From: Mytilus californianus | Lineage: Eukaryota | Length of the DNA stretch: 64,000 nt | Direction: 5' to 3' | NCBI RefSeq assembly: GCF_021869535.1 | Contig: NW_026262679.1 | Span: 111,352,001-111,416,000, forward strand | In this document: positions 1-64,000 of the stretch, in pieces | How positions within the stretch are numbered: position 1 is the first letter of the stretch | Layout: each line of letters starts with the position of its first letter | Notes under the pieces: model-generated | Told to the model about the DNA's origin: nothing | What the model saw: only the letters and a program-made list of their open reading frames with translations | Databases searched by the model: none | Made by a program: the position numbers and the translations under genes

Positions 1-193
1 CAGGAAAATCTGTATACAGATATATGTATCAGATACCAAATTGCGTGTTCTTATTGTGATACTCACCCAGACGCATTATTCACATTAATAAAAACCTCTC
101 GATAATAATTTACAGTACTAAAATAACACTTTTTTTTATTTTAAACATCCAAATCCCTTTTCTTGATTTACCTTCACCAGGAACACTCATACC

Positions 194-1694
194 CTAACAC
201 CTGAAAGCCAAGGATGTATAAGACCTAATATTTGAAAGCCAAGGATGTATAAGACCTAACACTGGAAAGCCAAAGATGTATAAGACCTAACACTTAAAAG
301 CCAAGGATGTATAAGACCTAACACTTAAAAGCCAAGGATGTATAAGACCTAACACTTTAAAGCTAATGATGTATAAGACCTAACATTTGAAAGCCAAAGA
401 TGTATAAGACCTAACACTTAAAAGCCAAGGATGTATAAGACCTAACACTGGAAAGCCAAGGATGTATAAGACCTAACATTTGAAAGCCAAGGATGTATAA
501 GACCTAACACTTGAAAGCCAAGGATGTATAAGACCTAACATTTGAAAGCCAAGGATGTATAAGACCTAACACCTGAAAGCCAATGATGTATAAGACCTAA
601 CACTTGAAGGCCAAGGATGTATAAGACCTAACACTTGAAAACCAAGGATGTATAAGACCTAACATTTGAAAGCCAAGGATGTATAAGACCTAACATTTGA
701 AAGCCAAGGATGTATAAGACCTAACATTTGAAAGCCAAGGATGTATAAGACCTAACATTTGAAAGCCAAGGATGTATAAGACCTAACACTTGAAAGCCAA
801 GGATGTATAAGACCTAACACCTGAAAGCCAAGGATGTATAAGACCTAACACTTGAAAGCTAAGGATGTATAAGACCTAACACTTGAAAGCCAAGGATGTA
901 TAAGACCTAACACCTGAAAGCCAAGGATGTATACGACCTAACACTTAAAAGCCAAGGATGTATAAGACCTAACACTGGAAAGCCAAAGATGTATAAGACC
1001 TAACACTTAAAAGCCAAGGATGTATAAGACCTAACACTTAAAAGCCAAGGATGTATAAGACCTAACACTTTAAAGCTAATGATGTATAAGACCTAACATT
1101 TGAAAGCCAAAGATGTATAAGACCTAACACTTAAAAGCCAAGGATGTATAAGACCTAACACTGGAAAGCCAAGGATGTATAAGACCTAACATTTGAAAGC
1201 CAAGGATGTATAAGACCTAACACTTGAAAGCCAAGGATGTATAAGACCTAACATTTGAAAGCCAAGGATGTATAAGACCTAACACCTGAAAGCCAATGAT
1301 GTATAAGACCTAACACTTGAAGGCCAAGGATGTATAAGACCTAACACTTGAAAGCCAAGGATGTATAAGACCTATTACCTGAAAGCCAAGGATGTATAAG
1401 ACCTAACACTTAAAAGCTAAGGATGTATAAGACCTAACACTTGAAAGCCAAGGATGTATAAGACCTAACACCTGAAAGCCAAGGATGTATAAGACCTAAC
1501 ACTTAAAAGCCAAGGATGTATAAGACCTAACATTTGAAAGCCAAATATGTATAAGACCTAACATTTGAAAGCCAAGGATGTATAAGACCTAACATTTGTA
1601 AGCTAAGGATGTATAAGACCTAACACCTGAAAGCCTAGGATGTATAAGACCTAACACTTGAAAGCCAAGGATGTATAAGACCTAACACTTGAAG
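194..1694. repeat. 31-bp minisatellite, about 48 units
   Basis: Unit gaaagccaaggatgtataagacctaacactt, contiguous, no spacers. Confidence 0.97.
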
Positions 1695-1997
1695 GGCTAT
1701 TATGACCAAAAAAGGACTCCAAAAATAGCCAAATTCATCTAAGGTCAACTTTTCCTAAGGGAGTTGGATCCTTAGTGTCTAAAATCTTCTTAATCTATCA
1801 ATGGAGAATTATTTAAAAGTTTGTTTAGGCACTGACTACTGAGTTGTTGATACCTTCAGGAACTAACAGTTCACTAGCTGTGGTATTGACCCAGTGCTAG
1901 AAAATGAAAACAACATTTAATAAACTTTATTATTAAGAATTAAGGACAAAACTGATTAACATGTTTATTTGTAACGAACTATACATAGCTGTATTAC

Positions 1998-2117
1998 CTG
2001 CAGTCCTCCTAACATTTCTTTAGCAACACTTTCTATCACTTCTCTGACATCATCCACAGTTAAATCATTAAATGCATCAATATCTGGTACTGTAGGCTCA
2101 CCCTCTTTTGGTTTCTC
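1998..2117 (-). CDS. CABCOCO1: CABCOCO1-like exon 7 (EKPKEGEPTVPDIDAFNDLTVDDVREVIESVAKEMLGGLQ)
   Basis: 120 nt, AG acceptor, GTAATA donor; resembles the C-terminal helical segment of the family. Confidence 0.82.
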
Positions 2118-5100
2118 CTATGGGAACAAAACATAAGGAAAAAATTCATCACAATTCAAAACAGTATTTAAAAATCTGGCAAAACGAAGGAAGATTAATG
2201 TTAGTGATTCAATGATTAAAATTTAACTGCACATTTTAATTGAAAGCAGCATTACTGCTAAAATGGTTTATTATCAATAGATTTTAATAAATATCAATGG
2301 TTTCTTGACAATTACCTTTAGAATGACCTCATGACTATTACAAAAATTTAAAGAAAATACTGTCTTTAAAATTAAACAAAATTCTGCAATTTGCAAACAT
2401 TCTTGTTACATTATTATTATACTTCTTGAGTAATGCTTAAACAGTTTTTACTTTAGAAATTGTCTTATTTTTCAAATACATCTTAATTCAATCAATATTC
2501 ATGATCAAAAACAGGTCTTTATGCCTCTTTTTCATTTTTTGAGAAACCAAGATAATTTAACAATAAAACTGATATGATTTCATGTCTCAGTTAAGTTAAA
2601 ATTTTATTTCTAAAAATATATCAATTTAATAAATACTTTCAAAAGCCATTTTTCATTTAAATGATTAATAAAAGCATGTAGTCTAACTACATTTGAACTA
2701 GCAAATTTTTTTTTAATTGATATACAATATATGCAATTGAATATAAAAGTAAGCAGTAATGAAGACAAAGGCATCCTAAGATCTAAGCAATGACTATTAG
2801 TATTATTCATATATAGATTAAGTAAACTCAACTATCTACAAGTGTACTATAAAGAACATATGTTAGCGGTACAAAATATATTTCAACTGTATGATTCCAA
2901 GGATATGATTTAATATTTATTTGAAAATCTGTTTGGTTCATTGGAATGAAACTTACACAGATGGAAGATGCATATTGATTTTGAAGTCAAAACTCTAGTC
3001 AAGGTCACTGTTATTTAAAATAAAAATTGCTTGCTTGATTGGAATAAAACTTATAAAAATTGAAGATATAGGGAAGAGGAAGAAGCCTATAGATTTTGAG
3101 GTCATTAGGTCAAAGGTTAGGTCACTTTAATTACTAATAATACATTTTTTGGAAGAATGGTTTCTGGATGGTACGCTCACTTAAATTTCCCTTGCTTGAT
3201 TGAAATGAAAGATAGGGAAGGGGAAGAAACCAATTGATCACAGGGTCAAAGGTCAAGGTCACTGTTACTTAAAAAAAATGTATAGTAAATGTAAAAATGG
3301 TTTTTGGATGGTAGCTTGAGTTTCCCTTGATTGATTGGAATGAAATTCATGAAAGATATAGGGAAGGAGAAGCATTATGATATTGATTTTGGGATTAACA
3401 TGTCAAATCACTGTTACTTAAGAATTATTTTTCAAAGTTCATTTCAGGATGGTATCCCAATTTAAACATAACACATTATGCAGGCAAAATAAGGCAATAA
3501 TAGTACATGTTTATTTGTCCCTTCAAACATACTAGTATTTAGAATTGGCTTTGAACTAGCTGTCTTTAGCTGTAAATAGTATTGCCTTTGAACTAGCTGT
3601 CAGTAACTGCAAGAACTCTCAGATCTATACCTAATGTCTCTTTTATTGTGGGGATGTATAAATACCCTGCCACGTCCAATAACTGATTTTCAAAGTTTGT
3701 TTGGATGTTGTGTTACGCCACTGTCCTAGGTTAGGGGAGGGTTGGGCATCTGCAAACATGTTTAACCCCGCCAAATTCTTTATATGCCTGTCCCAAGTCA
3801 GGAGCCTGTAATTCAGTGGTTGTGGTTGATTGATGCTTCTCATATTTGTTTTTTTTATTTTATTGTTTTGTAGTTTTTTCTTGTGTTGTGCTGTAACAAC
3901 ACTGTCCTAGATTAGAAGGAGGGTTGGTGCATTCAAAAATGTGTAACCCTGCCACATTCTGTATGTCTTAGTCGGAAGCCTGTAATTCAGTGGTTGTCAT
4001 TTGTTGCTGTTCATCATATTCGCTTTTCGTTCATTGTTTTGTACATAAATCAAGCCGTTATTTTTCTTGTTTGAATTGTTTTACATTTGTCATTTTGGAA
4101 CCTTTTATAGCTGACTATGCGGTATGGGTTTTGTTCATTGTTGGAAGACCATACAGTGAGCTATAGTTGTTAACTTCTATGTCATTTGGTCTCTGGTGGA
4201 GAGTTGTCTCATTAGCAATCATACAACATCTTCTTATTTTTACAGTATTTAGAACCCTTGAAATAAAAACGTTTTCTCTTAATTAAAGCAGTTCTGGGAG
4301 CAACTGTTGGCAGTTCCAGCGTTTTGTTTGTTAAATAAAAATTACTGGTAACAATAACTCAGCAAGAGAACAAGGTTAGATGAAATTAAGGGTGGGTGGT
4401 AATATAATATATGAAGTTGACTGATTTTTCCTAGTTATCTGTTAATTGGTTAGTGTATGGGAGAGGTTGGTACAACATGTATATGGAAGTGAATATGGCT
4501 ATGGCAGACTATGAGTCACCTGTTAAGTGGCTATCAGAAATAAATGGAAATGTAACTTCAAAAGAATAATGTGCATACACATGCATGGTGTCTTTTTGTT
4601 TGCATGCAGGTTAAAATATAAATATTGAAATCATGCTTAGACTCTTTAAACATCATTGTTAGAATCATGCATTACCTTACTTAACTCTATCTTAACATGT
4701 TTTTCCATATTTCATAATAGTTGTAATCTTATGTAAGCAATGGAAATTTAAAGTTTTCCATTTACTAAGAAAAGAACGTGTATTAGTATTAAAATATTTG
4801 AAATAATGGGATCATTTTAACAGATTGGACATACCGGTATATGATTCCTGTTAAATAGTAAGTCTTTTGATTTGTGAATATTGAGTCCTTTGGGCTGTGG
4901 TTAGAAAAAAATTAATATAATAAAGATCAAATAAAATTAGCGACAAAAATTAAGTCACAGATATCAGGGAAAGACATTTCAATATTTACAATGTTTGTAA
5001 TTCCCAAAAAATCAAGAAAGGTCAAATGTACTGTTTGTCTTGCCTTTTCTCATTATTGCCAGATAACTTTGTGTATGTTTCAAATGTATTACTGTTAATT

Positions 5101-8100
5101 CAGAAATTTTTGTGTTTATTTATTATTGGCATTGTTGAAAAATGTACATAAATGCCAGATTAATTATTGCCACCTCAGGAAATGTTGAATACAAATAATG
5201 CCAACAAAATTCAACATGAAAGTTTTACTTTTTGTGAAACCTATCCTGTCCAAATTTTTGCAAAAATAAAAACATCCCAATTTTTTTTTAATTTACATGA
5301 TAACGTTAAGTGTATGAAAATTTCTATCCCAGTAAGCTAATAATGCATAAATAGGAAAAACGAAAATATTGACATCTGACTTTTTCACATCTTAGTAATT
5401 ACTTATCTCTGAAGTCTTATAAGGAAGTCTCATTCTTTTGCCTGAGTGGATAGATAGAAAATAAATAAGTCAGAAAGTTTTTTTTTTGTGATAACTGGGT
5501 ATGAATTTTCATCATTAACTCATTATTTGATCTTTATTCGTATGCAATAGCAGTGAAAAATAAAGGGAGATAACTTAATATATGTATACCAATTACCTGA
5601 TCTGATTTTGTATCTTCAGCACCCTACATTTAATCATACAAGGAGATAAGATTTGTTTAAATGTTGATGTATGTTTATATCTAAGAATATATTTCATTAA
5701 ATAACTAAAAAAAATTATTATATTGGAATCAAGGGAAAATACATTCATAATATCTCATTATATATTGCATAAAATATGAAATTGAAATAAACAAACTAAA
5801 AACTAAAAAAATAACTTAAAAATATCTCTGCATTATTTGATATTTGATACATACCTCTGCAGGTGGTGGTGTAGGTGGGGGTGTGGCTATAAATGAGGCA
5901 TACATATCATCCTGAACTCCTTCATGTAGAGGGGGAGGGAATGGCAGTGTAGAAGGCTTGGCCACTTCTATAGAAAGCTGTAAAAATTTTGATCTTAATT
6001 TTACTTCATGTATTAACTACCTGCAATATTATATACTTACTGTTTATCTGGACAAAAATTGAAGTTTTCCACATAAATAATGGATTGAAGACTCATAGAA
6101 AAAACTATATTGTACAAGCTAGTAAATTTTAAACTATTTTTTCAATGGAAGTTATAAAAAAAATTGATTTTAAATTAACACGAAAGTTTTAGAACAAAGA
6201 CAACAATAGTAAAAGTACTATCAATATAATATTTCATTGTATTTTCTCCATCCCATAATTACAAAAATGTAGCAAAATTTTATTTCTAATAGCGATAATA
6301 TGTATATGTTAATATATAATTTAAGAAAAATACATCTTCTTTCTTTTATAAATTGTTTACAATTAATGACATTTGTTAATTATATGTGTCAAGATAGGGT
6401 TTTCCCATAAAATAGTGTCAATATCTTTACCAGAAACCACATAAACACAGGACTAATGGTTTTTTTTCGATTATAAACTTCCAGTAGCATATCAACGATG
6501 AAAACAAAAGTGATTTTTGGTTTTCACTTTTGTTCAAGTAATTATATATATGTACTCACATCTGTTCCAATAATTTCTTCTGCTTGAGTGTGTGTGAACA
6601 TAAACTGGTATAAATTATAGTGCTGGAACAAACTATAATGTAAAGATATTACAAAAACATGTAATGGGAAAATATAAATCAAAAGCAGAATTTAAAAAAA
6701 AATTAAAAAAATCAATATCTAATGCTACACATTGTGAGCAACATAGGAAGAATAATCATTACTGCTCATTATTTAACAAATTGAGATATGGGGATATTTT
6801 TGACTGCCACAAATTATCTCCCTTGCCACAATTCCAAAATATTGACAGTAACTATGTTCCAGAGATTCCCTCAGGTTTTGTTTATTATCCTGATTTTGTA
6901 TATTCCTAATGGATTTGCAATATTTGAAATCAGTACTGTTAACTACTGTTATCTCTATTTCATCACAATTTTTTTAAAAGGTTCATAATTTTAAAGTCTT
7001 ACATCAATGGTATGAAACACCGCCTCGGTGGTCTCGTGGTAGAGTGTTCGCCTCAAGTGCGGGAGGTTGTTGGTTCAAACCCTGGCCGGGTCAAACCAAA
7101 GACTTTAAAATTGGTATTTGCTGCTTCTCCGCTAAGCACACAGCATTAAGGAGTAAGAGCAAAGACTGGTTAGCTCGGAGTCAGAATAATGTGTCTGGGT
7201 AAGGTGACATGTTTTCCTGCGGACTGTTACCTTGTGAACTAGCACATTAAAAATACGGCTCAGCATGTCGGTCTAGTACAAAGCAGTGCTAAATTTCATA
7301 TTACATTAACATGTTCTCGTCCTGAAAATGCATATTAATTTGCCGCTGGACGTTAAGCAGCCATCCATAGTCATCATCATCAATGGTATGAAAACTGATC
7401 AAATTTTGAAAGAAATCATTATCATTATACCAGTATAGCTAAAACATAACTAAAAACCTTCATTTACTATGATTTTGAAATTGCCCAAAAAATAGGTTTT
7501 GTCAATATCTACAAGAATTTTTTTTTTATTTCCACGATTGCATGTTGTGAAAGCATAAAAAATTATTTGCCATGCTAAATAAATCAATTATCATGCAAAT
7601 ATACAAAAGAATTGATTAATCTGCAAAACTGTATGTTCACTGAGTAAATTCTACATGGAGATTTTCAAAACTTGGCAGTCAGATATACATGTATATCAGA
7701 CTTAATTATCCATTGTCATTTTTCTTGTTTTGACAATGAAATATGTTCAAAGTATGAGACTTAGCTTTATAATAAAATTCATACCTAGTATGTATGTACA
7801 GAGCAATGGCTCTTGCCTGTGCTACAGAGAAGAAATCTAAACCAGCTGATTTAACATCTGGATATTCTGGTTCTATACCCATCATTACGGCTTTAAATTC
7901 TTTCAAATTGTCTACTTTATTCATGTGTTGTTCTGTAAAAAAAGTTTATTTGCTAATGTTACAATATACAAGGTCTAGTAAATCAGAAATAAACTTGCTT
8001 TATGAATTGTCAGAAAGTGTGGGAATCATATTAATAAAACTTAAACCTTAAATTTACTACTATTATTTTCTTACACAAATGCACTAGAATTAAACTGTTT

Positions 8101-11100
8101 ATAGTCAGAAAACATTTATGGTATACTGTTAATTCAGAAATTATTGTGTGTGCAATTATTAAAGTTTATGTTGAAAATGGATAAAAGTTTGAGATTGGTT
8201 AAATATTGTGAATTCAGACAATGGGACATACAAATGTTGCTATAAAAATTTTAAATGTGAGTTTTTTATTTTTGCAAATCCTATCCATTCTCAAAATAAT
8301 AAAAACATCACAAAAATTTATGAATCTAAATAATTTGGATTTCTTTTAAAGGGGCATTAGCTGTCAAATTCATGTTCACCGATTTGACTCAAATTCTTAC
8401 ATTTGACTCATAACATAGTAAAACGCATATCCAAATTATGAAAAAAGTCTAAAATAAACAATTTAAGTTGCAAAGACTCGATTTTATGTGTGAGCATTTT
8501 GTGTGTATTTTAGTCCAGACGACATCTAATTAACCATTGAGGTGACCTCCGAAGATTGCCGACGGTCATACAACCCAATATAAACATAAACATAGATATA
8601 AATAGATTGTGAACTCGTGCAATTGGATTTTTCTAGGTCTGTTTGATTTCATATTATAGGTTAAAAAATATGTTAATAATCCTTTTTACCTGTATAAGAA
8701 TGAGTTTTTCTAGATCGAATCAGTCAACCAAATGGTTTACCCTTGTTTCATTTCCAATGTTTACATTCTTTTCCATTTAATAACTGAACACGCCTAGTTC
8801 ATGCGCAATACATCTCTAGCTATAGGGATCAATTTAAGTTCACATGAATACAGATTCAATGAGGTCGAATTATTCATTTGCAAGTGAATAATTCATTAGC
8901 AATGTCTCTTTGCTTATTTTGACAAAACTGAACCAAACTGATTGTTAAAAGCAAATTATTATTTCAATATTTCACTTTCATTATTATTGATAAAAAAACA
9001 ATTATATTTCATTTTTTTTATATCTCGTAGCTAATGCCCCTTTAAATTTGATTTCAATCCACAAACTTTGTATGGTAACAATTACCTACAAAGGCTGTCG
9101 AAATGGATATCTCATTCATAACTTTTTTAGACTAACTAGGAGCAATTTGGAATATGACATGATACATTTTTATAGTTTGGACCATATTTTTACCTCTATT
9201 TTTTATTTTTTTCTATTGTGCTACTGTTTCATAAACATATACCAATAAATACATTCCATCATAATTAGCATTTTTTTTGTCAATTTTAGGAGATAATATT
9301 GACACACTGAATTGGCAATAAAGTAAATACAGCATTGAAAGTATTTAAGAACTTTTTTGAAGTTTCAGGGTCAAATATTGGCTATTATCACATCCCACTT
9401 TACAAAAATTACAATTTTGCCATTATTTTGGCATAATTTGAAGATACATCATTAATGTTATTACTTCTAATTGTGTCTTTGTTCTATGGTTGTTTTGTTA
9501 ATGCAACGCTCAGTGTTGGTACATTTATATAGATACATGTACCTCTAAAATTAAATAGACATAGATTATCTAATTCTGTAGATCATTTTCTTGTTTAATT
9601 ACCTTTTACATTGTCAAAAAGGTTATAAACTACAGTAAATAACCCAGATAACTGTTGTGGGTTTAGTCCTTGTTCTTTACCCCACCAGACTGCTCCTGTG
9701 TAATAATCTAACGTGGATGCTTCTTGTAAATCTGTGCTGTAGTTTTTTAATTTGAATATATCACCTAGTTCTCTGAAAATGAAGTAAAATATATAAAAAT
9801 AACAAAATATGGTTATTTTTTTACTTTTATATTTCAAAATGTAAAAATCTTACACATACATTGTAAATAAGATAATGTGACACAAATGATTCTTGAAGAA
9901 CAAATAAATAGGAGGAAATGGAGATGAGGCCACCATGAGGGTTACATCAATAAGACAGTAACCAAACAAAGGAGGTGAGGCCACCATGAGGGTTACATTA
10001 TTAAGACAGCAACCAAACAAGGATATGAGGCCACCATGAGGGTTACATCAATAAGACAGTAACCAAACAAAGGAGGTGAGGCCACCATGAGGGTTACATT
10101 ATTAAGACAGCAACCAAACAAGGATATGATTCCACCATGAGGGTTACATCAAGAAGACAATAACCAAACAAAGGAGATGAGGCCAACTTGATAGTTACAT
10201 TATTAAGACAGCAACCTAACAAGGCGATGAGGCCAGCATGATGGTTACATCAATAAGACAGTAACCAAATAAAGGAGATGAGGCCATCTGGAGACTTACA
10301 CTATTAAGACAGCAACAAAACAAAAAAATAACAACTGCAGGCAATCTCTCTTAGAGTAGCTAGACTTCTCACAAGCTGTGAATGAATTCCAGAGATGACC
10401 AATGATCTGACATCAACATCATAAACAGACCAGGAAAAACCTTTATACATGTAGCATAAACACAAACAGACCTAAATAGCAACACCCACTTACAAGATTC
10501 CTAATATGTAAATTAAACATAATGAAAGGTTTATTAAAAATCCCAGTAATTTATGAGTAGTACATGTACAATATTAAAATGATGGGCTATTAGAACAAGT
10601 ATATGTAAATATGATAATAACAATAACAATAATCCTCCCATAAAGGTTTGACCCTTTATCTGTGAAAATTATGTCTACATTTTGGGGAGGAGGGGGTAGT
10701 GACCGGTAGTTTGTAAATGGGATATTGAGCAGATTTTCCTTATGTTGTTTAATACTAGTTTTTTAAATAATAATAGAATTCACATTTTGCCAAAACAAAA
10801 AAAACAGTTTAAAAATTATTATGTCTTTTAATTCACCTACTTTTTTGAATTAAGGTCCTAGTATACTTTCTTTTACGTTAGGGGTTCCTGTACTGCAGGG
10901 TTAGAGTTCATTTATAGTTAGGGTTAGTTAAAGTATTTAAGACTTTTAAGTTTATTAGAGCTCGAGATCTACATGGGTTTGAATTCTTTATATAAAAAAA
11001 GTGCAAGAATGACTGCTCAAAATGTTCTGATTGAAAAAACTATATAAAATATCTACTGCATAAGATTTTGTGATGATTTATCATTCAGAACAAAGAAACT

Positions 11101-12167
11101 ATGAAATTACTTTTGTATGTCTTCAACTTCTAATGTGAGTAATTTTTTCGTCTGGTCTTCTGACAATACTTTAAATGCCAGAACAGCAGTTTCATCATCT
11201 GGATCATCCTAAAAGAAAGAATCAATAATTATACAAGAGGATCCTCTAATAATATTATATGAATTATCCTAATAAAGGTCACTCTTTGTATAAAATACAC
11301 ATCTTGTAAGAGGTCAATTCTATCCAGATTGTTCTAAGACCTTATAAACACTGGTAGCTAATTTGCTATTGGCACCTAAATCGCCTAAGCTAAAGTCTCA
11401 CTCAGGTTATATAACAGAGAATTATTGAAAGTTACCCTGTTACTGTTGTGTTGATGGACGCTGCCATGTACAACATGTAAGTCATACAATTTCCTGTAAA
11501 TTTGTATATCTACCAAAAAGAATACTGACTTCCTTCTCTTTCACGGGTACAAGTCAAATCGGCACTTGGTTGATTAGGCACATTTAGAAAAAGTCAGATG
11601 GGCACTAAGTCAAATCGGCACCTTATATCATTTTCTTTCTTTTGAGGTATGGGCAAAAATTTGTATAGTACTGTACAAAATTATTGGTACGGGGAACATA
11701 TTTTTTTTGCTTTTTTTACATAAAAAAACAGAGTATTTTACTTGAAAAACATCATGTGAACCGCAGGTGCCAAAAATAACAAGGTAACAAGGTTTGACTA
11801 TTCCAGGTGCCGAAGTGAGTAGAATTCCTCTTCACAGGGAACAATTGCTTCATATTAATGGTTAAGTTTCGTTTTAAAGGCTTTCATTTCAATTTGAAAA
11901 TTTAAACCTTGTGACTAACAAGTTAAGCAAACATGCAAAATAACTTGTTATAAACCATTACAACCATCGCCTTTAGGAGCTGATCAGGTAGAATCTACAT
12001 CATATCAAACGATTAAGTATAGACTATTGCGAATCTGGGACGACTGCAAAAAATATACACACTTCTTCCACGGTTACTTTTTTCTTTCCTTTGATATCTT
12101 TCCCTGTAGATGCATTAGATCTCGTTGACTTTCCAGAACTTGATTTTGATTGACTTTTCGCGGCCAT
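1998..12167 (-). CDS. CABCOCO1: CABCOCO1/C10orf107-like ciliary protein (CLAMP / C1a-32 domain family), 7 coding exons, 3' end incomplete
   Basis: GT-AG exons 12167-12063, 11208-11111, 9772-9603, 7932-7785, 6632-6560, 5977-5855 and 2117-1998 join in frame (phases 0,2,1,2,0,0,0). The product MAAKSQ...SLFQHYNLYQFMFTHTQAEEIIGTDLSIEVAKPSTLPFPPPLHEG...LTVDDVREVIESVAKEMLGGLQ resembles the CABCOCO1 pattern SLFQHYKLYEFMF...EEIVIGTE...PFPNPLEEG as I recall it. The stop-bearing exon was not found. Confidence 0.85.
3700..4245 (-). repeat. High-copy interspersed repeat, partly duplicated internally
   Basis: cctgtcccaagtcaggagcctgtaattcagtggttgtc...tctggtggagagttgtctcatt; same family at 13455-13900, 28530-28810, 40690-40998 and 49925-50220. 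Confidence 0.8.
5855..5977 (-). CDS. CABCOCO1: CABCOCO1-like exon 6 (LSIEVAKPSTLPFPPPLHEG...PPPAE)
   Basis: 123 nt, ttttacAG acceptor, GTATGT donor. Confidence 0.88.
6560..6632 (-). CDS. CABCOCO1: CABCOCO1-like exon 5 (LFQHYNLYQFMFTHTQAEEIIGTD)
   Basis: 73 nt, GTGAGT donor, carries the family LFQHYxLYxFMF motif. Confidence 0.9.
7018..7377 (+). mobile_element. tRNA-derived SINE, full length, with 16-bp target-site duplication
   Basis: A box TGGTCTCGTGG, B box GGTTCAAACCC, conserved core (gagtaagagcaaagactggtt...), (TCA)n tail; TSD CATCAATGGTATGAAA at 7002-7017 and 7378-7393. Confidence 0.9.
7785..7932 (-). CDS. CABCOCO1: CABCOCO1-like exon 4 (QHMNKVDNLKEFKAVMMG...AIALYIHT)
   Basis: ttttacAG acceptor, GTATGA donor, 148 nt. 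Confidence 0.85.
8350..9041. mobile_element. Non-autonomous DNA transposon, Kolobok-like, 692 bp
   Basis: Perfect 13-bp TIR AGGGGCATTAGCT, TTAA on both flanks (8346-8349, 9042-9045), no ORF. Confidence 0.85.
9603..9772 (-). CDS. CABCOCO1: CABCOCO1-like exon 3 (ELGDIFKLKNYSTDLQEASTLDYY...NLFDNVK)
   Basis: ttttcAG acceptor, GTAATT donor, 170 nt; lies within track ORF 9595..9837. Confidence 0.85.
9919..10320. repeat. Tandem repeat of alternating 51/50-bp monomers (101-bp dimer), about 8 monomers
   Basis: gaggccaccatgagggttacat followed alternately by caataagacagtaacc and tattaagacagcaacc. Confidence 0.92.
11111..11208 (-). CDS. CABCOCO1: CABCOCO1-like exon 2 (DDPDDETAVLAFKVLSEDQTKKLLTLEVEDIQ)
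   Basis: Pyrimidine tract plus AG acceptor, GTAATT donor, 98 nt, in frame with neighbours. Confidence 0.85.
12063..12167 (-). CDS. CABCOCO1: CABCOCO1-like exon 1 (MAAKSQSKSSSGKSTRSNASTGKDIKGKKKVTVEE)
   Basis: ATG at 12167, GT donor at 12062, 105 nt, CpG-rich upstream flank. Confidence 0.75.
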
Positions 12168-12174
12168 ATTGTTT

Positions 12175-12189
12175 GTTGCTATGCATGAT
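12175..12189. promoter_or_regulatory. Possible RFX X-box half-site next to the CABCOCO1-like start
   Basis: GTTGCTATG matches one X-box half; the second half is poor. Located 8 bp upstream of the ATG of a ciliary gene. Confidence 0.25.
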
Positions 12190-12619
12190 AGACGATTTCT
12201 ATTTCCGGCAAAAGAGAGTGGTGAAAGTTGATACAACTAAATACCTATTTTCTACTACGAAAGTGTGCAATAACGTTCCAAATTTTAAAAACTTACCCCT
12301 TTCTTGCCTTTCTTCTGCAAATGAAAATATTGAAGTGAATCATTTGAATATTTATTTAGATATAATCGATTTTAATAAAATAAAAAAAATGGTAGCATAG
12401 AATATAGGCCTATATATTATCACTTATTATTAGCGGGCAACTGGGCCGAAAACAAGAGTGTTGCCCGGTGCGCAAACCTTTTTTTTAAGTCATCAAAGTT
12501 GTATGAATTCAGCGTCTAGTCGTGAATTCTAGTTTTGAACTTTTTGTTTATATTATTTTAACATCAAACGAACTCTTTTCTAGTCACTTGAAATATCACA
12601 AGTCATAGTCTGCAGACGG

Positions 12620-13275
12620 TACTGTGTGGAAAGATATTGTCGATGATCGAAAATATAGTAGTGACTATGAAACTCTTTTGTTAAAATCTGGTTTACCTTC
12701 TTCAAAAATAAGACGTCTACGAACGATGGCAATAGAAACTTTTAAAATATTACACAAAGAGTCACCAGTGTATCTCCATGGTATTATCAATTTTAAAAAT
12801 GTACCATACTCTTTTAGAAAGCGCGAACAAACTGTTGAAGTACCCATTCATTAAGGTATGCTGGAGCTACACTCTGGAATGAGCTGCCTGACGCGATCCG
12901 TGCGCAGTCGAACCTGAACCAGTTTAAAAGTATGATCAACAACTGAAATGGCAACTCATGCAGATGTGGCTCATGCAGATCTTAATTTTTTGATTTTTAT
13001 TTTGAGTTTTCCATGCAGCTTTTAGAACTAGTTTTGCATTGTTTATTTCGTGCTTATAATCTAGTTTAGTGCTTTACTTGTTTGTGCTTTGCTTTTATAT
13101 ATAAACATTTTTGCTTGTGCAATATAGCTGTCTTACATCTGTATGTCTAATGTGTATGTTTTATATGTCTTAATATATTGTATGTGTTGTTATTGTTATT
13201 AATGTCGACAAAAAGCTCTACAGAGCTTATGTTTGTAATGTTTCATGTAAACCCGACTTAAAATAAAATTATTCT
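12620..13275 (+). mobile_element. 5'-truncated CR1/L2-type LINE 3' end
   Basis: DYETLLLKSGLPSSKIRRLRTMAIETFKILHKESPVYLH...YSFR matches the post-RT region of CR1/L2-group elements; followed by a T-rich 3' UTR and AATAAA near 13262. Confidence 0.75.
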
Positions 13276-13454
13276 ATCATTTTCACATCAAATATTTACT
13301 GTAACTATATATTATTGATTTATTTTGAGCAAACACCATAAAAGAAACTTTCCCGTAATGGCTTTACTAGATCTCTATAAACGTACAAGGCATTATATAT
13401 CTTATTCAATAATACATAAATTCCGGCGGCAGTGAAAACATTGAATATAACCTA

Positions 13455-13900
13455 AGGAGATGCAGTATGATTGTAAAGCGCCATCTGTCTAACAGCGTCC
13501 AAATGAAATGGATTCATACAACTTAAGGTCGCCGTACGACCTTCAACAATAAGCAAAACCCATACCGTATGACCAGTTATAAAAGGCCCGACATGACAAA
13601 ATGTGAAACAATTCAAACAATTATAAAACAGAAACCACGACAACCACTGAATAACAACTAATGACTTCGGACACACATATAGAATGTGTCAGAGGTAAAC
13701 ATGTCTATCGGCGCTCGACCCTCTCCTAACCTGGGAGAATGGTGTAACAGTACAACATAAGAGCAAACTGTAAAATGCAGTTGGAAAAGGCTGGAATCAT
13801 CAGATCAACACGAAGTACACAAAAAAAACCAGCTACCATCAATACAAAAGATATAAGAGTACTCGCACTTACAGGAAGATAGTTCAAAGCCAATAACAAA
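13455..13900 (+). repeat. High-copy interspersed repeat (same family as 3700-4245)
   Basis: ggtcgccgtacgaccttcaacaataagcaaaacccataccg...aaacaattcaaac. Confidence 0.75.
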
Positions 13901-14280
13901 TAATGAATAAATCATGTTCTTCCAGACTACAGTAGCTATTAGTACACATCCAATGGATTTAGCTTAAATACGTCTTGAACAGTCTGAGAAAAGCATGACC
14001 TTGTGCAATGCCAAAATGTCAGTAAATAATATCGGCAGGATGTAGGACCATCAGTTTTTATAAATGTACAGCAACACATATTTAGTTATGTTTTAATTTA
14101 TCAAAAACAAAATCAATATTAGCACGGATAAAAACAATATTCAAATTTCTGATTAAGGTATTAAATTGATATTCTTTAAGAATAAGTTCATCAAAAGAAC
14201 CAATACATTAACGTGGATCGTATCTAAGTTGATGGGCTTTATAAATAACATAACCGTAAAAATTAGGATGTGATATCCAG

Positions 14281-14712
14281 TTTTTATACGACCGCAAACA
14301 ATTTTTGTGGTCGTATATTGGTATCACGTCGTCGTCGTCGTCGTCGTCGTCCGAAGACACTTGGTTTCCGGACAATAACTTTAGTATTAGTAAATAGAAA
14401 TTTATGAAATTTAAACACAAGGTTTATAACCACAAAACCACAAAAGGAATGTTGGGATTGATTGGGGTTATGGTCTTAACAGTTTAGGAATTAGGGGGCC
14501 AAAAAAGGGGCCCATATAAGCATTTTTCTAGTTTTAAGATAATAACTTGTGGAACGGTGTATAGATCTCTCTGAAATTTTACAACAAGTTTCCATACCAC
14601 AAATGGATGGTTATGATTGGCTTTGGGGGGTAATGGCTCAAACCGTTAAGGAATTAGGGGCAAAAAAGGGGGAAAAACAAGGGTTTCCTTGTTAATGACA
14701 ATCACTTTTAAG
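14281..14712 (+). mobile_element. HINE/DINE-1-like non-autonomous element
   Basis: TTTTTATACGACCGC...GTGGTCGTATA sub-terminal hairpin, (GTC)n microsatellite, then core repeats. Confidence 0.7.
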
Positions 14713-15207
14713 TACAATGTTAAATTTGGATTACCTCCCTTACACTGCTTTTTTTTTTAAATTATGTATAAAGAAATTTTGTATTGTCGTGAGGTGATTA
14801 GCTGTCAATTTATTTTTAGAAGTAAATAATAAAAATGCTGATTAAAGATATATTATTTTTAGACATGATTATGTATGTCATTTTCTATTTTAAAACTTTT
14901 ATGATGTATTTAAATGGGTAATTATGGTTGCAAACTCCATTGGAAAATTGAATTGAGATAATGACCATATCTTGAGGGAAAGATTTTTTTTTTTTTGAAA
15001 AAGGGGAGGGGGAGGGGAGGTGAAAAATAATTGGGGGGGGGGGGGGGGGTAAAAAGGAAATTGTGTTTTTTTTTTCTCATTACAGATTTCAGAAATGAAA
15101 AAGAAAATTTCTTCAAATACGTGTCGTGTGCAATATCGATAATATCCGACATTAGCGTGTCGTGTGCTTTCACCTCTCTTTTCATACTTTTTAAAAATTA
15201 GTTCATT

Positions 15208-15356
15208 TAAGAATTGAATGCTTCTTTTTGTAAATTTATTGGGGTGTAAAAGCGTTGACCGAAGTACATTTTGTTCCGCGCTTGATTCTAAAAATGTGCG
15301 CACGGTCAACGCTTTTACAACCCTATAAAATTACTAAAAGAAGCATTCAATACTTA
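15208..15356. repeat. Palindromic MITE-like hairpin
   Basis: taagaattgaatgcttctttt...gtaaaagcgttgaccg / cggtcaacgcttttac...aaaagaagcattcaatactta. Confidence 0.8.
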
Positions 15357-15599
15357 TAATTACATTTTTTTGCTAGGATCATGAAAACACGATTTCTATC
15401 AAGTTTCTCTTTTATTTACCTGTGCACTTTATTGTGGAAGCTCGTGTCGTCATGAATGTTACATTTCATTATGAAATGAAGGTTAATTTCAGAATGACGC
15501 GAGATTGCTGTTAGCCAATCAAAATAACGTATTATAATGAAACATACATGTAAAATGTAATTATATGGAGATATTTTTAACATTATCATAAAAAGTTTG

Positions 15600-16102
15600 T
15601 CATATAGCCGGTTTTAAGCGTCAGTTGTCCTAAGTTTGTATATTTTGTCAGGGTTATACACGGAATTTTCATAAGAATAAAATTAATGATGGCTAGACTT
15701 AAATAGAGTTGTGTATAGTCAAAATTTGAATAATGCCTAGTCTAAAATCTAATTATGTCTAGCCTTAATTTATTGTGTCTAGTCTAATTGAATTATGTCT
15801 AGTCTAGTCTAAATGACATATGTCAAGTCCTAATTGAATATGACTAGACAGAAATAGATATGACTAGACTAAACTAGAATTAAGGCTAGACTAAATCATT
15901 CATGACAAGACATTATCAATTTTGACTAGTCATAATTATATTTAAGGCTTGTCATAATTAATTTAGACTAGACATAGTTCTATTAAGGCTGGTTATAATC
16001 AATTAAAACTAGACATAATTCTATTTAACAGTTTAAGACTAGTAATAATTAATCTAGACTAGATATTTATAATGATTTATGACTCACAAACCGCGCCATA
16101 TA
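15600..16102. mobile_element. Foldback-like element of ~21-bp units whose orientation flips mid-element
   Basis: aattatgtctagtct-type units up to about 15830, then agactagacataatt-type units; degenerate terminal inverted motifs. Confidence 0.55.
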
Positions 16103-17599
16103 ATTCTTCAAAGTTTATAGATAAATCTTCATTATTCTAAATTAAAATCATGCAGCACATGAATCACAATCTTTTTTCCTTCACTAAATTAGCTGGTATT
16201 TTTTTAATGTTTTTTTTTTATGAGAATATTATAAAATAAGATGATATACATTCTGCATTGAAATGAATCATCATGCAAATAATATGTATTCATTGAATTT
16301 CTGTATTATATTTTAGTAGTTTTAGTAAACATATACCGTTCATTTGCGATCCAAAGATAGTCAATTGGTGTATTAGAGTAATTTTCATGTTTTCTGTAGA
16401 ACCTACATATTGTCAAAGGTTTATGTGAATGTGAAGTAATTCTATCTATAACATGTCTTCGATATACAAGTGAACAAAGCAACAAAGACTATCCCATATA
16501 AAGTTTTGACACTTTTATAAATAACTTTATCACACACACGTATGTTTTTCACTTGACTTTTAGACGTCCTGCAGTCGTTTCTACTCATATAGCAATCAGT
16601 TTTTCCACAATGGCTTTTTGGTATTGTCCCCAGACTGCTGAATTGCAATTATGAAATATTTAGTAAATAGCACTAAAACAACGACGGTTTTTATTTTAAT
16701 CAAACATTTTTTACACGAAATATTGTTTTGCTTACCTTTCCTCCTTTCTTCGACATCTTTTTGGTTCACTGAAATTTTGATGAAAGGATCAAATGTTTAA
16801 AATTAATCCTCGAAAAACAGAATTCATTACATTCTCATTCATGCACAAATAAAATGAACTAGATGTCTCCAATATACACAAACAGACAAATAATGTATGT
16901 TAAATCTATCACAGGATCGCTTGATCAATGCCGAGATTAAAATTTATTCTTCTGTTCTACAAACCTTTAAGTAGAGTACGTTATTCATTTAATTCTAAAT
17001 CAGATTGTTTTGACATGTAAATTGACCAAAATTAAATCTACTAAGTGTTTTATAAAATAATCCACTACATGTTTTATGCATTTGTTTAAAGAATTCTATA
17101 AACAGAAATATACAGTTGTATAGTAACGATTCTACGATGAATCATATCTTTAACGAAATGGGATTTAAGATTTAAAACCTTTCGAAGTTTGCGTCGATGT
17201 TTCCCAATAAATTTTAGATGATGATATATTGTTGATATTATCGTGTGTTCATTAAGTTTCTATAGGGATCACATTCAAATAAGAAATTCCTGTAATCACT
17301 TGGAATACGAATACGAATCAGAATGAAGGGACCTTAAGTGACTTCAAGTCGTTTAGGTTCTCAGCTTTGGTGAAATAGCTGCTGAAGCAGAACTAATGTC
17401 TTGTTTTAATTCGAGATATTTCAGTTGAGGGTTTGAACAAACCATTTAGGTCTTAATTCATGTGAAAATAATCTTAATAGTTTGTCACTGCAGTTGAGAC
17501 ACCTATATTTATTTATTCAATATGTTTGAAAATCAGATCTATCGTAACTCGCATACTCGTCCACACAGGCACTTCTCTGTGAACAAATTCATATATACC

Positions 17600-18300
17600 T
17601 TTAATATGAGCTGTCAAATTCGTGTTCACCGATTTGACTTAAATTCTTATATTCGACTTATAACATACTAAAATGCATATTCAAATTATAAAAAGTCTAA
17701 AATAAACAATTTAAGATGCATAGACTCGATAGTATGTATCAGCATTTCGTGTGTATTTTAGTCTGGGCGCCATTTAATTAACCATCGAGGTGACCCCCAA
17801 AGACCCCCGACGGTCATATAACCCGATGTTAACATAAACATAGATATAAATAGATTGCGAACTCGTGCAATTGGATTTTTATAGGTCTGTTTGATTTCAT
17901 ATTATAGGTTAAAAAAATATGTTGATAATCGTTTTTACCTGTATAAGAATGAGTTTTCTAGATCGAATCAGTCAACCAAATTGTTTACCCTTGTTTCATT
18001 TCCAATGTTTACATTCTTTTCCATTTAATAACTGAACACACCTAGTTCATGCGTAACCCATCTCTAGCTATAGGAATCAATTAAAGTTCACATGATTACG
18101 GATTCAATGAGGTCGAATTATTCACTTGCAAGTGAATAATTCATTAGCAATGTTTCTTTGCTTATTTTGACAAAACTGAACCAAACTGGTTGTTAAAAGC
18201 GAATTGTTAAAAGCGAATTATTATTTCACTATTTCACTTTCGCTAATGATTGAACAAAAAAAAATCATATTTTTTTTTATATCTCGTAGCTAATGCTCCT
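17600..18300. mobile_element. Second copy of the 692-bp Kolobok-like MITE
   Basis: Collinear with 8350-9041; right end agctaatgctcct plus TTAA kept, left TIR eroded. Confidence 0.85.
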
Positions 18301-19517
18301 TTAACACCTATATGTTGGTTTTTTTTTAGAGACAAGTGCCTGTTCTCTTCCACCATATCAAAATCAATGATATAGACATACATTTTCATAAGGCTGACAT
18401 TTATTTCGCATGGTATTTCCTTTATTTGTTTACTTAAACGTGTAATATTCTAAAGTATGGACGAAACCGAGGGGAGAATTTTTATTTACCCATATTGTTC
18501 AACGCAATTTAACATCCATCTTTAAAAGTATGTTTCTCTAATAGATATTACTGAGTTCATTTCTGGACTGATTTTGGAAGGGTTCGATTTTTTTTTATTG
18601 ATCAGCTTCGTATCTTCTTACCTTTATGTTTGATTGTTGATTGCTTGACATCCAGCAGCAAATATTTCACGCATCTTCAGGCAGAGAACTAATGAGCAAA
18701 ATAAATCCAGTAGACAGAGTCTACAATGTGGATTGCCTTGGATGATGGGTTTGAATTTCGATAGCAGCATAAAATCATACGGTTATTATATGCTTGGTAC
18801 GGATCTCCAAACAACTCAATGAGGTAGCGTGGTACTCTCTTTATTTACATGTATCTTGTGTACAGGATGTAATTTTACATGTTATCAGTATTTTGTGAAC
18901 CTCTTAACATTATTGGACAAAACAAGATCGTTGTCTTTGCTTTGTAGACTTGTACACAACACAGATACTAACGTTTTATAAGGACAGGACATTTTTTTTT
19001 GGGGGGGGGGGGATTAGAGAATCTGGTATAAGCGAAAAAATATCAATAGAATCTATCAAATGTGTTTCATCATTTGCAACCTTATACCAAATTGTTTAAG
19101 GTCATATGCTACTTCAAATTTAAAATAAAAGTTAAATATATTTTATGAATAAGTTTTACTATAAAACACGTGTGCATGTACATGGACTTACTTTTAAAAG
19201 AAAATCCTTTATCTTACCAAAATCTTCAGAAATGTTCTGCTATTGATATATTATCTCCCCGTACTTTAATTTGCCAATAGCTTTCCAGTATGCAGTGACC
19301 TTAACCACGAGACCTCTCGTTAGTACTTCGGCAACCGCACAGCGCAAGTGCGACGGAAAGGCCTCGAAGAAAGAAAAAAGGTAAACAAACGTGAAAGTTA
19401 TAGATATATTGTAGTGTTACGATAGAATCATAATAATAACAACTGTTACACTGTGTCTAAACAAGTGCCTTTACCCCGGCAAAAATGTTTGGACTCAATA
19501 GTATCTCATATCCGGTA

Positions 19518-20214
19518 CGGTGACGGCCCATCAACAGACAGAGAAAAGGTAGGATTTCTGTTTATTTATTTGTTAATTTTTATGATATTGAAGAATATAC
19601 ATACAAATATAACTGTTTTCGATTGTGAGATGTAATATTTTCTACAACCGTTCTAGATTAATGGAGAAATAAGTAAAAAGGCACATCAAAATGGTGAATT
19701 CAAATGTTTACGAATTAAAATGTATAATAAGTTATCCTCTGAAAGAAATCGTTTTCCAACGAGCCATCAAACTCCTGTTGCCAGTGAATGCCGGATTTTA
19801 ATTTACGTCTTGCGATCATGCATTATTTTCTATGACAAACCGGGTCGTACACATTGACGAAACCGGGTCCTTCAATCTTGACATGACCCATTTCTTTCGT
19901 TCCATGCACAGATATATAAATATTGAGGTGCTCAAACTGACTAGTCTTGCAATCTCCGTGTTAATATCTTTCTTTTGGTACAATGTGCTCAATTTAAAAA
20001 GAAATTAAACAAATTCGAGACAAGGTTCACTCAATTCACAATTTTGATGTGCCTTTTTACTTATTTCTCCATTAATCTAGAACGGTTGTAGAAAATATTA
20101 CATCTCACAATCGAAAACAGTTACATGTGTATGTTTATTCTTCAATGTAATTAAAATAACCAATAAATAAACAGAAATCCTACCTTTTCTTTGTCTGTTG
20201 ATGGTCCGTCACCG
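19518..20214. mobile_element. MITE with ~185-bp TIRs and TA target duplication (Tc1/mariner-like)
   Basis: 19518-19700 is the reverse complement of about 20032-20214; termini TA|CGGTGACGG...CCGTCACCG|TA. Confidence 0.85.
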
Positions 20215-21059
20215 TACCGAATGTTAAATACAAATGAGTCCACAGTGTATTAAATGACAAAATTTAATTAAAAATAGAAACGCAAGGAAAATATATATAT
20301 AAAAAATTAAAACCAAGCTCGATTGCATGTCGATCAACTGACCTTTTTCACTTGTTTCATGATTTTGCGTTGATTGGTTTATTGTAAGGTCATAATCGGT
20401 TAAATTCAGCAATAAAACACGAAAAATAATCAGCAGGGAAATTTTTCACTGAACGAAATATTTTTGTCGATTTTATGTTATGTATTCGTAATAAATGTAA
20501 AATAATCGGGCATAGAGAACTGAATTTAGTATGTATATTTATGCACTGGTTCAATAATTTCCTTAAAATTATAATTTCAAGAAACTCGTTTGATATGACT
20601 TTAAAGTCATGTTGAACTATATATAGATAAACATTTGTGAGTGAGCACCAAACTGGTCAATAATTATCTTGTTTCACGCGGAGAAAGAAGGAGGTTGTCT
20701 GAATATTAATAACTTGTGCAAAAAGTCCGCATAAATTCTAACTTGTGCTAAAATTCCAATTTGTATTTATTTAGCGATCAATACCACAATAACACAGCAT
20801 TTTTATATATGCATAATTCCCATTATATTATCATGATAGTTGTCAAGGAAGAGCAAATTGATTCATAAAAAATACACATACTTTCACCTTATTTGTTTAA
20901 AAATATCCTTCCATAGAATTTGTCATGAGATCGAAAGTAGGTTTATATGCGTGTCTTTTGTTTCCATGGTCTTTTATTTCCGTGACATTTGTTTGGAGGG
21001 AAGCAATTATGTCAAATATATATTTAAAACATTATACTTAGAACAAAAAGTTTTATACA

Positions 21060-21227
21060 ACACATTCTTTGATGAACCATTCAGATTGGACCTATCCGTT
21101 TAAGGAAAACTATCTGTTACACAATAATATAATATAGATCACTTTATCTCCAATTTATATTATTGTGTAACAGATAGTTTTCCTTAAATGAATAGGTCCA
21201 ATCTGAATGGTTCATCAAAGAATGTGT
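21060..21227. repeat. Near-perfect inverted repeat (73-bp arms, 22-bp loop)
   Basis: 21060-21132 versus the reverse complement of 21155-21227: two mismatches. Confidence 0.93.
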
Positions 21228-22592
21228 CAACAACTGATTCACATTCTAATGTGCCTTTATTTTCTTATTTCTATATTTAGAAAGGGAAATACTAAAATAT
21301 GCAAGTTCGTCGATATTGCCAGGGATTATTAATATAATCATTTATTTGTTAATAAGAGAATTAATGAAGAATATATTTTGTACTTTACCACTTTAAATTT
21401 TTACTTGTCCAGGACAATTTGAGCAGCTGTTAATGGCTAACCATAATAGTGTCATTTATTCCATATTTCTTTACAATTTTCAAGATTTTTACAACTTTGA
21501 TAAAACCAACGAATAAAATACAAGCATTTTTTTTAATCGTTTTTTTTTTCTCAATAGAAACAATGTATTTTTTTACTTATCATCTGAAACAAATAATTGT
21601 TTTTAAAAAAAATCAAATCAACCATTTTGATATTCTTACTAAAATGATGCCACACAAAACAAAAATAATGATGGGTGTCTTAGTTCGTATATGAGCCGCG
21701 GATTTAGTCACGTATTTCAGGAGGTCCTAAAATATTTGTAGTCCCCGAGAAACCGACATAACCACGAATATTAAAACGTTGACAAACCGTCCATATCTTA
21801 TGAACTCTACCAGACGGACATGTAATATTTAATTTCTAACACCGAATATAGTTAACCTTTTGCTTGTAGTATCTGAGAAACGGATTTTCTGGACCAAGAA
21901 AACTATACCTTGATCAATGAGCCATTAAAATGAGGTCGAAGTCAGATTGTCACAGCCAGATGGACATGCACACCTTACAACCATTACATACACAATATAT
22001 AGTTTACATATTGCTTATAGTATCTGAGAAACGAATGTTACCACGAAAACTTAACGTTGACCAATAAACCATAAAAATGTGTTTAAGGTCAGATGAATCA
22101 TGCATGTAGACGAACATGTACAACTTACAATCATTCCAAAAGCCAAAAATATATGACTTTTAGAGAGAAAACTTACAGTTCTTTTAAGCAGTCGCTGAAC
22201 TATGAAAATGAATTCAAGGGCAACAGATATATGCTAGACGGAAACTTTAGAACATAAAACATCTGTGTACAAGTTCGTCCCTCTTTTACGAAATATCCAG
22301 GTCTTCTACCTTCTGAAATATATAACGCATATTCTTCGACATTTTTCGAAGGCACGACAAAAAAAAAACAGCGGAATGTTGACATTTGACATACCTCTCA
22401 CAAGAGGAAAAAGCATAGTTTTCAGTAATTAAACTTTTGGAACGGTATTTAAATTCCCGCATAAAAAAATCACTCGGATAAAAATTCATCCACATACGAT
22501 GGTCTGGATGGGGTTTACAGAATAGAAAATATGGTCAAAAGGTGAAGAATAAAGGGCAAACTATATAAAGAATAGAGAAAAATGGCAAAAAA

Positions 22593-23220
22593 AATAGATA
22601 ATAATTGGGTGCTGATATATAGCGAATACAGAATAAGAGTCAAAATAAATAAGGAATTAGAAAAAAATGGTCTAAAATATAAAATAAATACACTGGCACC
22701 CGTTGTGGAACAATTGTGTATACAAGTAAAAAATGAATAGTTCCATACTTAAAAGGGGAAAGGGGAATGGGAGATTTAGTTATCAAAATGTTCTTCTGTA
22801 TGAAAATTACACTTCACATTTTTTTTTGCGTCCGAAGCGTTTATTCTGGATTTACCTTCACCAGGAACGCTCAAAGCCGAATATTTGAAAGCCAAAGAAT
22901 AAATTTAAAAAATAAATAATAATGGGGTGATGATATATAGCGAATACAGAATAAGAGTCAAAATAAATAAGAAATAGAAAAAAAATGGTCTAAAATATAA
23001 AATAAATACACTGGCACCCGTTTTGGAACAATTGTGTATACAAATCAAAAATGATTGGTTCCAGACTTAAACGGGGAAAGGGAAGTATTGGTTATCAAAA
23101 TGTTCTTCTGTTCAAGTATTTAAAATGAAAATTACACTTCACAAATTTGTTTGCGTCCGAAGCGGTATATCTAGATTTACCTTCACCAGGAACGCTCAAA
23201 GCCGAATATTTGAAAGCCAA
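22593..23220. repeat. Direct tandem duplication of about 310 bp
   Basis: 22593-22895 repeats as about 22911-23220; both copies end in gatttaccttcaccaggaacgctcaaagccgaatatttgaaagccaa. Confidence 0.9.
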
Positions 23221-24143
23221 TCATGAATAAGCACAGTAAGAGTTTCGTTTATCTGATTTCATGATGCAATAGTTGCTAAAATTATCATCAAGTATCAACA
23301 ATAACCAACATTTTAAATCGAGGCAACGTCAATAAACTTGTAACCTTTAACGATATTTATTTCAATTCGGAAATTTTAAATAGAACTACGTAAATCATAG
23401 TACATTGAAAGTTTATTCGAAAGTTTCCGTCTTCCTCCTTTAAATATCCAATAAAAAGAAAAAAAAGATTTAATTAGGGATATACATCCTAGTTATTTAC
23501 CTGTCGTAGTTGTGTTAGGATGACATTGTAAGTAGCATATATTATCTGTTGTGTTAGGATGACATTGTAAGTAACATATATTATCTGAAGTATTGAATAT
23601 ATTTTCTTTATACATTCTAATTAAAATTCAGATCTATTGTAACTTGCGTCGAAGTCTTGTGAGGATAGCGAAATCAGAAATCTATATTTTAAGTAGATTG
23701 ATCTTTTCAATGTTTCGTCAATTCAAAATGAAAATACCGGTAAATTATTGCCAAGTTGATTGTAATTTTTAACAAATTGGAATGAAACATCTCACTGAAA
23801 AAAATTCTAAAAAGAAATAAAAGTAAACACCAACATACAATAATGTTATCATAACTGAAGAAGGATAGATGGGGACTATTATCGGAAACAAAACGAATAT
23901 AGCATTAGTTTATTTCTACATCTATAGTTTTGTAGAAACATGGCGGATTGAAGGATTAAGGATGGTCGCGACTCTGTTTCAAAAATAACAAGCTTTTTAA
24001 AAGAGTGTTATAAATTGATAGTAAATAAATAACGGAACTAAAAAGGCAGAAAAAAAAGAAGGGTCTGTGTCCTTGTTTTCGAGATCTTTCTAACCATTTT
24101 TTTCTGTTGAAGGTGTGGAAGTAGGACTACTGACTACGCCGTC

Positions 24144-26474
24144 ACGATACTTCTAGTTACTTTTATTATTTCTTGTAATGCTTCAAATGATCTTGAAAAG
24201 CCAAAAAAGTGTCATTTTGAGGTTGAGAACAAATCCGGCAATTACTTAGCTAAATGGCTTAAAATTATAGACGGAATGGTTGCTCCTTTGGACATTGCGT
24301 TTACAAATAACAAGACATATAGTTCAACACCAGACGTTTTGCTTCCGAACAGATGGATATGGACATTTGTTCCTCCTTTCGGTGGAAAATTCTACATTTC
24401 ATGGCCCTTGGATTACTTTGTGTATTCGTTCGGTCTACTCGATACGCATACTTTATATCCTACAAAAATCTACTTAAACGTTACTCCTCCGGACTGCAAT
24501 ATTACATTCGGCGATCCTAAAACTACTGAAGGAATTGGTAACGCTTTGCAAAAAATGGCCAAGGAGCAACACTTTTATAAAATCAACGAGATGTATGACT
24601 ATAGCTACTGGTGTTATTTGTCGAGGAGTTCTTATTTTAATAACTCATTGTACTATGGTTTAAGTCGATACCTAAACGTACCATTACAACTATTGGGATA
24701 TAAATGCTGTCGGAACAGTGGTGGAAAGAAACGGTTAATTTGTGACCACAAAAATGTCATACAGAATTCCTATCAACTAATACCCTTTTACATAGGACTT
24801 GTTTTCCTAGTATATTTTCCACTTGCTCTTCTAAAATTTGGACATGAAGCTTTGGAATCCAGTAATGACATAAAACATATCGCGTTACAATCGGAATATT
24901 CAATTATACCAAATCAGGATGACGACTATATTTTTATGAGAACAAGAGGTCATATATCAGTCTTTAAAATGATTGTCAGCGCTTTTGGATTGGCTGACAA
25001 ACATCCGGTAATTGTGTCGAGAATACGACGAGTTATATTTGTAACATTGGCTCCATTTCTTGTATACATATTTATTTTACTTTACTACAAGAAAGGACGT
25101 TATTTGATGAAAGAAATAGTCAATCATAGAATTCCACATGGGTTTGTATCTGTTGTCGGTGGTTTTACTGAGAGTCTAGACCTGTACCTACCAATGTTTG
25201 GTGGTCCGGCAATTTCGCTCATTTTATACCTCATAGTAGGATTAATATTGACGTTAGTTCCAAGAAGTTTGTCTGATATCCTTCAGTTGGGGTTATCTCC
25301 TGACGAATCAACCTATTCAACACTTTTAACATTAGACTTGGTAACAATTGAAAAGTTTTCGAAGAAGAAATGCAGTCAAATATCTGGCTACCGGAGATTC
25401 TATTCTGTAATGAGAGGATCGTTATACATGTTAATAAATCCGTCATTTTGGTGTTATGTCCTATCGTTCCAAAAGACAAGATTGAGAAAAGTAATAGATA
25501 AATTGTGTCCTGGGTGTGTTGGGACGATCTGTATGGCCATTATTTGTCTGCCTGTATTTGTATCTTACTTCTGTTTCTGTATTTTAGAGACGGTATTAAT
25601 GATATTTTATTACGGCTTTCCCTTTTGTTATTTTGTGGTGTCAACTGCCAAAGGATACGCAAAGTATTTCCAAAGAGCACAACAAAAACAGACATTTATG
25701 CTAAATGTTGTATTATCAATACTTTTCCCTATTTGCTTTCTCTTTTTCATGTTTATGTTGGTCATGATAAGTCTGGAAACTTTCATGATCATTGGTTATT
25801 TCATATTTTTCGTTTACTTATCCCTTGTGATATTTCCAGGATGGTCTTTTGGTTTCGTATACTATGTAATTATGTTCATTCTATATGTACATAGTGTATT
25901 GAAAGATTTTAAACAGGAATACCAAGACTTATTGCATCATACCATACAAGCATCCGTTAAAGTGGAAAAGGCTGCCTTAGCAACGGAACTACTAAATAAA
26001 AGACAAAACTGTACAGGCTGCTCTATGCCCGAATTTATAGCAATTACTAACAGAATTCCCTTAGAAATATTTAATCAAACTACATCGATACAGCATGATA
26101 ATCGAATCGAATATGTACGATTTCGAAAACAGATACCAGGAGTTCGAAGAGATCTGTATCGGTTCGTTATCGATAGATCCTATCCCGTACATATCGCATT
26201 CTTCCATATCATCGTGCAAATTTTAGTGCTACAAGTTATCGTTTTGATCTCTATATTATTTATTACCACGTACATACAGAGGGAATCGTCACGGGACTCC
26301 AGTGACGTCCTGAATGTAATGTGTATTATAATTGTAACAATGATTCCAAATCTTGTACGTATTTTCTTCTGTAAAGTACATAACAATAAGGTAAGAAAAA
26401 GGAAAATCCGACAAAGAGTTATAGAATTTTGGAGAGCAAAGAACAATGTTTACATCGACGATGATAACGAGTAA
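24144..26474 (+). CDS. Uncharacterised multi-pass membrane protein, paralogue A (776 aa if started at ACG 24144; track ORF starts at ATG 24276)
   Basis: The frame is open from 24111 to the stop at 26474. The in-frame extension (T)ILLVTFIISCNASNDLEKPKKCHFEVENKSGNYLAKWLKIIDGM aligns with the signal peptide and N-terminus of paralogue B. Cys-containing ectodomain of about 200 aa, then roughly 9-10 hydrophobic segments by eye; no introns in the CDS. Confidence 0.9.
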   Translation, partial: TILLVTFIISCNASNDLEKPKKCHFEVENKSGNYLAKWLKIIDGMVAPLDIAFTNNKTYSSTPDVLLPNRWIWTFVPPFGGKFYISWPLDYFVYSFGLLDTHTLYPTKIYLNVTPPDCNITFGDPKTTEGIGNALQKMAKEQHFYKINEMYDYSYWCYLSRSSYFNNSLYYGLSRYLNVPLQLLGYKCCRNSGGKKRLICDHKNVIQNSYQLIPFYIGLVFLVYFPLALLKFGHEALESSNDIKHIALQSEYSIIPNQDDDYIFMRTRGHISVFKMIVSAFGLADKHPVIVSRIRRVIFVTLAPFLVYIFILLYYKKGRYLMKEIVNHRIPHGFVSVVGGFTESLDLYLPMFGGPAISLILYLIVGLILTLVPRSLSDILQLGLSPDESTYSTLLTLDLVTIEKFSKKKCSQISGYRRFYSVMRGSLYMLINPSFWCYVLSFQKTRLRKVIDKLCPGCVGTICMAIICLPVFVSYFCFCILETVLMIFYYGFPFCYFVVSTAKGYAKYFQRAQQKQTFMLNVVLSILFPICFLFFMFMLVMISLETFMIIGYFIFFVYLSLVIFPGWSFGFVYYVIMFILYVHSVLKDFKQEYQDLLHHTIQASVKVEKAALATELLNKRQNCTGCSMPEFIAITNRIPLEIFNQTTSIQHDNRIEYVRFRKQIPGVRRDLYRFVIDRSYPVHIAFFHIIVQILVLQVIVLISILFITTYIQRESSRDSSDVLNVMCIIIVTMIPNLVRIFFCKVHNNKVRKRKIRQRVIEFWRAKNNVYIDDDNE

Positions 26475-26693
26475 GGAAAAGGACACAATGGCTCCATTTC
26501 ATCTGTTCTGATGTCAATTACAAAAAGGGTTAATTGGGATCTCCAATTGATCTAAAAGGTGATTACAAGAAACTCGTAATAAGTTCATGGACATTAAGTT
26601 AAAAGTTTAAGGAATCCTGAAGTTTTAGCAGCAATAGATTTTTAGTTTCTACAACTTAAAACCTTGTCCGTATTTTGAATTCAGAACTTTGAA

Positions 26694-26816
26694 GTACTGA
26701 ACAATTAGGTTGGTGACAGTACTGAACAATAAGCCTGGTGACAGTACTGAAAAATTAGGCTGGTGACAGTACTGAAAAATTAGGCTGGTGACAGTACTGA
26801 CAAATTAGGCTGGTGA
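26694..26816. repeat. 25-bp tandem repeat, 5 units
   Basis: Unit gtactgaa(c/a)aattaggctggtgaca. Confidence 0.92.
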
Positions 26817-28330
26817 GTCTCCCAGTAAAGATATCTAACCAATGATAACATTTAACGGTACAACATTTACAGCAGCAGAAGCACATGAAATATTGTATAG
26901 ATACCTGTTTATTGTTGACTATTTGTATCCATTTAGATGTCTTTTGTTTATTTTTGTCATTGGTTTGTGCAATACATTGTAAGCTAAACATTTGTTTCCG
27001 AATCGAATTAATGATTCAACTACAATTATATAATCATGCCAATGTGTAAAACTTGAATGAATCAATAAATAAAATCTTAACACTTACTCCACAATACCAG
27101 TATCCTAGATAACAGATTCAATAAATAAAATCTTATCACTTACTCCATAATACCAGTATCCTAGATAACAGAATCAATTAATAAAATATTAACACTAACT
27201 CCACAATACCAGTATCCTAGATAACAGAATCAATAAATAAAATCTTAACACTAACTCCACAATACCAGTATCCTAGATAACAGAATCAATAAATAAAATC
27301 TTAACACTAACTCCACAATACCAGTATGATCCTAGATAACAGAATCAATAAATAAAATCTTAACACTACCTCCACAATACCAGTATCCTAGATAACAGAA
27401 TCAATAAATAAAATCTTAACACTAACTCCACAATACCAGTATCCTAGATAACAACAACAACAAATCTCAGAATGCTCGTAACCTCAATGTTGCTGATATG
27501 AACAACTCTAATTTTGATGACTGTACTTCACGCAGAGATTTTATAAAGCAGAAGTATAAGAAGACACTTGTACAATTCCATGAACAAATATGTACAGCAG
27601 AAAATCAATGCAGAATAAAACAAATAGATCGTTGTAGTCTTGTTATTGAACTTGTTAGCTTGAGAAATATTATCATCGTTCTTGTACATGTATATATTTT
27701 CCAGCAGGTGGAATCATACGTCACAATAAAACTCAACTCTTGTGCTATAATTTAGATACACTTTTTTTTAGCAATCTATGAAATCTATATCCCCGTTTTA
27801 AAAGTTATTTAGTACGTTAACAGAAAGTTTGCCTGGTCTGCATGTATTACACGTACATGGAAAAAAACAAATTGAACATTTAAGTCTTATTTCGGATAAT
27901 AAATGAACAGCACTAGTCTATTCAGTTAGCCAAAGACTGAGAGTAAAGCGGCCCGCTAATCTTGTTAGCTTAATGAATTGCGCCCCTTTTTTTGATCTGA
28001 TTCCCAAAAGTGATATCGTACTTCAACATTAAATTTCAATATTTGCTATTAACATAAGAAACAGTTTTGATCAATTTGTGAAATCTATATCCCACTTGTA
28101 AAAGTTCATAAACATATCAACAGAAAGTCTTCCTGGTTCGTATTGATACTGCTTTATGGTACAAGTTACACATCATGCACAACAGACATAATTTAACACC
28201 TTAGTAAGTGTTTGAATACTATTTTTATCAATACTAACATTGACTTTGTTTTTGATAAATTAAAACACAAGTAGATATGTAGTGTTGTACTGATATGAAA
28301 GGTTATGGTCCTACATCCTGTCAATATTAT
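26803..28330 (+). repeat. 1.5-kb duplicated block, copy 1
   Basis: Collinear with 62606-63991 from aattaggctggtga to ggtcctacatcctgtcaatatt. Confidence 0.92.
27060..27455. repeat. 56-bp tandem repeat, 7 units
   Basis: Unit aatcaataaataaaatcttaacactaactccacaataccagtatcctagataacag. Confidence 0.93.
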
Positions 28331-28529
28331 GAATTGTTTTTTTTTCATTGCACAAGGTCATCCTTTCTCAAGCTGTTCATAACATTCTTACACTAAATCC
28401 CGTGGATGTGTACTGATTGATATTTTCTTTTGGGAGATCTTGATTTATTTATTAGTTGTAATTAGCTTTAAAATGGCTTTCAGTAATTGCGAGTACTCTT
28501 AGATCGGTATGTTGTTTTATTTTTGTCTT

Positions 28530-28810
28530 CATACTGATCTGACGAGTTGAGATATTTTCAAAGGTTAGGAGTCTGTTATTCGGTGGTTGTGGTTTGTAGC
28601 TGTTTAACGTATTTGTTTTTCGTTTATTGTTTTGTCATAAATCAGGCCTTTGTTTTTCTTTTTTCGCATCTTGTCATGTCGGAGCTTACTATAATTATGG
28701 GTTTTGCTCATTGTTGGAGGCCGTGCAGTGATCTATAGTTACTTAAATCCATGTTATTTGGATTCTGGTGGACATTTGCCTTAGAGGCAATCATACCACA
28801 CCTTATTTTA
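28530..28810 (-). repeat. High-copy interspersed repeat (same family)
   Basis: ttttgctcattgttggaggccgtgcagtgatctatag...ggcaatcataccacacc. Confidence 0.7.
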
Positions 28811-30660
28811 AAATAAATTACAGATTGTATCTATGTTATACACATCATATATATATATAACATAAGTAAGCAAATAGATCTGTCTATAGATATTGACGTT
28901 TGAAACGATTCGAGTTTCACTGTCATAAAAATCGACATCCATTCAGAACGATGGACCTGAATACATAATTAAGGTCTGCTGAATACATTAAACTGTAAAC
29001 TGAACCAATTTTTGTTCACATCAAAGCTAGTTTGGAATATTTTATTGTGATCTAATTGTTAGAGAAGTGCATTTTTAGTTGAAGCACACTAAAGTTTTGT
29101 GGTAATATAATACAAAAAATTGTCAAGACTCATATAACTTACCAAAAGATGCTCAAACAAGTAATACACGACATAGTGACCTAAATATTGCTGAACATTA
29201 TTATGCTACACAAGAAAACTACAACCCTGTAAAAGTCATTTATCACTAATACTAGCATTAAATTTAATGTTGTTTTTTTTCCATTCAGACTAGCATTGAC
29301 AATAACCCACTAGCGGTTCTCCTCAAATGATATGAAACATTCATATCTATCGTAACTCGCTCACTCGTCTCGAATATTTATACTTTAATTATAGATTCAA
29401 TATTACACTAACGGTGTTTGAGCAAATGACAAATGAGCTTTTGCTCCGTGTTGAAGGCCAGGATGTGACTTTATGACGAAGATCAGCACTATCAGTGCTG
29501 TATTTTTACTGTGGGTTTTGTCAGATGCGTGAACGAATATATCTTTGTTTTCCTTCGTTTCCGTTATGTTATATGCGAACGAGACAGGAACAACCTACTT
29601 AAAGCAAATTTGAATTCAAGTATGTTTTTTTCGTGTAGACATCGTCTTTTCTGCATCGTAGATAATAGTAAAATGCAACGGCAGATTATAACATAACACA
29701 TAATTAAATACAAAACAGATTTGGGCTGGTTATAGATACAACTACCAATATATAGCCAACGAAATTTTTAGGAAACAATACTTTATACTATCTGACACTT
29801 TTATTTTACAACAGAATGTACAAAACTATACATTTTCAAATCATATGCTTTATAAAAAGCAAAAAGAAACATAACACTTTACTTAAGGTCAAGAAACAGT
29901 AAATGAGCTATGTTACAGATTTTGATAAAATTTTGCATGCAACTTTGGCTCGTTGTATTTTAGCTAAAAATCGAAAAAATAATGAATTTATCTTATTTAT
30001 TTTCTGAAATATTACTGATTAAATTCTTTCAAAATAGGTGAACATTTGCATAGAAAGCACATACAATCGGCGAAATACGTTCTTAAATTTGTCTTATAAT
30101 TACCAAATCTCCAATTTCAATTCCATAGATTTTTCCTAAAAAAAACATATGGTATTGATACATACATTTTCGTAAAAGATACAATAGAACAAAAAACACT
30201 ACAATTTGATAAATTGATATTGAAATTGTTTCGCAAGTAGAGGTTGGAACTTAGGAGTTTTCATGTTTTTCATGCAATGGATTTTGGTAGAATTTATACC
30301 CGTTGATGTAATCCATTATCAATTGTGATGATGACGTTTTGTCAGTTTTGATACAAGTTTGAACATAAGTTTTCACACATGTACTACCATCAACAAACGA
30401 AAATCGCATTTTGTTACTTACTTTCTAACAAAACTAAAGTTCGAGCGTATCCGAAAATTTTCATAAAAAAAATCTTTCCATCTTGTATCATTCGGAGAAC
30501 TTCCTTGTCACTAGTCAGTGCCTATAGATCTTATTGTCTACACACTAAAATTTGACTTTATATTCTAAGAGATTATTTGATAAATTCGGTTCTCGCACAG
30601 TCTCTCTATTTGGAAAAGTTTGAAAGTTTTTAATTGAATTATACTTAGGAATCAGCATGT

Positions 30661-32991
30661 TTAATTCTCCATTGCAAATTTCTTTTTCTTTTCCCAGAAG
30701 TCTATTATACTTTGTCTGACTTTCCTTTTCCGAACATTTTTATTGTGCACTCGCACGAAAAGCAGACGAATAAGATTTGGGAACATGGTAACGACGACAA
30801 CTGACATAACGTTCAAGACTTCATTGGACTCGTCCGATGTAAAGTTTTTAATGTATCTTGAAATGAAGATAATTGATACTAATACAAGTACCTGCACACA
30901 CAGAATCTGAATTATTATATGAAAAAATGCTATGTGAACGGGTAGAAATTTGTCAATAATGTATTCAAACAGATCTTTTCTGACTCCTGGCACCTGTCCT
31001 TTGTACAGAACATAATCGTTTTGAAATCCGTACTGAATGGACAACGATTCATAAGACATTCCTAAAGGAATTGTGTTTGTCAAGGCCAAACATTCGGTTG
31101 CACAGCATCCACTGTTGTTTTTAGCTTTATGGTCGAGTAGTTCTTTCGCAATTTTAACTTTAACGAGTTTTTCCGAAGCTTTGATTGTAAACTCTAGTAA
31201 TGCTTGATACTCGTTTTCAAATTCTTTCACCACAGTATGTACAAATAAAATGAACATAATGATAAAATAGATAAATCCAAATGAACGACTGGGAAAAACG
31301 ATCAATGACAAGTAAAGAAAAAATATAAAGTAGCCAATGATAGTGAAGGATTGCAGAATTATGATAATGAACATAAAGAAATAGAAAAGGCAACAAAGTG
31401 GAAATAATATAAACGCACATACACTGGATACTACTAGCATCCGTCTGTTTGATTGCTTGAAATGACGGACATATCCTCGCACGACTGACAAAATGAAGAG
31501 AAAAATTGGAAACCCATAGAAAATATACAATAACAGAGTTTCAACTATACACCAAAAGATGTAAATAATAAACAATGGCATACGAACAAAAAACGTAAAG
31601 CATCTTTTCATGTGACAACAACTGCATAAAGCCATCATAATGGATTTCCATCTACGTAAATGAAATAAAGTTATGAACTTCAAAAAGACTGGATTTATAA
31701 GCATGTAAATAGATCCTCGCATCACTGAATATACTTTTCTATATCTACTGAAGTTTCGACAGTGCTTTTTTGAGAATTTTTCTATAGTGGCTACATCTAG
31801 CATAAGAAGAGTTGAAAATGGCTTTGTGTCCGGTGGTAGACCTTGTTCCAAAATTTTAGAAAGATCTACGGGAACCAATATTACAATCAGTCCAACAATG
31901 TTGTATAGAATAAGGGATATTACTGGGCCTCCAAACATTGGAAGAAATAAATCCCTGCTTTCTGTGAATCCACCGAGAAGTGACATGAAACCGCATGGTA
32001 TTTTATGCTTGACTATCTCCTTGATGAGGTCTTGTCCAAGTCCATGATATACAAGGAGAAATACATACACAATGATCGGAGTTAGCAATACAAACATTGT
32101 TCTTCTTATTCTTGAGACAAGGAGCGGATGTCTATCACCAAGACCAAATAATCCAAACAATAATTTGGAAATGGATATCGGTCCCCTTTGTTTTAGAAAC
32201 AGAAAATCTGTATCTTTAGTTTCTAGACTTAACAGTTGGGTACCTGAATTATCTAACTCTTCTCCAGAATCGATAGCATGTTTTCCTATCTTTACAACAA
32301 CAAGAGGGAAATACGCCATGGCAATTATTCCAATGTAGTATGGCAGGAGTTGATAAATATTCCAGATATTTTCGTTTCTTATGTCACAAATCGCTTCCCT
32401 TTTCTCCATGAAATTACGACAACATTTATAACCAAACAACTGAAGCGGAACACCTAGGTATTGGTTAAGCATATACCACGTGGAGTCTCTAAACTTTGAG
32501 TTTGTTGTTATATAACACCAATAACTGTACTCATAAAGTGCATTGAGTTTGAAAAGGTAATATTCTGACATGTTATACAGAGCATTGCTTAGTTCATGAA
32601 TAGTGTGATTACCACCGAAAAGAATGCTGCAGTTTTCGGGGTCTGTTTGAACATAGAGTGTAACTGGATATTTTAGACTGTGCGTGTCGAGTAGACCAAA
32701 CGAATAAACAAAATAGTCTACAGGCCATGAAATGTAAAATTTTCCTCCTCCAGGAGGTACAAATGTCCACATCCATCTGTCTGGAAACAGGACCTCGTCA
32801 GTCGCGTTAAACGTTTTGTCGTAAAATTTGAATTTTATATGTGCCAGCATTCCCTGTAGTATTTTTACCCATTTCGTAAAATATTCAGCCGACTCGTCCT
32901 CTATTTGAAATTTACATCCATTCCATTCCTCTATGTAAGACTGTGTTGCGAAAACCGAAGACAAAAACAGCAAGACAATGAATGGCGTCAT
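30661..32991 (-). CDS. Uncharacterised multi-pass membrane protein, paralogue B (776 aa)
   Basis: 2331-nt ORF with signal peptide MTPFIVLLFLSSVFA. Blocks shared with paralogue A: WTFVPPxGGKFYISWPxDYFVYSFGLLDTH, GGFTESxDLxLPMFGGP, YSVMRGSxYMLINP, PGVRxDL, PVHIAFFHIIxQIL. Splice acceptor 18 nt upstream of the ATG. Confidence 0.92.
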   Translation of the reverse strand: MTPFIVLLFLSSVFATQSYIEEWNGCKFQIEDESAEYFTKWVKILQGMLAHIKFKFYDKTFNATDEVLFPDRWMWTFVPPGGGKFYISWPVDYFVYSFGLLDTHSLKYPVTLYVQTDPENCSILFGGNHTIHELSNALYNMSEYYLFKLNALYEYSYWCYITTNSKFRDSTWYMLNQYLGVPLQLFGYKCCRNFMEKREAICDIRNENIWNIYQLLPYYIGIIAMAYFPLVVVKIGKHAIDSGEELDNSGTQLLSLETKDTDFLFLKQRGPISISKLLFGLFGLGDRHPLLVSRIRRTMFVLLTPIIVYVFLLVYHGLGQDLIKEIVKHKIPCGFMSLLGGFTESRDLFLPMFGGPVISLILYNIVGLIVILVPVDLSKILEQGLPPDTKPFSTLLMLDVATIEKFSKKHCRNFSRYRKVYSVMRGSIYMLINPVFLKFITLFHLRRWKSIMMALCSCCHMKRCFTFFVRMPLFIIYIFWCIVETLLLYIFYGFPIFLFILSVVRGYVRHFKQSNRRMLVVSSVCAFILFPLCCLFYFFMFIIIILQSFTIIGYFIFFLYLSLIVFPSRSFGFIYFIIMFILFVHTVVKEFENEYQALLEFTIKASEKLVKVKIAKELLDHKAKNNSGCCATECLALTNTIPLGMSYESLSIQYGFQNDYVLYKGQVPGVRKDLFEYIIDKFLPVHIAFFHIIIQILCVQVLVLVSIIFISRYIKNFTSDESNEVLNVMSVVVVTMFPNLIRLLFVRVHNKNVRKRKVRQSIIDFWEKKKKFAMEN

Positions 32992-33116
32992 CTATATACT
33001 TTGATTGCTCTGATAGAAAGAAAAATGTTCTATTACCCAATCTATTAATGTTTAAAGAATACAAAATCGGTTTTTGATAAAACTAACTAATATTATTATA
33101 TATAGTTACATATATA

Positions 33117-33243
33117 TAGTGTGCTTGTGAACTAATACGATATATTGGGGTAAGTAAATTCCATATGGGATGAGAGCGAAGCTCGAATCCTCATATGGAA
33201 TTTACTGACCCCATATATATCGCATTAGGTCACTAGCACACTA
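33117..33243. repeat. Palindromic MITE-like hairpin about 125 bp upstream of the paralogue B ATG
   Basis: tagtgtgcttgtga...ggggtaagtaaattccatatg / catatggaatttactgacccc...tcactagcacacta. Confidence 0.8.
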
Positions 33244-33633
33244 TGTAACGAATTATCTTGCCGACTATCTTAACTAGTGGCCTATCAAAGTAATCAAGTC
33301 TTCAATACCGTTAGTATAAAGAACCTACTTCAATTAGTCTGTACAAAAACACATGCCAACAATAAATACTTGTTAGCTTTAAATGTGTTTTATTAATTTA
33401 TTTCAATCGTTCATCATCAATTTTTTCGTCTGTTGAAACGTTTAATATTTTTCCTAAACATCGTGTTGTTTTTATAAAGGGACGTAACACCACTACTAAC
33501 CGTGTATTGAAATTAGCCCCGCCTACTAAACCAATATAGAATATACACGGTCTCCACGCGGTTGCTTTTAACCAATCATAGTCCTAGAAATATATAGGAG
33601 GTGAGATAAATGTATATATCAAACGCGTCTTAA

Positions 33634-34290
33634 TGGGCATTAGCTGTCAAATTTATATTAACCGATTTGACTAAAATTCTCATTGTTGATTCATTACAAG
33701 TGGTAAACAAGAAACAATCAAAAATGCATGGACTCTTTATAATGTATCAGCGTTGCTTCAGGCTTGTGAATTTTAAACTAGACGCAATCTATAGGTAACC
33801 ATCGAGATGACCCTTGAAGAATGCCGATTTTCTATGACCTGATATAAACATAAATATCAATACACAGACAAGCACGTGCAATCAAATCCAAATAATGCTA
33901 ATTTTCCTGTGGATCTGTTTGCTTTCATGTCATGATTAAAACAAAATGTAAATCATCGTTTTTACCTGTATAAGAATAATTTTACATTAGTAAACGAAAT
34001 GGTTCTTCCCGGTTGCTCCCTTCTTTCTTTTTCAATCAGACATTCTTTTCTTTTTATAACTGAACATGTTTAGAAAATGCGTAACCCAACTAAGGGTATA
34101 ATTGAAGATCGCATGAATATTGAGGATTCAAATGACTCAATCAGAGGTTGAATAATTGACTTGCAAGCCAATAAAACATTAGTTGAACCAAATTGACTGC
34201 TTTTATTGAAATATTATTTCAAAATTCCAGTTCTATATATGTTTGAGACAAAAACAAAATCATATCTTAATGTGTTGTCTAAATCGTAGT
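33634..34290. mobile_element. Third, diverged copy of the Kolobok-like MITE
   Basis: Starts ttaatgggcattagctgtcaaatt; internal blocks (tttttacctgtataagaat, ataactgaaca) are shared with the other copies. Confidence 0.65.
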
Positions 34291-35374
34291 ATTAAAGTTA
34301 GTTTACAAAAAACAAATAAGACTTCAAGGTGTGATCAAAATTAATAAATCGAAAATAAAAATGGAGTTTGATATGTTTCCAAATACGAAAAAACATGTTA
34401 GTTACAAATAGCCGAACCAAGAGTATACTGTTCACCAATTGTCCGTCGATTGAATAATGAATTTTGGGGTTATCATTTTCGTCGCTGGGTTACAGTTTCA
34501 TTGGCGTAACTCCTACATCTCCTTTTCTGTATTCATTCCTAATAATCAATTGCAAACTGAAAAATAACTTCTACGATTGAATTTTACAATCTTAATTCAA
34601 ATAAGAATAAAAAATAAACTTACTATTTTTCTCTGTTTATTTTGTTATGAATTGCTCAAAACCTTTAAACTTGTAAGACCTTTCACAAGTATTTTATCAT
34701 ATGACATGTCAATCATTGTTTATCCGGTTTTAAACTATTGTTACATTAAGGCAAATAACTCGATCACCATGGATATAAGGAAGTAATAGCTGATATAATG
34801 AAAACGACATCCTTCAACTTCACCCCAGTATGCATCAGTCAAGTTGGTGTTTCCTTTGATACTGTCTGTAACACGAGTCTGTAACATGTAAATACTGTCT
34901 GTAACACCAGTCTGTTACATTTAATTACTCTCTGATAACACCAGTCTGTTACATTTAATTTCTCTCTGATAACTTAATATATAATAACTAGATTTAAGCA
35001 GCTATATGGAGCGAGACAGAAAACAATAGAATATATTATGATGATTTCTTTGTCATGGCTTTTACTGAACGTTTCACTTTTATGCTTGTAAAGATGTTCC
35101 ACAATTCACATTCCATCTTATGAAAAATGGCCACAGAAGAAAGTCAAGCTCATAAGGGAATATATCAAATCATACGATCATGGTATATTACCTATTACTA
35201 CTCCCGCAAGACAATATAAAAAGAGAAAGAGAAGATACCAGAGTCAACAAAACCCCCCTTTTTTGACGATCAATGCTTTTGAATGGGGACATATGGTTGG
35301 ACCCCCTCCCTTTATCCTTGGTGGGAACCCCCTTTTATAAATGACTGGATCCGCCCCTGAGACAATACGTACGC

Positions 35375-36200
35375 CATCAAAAACCGGGGTGAACGCCGGT
35401 GCTCCACAAGGGAAAGATGATCCTGTTTCACTGGTGGCAGCCGTCGTGTTACTTGTTGTAAGTAAAAGTAGGAAACCGTAAAAGTACATTGAAAAGTCGC
35501 ATTCGGTAATGTCACAATGGAGGAAAATAGAACAGGGTGTGGTTGGGAAAAAACTATACCAAGCGGAACATAGAACATATATATCCGTGATCATCTATGG
35601 CATAGATATTGCATAACGTTTAACCAAATATTTATGGCGTTAATAATTTTTTAGAAGGGATTTACTTAAACTATACCGTTTGGAAGCCTTGGAGCAATAG
35701 CTTCCTTAATTGTAAGCAGTAATCTTCTGTTAAAAATCATGAACGCAAGTCCGGGGATATCTTATCAACTGGGAGTTGCTTACTCCATGATGGCATCTGT
35801 TGGCGCTTATGGAATGTTGCTACACAGAATGGACATGACCAATGGTTTATCAACTTGAGATTTCTTAGAGTAAGAGAAGAGTCAATTACCAACCCCCTAT
35901 TGGAAAAAGTTGAAATCTTCTGTCTTGTCTTGAAATTTAGTTCTCAACCGATCCTCTTTTTTTTATTTATAGATGTAAGTCAAGATAGGAAGCAGACGTA
36001 ACTGTATCTGTGGTATCCTTTATTTCATGTCAATTGTGATAGAGCTTACCAGTAAAACATCCCTGAACTCGAAAAATAAAACGACCAGGAATACAACACT
36101 GAAAACTAAAGCAAAAGCAACACGAATGAATCCCTTTAAGCAAAACTACTCAGGTGCTTAAAAGGATAAGCAATTCCTGATGCATTAGTGTTGCTCATTA
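35375..36200 (-). mobile_element. Degraded Penelope-like retroelement fragment with terminal-repeat remnants
   Basis: The minus strand near 35970-36030 reads EIKDTTDTVTSASYLDLHL, typical of PLE RT C-termini; stops and frameshifts follow. Related motifs (ggtgctccacaagggaaag...cctg / caggtgcttaaaaggataagcaattcctg) at about 35380-35452 and 36140-36196. Confidence 0.7.
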
Positions 36201-36239
36201 TGTACGGAAAAATACGGAATAAGTTGCATTTGGAAATGT

Positions 36240-36460
36240 CACGATCGTAGAATATAAACGTGCTCGCTTTGAGTGTGAGAGGTTGAGTCGATCCCCGCTC
36301 AGTGGTTTTAACAAAAAGAATTCAAAACTGACATTTTCTGCTTCTCTGCCAATCTATGGCACGACATTTGGGAATGAGAACAAAGATTGTCAGCCGTCGG
36401 TTCATATTTATAATAACGTGTGTATGAGTATGGTAATATATCTACCTTTGAAGTTATCAT
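36240..36460 (+). mobile_element. Degraded copy of the same SINE family
   Basis: ctgcttctctgcc...gagaacaaagattg resembles the core of the 7018 SINE. Confidence 0.5.
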
Positions 36461-37146
36461 GTTATTAAAATATGTATCAGTGTGTCGATCTAGTTCAAAG
36501 CATTTGCATATAACTGATAACGCATATAACATTTGCAGTGGGCGAAAGGGGTGAGCAGGGACTTCCTGATTCCTCGCACTGCCCTCCCAAACTCCCATTT
36601 CCCTCTAGCTACTCTGGGCCAATCCCCCCTTTTCACTCTAAGACGAAATCGGTCAAAGAAACAGAGAAAATAATATTAAACAAGAGCTTATAGGCGAACA
36701 CAACAGTAAGCCTTGAGTAAGTTTGAATTTTAGAAATGATTGATACTAGTAGTAGCCAGACTGAGAGATGAATGATATATATAATATGTCTCTGTAGTCA
36801 TGGTAGTAGCCAAGCCAGTGGGAAAACTCAACTAAAATTTTGTTCAAATTTATACTGGGACTTAGATATCAAGCATTTCCTTAATAATAATATAAATTCA
36901 TTTTAATATTTGATTATAATCAGAGACATATATACACATGTGTATATATGTCTCTGATATAATATAGATTAAAACAGGACACTGATTGAATGATGTTATG
37001 ATAGAAAGAAGCGGAAAATCAACGTATTCGTCCCTGCTAGTACGCTTCACGATTGGAGAGGTCAAAATATAGCACATACATTGATAACACTGAACTTCAA
37101 ACTCTTGTTTTGTTGTTTATAACTTGGCAATCACAGAAGCCGCTAG

Positions 37147-37239
37147 ATGAAGTTGAAAGGAAAAGTAGCATTGATTTCAGGAGGCGCCCGAGGTCTTGGT
37201 AGAGCATACGCAGAAGCAATATTAAAGGCTAGCGGAAAG
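37147..37239 (+). CDS. HPGD: HPGD-like exon 1 (MKLKGKVALISGGARGLGRAYAEAILKASGK)
   Basis: 93 nt, Rossmann glycine motif, GTAACT donor. Confidence 0.92.
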
Positions 37240-40200
37240 GTAACTTCGTGTATGCAAAATCATTTACAACTGTAAAATTCGAGTTGAAGAAAGTTGGTAT
37301 TGAAGAATAAGAATAAACATTAATTTTTGACTTACTGGAACATCAATAATTCGAGATTAAAGCAATTAAATAACATTCATTTAGGGTAGGAGGAGGGTCT
37401 AAATTATAAACGATGTGTAATGCTTTGCCAAAATCATGAATATGTAGTATATATGATATTTTCAAAATATAATAACAGAGACATGTGATACAATCTCTGA
37501 TAATAACATGTATCAAGGTGAGTGCAAAATTGTCAAAGTTGTAAAGATTGTACAACCACTTTCATGTGAGTTGAAAGACAACTAAATTATAGAATTTTGC
37601 ATATTTCAATAAAGATCTAGATCGATTGTTTTCTACTATTTCACAATGCAAGATGATGAAAGACACAAATTCTACCTGTACACAAGTACTAAATATTAAT
37701 TTTTAAGTTACATTATTTTAAACATTTTTAAATAGTTCATTATATTATAATAATCTACAATGCAAGTGTGCTCTACATTAGTATTAGAACTATATACATG
37801 TATATGTATGAACAAATATTTTTGTCAGTTTTCTGGCATGCCACTAGTATAAATCTATGAGTATTTAAAATAAAAGAAGTGATTTCAAGAATTTATAAAA
37901 TAATGTTATGCTATCTCATATGAGCATATGTATAAATTATTATGAGTTAATCTTATGAATTTTCCATCATTATGTTTTTTAAAGAGAATTAATGTAATGT
38001 GTATTGTTTTCATTGTGTGTAACCCCCTCCTCACCTGTCTCGTCACGTAGGTACATGTGATGCCTTACATTTGATTAACCACCTGTAATGTTTATTTGTT
38101 ATGTTATTTGATAAAACACTTGTTATTTCAGTATGATAATGTGACATATTTTACTTATTTAAACACATGCATTTTTCAGGTATGTTTATGTGATATAGAT
38201 TCAGAGGAAGGATTAAAAACTCTGAAAAGATTTCAGACAACATTTGGTAATGACAATGTAATGTTTGTAAAATGTGATGTATCAGATCATGATAGTTTTG
38301 AAAGTAAGTTTGCTTCTTTTTCTATTTTAATTATTTATGTATGTAGTTTTGTTTTTTTTAGGGCGGGGGTGTGTGTATTAATAATCTTAACCTATAAAAA
38401 TAGGGGGAAATAAAATTGAGAATGGAAACGGGGAATGTGTCAAAGAGACAACCAAACCAAAGAGTAGAAAACAGCCAAAGGCAACCAATGGGTCTTCAAC
38501 ACAGCGAGAAAATCCTGCATCCCTCAACAAACATGTATACTAGTTCAGCGAAAATGGAAAGGACACTTGCTTCCTTCCCTTTTGTATTTAATCTTTAAAT
38601 CAAATTATTTGGATGTTTATCTGCTAGAAATGTAATACTGTATTTAAAGGAAAATCTTATGGAACTTTTGATAAGAATTTTATGTGTTAGTCTCATACAT
38701 ACCAAGCAGTTCAGAATCTTATGTGTTAGTTACATACACACAACACACAGTTCAGAATCTTATATGAGTCTCATACACACCACGAAGTTCAGAATCTTAT
38801 GAGTAAGTCTCATACACACCATGCAATTCAGAATCTTATGAGTAAGTCTAATACAAACCAGTCAGTTCAGAATCTTATGTGTTAGTCTCATTCACACCAG
38901 TCAGTTCAGAATCTTATGAGTAAGTCTCATACACACCAGTCAGTTCAGAATCTTATGAGTAATTCTCATACTAAACAGTCAGTTCAAAATCTTATGTGTT
39001 AGTCTTATACACACAACACAGTTCAGAATCTTATGTGTGAGTCTCATACACACAACACAGTTCAGAATCTTATGTGAGTCTCATACACACCACGAAGTTC
39101 AGAATCTTATGAGTAAGTCTCATACACACCATGCAATTCAGAATCTAATGAGTAAGTCTAATACACACCAGTCAGTTCAGAATCTTATGTGTTAGTCTCA
39201 TACACACCAGTCAGTTCAGAATCTTATGTGTAAGTCTCTTACACACCATGCAGTTTTGAATCTTATGTGTTAGTCTCATACACACCATGCAGTTAAGAAT
39301 CTTATGAGTAAGTCTCATACACACCAGTCAGTTCAGAATCTTATGAGTATGTCTCATACACACCAGTCAGTTCAAAATCTTATGTGTTAGTCTCATACAC
39401 ACCAGTCTGTTCAGAATTTTATGTGTTAGTCTCATACACACTAGTCAGTTCAGAATCTTATGTGTAATTTCATTGTTCATACACAAAATGGAATTGTTTA
39501 AATATTAATTGTTTAAGACAGAATCAGCCAATCACAATATTGTGATGCACACTTTTAAAAATACAAGTTTATTTTTTTAGCTCACTTAGCCTTAAAGGCC
39601 ATGCAAGCTTTTGCCATCACTAATCACTTGGCGTCCATCGTCGTCCTTCATCCTGAAAAAATTTTCTCCTCTAAAAGTACTGGGCCAAATATTACCAAAC
39701 TTGACCTGGATGTTCCTTAGGTCATCTTCTTTAAAATGTGGGGATTTGAACCACCATCAAACATGGCATCTATTTCTAATAATAGAACAGACGGGGTAAA
39801 ATGTAGTTTTTGGCTTATATCTCAAAAACTAAAGCAGTAAGAGCAAACCTGACAGGAATAAAATTATCAGCAGGTCAAGGTCTATCACCCGAGGAAATTT
39901 AAGGAAAATTGGACAATCCATTTAGGAGTTATTCTGAAATGTTAATTTTTTTAAAATTTCAAAGCTTTTGGCCTTTATCTAAAAAGCTAAAGCAATAAGA
40001 GCAGATCTGACATGGGTAGAGTTGATCTACAAGTAAGTCATAAAATTATGAACAAAGGGAGATAACTCCAATTCAAAATATTGCCTTAATGTGTTCAATC
40101 ACTACTTTAATTTAATGTTCAATTTTAAGTTCACATTGCAAAATGAAAGCAACCTTTACTCTTACAAAAAAGTACTATAAGGTTGCACTCTGTCAGATTG

Positions 40201-43200
40201 TCAGTTCATACCTCTGAAGATTTTGACATTATAGTTTTGCAGAGATGTTGTGGCTTGTGGATAAGAAATATCAAGGAAAAAATTCTGCAGAGGATCTCAG
40301 TTATTGAAAATATTTGCATTATAAGATAAATTTTCTTACCTGATTAATGATAAGATTTGAAATACCTGACTACATCCCCAACAACTCTTCCCCAATTTGA
40401 ATTGACATTTCACCAGCTCTAGCTCCCTTACAATCCAATACAAGTGCCCCATAAAAGTGTAAACTCATCCAGTGTTCCTATTTTGGCAAATATAATACCT
40501 TCAAAATGCTTATACATTTTTGCAGTTTTTTTTTCAGATGTATTTAAGCAAGCAAAAAGAAAATTTGGTGTATTAGATATTGTGGTAAATAATGCAGGAC
40601 TTCTTACAGAAGATAACGTGAGAAAAACAATGATGGTTAATTCAGTAAGTTCAATTTAGTTTCTTATTTAGTCAGAGTCCCTGCTAACATGTTTAGTACC
40701 ACCAGATTCTGTATGTGCCTTTCCCAAGTCAGGAGCCAGTGTAATTTAGTGGTTGTTGTTTGTTACGGTATCATATTTGTTTTTCGTTTATTGTTTTGTA
40801 TATAAATCAGGCCGTTAGTTATCTCATTTGAATTGTTTTACATCTGTAATTTCTGAGCCTTTAATTGCTTGCTTTTCGGCATTGGTTTTGCTTATTGTTG
40901 AAGGCAGTATGACCTATAGTTGCTAACTTCTACGTCATTTGGTCTCTGGTGGAGAGTTATCTCATTGGCAATCATACAACATCTTCTTATTTTTCTATTG
41001 GATGAGACTGTGAACTTTGAGATTCGATAAACAACATTTGAAAAAAATAAAAATCCATCTGAGCCTTTATTGGGAGAGAACAGTTACAGGTACCTGACAT
41101 TTTATGCAATAATAAATGTTATCTTCAGACAAATACTATTATTTCATCTGTGATTGGATTAAGATAGGGAAATGCTGACATGGAAGATTTACATGCAGGG
41201 AAATGACAATATCGCTTAATGATGTCCAGAATCTTTGGAACTTAATGGTTACAGCCTTGTCATTATATGCTTGCAAATTCAGTTTAAAAATTACTGTCAC
41301 TAGCAGTAAAACTTGTTTAAAACAAAATTATTTCTTTAAAAAAAAGAAAGGATCTTGTGTATACCGGTAGTTTATGACACAAAATCACTACACTGTTGAG
41401 CATACCATATGCAGAAGAACAGTGGTTTGATTGCTGTTCTCCATCTCAAAGTCACATTGAGGCCTTCACCATGGAACAAAAACTCTCACCTCACTGCAAG
41501 TTAAATATGGCCCCTTAAAGTGCATCGAAACACACAGCTGTGTGGTAATATCAACAAGTTATAAATTATATCTGGCAAAGAAATCTAGTAAATACTGTGT
41601 GTTTGTTTATTCTACATTGGCTAGAGGTATAGGGAGAGGGTTGAGATCTCACAAAACATGTTTAACCCGGCCGCATTTTTGCGCCTGTCCCAAGTCAGGA
41701 GCCTCTGGCCTTTGTTAGTCTTGTATGTTTTTTAATTTTAGTTCATTTATATGTTTTGGAGTTTAGTGTGACGTCCTTTTTCACTGAGCTAGTACACATT
41801 TTTATTTAGGGGCCAACTGAAGCCCGCCTCGGGGTGAGGGATTTTCTCGCTGTGTTGAAGACCCATTTGTGGCCTTTGTCTGTTTTCTGCTCTTTGATCA
41901 GGTTGTTTTCTCTTTGACACATTCCCCATTTCCATTCTTAATTATATAAATTGCCCAACATTCTTACTATAAAATACAGAAACAGCACACACATTTAGAC
42001 GATCGCAAGTCACATCTAGATATAATGTTATATTACTTGATAGGTATGAATAGGGCAAATAATATGGTTGGACTGCACACCAAATTTAGATCAACAAATT
42101 GGTCGAAATGAGAAAATATGTACAATACAATCAGCTATATTTAATGGCCGTACATTTTAACATACAAAACATAAGATCTAAGACCTTTTAAAACCGATTT
42201 TTTGTCTTACATCATGTGTATTCTTGAGATAACTTCTCTTATGTGTGCTTCTTCTCTAAACATTGAATAACTGTCTAAATTGAAAACAACGTTCAAACCT
42301 ATGATTGCGTTGGATAAAAACCGCAATTTTTATACGTGTGCATGCAAAACAAATTTCTTGTTAGAGGGGTCTAAATACAGCACAAACAACATATATATAC
42401 AACTCGTCTAAACATCAGCCCAACAATGTTAGATCTGTAAATTTGCTTTCGCAAATTTTTTGTTCTTCCCTCGCCGGGATTCGAACTCATGCTACTGAGA
42501 TATCGTGACACAAATCGCCTGCACTGTATCCGACGCGCTAGACCACACGACCACCTAGGCTTCACTAATATATTCCTAGTAAAATCTGATTTAATCCCTT
42601 CTTTGGACGTTCAGCTACATTGTTTTTATCAATTTTTTATGATGCTTATTTGAGATGTAAATTTAATTTTGTACATTTCTGTTCCTTTTTCACAGATAGG
42701 TGTCATAGAGGGGACACAGCTAGCTACACACTATTTAAGTAAGCAATCAGGAGGACAAGGCGGTGTTGTTGTCAATATTTCTTCTACTGGAGGTAAGTAA
42801 GGATAAAGTATGATTCAAAATATAAATAATAATATACGAAGTAGGTTCACATAGGTTAAGTATGGAGTCAGGACTCTAAACTTGCATGAAATTTTCATCT
42901 TGATTACTGTACTATTTATTTAATGAAAAATTCTGAAAATATGATTGACAATTATAAATTTAATGTTTCATGCTGTATTAATCTGAGGAATGTTTCATGT
43001 TACTTGATAAGCCTTCACATATAGAAAATGAGTATTTCACAACACAATTGAACAACAACATTCATTCATATTTCCTTTACAAACTTCTGGAATGTTATTT
43101 GCACCAATTTATTTTCAGGTTTAACTCCAGTATTCTACATGCCAATTTATGTAGCTTCTAAATATAGTATTGTAGGATATACAAGAAGTGTTGCTGTAAG

Positions 43201-44434
43201 TATATCTCTACAAGAAGCACAGTAAAACCTGTATTATCTAAATAAACCCTGGATCTAAAAAGAGTTGTGAATAAATTCAACAGACTATCAAAAATCTGCT
43301 GTCTGTCACTGAACAAAATAGCTAAAAAAACACTACGATATAGAAATAAAAAAGATGTGGGGTGTCAGGAATTTGAGCACGATTTCGTTCATGTAAACGT
43401 TGCTAACTGACACTTATGTATTATGACATTACTTATATAGCAATGGCTAGATGTTAAATAAACACGATGTATACTCACATTACGCATTTAGCTACTTTAC
43501 CCGACATGGGGTTTACATCAATAAGACAACAACCTAACAGGAAAAATAACTAAAATAAACATGTATGTACAGGGCAACATACAGTCCTCAACAAGCACCA
43601 ACAGGACAGGCACTTGAATATGTGGCAAGAGTTGGTTTTAAACTTCTTGCAGACAAACAGTTAAACATGCTCTTTTTCTCTCTTCAAACTTTTACAAGTC
43701 CTAGAGCTTGCATCTCAAATAAGAAAAATTATTAACAGACAATTTGCATGTTAGCATAAATTTTGATGCCTGTTTTGGCTCACTATAAATCATTGCAGTT
43801 ATTATGTTCTACAGCAAAATCCTGCCAACAAAGAAAGAGGGATGAGATATACTTGTTTGTGTCCAGCCTTTACTGATACTACCATGTTTGATAAGAAATG
43901 GTCCGATGAGGGTGAAGAACCACCACCAGGGATCAGTGAAGAAGAGAAAAAAGAGTTTCTACACCTAATAGAGACAACAGGTGTTAATACGTAAGTAGAT
44001 ACGATGAAAAATGTCAAAACTTGGTCCTTGGTAAACAGGAAACTTGTCTCAACTTTTTTTTATAAGAACATACATAGAATATTTATTAGTTATTTAACCT
44101 ATTAAGAATAATAAAAATCTAGTTTAAATCAGATATTCTATCAAAATGTTTCCACAATATAGATTTTACTATGCTCAATTTAAGTCTAAATATTTTGTGT
44201 TGTATTATGGTATGGGTGTGTCATTGCCTGTCTTACCTTTTGGCAACGACTTTAGTTATCTGAGGTTTATTTACTTCCTTTATAGAATATTATTTTTATT
44301 TCAGAGTAGAGGAAGTGGTGAAGGGATTTATGAAATTACTAGAAGTAGATGACAACAATGGTGCTGTGATGACAGTCACTAAAAAACATGGTGTTCAGTA
44401 TCGTCATGGAAAACCGTTAAGCCATAAATTATAA
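37147..44434 (+). CDS. HPGD: 15-hydroxyprostaglandin dehydrogenase [NAD+]-like short-chain dehydrogenase, 7 exons, 267 aa
   Basis: Exons 37147-37239, 38180-38303, 40538-40644, 42696-42792, 43119-43195, 43815-43990 and 44305-44434, all GT-AG, total 804 nt in frame. SDR motifs present: SGGARGLG (GxxxGxG), Asp36, NNAG, NISS (Ser138), YVASK (Tyr151/Lys155). Confidence 0.9.
38180..38303 (+). CDS. HPGD: HPGD-like exon 2 (VCLCDIDSEEG...VKCDVSDHDSFE)
   Basis: 124 nt, tttttcAG acceptor, GTAAGT donor. Confidence 0.92.
38690..39470. repeat. 39-bp minisatellite, about 20 units, in HPGD-like intron 2
   Basis: Unit cagttcagaatcttatgagtaagtctcatacacaccagt. Confidence 0.95.
39574..40030 (+). mobile_element. 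HINE-like element fragment
   Basis: tttttagctcacttagcc...ggcgtccatcgtcgtcc head followed by aaggtcaagg-type core sequence. Confidence 0.55.
40538..40644 (+). CDS. HPGD: HPGD-like exon 3 (VFKQAKRKFGVLDIVVNNAG...MMVNS)
   Basis: 107 nt, NNAG motif, GTAAGT donor. Confidence 0.92.
40690..40998 (-). repeat. High-copy interspersed repeat (same family)
   Basis: cccaagtcaggagcc...tctggtggagagttatctcattggcaatcatacaacatcttctt. Confidence 0.75.
41600..41943 (-). repeat. Related interspersed repeat, with an inverted partial copy at 38412-38560
   Basis: gcctgtcccaagtcaggagcctctggcc...tctcgctgtgttgaagaccca...ctttgacacattccccatttccattct. Confidence 0.7.
42273..42565 (-). mobile_element. tRNA-derived SINE in HPGD-like intron 3
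   Basis: Minus-strand head GTGAAGCCTAGGTGGTCGTGTGGTCTAGCGCG, B box GAGTTCGAATCCC (plus 42476-42488); its distal body recurs at about 48025-48142. Confidence 0.8.
42696..42792 (+). CDS. HPGD: HPGD-like exon 4 (IGVIEGTQLATHYLSKQSGGQGGVVVNISSTG)
   Basis: 97 nt, catalytic Ser region, GTAAGT donor. Confidence 0.92.
43119..43195 (+). CDS. HPGD: HPGD-like exon 5 (LTPVFYMPIYVASKYSIVGYTRSVA)
   Basis: 77 nt, YxxxK motif, GTAAGT donor. Confidence 0.93.
43815..43990 (+). CDS. HPGD: HPGD-like exon 6 (QNPANKERGMRYTCLCPAFTDT...TGVN)
   Basis: 176 nt, CPxFTDT motif, GTAAGT donor. Confidence 0.9.
44305..44434 (+). CDS. HPGD: HPGD-like exon 7 (VEEVVKGFMKLLEVDDNNGAVM...SHKL-stop)
   Basis: 130 nt, tttcAG acceptor, TAA at 44432-44434. 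Confidence 0.9.
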
Positions 44435-47400
44435 CTTGAAAACAGAATATTTTAATCAGATGAACTACTTAAACTGCCATTACTGATTGAATCCTTAAAC
44501 TGATTTGATATTTTACATGCATACTAAGTGTTCAGACTAGACTACTCAAGATATAATTTAGGTCTTTCCTGAAGATACAACACTTTGGGGTCTCTAATGG
44601 CAGTCCATAAAAAGTGTCTCAAGGTAGAATTTAGGCCTGTCCTAAGGAGAACAACTCTCTGGTGTTTCTGATTGCACTCCATTATCAGATGCTTGCCAAA
44701 CTAGGGATTAAAAGTTATTTTACTGCTAATCTTGTAAAAATTCACAATTAACAAGTAGAAAAATTTTAAGATTCTTTCTGATACAAAAAATCTGGTACTG
44801 AATACATTCTTTAAGTTTCAGGTCCCAGGTTTTATAAATCTTGTAAATTTTTTAAATTTTTATCAGGAGTTTCGATGAAATACATGCCAAACTGAGAATA
44901 ACTTCAATGAATGCCACTAATGCAGTTGGATCAACATGAGCAGTACATCCTTTCTATGATACTATGCATACATAATTATCACCTGTTAGTGATGCTAAAT
45001 ACAACATTTTCCTATTAAAATGAATATTAATGTTCATGCATATTATTCCAGTAAAATCCAGCACTAGTTTGAGAGGAAGTTCCCATAGTATTCCTATCTT
45101 TAAATTTGTACATGTATGATTGGTCTTGTGGAAAACCAAGGCACGGTCCCTGTCTTCCACAAATGTGGTTGGATGTCATTTTATTTTGTTAATTTTACTT
45201 ATATTTTGTGATAAATGAAATGAAATGTGTATATATATATATATTTTATATTATGGAGAAGGTAGGATATAAGTTCCTTGTAGTCTCCTTTTTAAGATAA
45301 AAAAATTAAAGTTTAGATTAAAAGATTACATGTAATACCAGTTCTATCATTAATAATGATAAAAAGAAGTATTTGTATTCTGTTACATAAAAATTGACTA
45401 GCTTTTGTCCATATCAACATATTTTTTGAAAGAAATATCTGATATTTGGATCTTTCTTGTTCTCTGTCTTATTTTACCCAAATTTATATTACTGTGGAGT
45501 TGTTATATTGAGTGGGATACCTATTTGTAAGAATTTTCTGGAATTTTAATGGTATGGGTGAACGACAGAAATTATTTCCTACAGGCTTGTATGTCTCCAT
45601 ATAAAGTATCCACGAAAAATACAATTTTAACCAATCCACAAAAATTGGTAATCACCGAAATTAATGAATCTAAAGTGTTCAAATATGTTGTTTTGCACCT
45701 CGTTTTGAAATAACTGGGCCTCCAAAAGAAATCCTTTTTTACCTTTTCCTGTAATTTTTGGTTGATTTTATCTAGATGTATTTGTTAACGATTATTAATT
45801 TGAAGTATTTATTGTTAATTAAATTCACCATGTGAAACATTTTATTTTTTTTACAATTTTTTATACAGGAATAAAGATATTAATCATTTCCTGTTGGAAG
45901 TTATGAATTATTATGATATATATATTTGATTCCTGTCGGACAAAACAATTTAAAAAAATGTTACCACAGACAACAGATGCTTCATAAATTTCACAAGATA
46001 TTTGACGACAGGAAAGTCTAGTAGAAAATTACATTCCTTCTTACAATCCAATTATCATCTGAAGATATGTATACAAGATGAATTTTTTAACATTTATCCT
46101 TAAAAAGTTAATTTAAAACAACAGAAGACATAACTTGTAAATGGCAAACCTTGATTGAAAGACTAGATTTTGGCCAAAGGGTTTGACCTTATCAACAGTA
46201 TTACTTGAAAATCATCAATGTACTCTTATCATTGAAAATCATACAATATGAATAATAATTGATGTGGGGGAAAAGTCACTGAGACAGAAACCCAATGACA
46301 CAAATAACCAAAAAACATCTGCAGGTCAATGTCATACATTGAATTTGACATTGACATTGTCTCGTTCAAATCTGTAAAAAGTGTTTCGTTTCAAAGCCTC
46401 TTCAGACTAATAATAGATAAGAGAGATATATAATTCACAATATTCTCTTTTACAATGCTATTCCTCCTTACCAGCAAAATAATGTTTTATGAAAAGGGTG
46501 GTCTTTAGTGTGAAGTCTAATTTAGGTCAGAAATACTAATCCAAAGACTGATTGCAGTAACCTTTCATGAGTTTGGTCCAAGTGTAAATCCTTGCTGTGA
46601 CTTTGAGATAAAGAATGATAATAGTAGTTTTTTTGCTTTGGGTTTTGTCAAGTGTTTGTCCTCATTGATTTACTATGTCTTTTCTTTCCACTTTTTTACA
46701 GCATGTCCCTATTTTTTCATTCTAGAGGTTGATAAGCTCGGAATTAACTTAAGTGTTCCTTAAACTTAGATTTCACTAAGAATTCCCTTAGTTAAGTAAA
46801 ATTCTTAAGTGGTATGCATAAAATTACTTAAGTCATCACTTAACTTAGGAATACTTAAATCGGAACCTTTCTCTAATTACCGTATGACATATGTTACTCA
46901 TCGCATGTACTCATCCGTGTAAAAGTTTGTTTTGATTATTTACATTGATTGAACAATACGTTTAGCACATACTTAGAACTTCTCGTCCAATCAAATTGCT
47001 AGAATTTGCCTTCTAATTTTCATAGTACATACTTTTTCCATGTACTAAGTAACTACGCATGAATGCCCACAAGGGTAAGATTTCATTGTATCGTTATCAA
47101 GATGTTAAAACAAAATTGCCACTGGCTATTTTGAAATAAAATGCTGTGTTCCAAATTAAATTAAATAGTTTGTAATATAGTTTTCACGTTGATTTTTAAA
47201 TATCCTGCTATTAAAATCTTTGGATCTAAAAAATGTTTTTAACGATTGCAAGTTTCTTTCATTTAAATAAAAGAGTAACAAATATGGTTCTTTATACCTT
47301 GATAAGAGTACAACGCCATCTTGAAATTGTGATAATTTATCATCCATGCAATTACTTTGTACACAAAAAAGTGTGTACTATGAAACCTTGTGAAGGGAAA

Positions 47401-47544
47401 TTCAGGCAACTTGATCTATTTCGTCATGAATTGATTGATTGATTAATTATTGGTTGCTTAATGTCCAGTGGCAAATATTTCATGTATGTTCAGGACGATG
47501 TCATGAATTGCAAAACCGTAATAATGTCTGAAGAGAATATGCCA

Positions 47545-47546
<2 letters not shown>

Positions 47547-47592
<46 letters not shown>
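47547..47592. repeat. (TA)23 microsatellite
   Basis: Uninterrupted TA run of 46 bp. Confidence 0.97.
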
Positions 47593-47594
<2 letters not shown>

Positions 47595-48378
47595 AACAAC
47601 ATTTTCCAAAAGAACAAAAGAGTGTACAAAAACGTATATTTTAACAAAACGCATTTGACTAACAGGTCGAACAACAAATGTTCTTAAACCCTGCTGACTG
47701 CCATTGGCGATTGCCAAATTAACGGATCACAAGGTGTAATAAATGGTTCTTAATTATAAATTTAATACCAAACAGAAAACAATAAACTTGCGGCAAAGAT
47801 GGTTTACCGCAAACAAAGGTGCAAAGATTTTTGTACACCATATCCGGATTTCGACAATTAATGTCTCTTCAGTGATGTTAGGAATCGAAACAGTATTCGG
47901 AAGGCCATGTAATTTACCTCAATTTAGGATAGACTCTTGAATTTTGAGGAGTCAAATTAGGATGAACGGATCATATAAACCCGAAGGCAAATATAATACA
48001 AGCCCAAACGAAAAAATATAAACAAGTCTAAATTGAAAACAACGTTCAAACCTATGATTGCGTTGAATAAAAACCGCAATTTTTATACGTGTGTATGCAA
48101 AACAATTTCTTGTTAGAGGGGTCTAAATACAGCACAAACAACATTTTCCAAAAGACCAAAAGAGTGGAAAAGTATATTTTAACAAAACGCATTTGACTAA
48201 CAGGTCGAACAACAATTGTTCTTAAACCCTGCTGACTGCCATTGGCGATTGCCAAATAAACGGATCACAAGGTGTAATAAATGGATCTTAATTATAAATT
48301 TAATACCAAACAGAAAACAATAAACTTGCGGCAAAGATGGTATACCGCAAACAAAGGTGCAAAGATTTTTGTACACCA
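47591..48378. repeat. Direct duplication of about 255 bp (47591-47850 and 48130-48378)
   Basis: caaacaacattttccaaaaga...gcaaagatttttgtacaccat occurs twice. Confidence 0.9.
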
Positions 48379-49924
48379 TTACTAAAACACACATTATTAG
48401 ATTCATATGTTTACTGTAAGGTATTATCAACATCTTTGCGTATTTCTGAATATTTCACTTGAAAGTTATCAACGCGTAAAGATAACTCAAAACTGCATGC
48501 ATTCTGGCCAGATTTTAGAAAATTTTAGCAATTATCTAAAACTGACGAGAAGGATTTTCCTAAAGGGATAGTAGCTACGATTTTGACAAAATTTTGAGAA
48601 TGTTTAAAAGTGGCCAAGATGAAAGATACATAAAAACCAAAATTTATTGGAAGTTATAACATTCATTTCTTTCAGATACACCATAATTTATTTAAGGTTA
48701 AAATCTTCCTTCTATGCAAAATTTGCAGAATATATAAGGAAATACAAAAAAATATTGAATACGGATTAAGTATCATGAATACATCATATATATAAACTTC
48801 GAATTCCACGGAGTAGGTCTTAAAACGTTTTGATTTTGTCCCAGTTAGTGAAACATATTTAGGGGAAATTTGCCCAGTATATGTAGAAAAAAACAATATA
48901 ATTGAAAATTAAACCGATGTCCCCCCAAGAAAACAGGATTTTGCATGCCTAAAGATCTTCTTACAGTTTTGTACTAAAAGTTACAATCGATACCAGGCGA
49001 TGTATTTTATCAATCTAACATTTAATGTTATTTGTGTAAGCAGGCACGAACAAATCAAAAGAAAAATAAATGCATGAATTCCATGCGTGTAAAAACTGTG
49101 AGCACTTTTCGGAATACACACCAACGAGATTGAGAAATAAGGGTAGAATGAAATTATAAAACTATCCTCAATTATCTCTTGATTTTGTTGGTTATAGGTG
49201 ATCTTTCGAAAATTACAATGATCGTTAATATTTAGCAATAAACAAACGAAATATTACTGAATATATTTATAATTCAATTAAATGGGAGCTAATATATCCA
49301 TGTTCTGCAAAAAACGCATGCATTCGACTGAATTTATATATTTTAGAAAAGTTAAGGTAGCTCTATAGGTACCTTATACTTAAGTATAATCTTAGGCGTT
49401 TTCTTAGTTTAAGAATTTTTATGCATACCACTTAGGTAAAAAGGGCGGAGTTTCCTTAACTTAAGTGTTTACTAAGGAAAATCTTTACTTAAGTAGCTTT
49501 ATGCATAGGGGCCCAGGTCTTTACTCCTCATGTTCCAATTCAGGAACTATTGTTTTACAAATCAAATAATGCATTTCTGTAAATAAAGGATTTTTTTTAC
49601 TTCCTCTTCCAAATCAGGAATTAATGTACATTGTACATAACTTTTTTTTATAATATTTCTGTAAAGCAGGGAAATGCTTTATAATATGATCAGAGTCAGA
49701 GATTATTTTAAAATGTATATCATAGACTGATTAAAACATTTCAGTTTAGTAGGGAAGCTCTCGAGCTCCTGTACTATGTTAGCATTACTCTACATATATT
49801 TCATAGACTTCTTAAAATGTTTAAATGAATCAGGAAAGTTCTCTATATTTTTAAAAAGTCATTCCATCAGCTGGGTATATTATTGTTGGCAAATGTTTCG
49901 CACAATGACTTTGAAATGACCTTG

Positions 49925-50220
49925 AATAGATATAAGAAGATGTGGTATGAGTGCCAATGAGACAACTCTCCATCCAAGTAAAAATTTATAAAAGTAAAAC
50001 CATTATAGATCAAAGTACGGTATTCAACACGGAGCCTTGGCTCACACCGCACAGTAAGCTATAAAGGGCCCCAAAAATTACTAGTGTAAAACCATTCAAA
50101 CGGGAAAACCAACAGTCTAGTCTATATAAAAAACGAGAAACGAGAAACACTTATGAACCACATCAACAAACGACAACTACTGAACATCAGATTCCTGACT
50201 TAGGACAGGTGCAAACAAAT
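49925..50220 (+). repeat. High-copy interspersed repeat (same family)
   Basis: aagaagatgtggtatgagtgccaatgagacaactctcc...cagattcctgacttaggacagg. Confidence 0.75.
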
Positions 50221-50806
50221 GAATTTTACAATATGTGAAATGACCTTGACTTGTGAAATGACCTTGAAGTTTACAATTTGTGAAATGACCTTGATGTTTA
50301 CAATTGAATACTTCGTGATTTTTTTTTTCAGACCAAAAATGAATTGTCTGCCAATACAGAAATCAGTAGATACTCACTCCAACATTTTATAAATAAATTT
50401 TGATATTAAAAGGGTACAAATGGCAGGTTTTCTTCATTTAAGAGTACGGAACCTAATTGTTTTTTTGTCTTTAATATTGAAATATTTATTATTCAATGTG
50501 CAATAAAACCATTCATCATAATATGGAAATCCATTAATCGTCTGAAATGTAAACCATATTTATTTATACTATGAAAAAGACAGTATTCTTTCTGAATCCA
50601 AAAATAATGATGTTTGTATTCCAAGATAAACAGTCATGTATCATGTACATATATATTAATATTTTTCTTACTTCAGGACTAATTGACCTCATTTTTGTTG
50701 GTTGTTTCTGCTGCCTCCAAATTAACACTAAATGAAAATAATTTACAGAATTATTTCAAGCAAGAAAGAGTTAATATCAAAATGTTTTAAAAAATTTTAT
50801 ACTTAC

Positions 50807-50921
50807 ATTTTTAACTTCTGTATATGCATGCAGTCCATATTCACCCAACTCTCGGCCTTGTCCAGACATCTTATATCCACCAAATGGTGCTGCAGCATCA
50901 AACGCATCATAGCAGTTCACC
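50807..50921 (-). pseudogene. ALDH penultimate-type exon [38 protein letters not shown]
   Basis: 115 nt, AG acceptor, GTAAGT donor. Confidence 0.92.
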
Positions 50922-51521
50922 CTATTGACAAAGTAGAAAGTAAACTTTGGAAAAATAAATTTACCCTGTGTGCAATCATTAATTTGCACAATCCAACTAT
51001 AATACACATTCTGTGACCACACAAGTGGGCAGTTTAGGTAGTTATAAAACCAGTTTTAACCCACCATTTTCTTCGGCAGTTGTTTTTCACTTGTTCCGTT
51101 GGTTGATAGCGTTTGATTTTGTCACTTTTTATAATTGGACTTCCCCTCTTTGAATTTGCCTTAGAGTTTGGTATTTTTGTTCAAGGATCTGTCAGTGCTT
51201 CGGGATGCTCTGGTTTTGTTGTAATGAAGGAGGGAATTTGGTTTGCCGATTTAAATATTACCAGTACATAATATAGAACAGAGTGTTGTCAAATCCTGGT
51301 AAGCAAAGCGTTGACACAAGATCTGTATTTTTATCTGGTTGTAATTTGCAGTTAGTCAATTTTTTAAAAAGTGTTGAGATCTTAGTAAAAGCTTTTTCAG
51401 AAGTGTTGTAATCTTAGTAAAAGCCGCAAAGTTCATAACAATACACTTGAGTTTCAAGGGCTTTAATTCCATCAACAAGTAATGTTATTTAGAATCAACA
51501 ACATAACCTACAAGCAAGACA

Positions 51522-51753
51522 AGGAAGTCTGTGGACATGTTGAATTTCAGAATGATATGACAAATCAACAAAGAAGTCTGTGGACCTGTTGTATTTCAGA
51601 ATGATAGGACAAATCAACAAAGAAGTCTGTGGACCTGTTGTATTTCAGAATGATAGGACAAATCAACAAAGAAGTCTATGGACCTGTTGTATTTCAGAAT
51701 GATAGGACAAATCAACAAAGAAGTCTGTGGACCTGTTGTATTTCAGAATGATA
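51522..51753. repeat. 49-bp tandem repeat, about 5 units
   Basis: Unit aagaagtctgtggacctgttgtatttcagaatgataggacaaatcaaca. Confidence 0.93.
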
Positions 51754-51775
51754 GTGCGAAGAACCATATATCTAT

Positions 51776-52028
51776 CTAGTCGTTCTGTCTGTATATTACA
51801 AGAGCCGAAATCAGTTTTCTGTCGAAGCAGATGGAAGATTCAGTCGTATATCTGTCCACTGTTTCCACGAAAAAGGGATATACATATTGGGTACGTTACG
51901 TCGTGAACTTTAGGGTGTTTAACTGTGGGAACTGGCTTGGTGAATTGTGGGCTACTAGTATTCTCAATTGTCACTTAAGCTTTGGACAACTGACTTCGGC
52001 TCTTGTGATATACAGACAGAACGACTAG
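51776..52028. mobile_element. MITE with 41-bp TIRs
   Basis: ctagtcgttctgtctgtatattacaagagccgaaatcagtt (51776-51816) versus the reverse complement of 51988-52028: two mismatches. Confidence 0.8.
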
Positions 52029-52213
52029 GCAAAAATCATTTTGTCTGATAAAAGAACATTAGACTTGAATATTACAGATCTGTATTGCACCAACTTAACA
52101 TAAGTACCATATTTTATCATTACATGTATTAATTAAATATGAATAAAATTTGAAAGTACTATGGACTTAAAATATTATTGAATTGGAATGTATTGCAACT
52201 AGTTGGAAAGAGT

Positions 52214-52828
52214 CCTTATTTAAATAAATTGGGAATGTGTCCATGGGACACAGATGATGCCCACGCTTGCATATTATATAAAGTTATAAAGGGACATAAC
52301 TGAAGAACGGTAAAAGTGACGCTTCCCAAATTTGTACTTGATCTGAGTTTTGTGATAATAAGCATTGTGTATAAGTTTCATAACATTTGGTTGAGGCAAA
52401 CTTAAGTTAGAGAACAGAAACGAAAAATTCAGCAATTTTTCCATTGGTAAAGGGGCATAACTCTAGAACAGTTAAAGTGACACCACCAAAATTCAAACTT
52501 GATCTATATTTTGTGGTAATCAGCATTGTGTATAACATTTGGTAGAGGCAAACTAGAGTTAGAGAACGGAAATGAAAAATTCAGCAATTTTTCCATTTGT
52601 AAAGGGGCATAGCTCTAGAACAGATAAAGTGACGCCACCAAAATTCAAACTTAATCTGTGTATTGTGGTAATAAGCATTGTGTATAAGTTTCATAACTTT
52701 TGGTCGAGGCAAACTAAAGTTAGGAAACAGAAACCAACTTTGGGACTTACGGACAGACGTACGTACGTACGTACGGACGGACAAGGGTAAAACTTAATGC
52801 CCCCTTCGCTACGGCGGGGGCATAAAAA
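52214..52828 (-). mobile_element. HINE/DINE-1-like element with about three internal ~140-bp core repeats
   Basis: Minus-strand start TTTTTATGCCCCCGCCGTAGCGAAGGGGGCAT hairpin, (GTAC/GTCC)n microsatellite, tandem cores. Confidence 0.78.
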
Positions 52829-53409
52829 CATGTTAACACTACAAATCAAAGTGCTGGTGAGCACTGCAGGGTAAAGTTGCTTTTATTTTTCAACGTGAAC
52901 TAAAAATTAAACATTGCATTGTATTATGCAATGGAACACATTTAGGCAATATTGTGAAGTATAGTCAATATTCCGTTGTTCATAATTGTACATTTGTAGT
53001 TAAGCCTTTTTTTCTTTTAGAACAGACAGATTACTACACCTTGCACAGTTTATGGAATTTTTTTTATATATATGAAATAGTTATACATATGCACATCATT
53101 TTGTAACTTATCTGAGTATATATTATTAATAATTGTATCATATGGGAGGGATAGGATATCAAAAGTGTTCACCTCACTATATTGTTTGAGCTTTCAAATG
53201 TAGAGATGAGACTATGAATTTATAGCTATCAAACCTGTGATCTTAGGGTTTTTGTTGACATTTTAAGCAATCTTCACTCAAAATTAGATAGGTGTCCCTT
53301 TAAAGCATGACAGTCCAAACTAGTTGTTGTCAACATCAACAAAGGTAGGAAGATCGGGGATTACTACTTAGTGATCTAAATAATTAGCTAAGACCCTCCT
53401 TGGACAAAC

Positions 53410-53595
53410 ATGTGGTCCTTGTTCAGTTGATTTTAAGTATGGATCACCAACAGTCCCTTTTCTTTGCTCTCTCTGTACTACGTTCTACAAATTCATCATA
53501 GATCTTTTCTTCTACGTACACTCTAGTTCCTGCACAGCAGCACTGACCCATGTTGAAAAACAAGGCAAAATGGGTATCCTCAACAGCTTTCTCAG
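53410..53595 (-). pseudogene. ALDH exon carrying the catalytic Cys (GQCCCAG), frameshifted
   Basis: 186 nt; extra G in AAAAGGGACTGTTGGT (plus-strand CCC at 53455-53457) gives TGA at 53446-53444. Confidence 0.9.
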
Positions 53596-54127
53596 CTAGT
53601 AAATAAATTTACAACTTTTAGCATTTTAATCTGACCACAAAATTGGCTCTTTTTGAGTACTGGTAATTACAATAAGCTGCATGTGTTGTTGTTGATGTGC
53701 TAAGTATACCAACAATCATAATTCAAAGTACTTAACATGAAAACGGTTTCCGACAGATCCTTGAATAAAAGTGTGACAGAAATTGTTGTCAGATGAACCG
53801 ATGGATAGACAGAAATTCTTAATATAACCCCAATTATAAAATTTCAATACATTTTTAAATTGATATAGTTTTACTTTGGAATCAACAGTCAATATTTTCT
53901 GGGGAAAAAATGATGTTGTTTATAGCAAATTTCCACACAAACATTATTTTTTGTTAGTTTCTAGTACTGTTTCTAGTTTCTGCGATACTATAGCTCTAAA
54001 ATCAGTCTCATTTATATGCATCTAATTCTGTCCTGCAATAAGCTTTCTTTTTCTATTTTATCATACTTGTCACTTATATATATGTTCTATAGAGCTGTGT
54101 ATTACCAATATATTTTTAATTACATAC

Positions 54128-54230
54128 TATTAACATCAGAGAGTATGATATTTGGACTCTTTCCTCCTAATTCCAGGGACACTCTCTTCAAGTTAGACTC
54201 AGCTGCAGATTTGGCAACTATTTTTCCTAC
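54128..54230 (-). pseudogene. ALDH exon [34 protein letters not shown]
   Basis: 103 nt, catalytic Glu in ELGGKS. Confidence 0.92.
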
Positions 54231-54877
54231 CTTAAGTAAATAAATGTTCACATATGAAATTTTGTATCTCTACTTCATATACTAATATCTTGGGTATCTT
54301 TTTTTAGAGGAAATCAAACAAAGATGTCTTCTGCTTGATTATGTTCTTGGATATCTATCTCATTGATGTATACCGACATCTTTTTCATTTACATGAACTA
54401 GAATATGTTAAAACTTGTTATGTAAAGTACACTGGTGATTTGATAACCAGCTGTTCAGAAGCGTTAACACCTTTTCATCATTTAAGGTCAAATGTTGACC
54501 TTTAGATGAACATATTTGTAACTTGTGTTGGGTAGCTGTCCTACTGATGTTTACCCCATATGTTTTTACTTTCATTTCCTCTAGATAAAAACTAGATTTA
54601 TTGTTGAATTATAGGTAAAATTCAGCTTTTGTGGTGACTAACATTTTTGAAAATATAGGAAGGTAATAAAAATAACTGCTATAATAGGAATAAACAGATC
54701 ATATGAAATTATCTCATTTCTGATATACTCCTGTATACCCAGTAAAGGCATTTTTCATTGAGAGTAAGAGTCAATCATGATTTTTTCCAAATTAGCAGAA
54801 GCTATCAAACCCAGAAATATCTATAAATCCTGAGAGTAACTTAATTGTTTTGTCAGCCTTGTTTCATTTGACTTTAA

Positions 54878-55620
54878 TAACTAGAGGCTCTAAAGAGCCT
54901 GTGTCGCTCACCTAGGTCTATGTGCACATTCAACAAAGGACACTCTCCAACATTGTAGACGAGAATAGAATTCATAACAAAAATCTCTTTTTTGTTGATC
55001 TTGCATTGCTGATCCTTTTGTCTGTTTAGTTTCTTTAGTGTTTGCTCAAAACACAAAAGAGGGTAAAAAAATCCTCATTTAAGGGCAATCACTCCTATAA
55101 AGAGTGACAGTCTACTAACTATATCGGCTTAATTTGTCTTGTTTGTAGATCTTGCCTTGCTGATCATTTTTGTTATTTAAAGTTTCTATTATCTATAATA
55201 ATTTTTATCATATAAGGAAAAACGCAAAAATTGTTAAAAATCGTCATTTAAGGGCAATAACTCCCAAAAAGGAGTTGTCGGATGATTTCCTTCATGTAGT
55301 TTTAATTGTAGATCTTGTCTTGCTGATCATGTTTGCTTATTTAAGTTTCTATCAATCTATTATAATTTCTTAGATAAAAGGCAAAAATGCAAAAAATTGG
55401 ATAAAATCGTCATCAAAGGGTAATATACCTCTAATAAGGAGTTGACTGACGATTCTGACCATGTTAAACTTATTTGTCTTCATGGTTTTTTTTTTTGCAA
55501 TTTAAGGTTTCTTTGTATCTATTATAGTTTTCAAGATAATAGGCAAAAATGAAAAAAAAGGTAAAATTTGTAATTTAAGGATAATAACTCCTATATGAAG
55601 CCCCCTGACAGTTTTGACTT
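54878..55620 (+). mobile_element. HINE-like element with internal ~160-bp repeats
   Basis: aactagaggctctaaagagcctgtgtcgctcacct head; repeated gatcttg(c/t)cttgctgatcat...aagggcaataactcc blocks. Confidence 0.6.
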
Positions 55621-56143
55621 AAATGGACAATTGTATACTTTGTTCAAGTTTTCATGTTATCAAATAGTCCTAGCTAAAGCTACCTGCAGAATAGCATATT
55701 ACATAACATATATCACAAGGACTTTAAGAGCTATGGTTCTGCTGCTAAGCTTGAAAAAAGTTAGATCACAAAAAATACTGAACTCCAAAGAAAATCCAAA
55801 ACGGAAAGTCTCTAATCAAATGGCAAAATCAAAAGCACAAACACATCAAACGAATGGACAACAACTGTCATATTCCTGACTTGGTACAGGCATTTTCTTA
55901 TGTAGAAAATGGTGGATTGAACCTGGTTTTTTAGCGCTAAACCTCTCACTTGTATGACAGTCGCATCAAATTCCATTATATTGAACATACTCTCCCCTAC
56001 TTTCTTATACAGGACCCTGCATCCTTGAAAACCCACTGAAATCTGAGTAAGGACCAATTTATTTTATTTTGGATGCTCAGATATAGCAGTGCCAGTTATA
56101 GAGTCCACCTCAGCTCATTCTACACCCCCTAGTTAATACAAAC

Positions 56144-56257
56144 CTCTGTAGATCCAGTAAAGGCCACTTTGTCTATGTCTGGATGGTTGGCAATAGCAGC
56201 ACCAGCAGTTGGACCATAACCTGGTACAATGTCCAATACTCCTGGGGGAAATCCTGC
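56144..56257 (-). pseudogene. ALDH exon AGFPPGV...FTGSTE
   Basis: 114 nt, AG/GT boundaries, NAD-binding FTGS motif. Confidence 0.92.
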
Positions 56258-56965
56258 CTGTAAAAGTAGTTAATTAAAACTAATTATAATGTAACAGAAG
56301 ATTACATTCTAATGTATGCTGCTTCCCACATAAGTTCTTTAAATTTTCGATGATCTAAAAAGTTTTATTCCTATAAATATTTCTACCATCCATTTAACAT
56401 GTTTGACATACTGATATAAATCTAAAAAACAGTATAGTGCTTTAATAATAATAAACACGTCTTAATTTATATTTCAAATTCATAACTCCTTTCAATCATT
56501 CATTCTTCTACTCTATACAGAATTTCTGTATTACTGTATAGAATAGAAGAATGAATGATGCATCACATTTGGCTTCTTATTTTAATTGTTTTCTATTTTC
56601 TTTCCAAAAGATTGCAAGCTCTGATTATTCAGAAAATACTAGTTTTAATACTTTTGCTACTTTTTTATTAGGCCTGTTTAAACCTGTGATTTCCAAATTA
56701 TACATACATTCTCTTATTTCCTATATGTTAATGGTTACATATTTTTTTATTGTGCTGCATTGGGTCTTGGTCAGTAAGAGATGTCTTTGAATACACCTAA
56801 AACCAATCCAGGTAATCTATGCCACACATTGTATATGTTCTAAGTCATGTTATCTATCCAGTATTACATGCTTGAACCAAGTCAGGCAATCCATCCCATA
56901 TTTTGTTCTGTTATGTATGCATCGTACCAGTTTTCTATCTCTTCAACAACAAATTTTTTGTTTAA

Positions 56966-57341
56966 GGAAGTTCGCTACTCAGTTTCAAAATAACAAGCTT
57001 TTCACAACACTAGTATATATTGATAGGGGATTAGTAAAGGAACCAAATGAGCGGAAACAAAATATAGGTCCGTGTGCTCGTTTTCGAGATATAAGCCATT
57101 GAAATGTTCTCTCTTGATTTTTCATAGCTTTATCATTGACGAGTATAAGTTCACAAAAACTATTAAAAAATAACAAAGATTTTATAAGACTTTTACAGAT
57201 GGCTTATAATTATACATGTAAAAGAGTTATAAAAAGAAAAATGTGGGTTAGTGGGCAAAATTTTTTAAGGCATTCAAATGGATAAATCCAGAGGATTCCG
57301 AAAATCTGACAAAAATTCCAAAACATGCCAAGCGAACATCC
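56966..57341. mobile_element. Kolobok-like MITE, 376 bp, in ALDH intron
   Basis: TTAA|GGAAGTTCGCT...AGCGAACATCC|TTAA; 11-bp TIR with one mismatch. Confidence 0.8.
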
Positions 57342-57717
57342 TTAATTTTCAAGTGTAGATTTTTATCAAAGGCTGACTAATTGTCAAAAATAAATGCTAG
57401 GATACAAGAATCATTAAAAGAATACAAGAGTTTAAATTTTGTGATTTGTAGGGAAAAACCTGTTCTGGGGGATATAAGACTTTTTTCTTGTGCCTTATTC
57501 TAATTCTCCATGAATATCAACCTTACATGAAAGGATGTTTTCATGAAATAAGCAAAAAAATTAAATTCCTCGTAAAAATTTCCACATAGCATATCAATAA
57601 AACAATCCGACACTTAACAGTTTGTTCAAATGTTTTGGCCTCAAGCATCACTAAAGAGACATTAATTGTGGAAATGTGCATCTGGTGCAGTAAAATTAGT
57701 ACCGTTTATATTATTAG

Positions 57718-57846
57718 CTCTGCTGCTAACTGAACAACATATAAAGCTGTCAATGGTGTCTGTTCTGCTGTCTTCATCACGACACAGTTACCAATTGATA
57801 GTGCAGGTCCTAATTTCCATGCCTGAATCAGCAAGGGGAAATTCCA
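57718..57846 (-). pseudogene. ALDH exon WNFP...QLAAE
   Basis: 129 nt, strong acceptor, donor reads CTAATA. Confidence 0.9.
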
Positions 57847-58169
57847 CTGAAAAAAAATAAAACATTCTTATCAATGAATACAGCAGACATTTTGAAATTT
57901 CATTATATATGGACACATGAAATTCTGTTGTCTCCACTGATTTGAATTTGTGTGTGCAAAAACTATCTCCCTTGTAAACATATCATTCTAAGTATCGTGA
58001 AGGTTGTGGCTAGTACTTTCTTTGAATTGATAAGTCTTGTTCATACAAATTGTATTCATGTAATGAGTAGTTGCGCACAAGGCAACGTTAAGTATACAAT
58101 AGGTTACATAAACAATAGGTAAAGTTAGTGACGTTGGTTACATAATAAATGAATAGCGGCAAATCCTTG

Positions 58170-58470
58170 ACACTAAGAGTATTGCACTCCTTAGAATGTC
58201 CCCATTCTAACAGAACCTTCTGGAAAAAATTTATAAGTACCTCTAAATTGACAACATCTAAGTAAACTGCAACTTTTATTGGTAAACATGCTGCAGATTA
58301 GATTGGCGTCTTCAGGACAAGGTATACAAAAATATACACCAGTCAAAACTAGGTAAAACAGTGGATAATACTTCAACAACATTAGACAATTAATGAATTT
58401 TACCTCTTTTCCTATTTTTAGCCATGAATGCCATGTTGATTGATTGGCAGGAACAAACAAACACAAACTT
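58170..58470 (+). mobile_element. Possible old LINE C-terminal (CCHC-region) remnant
   Basis: The plus frame reads LECPHSNRTFWKKF...TFIGKH...YTKIYTS with in-frame stops, resembling the end of L1/Tx1 ORF2. Confidence 0.35.
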
Positions 58471-59196
58471 TATACAAGATACCCCATTTTGGGGGTAATC
58501 TTCCTATATAAATGTATATAAAGACATGCCGCTGGATTGGGACTGTGTTTGTCAAATATATTACTTATTTGCAAAATAAAATGTCAATGGGTAAGGTATT
58601 TTCATCTTTCAATTAGATATCTGCATATATGCTGTTTTTCCCTATAAATAAAATTAGGATGTAAAAAATTGTGTATAAGATAATTGAGATATATATCAAG
58701 AATGGGTCATCGTCACAAACCTTTAATATATGAATGGGGGAGGGGGTGTTTTTGAAATCTGTACCAAAAATCCCACGTTGTGGCCCCTGTGGATACCCTA
58801 AGGATAATTCACTTCTAGTTTGGCTGAAGAAGATCCAGTGGTTTCAGATAAGATTTTTGAAAAGGTTTATGATGACAAGGGACGCTAAGTGATGGCAATA
58901 GGTCACATGGCTAATAGGGCAGGTAATCTAATGTATTGAGAATAATTTTCAAATTAACTTACAGGAATAATTCATTCAACACATAATTCTCTCAATGAAA
59001 AATATGTTAATTATCATATGAAAACAATCTGTGAAAATTATCTGATCATGCTGATGTGTATTGAATATTGTTTCAAGCGCCATCTTTTGTGTGTATTTGT
59101 GATGTATAAATGTGCTGTTAGTATGGGTATGCATTTTTATTTTAAGCATTGTACAACTGCTTTGCTTTTCAATTGTCTGATTGAACATATTACTTA

Positions 59197-62100
59197 ATGA
59201 GTATTGATAATAATATTACAGTCTTATCTATGAATGTAAGGGTCATATTTTCGAGCAAGAAAAAAAGATTAGATATTTTTGATTGGGTAAGAGGTAAAAA
59301 TGCATCTATTGTTTGTTTTCAAGAGATCCACAGTAATGAGGATATCGAGAAACTTTGGCAAGACGAATGGGGTAATACATGCATTTTCAGTCACTGCAAC
59401 AATAAAAGTGCTGGTGTTAGTGTGATGTTTAACAAGGGTCTGGATTTTAAGATTCATGATTCTAAAATAGACCAGAAAGGTCGTTTTATTGTTCTAGACT
59501 TATCATTATATGAACAAAGGCTTACCTTTTTCACCGTTTATGGATTTAATACAGATGAACCATCATTGTTTAGTGATATTTTACACAACATCACTTGCTA
59601 CACTAATACTAGCATCTTAATGTGTGGTGACTGGAATGTTGTACAAGATTTTCAGACGGACACTTATAATATTCTGCACAATAGAAATTTAAACTCTCGT
59701 AATAAGATTAAAGAAATTTTACAAACTTTTGAACTTTTGGATCCATGGAGAACCTGTCATCCTGATGACAGAAACTTAACATGGCATCAAACCTCTCCTA
59801 TCAAGCAGAGTCGACTAGATTACTTTTTATTAAGTGAAGACTTATTTTCACTTATGAAAAATACAAAAAATATACCTGGATACAAAAACGATCACTCGGC
59901 CATTGTTTTCACATTTTCTGCCAGTCTTGATAAAAGGGGTAAGGGATATTGGAAGTTTAATTCACAGTTGTTGAGAGATACTGCGTATGTTGAAAAGGTA
60001 AAGATGTGTATTAAGGACACTGTTTCTGAGTTTTATTTTTCAGACAATTTAGATGACCCATTGCATGTACAATTTACTTGTAATGATTTTTTTTTCTGGA
60101 AGTACTGAAGATAAAAATCAGATCCTTGTCCATTACACACAGTATATCTAAATCAAAAGAAGAGAAAAATACTACTCTGAAACTTGAAGAGGATATACAA
60201 AATTTAGATATTATTATGAATACATCCCCTACTGAAGCTGTACAGACCACTTTATATGACAAAAAAGTGGAGTTAGAATCCATGAGAGAGCAGAAGATAG
60301 AGGGTATACTTTTACGGTCCAGGGCAAACTGGCATGAAAATGGTGAAAAATGTTCTCAATATTTTTGTAAATTAGAAAAGAGAAATTTTATAAAGAAGAC
60401 AATGGTTGAAATGATTGGTGATCAGGGTAATCAAATTTCAGACCAATCCAAGATTCTATCAGAACAACATAATTTTTATAAAAATTTGTTTTCAGACAGA
60501 AAAATTGATTGTTCAAATGAAAGCTTTTTCTCACAATGTTGCCCTTACACAGGAACAACATAACCTGTGTGAGGTTAACTTAACATATTAGGAATGTTCT
60601 ATGGCATTGAATAAGATGAAAAATGGAAAATCCCCAGGAAGCGATGGATTTACTGTCTTGTATACCAAAAGAAGGAAAAGATATGCGATATATTAGTAAT
60701 TGGCAACCTATCAGCCTTTTAAATACAGAAATTAAAATAGCTTCTGAAGCAATAGCAAACAGAGTCAAGTCTGTATTACCATATATTATTAGTGACATTC
60801 AAAAGGGATTTATAAAGGGGAGGTTAATTGGGAGAATACTGGATTATTGTACGATTTGATGCACTATCTTGAATACCATAACATGAGTGCCTTACTTTTA
60901 TTGGTTGATTTTGAAAAGGCATTTGACTCTGTTGACTGGGTCTATTACAAAAAGCATTAAAAAGTTTTAATTTTGGTCCTTCGATGTGCAGATGGTACAA
61001 GACTCTACAAAAGTGCTAAAAGTTGTGTAATCAACAATGGCCATTTATCATTTTTTATCAATCTTGAGAGAGGTTGCCGACAAGAGGATACGCTCTCCCC
61101 TTATTTGTTTGTTATTGGTGTAGAGTTATTATCTTTTAAACTTAAGTCCAACCCAAATATTCAAAGTGTCCTCATCAATGAAAAACAAACACTATTAAGT
61201 CAGTATGCAGAATATACCTTTCTTACTTTAGATGGTAGTGAGACATCACTACAAGAAAGCCTCGATAGTTTTGATTCTTTTTACATGTTATCTGGATTAA
61301 AAATGAACAGATCAAAGACAAGAGCTGTTTGGATTGGTAACAAAAAATATTCTGATCACATATTGTGTCCTAATTACAATCTTATGTGGTCACATACAAA
61401 CTTTAGTATTTTAGGAATACATTTTTCTCTTGATTTAAAATGCATTCTCGATATTAATTTTAGAAAGAAGATCAAAGAGGTTTCAGCTATACTAAAAAGC
61501 TGGCAACATAGAAAATTAACATTACTAGGTAAAATCACTGTAATTCAGACTCTGGCATTGCCAAGATTGATTCATTTGTTGACTGCTCTGCCGAATTTAC
61601 CTCACTCACAATTAAATGAACTAAATACTATGTTTTTTAATTTCATATGGAATGGTAAGACTGATAGAGTCAAGCTTAGTACTCTTATTGCAGATTTTTC
61701 ACAGGGAGGATTAAATATGGTGCATTTGCAGTCTTTCTGTACATATCTTAAATTATCTTGGGTAAAGAGATTTTTATCAAATTCAGACTGTACTTGGCAG
61801 AATGTATTACTTGCAGAACTAAAACAGTTAGGTGGTGACAGAGTCTTTACATTACAAAAGGATAAGATTAAAGAAATTTCTAATTGCTTAAAAAATCCAT
61901 TTTGGAAAGACATATTTTGTTGTCTACACATGGCAAAGCCTTATACAAAGTTATGTGTTCCAAAAATTTTATCATTGGATATTTTAAACTTTATACCAGT
62001 ATCTGAATACCCTGTTTATATGAAATGGAAGTTATATGGTATACAATTTATAAAGGACATTGTAGATAGTCAAAGCAAATCATTGTTAACATTTCAACAA

Positions 62101-62370
62101 GTAAGACGAAAACTTAATATTGAAAATTTTTTGATATACTACAGTTTATTATCTAACATTCCAAAATACATCAAAAGAAACATCAAAGATTATTGTGATT
62201 TGAACTTAGAAAATTTTGTTCCTTTTGATGCATTTTCTAAAAAGATCAAGGAAAATAAGAAGTTGAAATTTGTATACATAGATCTTGTAGATAAAATATG
62301 CATACTCCCAAATGAGAAATTTTTTAAATGGGAGGAAGTAACAAATTCTGAAATCTTAGAATGGTCTTAG
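59197..62370 (+). mobile_element. L1/Tx1-clade LINE ORF2 (AP endonuclease + reverse transcriptase), fragmented
   Basis: Endonuclease motifs SMNVR, CFQEIH, MCGDWN, SRLDYFL, DHSAI in 59197-60108. RT motifs KSPGSDGF, NWQPISLLN, DFEKAFDSV, RGCRQEDTLSPYLF, and YAEY in place of YADD (61204-61215). Split over at least four ORFs; no ORF1 upstream. Confidence 0.93.
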
Positions 62371-62419
62371 TATTTTTATCTTCTGTCAAGATGTTGTAGA
62401 GATACATATTGAATCATAA

Positions 62420-62608
62420 TTTTCTGTCGATATGCACATCTACATAGTATTTCCTTATTATCTACAACGTTTCATGAATTTCTGTTGTGTGGTTTCAGAG
62501 GAGTTGCAATGACAAGAACAGGACTGACGGACGGACAGACAGACGGACGGACAGACGGACGGGTCAAAAACATAAATGTCGACGCAATAAATTGTGTGGG
62601 GGTATAAT
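62420..62608 (-). mobile_element. HINE terminal fragment truncating the LINE 3' end
   Basis: (GACG/GACA)n microsatellite and ggggtataat terminus. Confidence 0.6.
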
Positions 62609-63991
62609 TAGGCTGGTGACAAACAGTCTCCCAGTAAAGATATCAAACCAATGATTAATGATAACATTTAACGGTACAAAATTTACAGCAGCAGAAGCGC
62701 GTGAAATATTGTATAGATACCTGTTAATTGTTGACTATTTGTATCCCTTTAGATGTCTTTTGTTTATTTTTGTCATTGGGTTGTGCAATACATTGTAAGC
62801 TAAACATTTGTTTCCGTATCGCATTAATGATTCAACTACAATTATATAATCATGCCAATGTGTAAAATTTGAATTAATCAATAAATAAAATCTTAACACT
62901 AACTCCACAATACCAGTATCCTAGAAAACAGAATCAATGAATAAAATCTTAACACTAACTCCACAATACCAGTATCCTAGAAAACAGAATCAATAAATAA
63001 AATCTTAACAATAACTCCACAATACCAGTATCCTAGAAAACAGAATCAATAAATAAAATCTTAACACTAGTACTAACTCCACAATAACAGTATCCTAGAT
63101 AACAACGACGATAAATCTTAGAATGATCGTCACCTCAATGTATTTATCTTGCTGATATCAACAACTCTAATTTTGATGACTGTACTTCACGCAGAGATTT
63201 TATAAAGCACAATTATAAGAACACACTTGTACAATTCCATGAACAAATATGTACAGCAGAAAATCAATGCAGAATAAAACAAATGTAACGTTGTAGTCTT
63301 GTTTCTGAACTTGTTAGCTTTAGAAATATTATCATCATTCTTGTTCATGTATATATTTTGCAGCAGGTGGAATCATACGTCACAATAAAACTCAACTCTT
63401 GCGCTATAATTTAGATACACTTTTGTTAGCAATTTATGAAATCTATATCCCCGTTTTAAAAGTTATTTAGTACGTTAACAGAACGTTTTCCTGGTCTGCA
63501 TGTATTACATGTAGATGGAAAAAGACCAAATTGAACATTTAAGTCTAATTTCGGATAATAAATGAACAACATTAGTCTATTCAGTTAGCCAAAGACTGAG
63601 AGTAAAGCGGCCCTCTAATCTTGTTAGCTTAATGAATTACGCCCCCCTTTTTTTGTCTGATTCCGGCAAAAGTGATATTGTACTTCAACACTAAATTTCA
63701 ATATTTGCTATTAACATAAGAAACAGTTTTGATCAATTTGTGAAATCTATATCCCACTTGTAAAAGTTCTTAAATATATCAACAGAAAGTCTTCCTGGTT
63801 CGTATTAAAACTGTTTTATGGTACAAATTACACACCATGCACAACAGACATAATTTAACACCTTAGTAAGTGTTTGAATACTATTTCTATCAATACTAAC
63901 ATTGACTTTGTTTTTGATAAATTAAATCACAACTAGATATGTAGTGTTGTACTGATATGAAAGGTTGTGGTCCTACATCCTGTCAATATTA
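62606..63991 (+). repeat. 1.4-kb duplicated block, copy 2
   Basis: Direct copy of 26803-28330 with scattered substitutions and three fewer 56-bp units. Confidence 0.92.
62876..63103. repeat. 56-bp tandem repeat, 4 units (counterpart of 27060-27455)
   Basis: Same unit with gaaaacag in place of gataacag. Confidence 0.92.
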
Positions 63992-64000
63992 AGTATTGTA

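What the first reader, a model, noticed from the sequence alone, without database searches (positions are those of the whole stretch)
24144..32991. Tail-to-tail pair of intronless 776-aa multi-pass membrane genes from a family I cannot assign
Seen: two long, intact, collinear ORFs facing each other across 4.2 kb. Each has a signal peptide, an ectodomain of about 200 aa with conserved Cys (CxF, YWCY, GYKCCR, xICD) and N-glycosylation sequons, about 9-10 hydrophobic segments by eye, a cytoplasmic helix plus a GVRxDL...PVH motif, two final TM helices and a basic tail. Long identical blocks sit beside diverged stretches and both frames are open, which implies purifying selection on both copies. 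The CDS have no introns although every other gene here is intron-rich. Inference: a duplicated receptor or channel pair, possibly hetero-oligomeric or sensory. I recognise no GPCR, Cys-loop, TRP, TMC, ABC or SLC signature.
Basis: partly seen in the sequence, partly recalled or inferred. Interest (0 to 1): 0.75.

Follow-up and report, generated by a model that had tools for sequence, protein, structure and literature searches.

The report
Undescribed nine-helix membrane protein gene pair
Two facing mussel genes encode conserved surface-type membrane proteins of a large family found in molluscs, annelids, ribbon worms and lamp shells; the family matched no described family or solved structure, and its function is unknown.

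Summary
The two convergent genes are real. Copy B (30661-32991, minus strand) is an intact 776-aa single-exon ORF. Copy A is not a 776-aa intronless ORF. The true start is an 8-nt coding mini-exon (23520-23527), joined across a 585-nt GT..AG intron to 24113-26474. An RNA-run contig shows exactly this joint, and stranded RNA reads cover the gene in sense.

The copies are 50% identical. The same pair is syntenic in Mytilus trossulus. dN/dS against those orthologues is 0.20 (A) and 0.13 (B).

A profile search of 1.84 billion proteins found 268 clusters. Every named member is "uncharacterized" and spiralian: bivalves, abalone, octopus, Owenia, Tubulanus, Lingula. The coding sequence is a single exon in seven members looked up across four phyla.

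No Pfam family matched in 96 members or segments, and no PDB sequence matched. AlphaFold models are confident (pLDDT 89-90) but have no significant structural neighbour in PDB or in viral models.

The anatomy is a signal peptide, a ~190-aa ectodomain with six conserved Cys, about nine TM helices with a near-invariant membrane Glu, and a cytoplasmic helix-hairpin module.

The function is unknown. A surface sensor, channel or transporter is only an inference. Expression of copy B was not tested.

The parts
23520..23527 (+). Copy A coding mini-exon 1 (ATGACATT, followed by donor GTAAGT). An identical second copy lies at 23559-23566 inside a 39-bp x2 tandem duplication (23509-23587).
   Evidence: Exact pattern found at 23520 and 23559. 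It aligns with M. trossulus exon 1 ATGAAAGC|GTAAGT. TRF reports the duplication. The joint 23527->24113 was seen in the X5 contig. The matched side is only 20 nt, so the duplicate donor cannot be excluded.
23528..24112 (+). Copy A intron, 585 nt, GT..AG.
   Evidence: read laying joint 'skips 585, GT..AG', depth 24. The acceptor ...ttctgttgaag| is conserved in M. trossulus.
24113..26474 (+). Copy A main coding exon, through the stop codon. It holds all but the first 8 nt of the CDS.
   Evidence: ORF open 24111-26474. 91.8% DNA identity to the M. trossulus orthologue. Stranded RNA reads cover 24279-26248 on one strand only, and contigs of X5 and X16 tile it.
26475..28460 (+). Probable long 3'UTR of copy A. 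It holds length-variable minisatellites: 25 bp x5 at 26693-26816 and 56 bp x7 at 27059-27453.
   Evidence: The 3317-nt X5 contig runs on from the CDS to 28460 with three non-canonical skips. Two of them coincide with the tandem arrays. A contig does not prove a single transcript.
30661..32991 (-). Copy B, single coding exon, 776 aa plus stop. The ATG at 32991 is directly preceded by an in-frame TAG.
   Evidence: 90.6% DNA identity to the M. trossulus partner gene. omega 0.126.
32359..32925 (-). Copy B ectodomain (residues 23-211). Mixed alpha/beta, six family-conserved Cys (26, 121, 159, 190, 191, 202), WxWT and SxGLL motifs, four sequons.
   Evidence: AF2 secondary structure with pLDDT about 90. 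Conservation in the 85-sequence alignment. Sequons and Cys positions.
31222..32358 (-). Copy B membrane core (residues 212-590), seven helices. Contains P229, R294/R297, GGP 354-356, P374, NPxF(W) 433-437, R447, E484 in TM4, the YGxP 492-495 turn, and an unbroken 46-residue hydrophobic helix at 520-565.
30940..31221 (-). Copy B cytoplasmic module (residues 591-684). Long helix continuing TM7, a variable loop, a beta-hairpin at 661-671, and the conserved G(V/I)RxxLF...P(V)H motif.
30664..30939 (-). Copy B last two TM helices (685-716, 720-745, with P738) and a basic amphipathic C-terminal helix (751-775).
33009..33011 (-). Predicted 3' splice acceptor of a 5'UTR intron of copy B (tttttctttctatcag|A), 18 nt upstream of the ATG.
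   Evidence: Sequence only. The M. trossulus gene model extends about 1 kb further upstream. Not tested with reads.

Best explanation
Shown. These are two anciently duplicated, selectively maintained paralogues of a large, unnamed family of multi-pass membrane glycoproteins from spiralian animals (molluscs, annelids, nemerteans, brachiopods). Copy A is transcribed and spliced. The family's coding sequence is ancestrally a single exon.

Predicted anatomy. Each protein has a cleavable signal peptide, then a ~190-aa disulfide-bonded, glycosylated ectodomain, then about nine TM helices with the N-terminus outside and the C-terminus inside. TM7 continues into a long cytoplasmic helix, followed by a hairpin and a conserved motif, two further TM helices, and a basic amphipathic tail.

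Inferred, not shown. I think the most likely role is a surface or luminal-facing sensor, channel or transporter. The conserved ectodomain and the highly conserved first outer loop (G.P.GF...GGP) would form a binding site. That site would sit above a polar centre in the membrane built around the near-invariant Glu484 of TM4, and the cytoplasmic helix-hairpin module would transmit or gate. I give roughly 0.35 to this class of mechanism. The confidence below is for the identity statement.
For: - Real pair, 50% identical.
- Synteny of the same convergent pair in M. trossulus.
- omega 0.20 and 0.13.
- Splice joint and sense-strand RNA reads for A.
- 268 family clusters, 155 of them at E<=1e-30.
- Named members are all spiralian and all 'uncharacterized'.
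- Single-exon CDS across four phyla.
- Confident AF2 models: pLDDT 89.1 with pTM 0.86, and pLDDT 89.8 with pTM 0.84.
- Conserved Cys, Glu, Arg and Pro pattern.
- N-terminal hydrophobic segment at the extreme N-terminus in nearly all members.
- Basic loops on the inferred cytoplasmic side.
- No Pfam, PDB or viral match.
Against: - Function is entirely untested.
- Expression of copy B is not shown. The 93%-identical P0001 sits on a genomic contig, not a transcript.
- The nine-TM topology rests on treating the 46-residue helix 520-565 as one span. Model coordinates could not be inspected.
- The ectodomain alone was never folded or searched with VIA.
- No AlphaFold-DB comparison was available, so a relative among unsolved proteins is possible.
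- One member (Haliotis P0028) carries a precomputed weak hit to PF28478 DUF8415, a Pfam model absent from the local copy. The family or part of it may therefore already have a DUF number.
- Copy B departs from three near-invariant residues: G416R, W437L, Y583F.
Confidence: 0.8

Rival explanations
1. A very divergent relative of the choline-transporter-like (SLC44/CTL/Pns1) solute carriers. These also have one N-terminal hydrophobic segment, a Cys-rich glycosylated ectodomain of about 200 aa, and then nine further TM helices. That layout is recalled from memory, not tested here.
For: Yeast PNS1 (9f63) is the top Foldseek row for the membrane-core model. Human CTL1 entries 9qu3 and 7wwb are also listed, and the alignments span the whole core. 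9f63 is rank 4 for the full model.
Against: The rows are not significant: E 0.34-3.4, probability at most 0.20, TM-score about 0.16, rmsd about 24 A. No CTL chain reaches the top 50 of either VIA search, where Z at rank 50 is 4.7 and 4.3. No Choline_transpo hit appears in 84 core segments even at E<=10. The 85-sequence profile finds no CTL chain in the PDB sequences at E<=10.
Confidence: 0.08
2. A lineage-expanded chemosensory or environmental receptor family, analogous to single-exon clustered chemoreceptor genes. The paralogue pair would be two receptors of different specificity.
For: Single coding exon. Many paralogues per genome and lineage-specific clades, with at least five Mytilus clusters and several in Sinanodonta, Mercenaria and Owenia. 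The ectodomain of copy A evolves faster than its membrane core, omega 0.28 against 0.15.
Against: Orthologues are under fairly strong constraint, omega 0.13-0.20. There is no 7TM fold and no match to any known receptor class. No tissue data were available.
Confidence: 0.2
3. An intracellular (ER, Golgi or lysosome) membrane protein, such as a cargo receptor, lipid scramblase or membrane enzyme. Its 'ectodomain' would be luminal.
For: Topology prediction cannot separate the surface from the lumen. The layout of a signal peptide, a luminal domain and a polytopic core is also that of GOLD-domain 7TM proteins and Wntless (from memory). The membrane-embedded Glu and interfacial Arg residues are compatible with lipid handling.
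Against: There is no structural match to TMEM87, Wntless, scramblases, MBOAT or GT-C enzymes in PDB searches. No invariant His, Asp or Ser set typical of membrane enzymes is present.
Confidence: 0.2
4. A retrogene, a transposon ORF or a virus-derived ORF, or a decaying pseudogene pair.
For: Long uninterrupted ORFs in an intron-rich genome. A LINE lies at 59-62 kb in the window.
Against: There are no transposon or viral Pfam domains. There is no BFVD match; the best E is 0.59. The pair is syntenic and under purifying selection in another species. The single-exon state is shared by four phyla. Copy A is spliced and transcribed. Only two copies exist in the window.
Confidence: 0.02

Closest known systems
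SLC44 / choline-transporter-like (CTL1, yeast Pns1)
   Same: Gross layout: an N-terminal hydrophobic segment, a ~200-aa Cys-rich glycosylated outer domain, nine further helices, and a cytoplasmic C-terminus (CTL layout from memory). These chains are the best, though non-significant, Foldseek rows for the membrane core.
   Different: No sequence or profile similarity. TM-score is about 0.16, and no CTL chain reaches the VIA top 50. The family has a true N-terminal signal peptide rather than an internal first TM. The cytoplasmic helix-hairpin module has no CTL counterpart that I know of.
GOLD-domain seven-TM proteins (TMEM87, GPR107/108, Wntless)
   Same: Signal peptide, then a ~200-aa luminal or outer domain, then a polytopic helical core (from memory).
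   Different: This family has nine helices rather than seven or eight. Its ectodomain is mixed alpha/beta, not a beta-sandwich. No such chains appear in any fold search.
STRA6 (nine-TM retinol receptor)
   Same: Nine TM helices with the N-terminus outside, and long cytoplasmic helices after the core (from memory).
   Different: STRA6 has no large ectodomain. There was no match in the fold or sequence searches.
Single-exon, clustered invertebrate membrane-receptor or channel families
   Same: Single coding exon, local duplicates, many paralogues per genome.
   Different: No homology to these families. No otopetrin, GPCR or 7TM ion-channel chain appears as a significant match.

Membership tests
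The unnamed spiralian family itself (defined here by alignment A4) | Full-length profile match, plus six ectodomain Cys, WxWT, SxGLL, RxxR before TM2, GGP before TM3, Glu in TM4, YGxP turn, and prolines at 567, 684 and 738 | tested here: met
   Both copies align end to end with 83 relatives. The hallmark residues are present in A and B. Copy B has three substitutions at near-invariant sites: G416R, W437L, Y583F.
SLC44 / CTL (Pfam PF04515 Choline_transpo) | Significant match to the Choline_transpo profile | tested here: not met
   No hit in either window protein at E<=1, in 14 other full-length members at E<=0.1 to 10, or in 84 core segments at E<=10.
SLC44 / CTL | Shared membrane fold with solved CTL1 or Pns1 | tested here: not met
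   Foldseek E 0.34-3.4 and TM about 0.16. Not among the VIA top 50.
GPCR / 7TM receptors | Seven-helix bundle and a 7tm Pfam signature | tested here: not met
ABC, TMC/OSCA/TMEM16, otopetrin, Cys-loop, TRP | Family Pfam domain or fold match | tested here: not met
Transposon or viral ORF | Transposase, RT, integrase or capsid domains, or a match to viral protein structures | tested here: not met
   Pfam gives nothing. Best BFVD E is 0.59.
Pfam PF28478 (DUF8415) | Match above the gathering score to that model | not testable with these tools
   Only a precomputed 'weak' flag on Haliotis P0028. The model is not in the local Pfam copy, and no paper mentions it.

The most novel reading that the evidence does not exclude
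The family is a new structural class of polytopic membrane protein confined to Spiralia. It would be a ligand- or ion-sensing channel or transporter with its own fold: an ectodomain docked on a nine-helix core, an unbroken 46-residue hydrophobic helix, and a membrane Glu. It would have no counterpart in vertebrates, insects or nematodes, and the A/B pair could be co-assembling subunits.
Probability: 0.3. Interest if true: 0.8.

Novelty: categorically new. Interest (0 to 1): 0.62.

Why it matters
Families of conserved polytopic membrane proteins with no detectable relative, confident predicted structures and a broad distribution across a whole animal superclade are uncommon. This one has hundreds of members in commercially and ecologically important molluscs and in model spiralians (Owenia, Lingula, Octopus), yet no name or function.

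The single-exon genes are easy to clone. That makes expression in oocytes or cell lines, structure determination and knock-down straightforward. A channel, receptor or transporter function would add a new class to animal membrane biology and to spiralian sensory or ion physiology. If an AFDB or HHpred search links it to a known family, it becomes an ordinary divergent branch.

Tried and rejected
**Searches that found nothing**
- Pfam on both window proteins, 14 other full-length members and 84 core segments.
- PDB sequence search with a single protein and with the 85-sequence profile.
- Foldseek against PDB (full model and core) and against BFVD. VIA-align wide (full model and core) and a VIA second look. 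All returned only generic helical matches at noise level.
- hhalign between membrane segments for an internal or inverted repeat.
- Word searches with the A4 profile and with Owenia P0102 to widen the taxonomy; they found few extra members.
- Literature searches by LOC identifiers, by DUF8415/PF28478 and by descriptive terms.
- Earlier scan notes near this place.

**Uninformative or failed calls**
- The bacterial promoter/terminator scan was irrelevant to a eukaryotic locus; it only drew attention to a minisatellite.

**Readings rejected**
- Reading P0001 as a transcript of copy B. Its contig is collinear genomic DNA.
- Reading the three non-GT..AG skips downstream of copy A as introns. At least two, and probably all three, are length differences; those two lie at tandem arrays.

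**Handling notes**
- Copy A was always searched by its main-exon reference.
Full report
**1. Observation**

The ORF listing finds only two ORFs longer than 150 aa between 23 and 34 kb. One is at 24276-26474 (+), the other at 30661-32991 (-). They converge, with 4186 bp between the stops. BLASTP gives 50% identity and 72% similarity, collinear over 776 residues with nine gap positions.

Position 24144 is ACG. The frame opens after a TGA at 24108-24110, and the first in-frame ATG is at 24276. Homology to copy B nevertheless runs upstream to about 24150.

**2. Gene structure and expression**

The M. trossulus orthologue P0005 (LOC134716783) begins MKACGSR. In its locus L001 only residues 4-785 map to the long exon. 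The first 8 nt, ATGAAAGC followed by GTAAGT, lie about 0.9 kb upstream.

The window has the homologous ATGACATT|GTAAGT at 23520. It has a second copy at 23559, within a 39-bp tandem duplication. The conserved acceptor ...ttgaag| ends at 24112.

Read laying then showed exactly this joint: 23527->24113, skipping 585 nt, GT..AG. It occurs in a 3317-nt contig of run X5 that continues through the whole CDS. Raw stranded RNA reads of run X21 cover 24279-26248 with the first mate on the minus strand only. That is what a plus-strand transcript gives in most stranded libraries. Contigs of an RNA-Seq library (X16) tile the CDS as well.

Copy A is therefore transcribed and spliced.

The contig runs on to 28460 with three non-canonical skips. 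Two coincide with minisatellites (25 bp x5 and 56 bp x7). They are therefore length differences in a long 3'UTR, not introns.

Copy B has its ATG at 32991, directly after an in-frame TAG. A good acceptor lies 18 nt upstream, so it is a single coding exon, probably with a 5'UTR intron.

**3. Conservation**

L001 of M. trossulus carries the same convergent pair next to a CLAMP-domain gene. It aligns with the window at 91.8% for A and 90.6% for B, and more weakly through the flanks.

Nei-Gojobori estimates against these orthologues are as follows:

| Copy | dN | dS | omega |
|---|---|---|---|
| A | 0.045 | 0.226 | 0.20 |
| B | 0.032 | 0.256 | 0.13 |

The membrane core is the most constrained part (omega 0.15 and 0.12). 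Between A and B dS is saturated and dN is 0.39. Both copies are under purifying selection.

**4. The family**

The word search found only Mytilus proteins, one protein at 27% identity, and two Octopus sinensis proteins at 21-22%.

A profile of these nine sequences (both window copies plus seven of those hits) was run against 1.84 billion representatives. It found 268 clusters at E<=1e-3, 203 at <=1e-10 and 155 at <=1e-30.

Cluster look-ups give names for about thirty members, all 'uncharacterized' or 'hypothetical':
- Bivalves: five Mytilus species, Mercenaria, Sinanodonta, Argopecten, Dreissena.
- Gastropod: Haliotis asinina.
- Cephalopod: Octopus sinensis.
- Annelid: Owenia fusiformis.
- Nemertean: Tubulanus polymorphus.
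- Brachiopod: Lingula anatina.

No non-spiralian name appeared. However, most hits are unnamed, and the 118 weakest hits were not listed.

A FastTree of 85 members puts A, B and a third paralogue (P0003/P0004) in a Mytilus-only clade with support 100. Its sister is another Mytilus pair. Bivalve sequences fall in at least two deep clades.

The CDS is one exon in seven members looked up:

| Species | Protein (aa) | CDS (bp) |
|---|---|---|
| Octopus | 731 | 2196 |
| Tubulanus | 808 | 2427 |
| Lingula | 780 | 2343 |
| Owenia | 830 | 2493 |
| Haliotis | 830 | 2493 |
| Sinanodonta | 789 | 2370 |
| Argopecten | 783 | 2352 |

The Mytilus californianus paralogue P0010 (761 aa in 3094 bp) has an intron, like copy A. 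The lack of coding introns is therefore ancestral to the family. It is not a sign of recent retroposition.

**5. Anatomy**

AlphaFold2 with the 85-row alignment gives mean pLDDT 89.1 and pTM 0.86 for copy B. For residues 205-600 alone it gives pLDDT 89.8 and pTM 0.84.

The elements are:
- An N-terminal hydrophobic segment. It lies within the first 30 residues in almost all members, so it is a signal peptide.
- A mixed alpha/beta ectodomain, residues 27-202.
- Helices 212-247, 289-318, 356-372, 463-493 and 495-517.
- An unbroken, fully hydrophobic helix at 520-565.
- Helix 567-624, whose second half is charged.
- A poorly conserved loop, a hairpin at 661-671, and helices 685-716, 720-745 and 751-775.

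Basic residues concentrate in 235-296, 376-462, 509-519 and the tail. With the signal peptide, this fits nine spans with the N-terminus outside and the C-terminus inside. That holds only if 520-565 crosses the membrane once. This is inference, because I could not inspect the coordinates.

Residues conserved in at least 90% of members are: C26, W73, W75, S97, L101, C121, C159, C190, P229, R294, R297, G354-G355-P356, P374, F436, W437, R447, E484, P495, P567, Y583, Y595, P684 and P738. C191 and C202 are conserved in 84-88%. Copy B differs at G416R, W437L and Y583F.

No internal repeat was detected by hhalign.

**6. Comparison with known families**

- Pfam: nothing in the two window proteins (E<=1), in 14 other full-length members, or in 84 core segments at E<=10.
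- PDB sequences: nothing, even with the profile.
- Foldseek against PDB: best E 0.19 for the full model and 0.34 for the core, with TM-scores at or below 0.2.
- Foldseek against viral models: best E 0.59.

The only recurring lead is SLC44/CTL. Yeast PNS1 and two human CTL1 entries appear among the non-significant Foldseek rows, and as far as I recall they share the gross layout. No Pfam, profile or VIA evidence supports homology, so I file this as a resemblance only.

One loose end remains. The precomputed Pfam column lists a weak PF28478 (DUF8415) hit for the Haliotis member only. That model is not in the local Pfam copy and appears in no paper.

**7. Mechanism**

Shown: a conserved, expressed (copy A), secretory-pathway polytopic glycoprotein family.

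Inferred: the most conserved non-membrane element is the first outer loop (319-355). Together with the ectodomain and Glu484, which lies eleven residues before the outer TM4/TM5 turn, it suggests a binding or permeation site that opens to the outside. The conserved cytoplasmic helix-hairpin motif suggests coupling to the inside.

I therefore favour a sensor, channel or transporter (about 0.35) over an intracellular cargo or lipid-handling protein (about 0.2). A divergent CTL-type carrier (about 0.08) is a special case of the transporter reading. The chemoreceptor reading (about 0.2) overlaps with the favoured class. A mobile-element or viral origin is effectively excluded.

**8. Verdict**

The functional reading remains untested. 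I did not verify that. The roughly 9% DNA divergence from M. trossulus is compatible with it.

Noticed in passing
window 59197-62370 (+): Three consecutive ORFs carry an AP-endonuclease domain (Exo_endo_phos, E 2.4e-9) and a reverse-transcriptase fragment (RVT_1, E 5e-6). This is a LINE-type retrotransposon, apparently broken into pieces.
   Followed up: partly
window 23509-23587: A 39-bp tandem duplication copies the start codon, the 8-nt coding mini-exon and the splice donor of copy A. The gene therefore has two equivalent first exons 39 bp apart. M. trossulus has one.
   Followed up: partly
window 26693-26816 and 27059-27453: Minisatellites (25 bp x5 and 56 bp x7) lie in the probable 3'UTR of copy A. 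Transcript-like contigs from another mussel sample lack 332 and 339 nt exactly here, so the arrays vary in length.
   Followed up: partly
window 23097-23293, 23885-24081, 28613-28800: Short stretches reach depths of hundreds to thousands in all four runs, and many reads continue into unrelated sequence. These are highly repeated elements, one of them inside the copy A intron.
   Followed up: no
window 15680-16067; L001 4379-5976: A satellite-like tandem array gives dozens of staggered blastn matches in both orientations between the window and the M. trossulus locus.
   Followed up: no
L001 16925-20238 (-): The M. trossulus partner gene is annotated as 815 aa. There the codon before the conserved ATG is not a stop, so the model reads in from upstream. 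In the window a TAG sits directly before the ATG, so the extension is probably an over-long annotation.
   Followed up: partly
L007 8001-10493 (Haliotis asinina P0028): A precomputed weak hit to Pfam PF28478 (DUF8415) is recorded. That model is absent from the local Pfam copy and from the paper library. No other family member looked up carries the flag.
   Followed up: partly
protein P0180 (Mytilus edulis, 608 aa): This protein is annotated as methyltransferase-domain-containing (PF13649, PF08241) yet matches half of the family profile at E 9e-106. It is probably a chimeric gene model joining two neighbouring genes.
   Followed up: no
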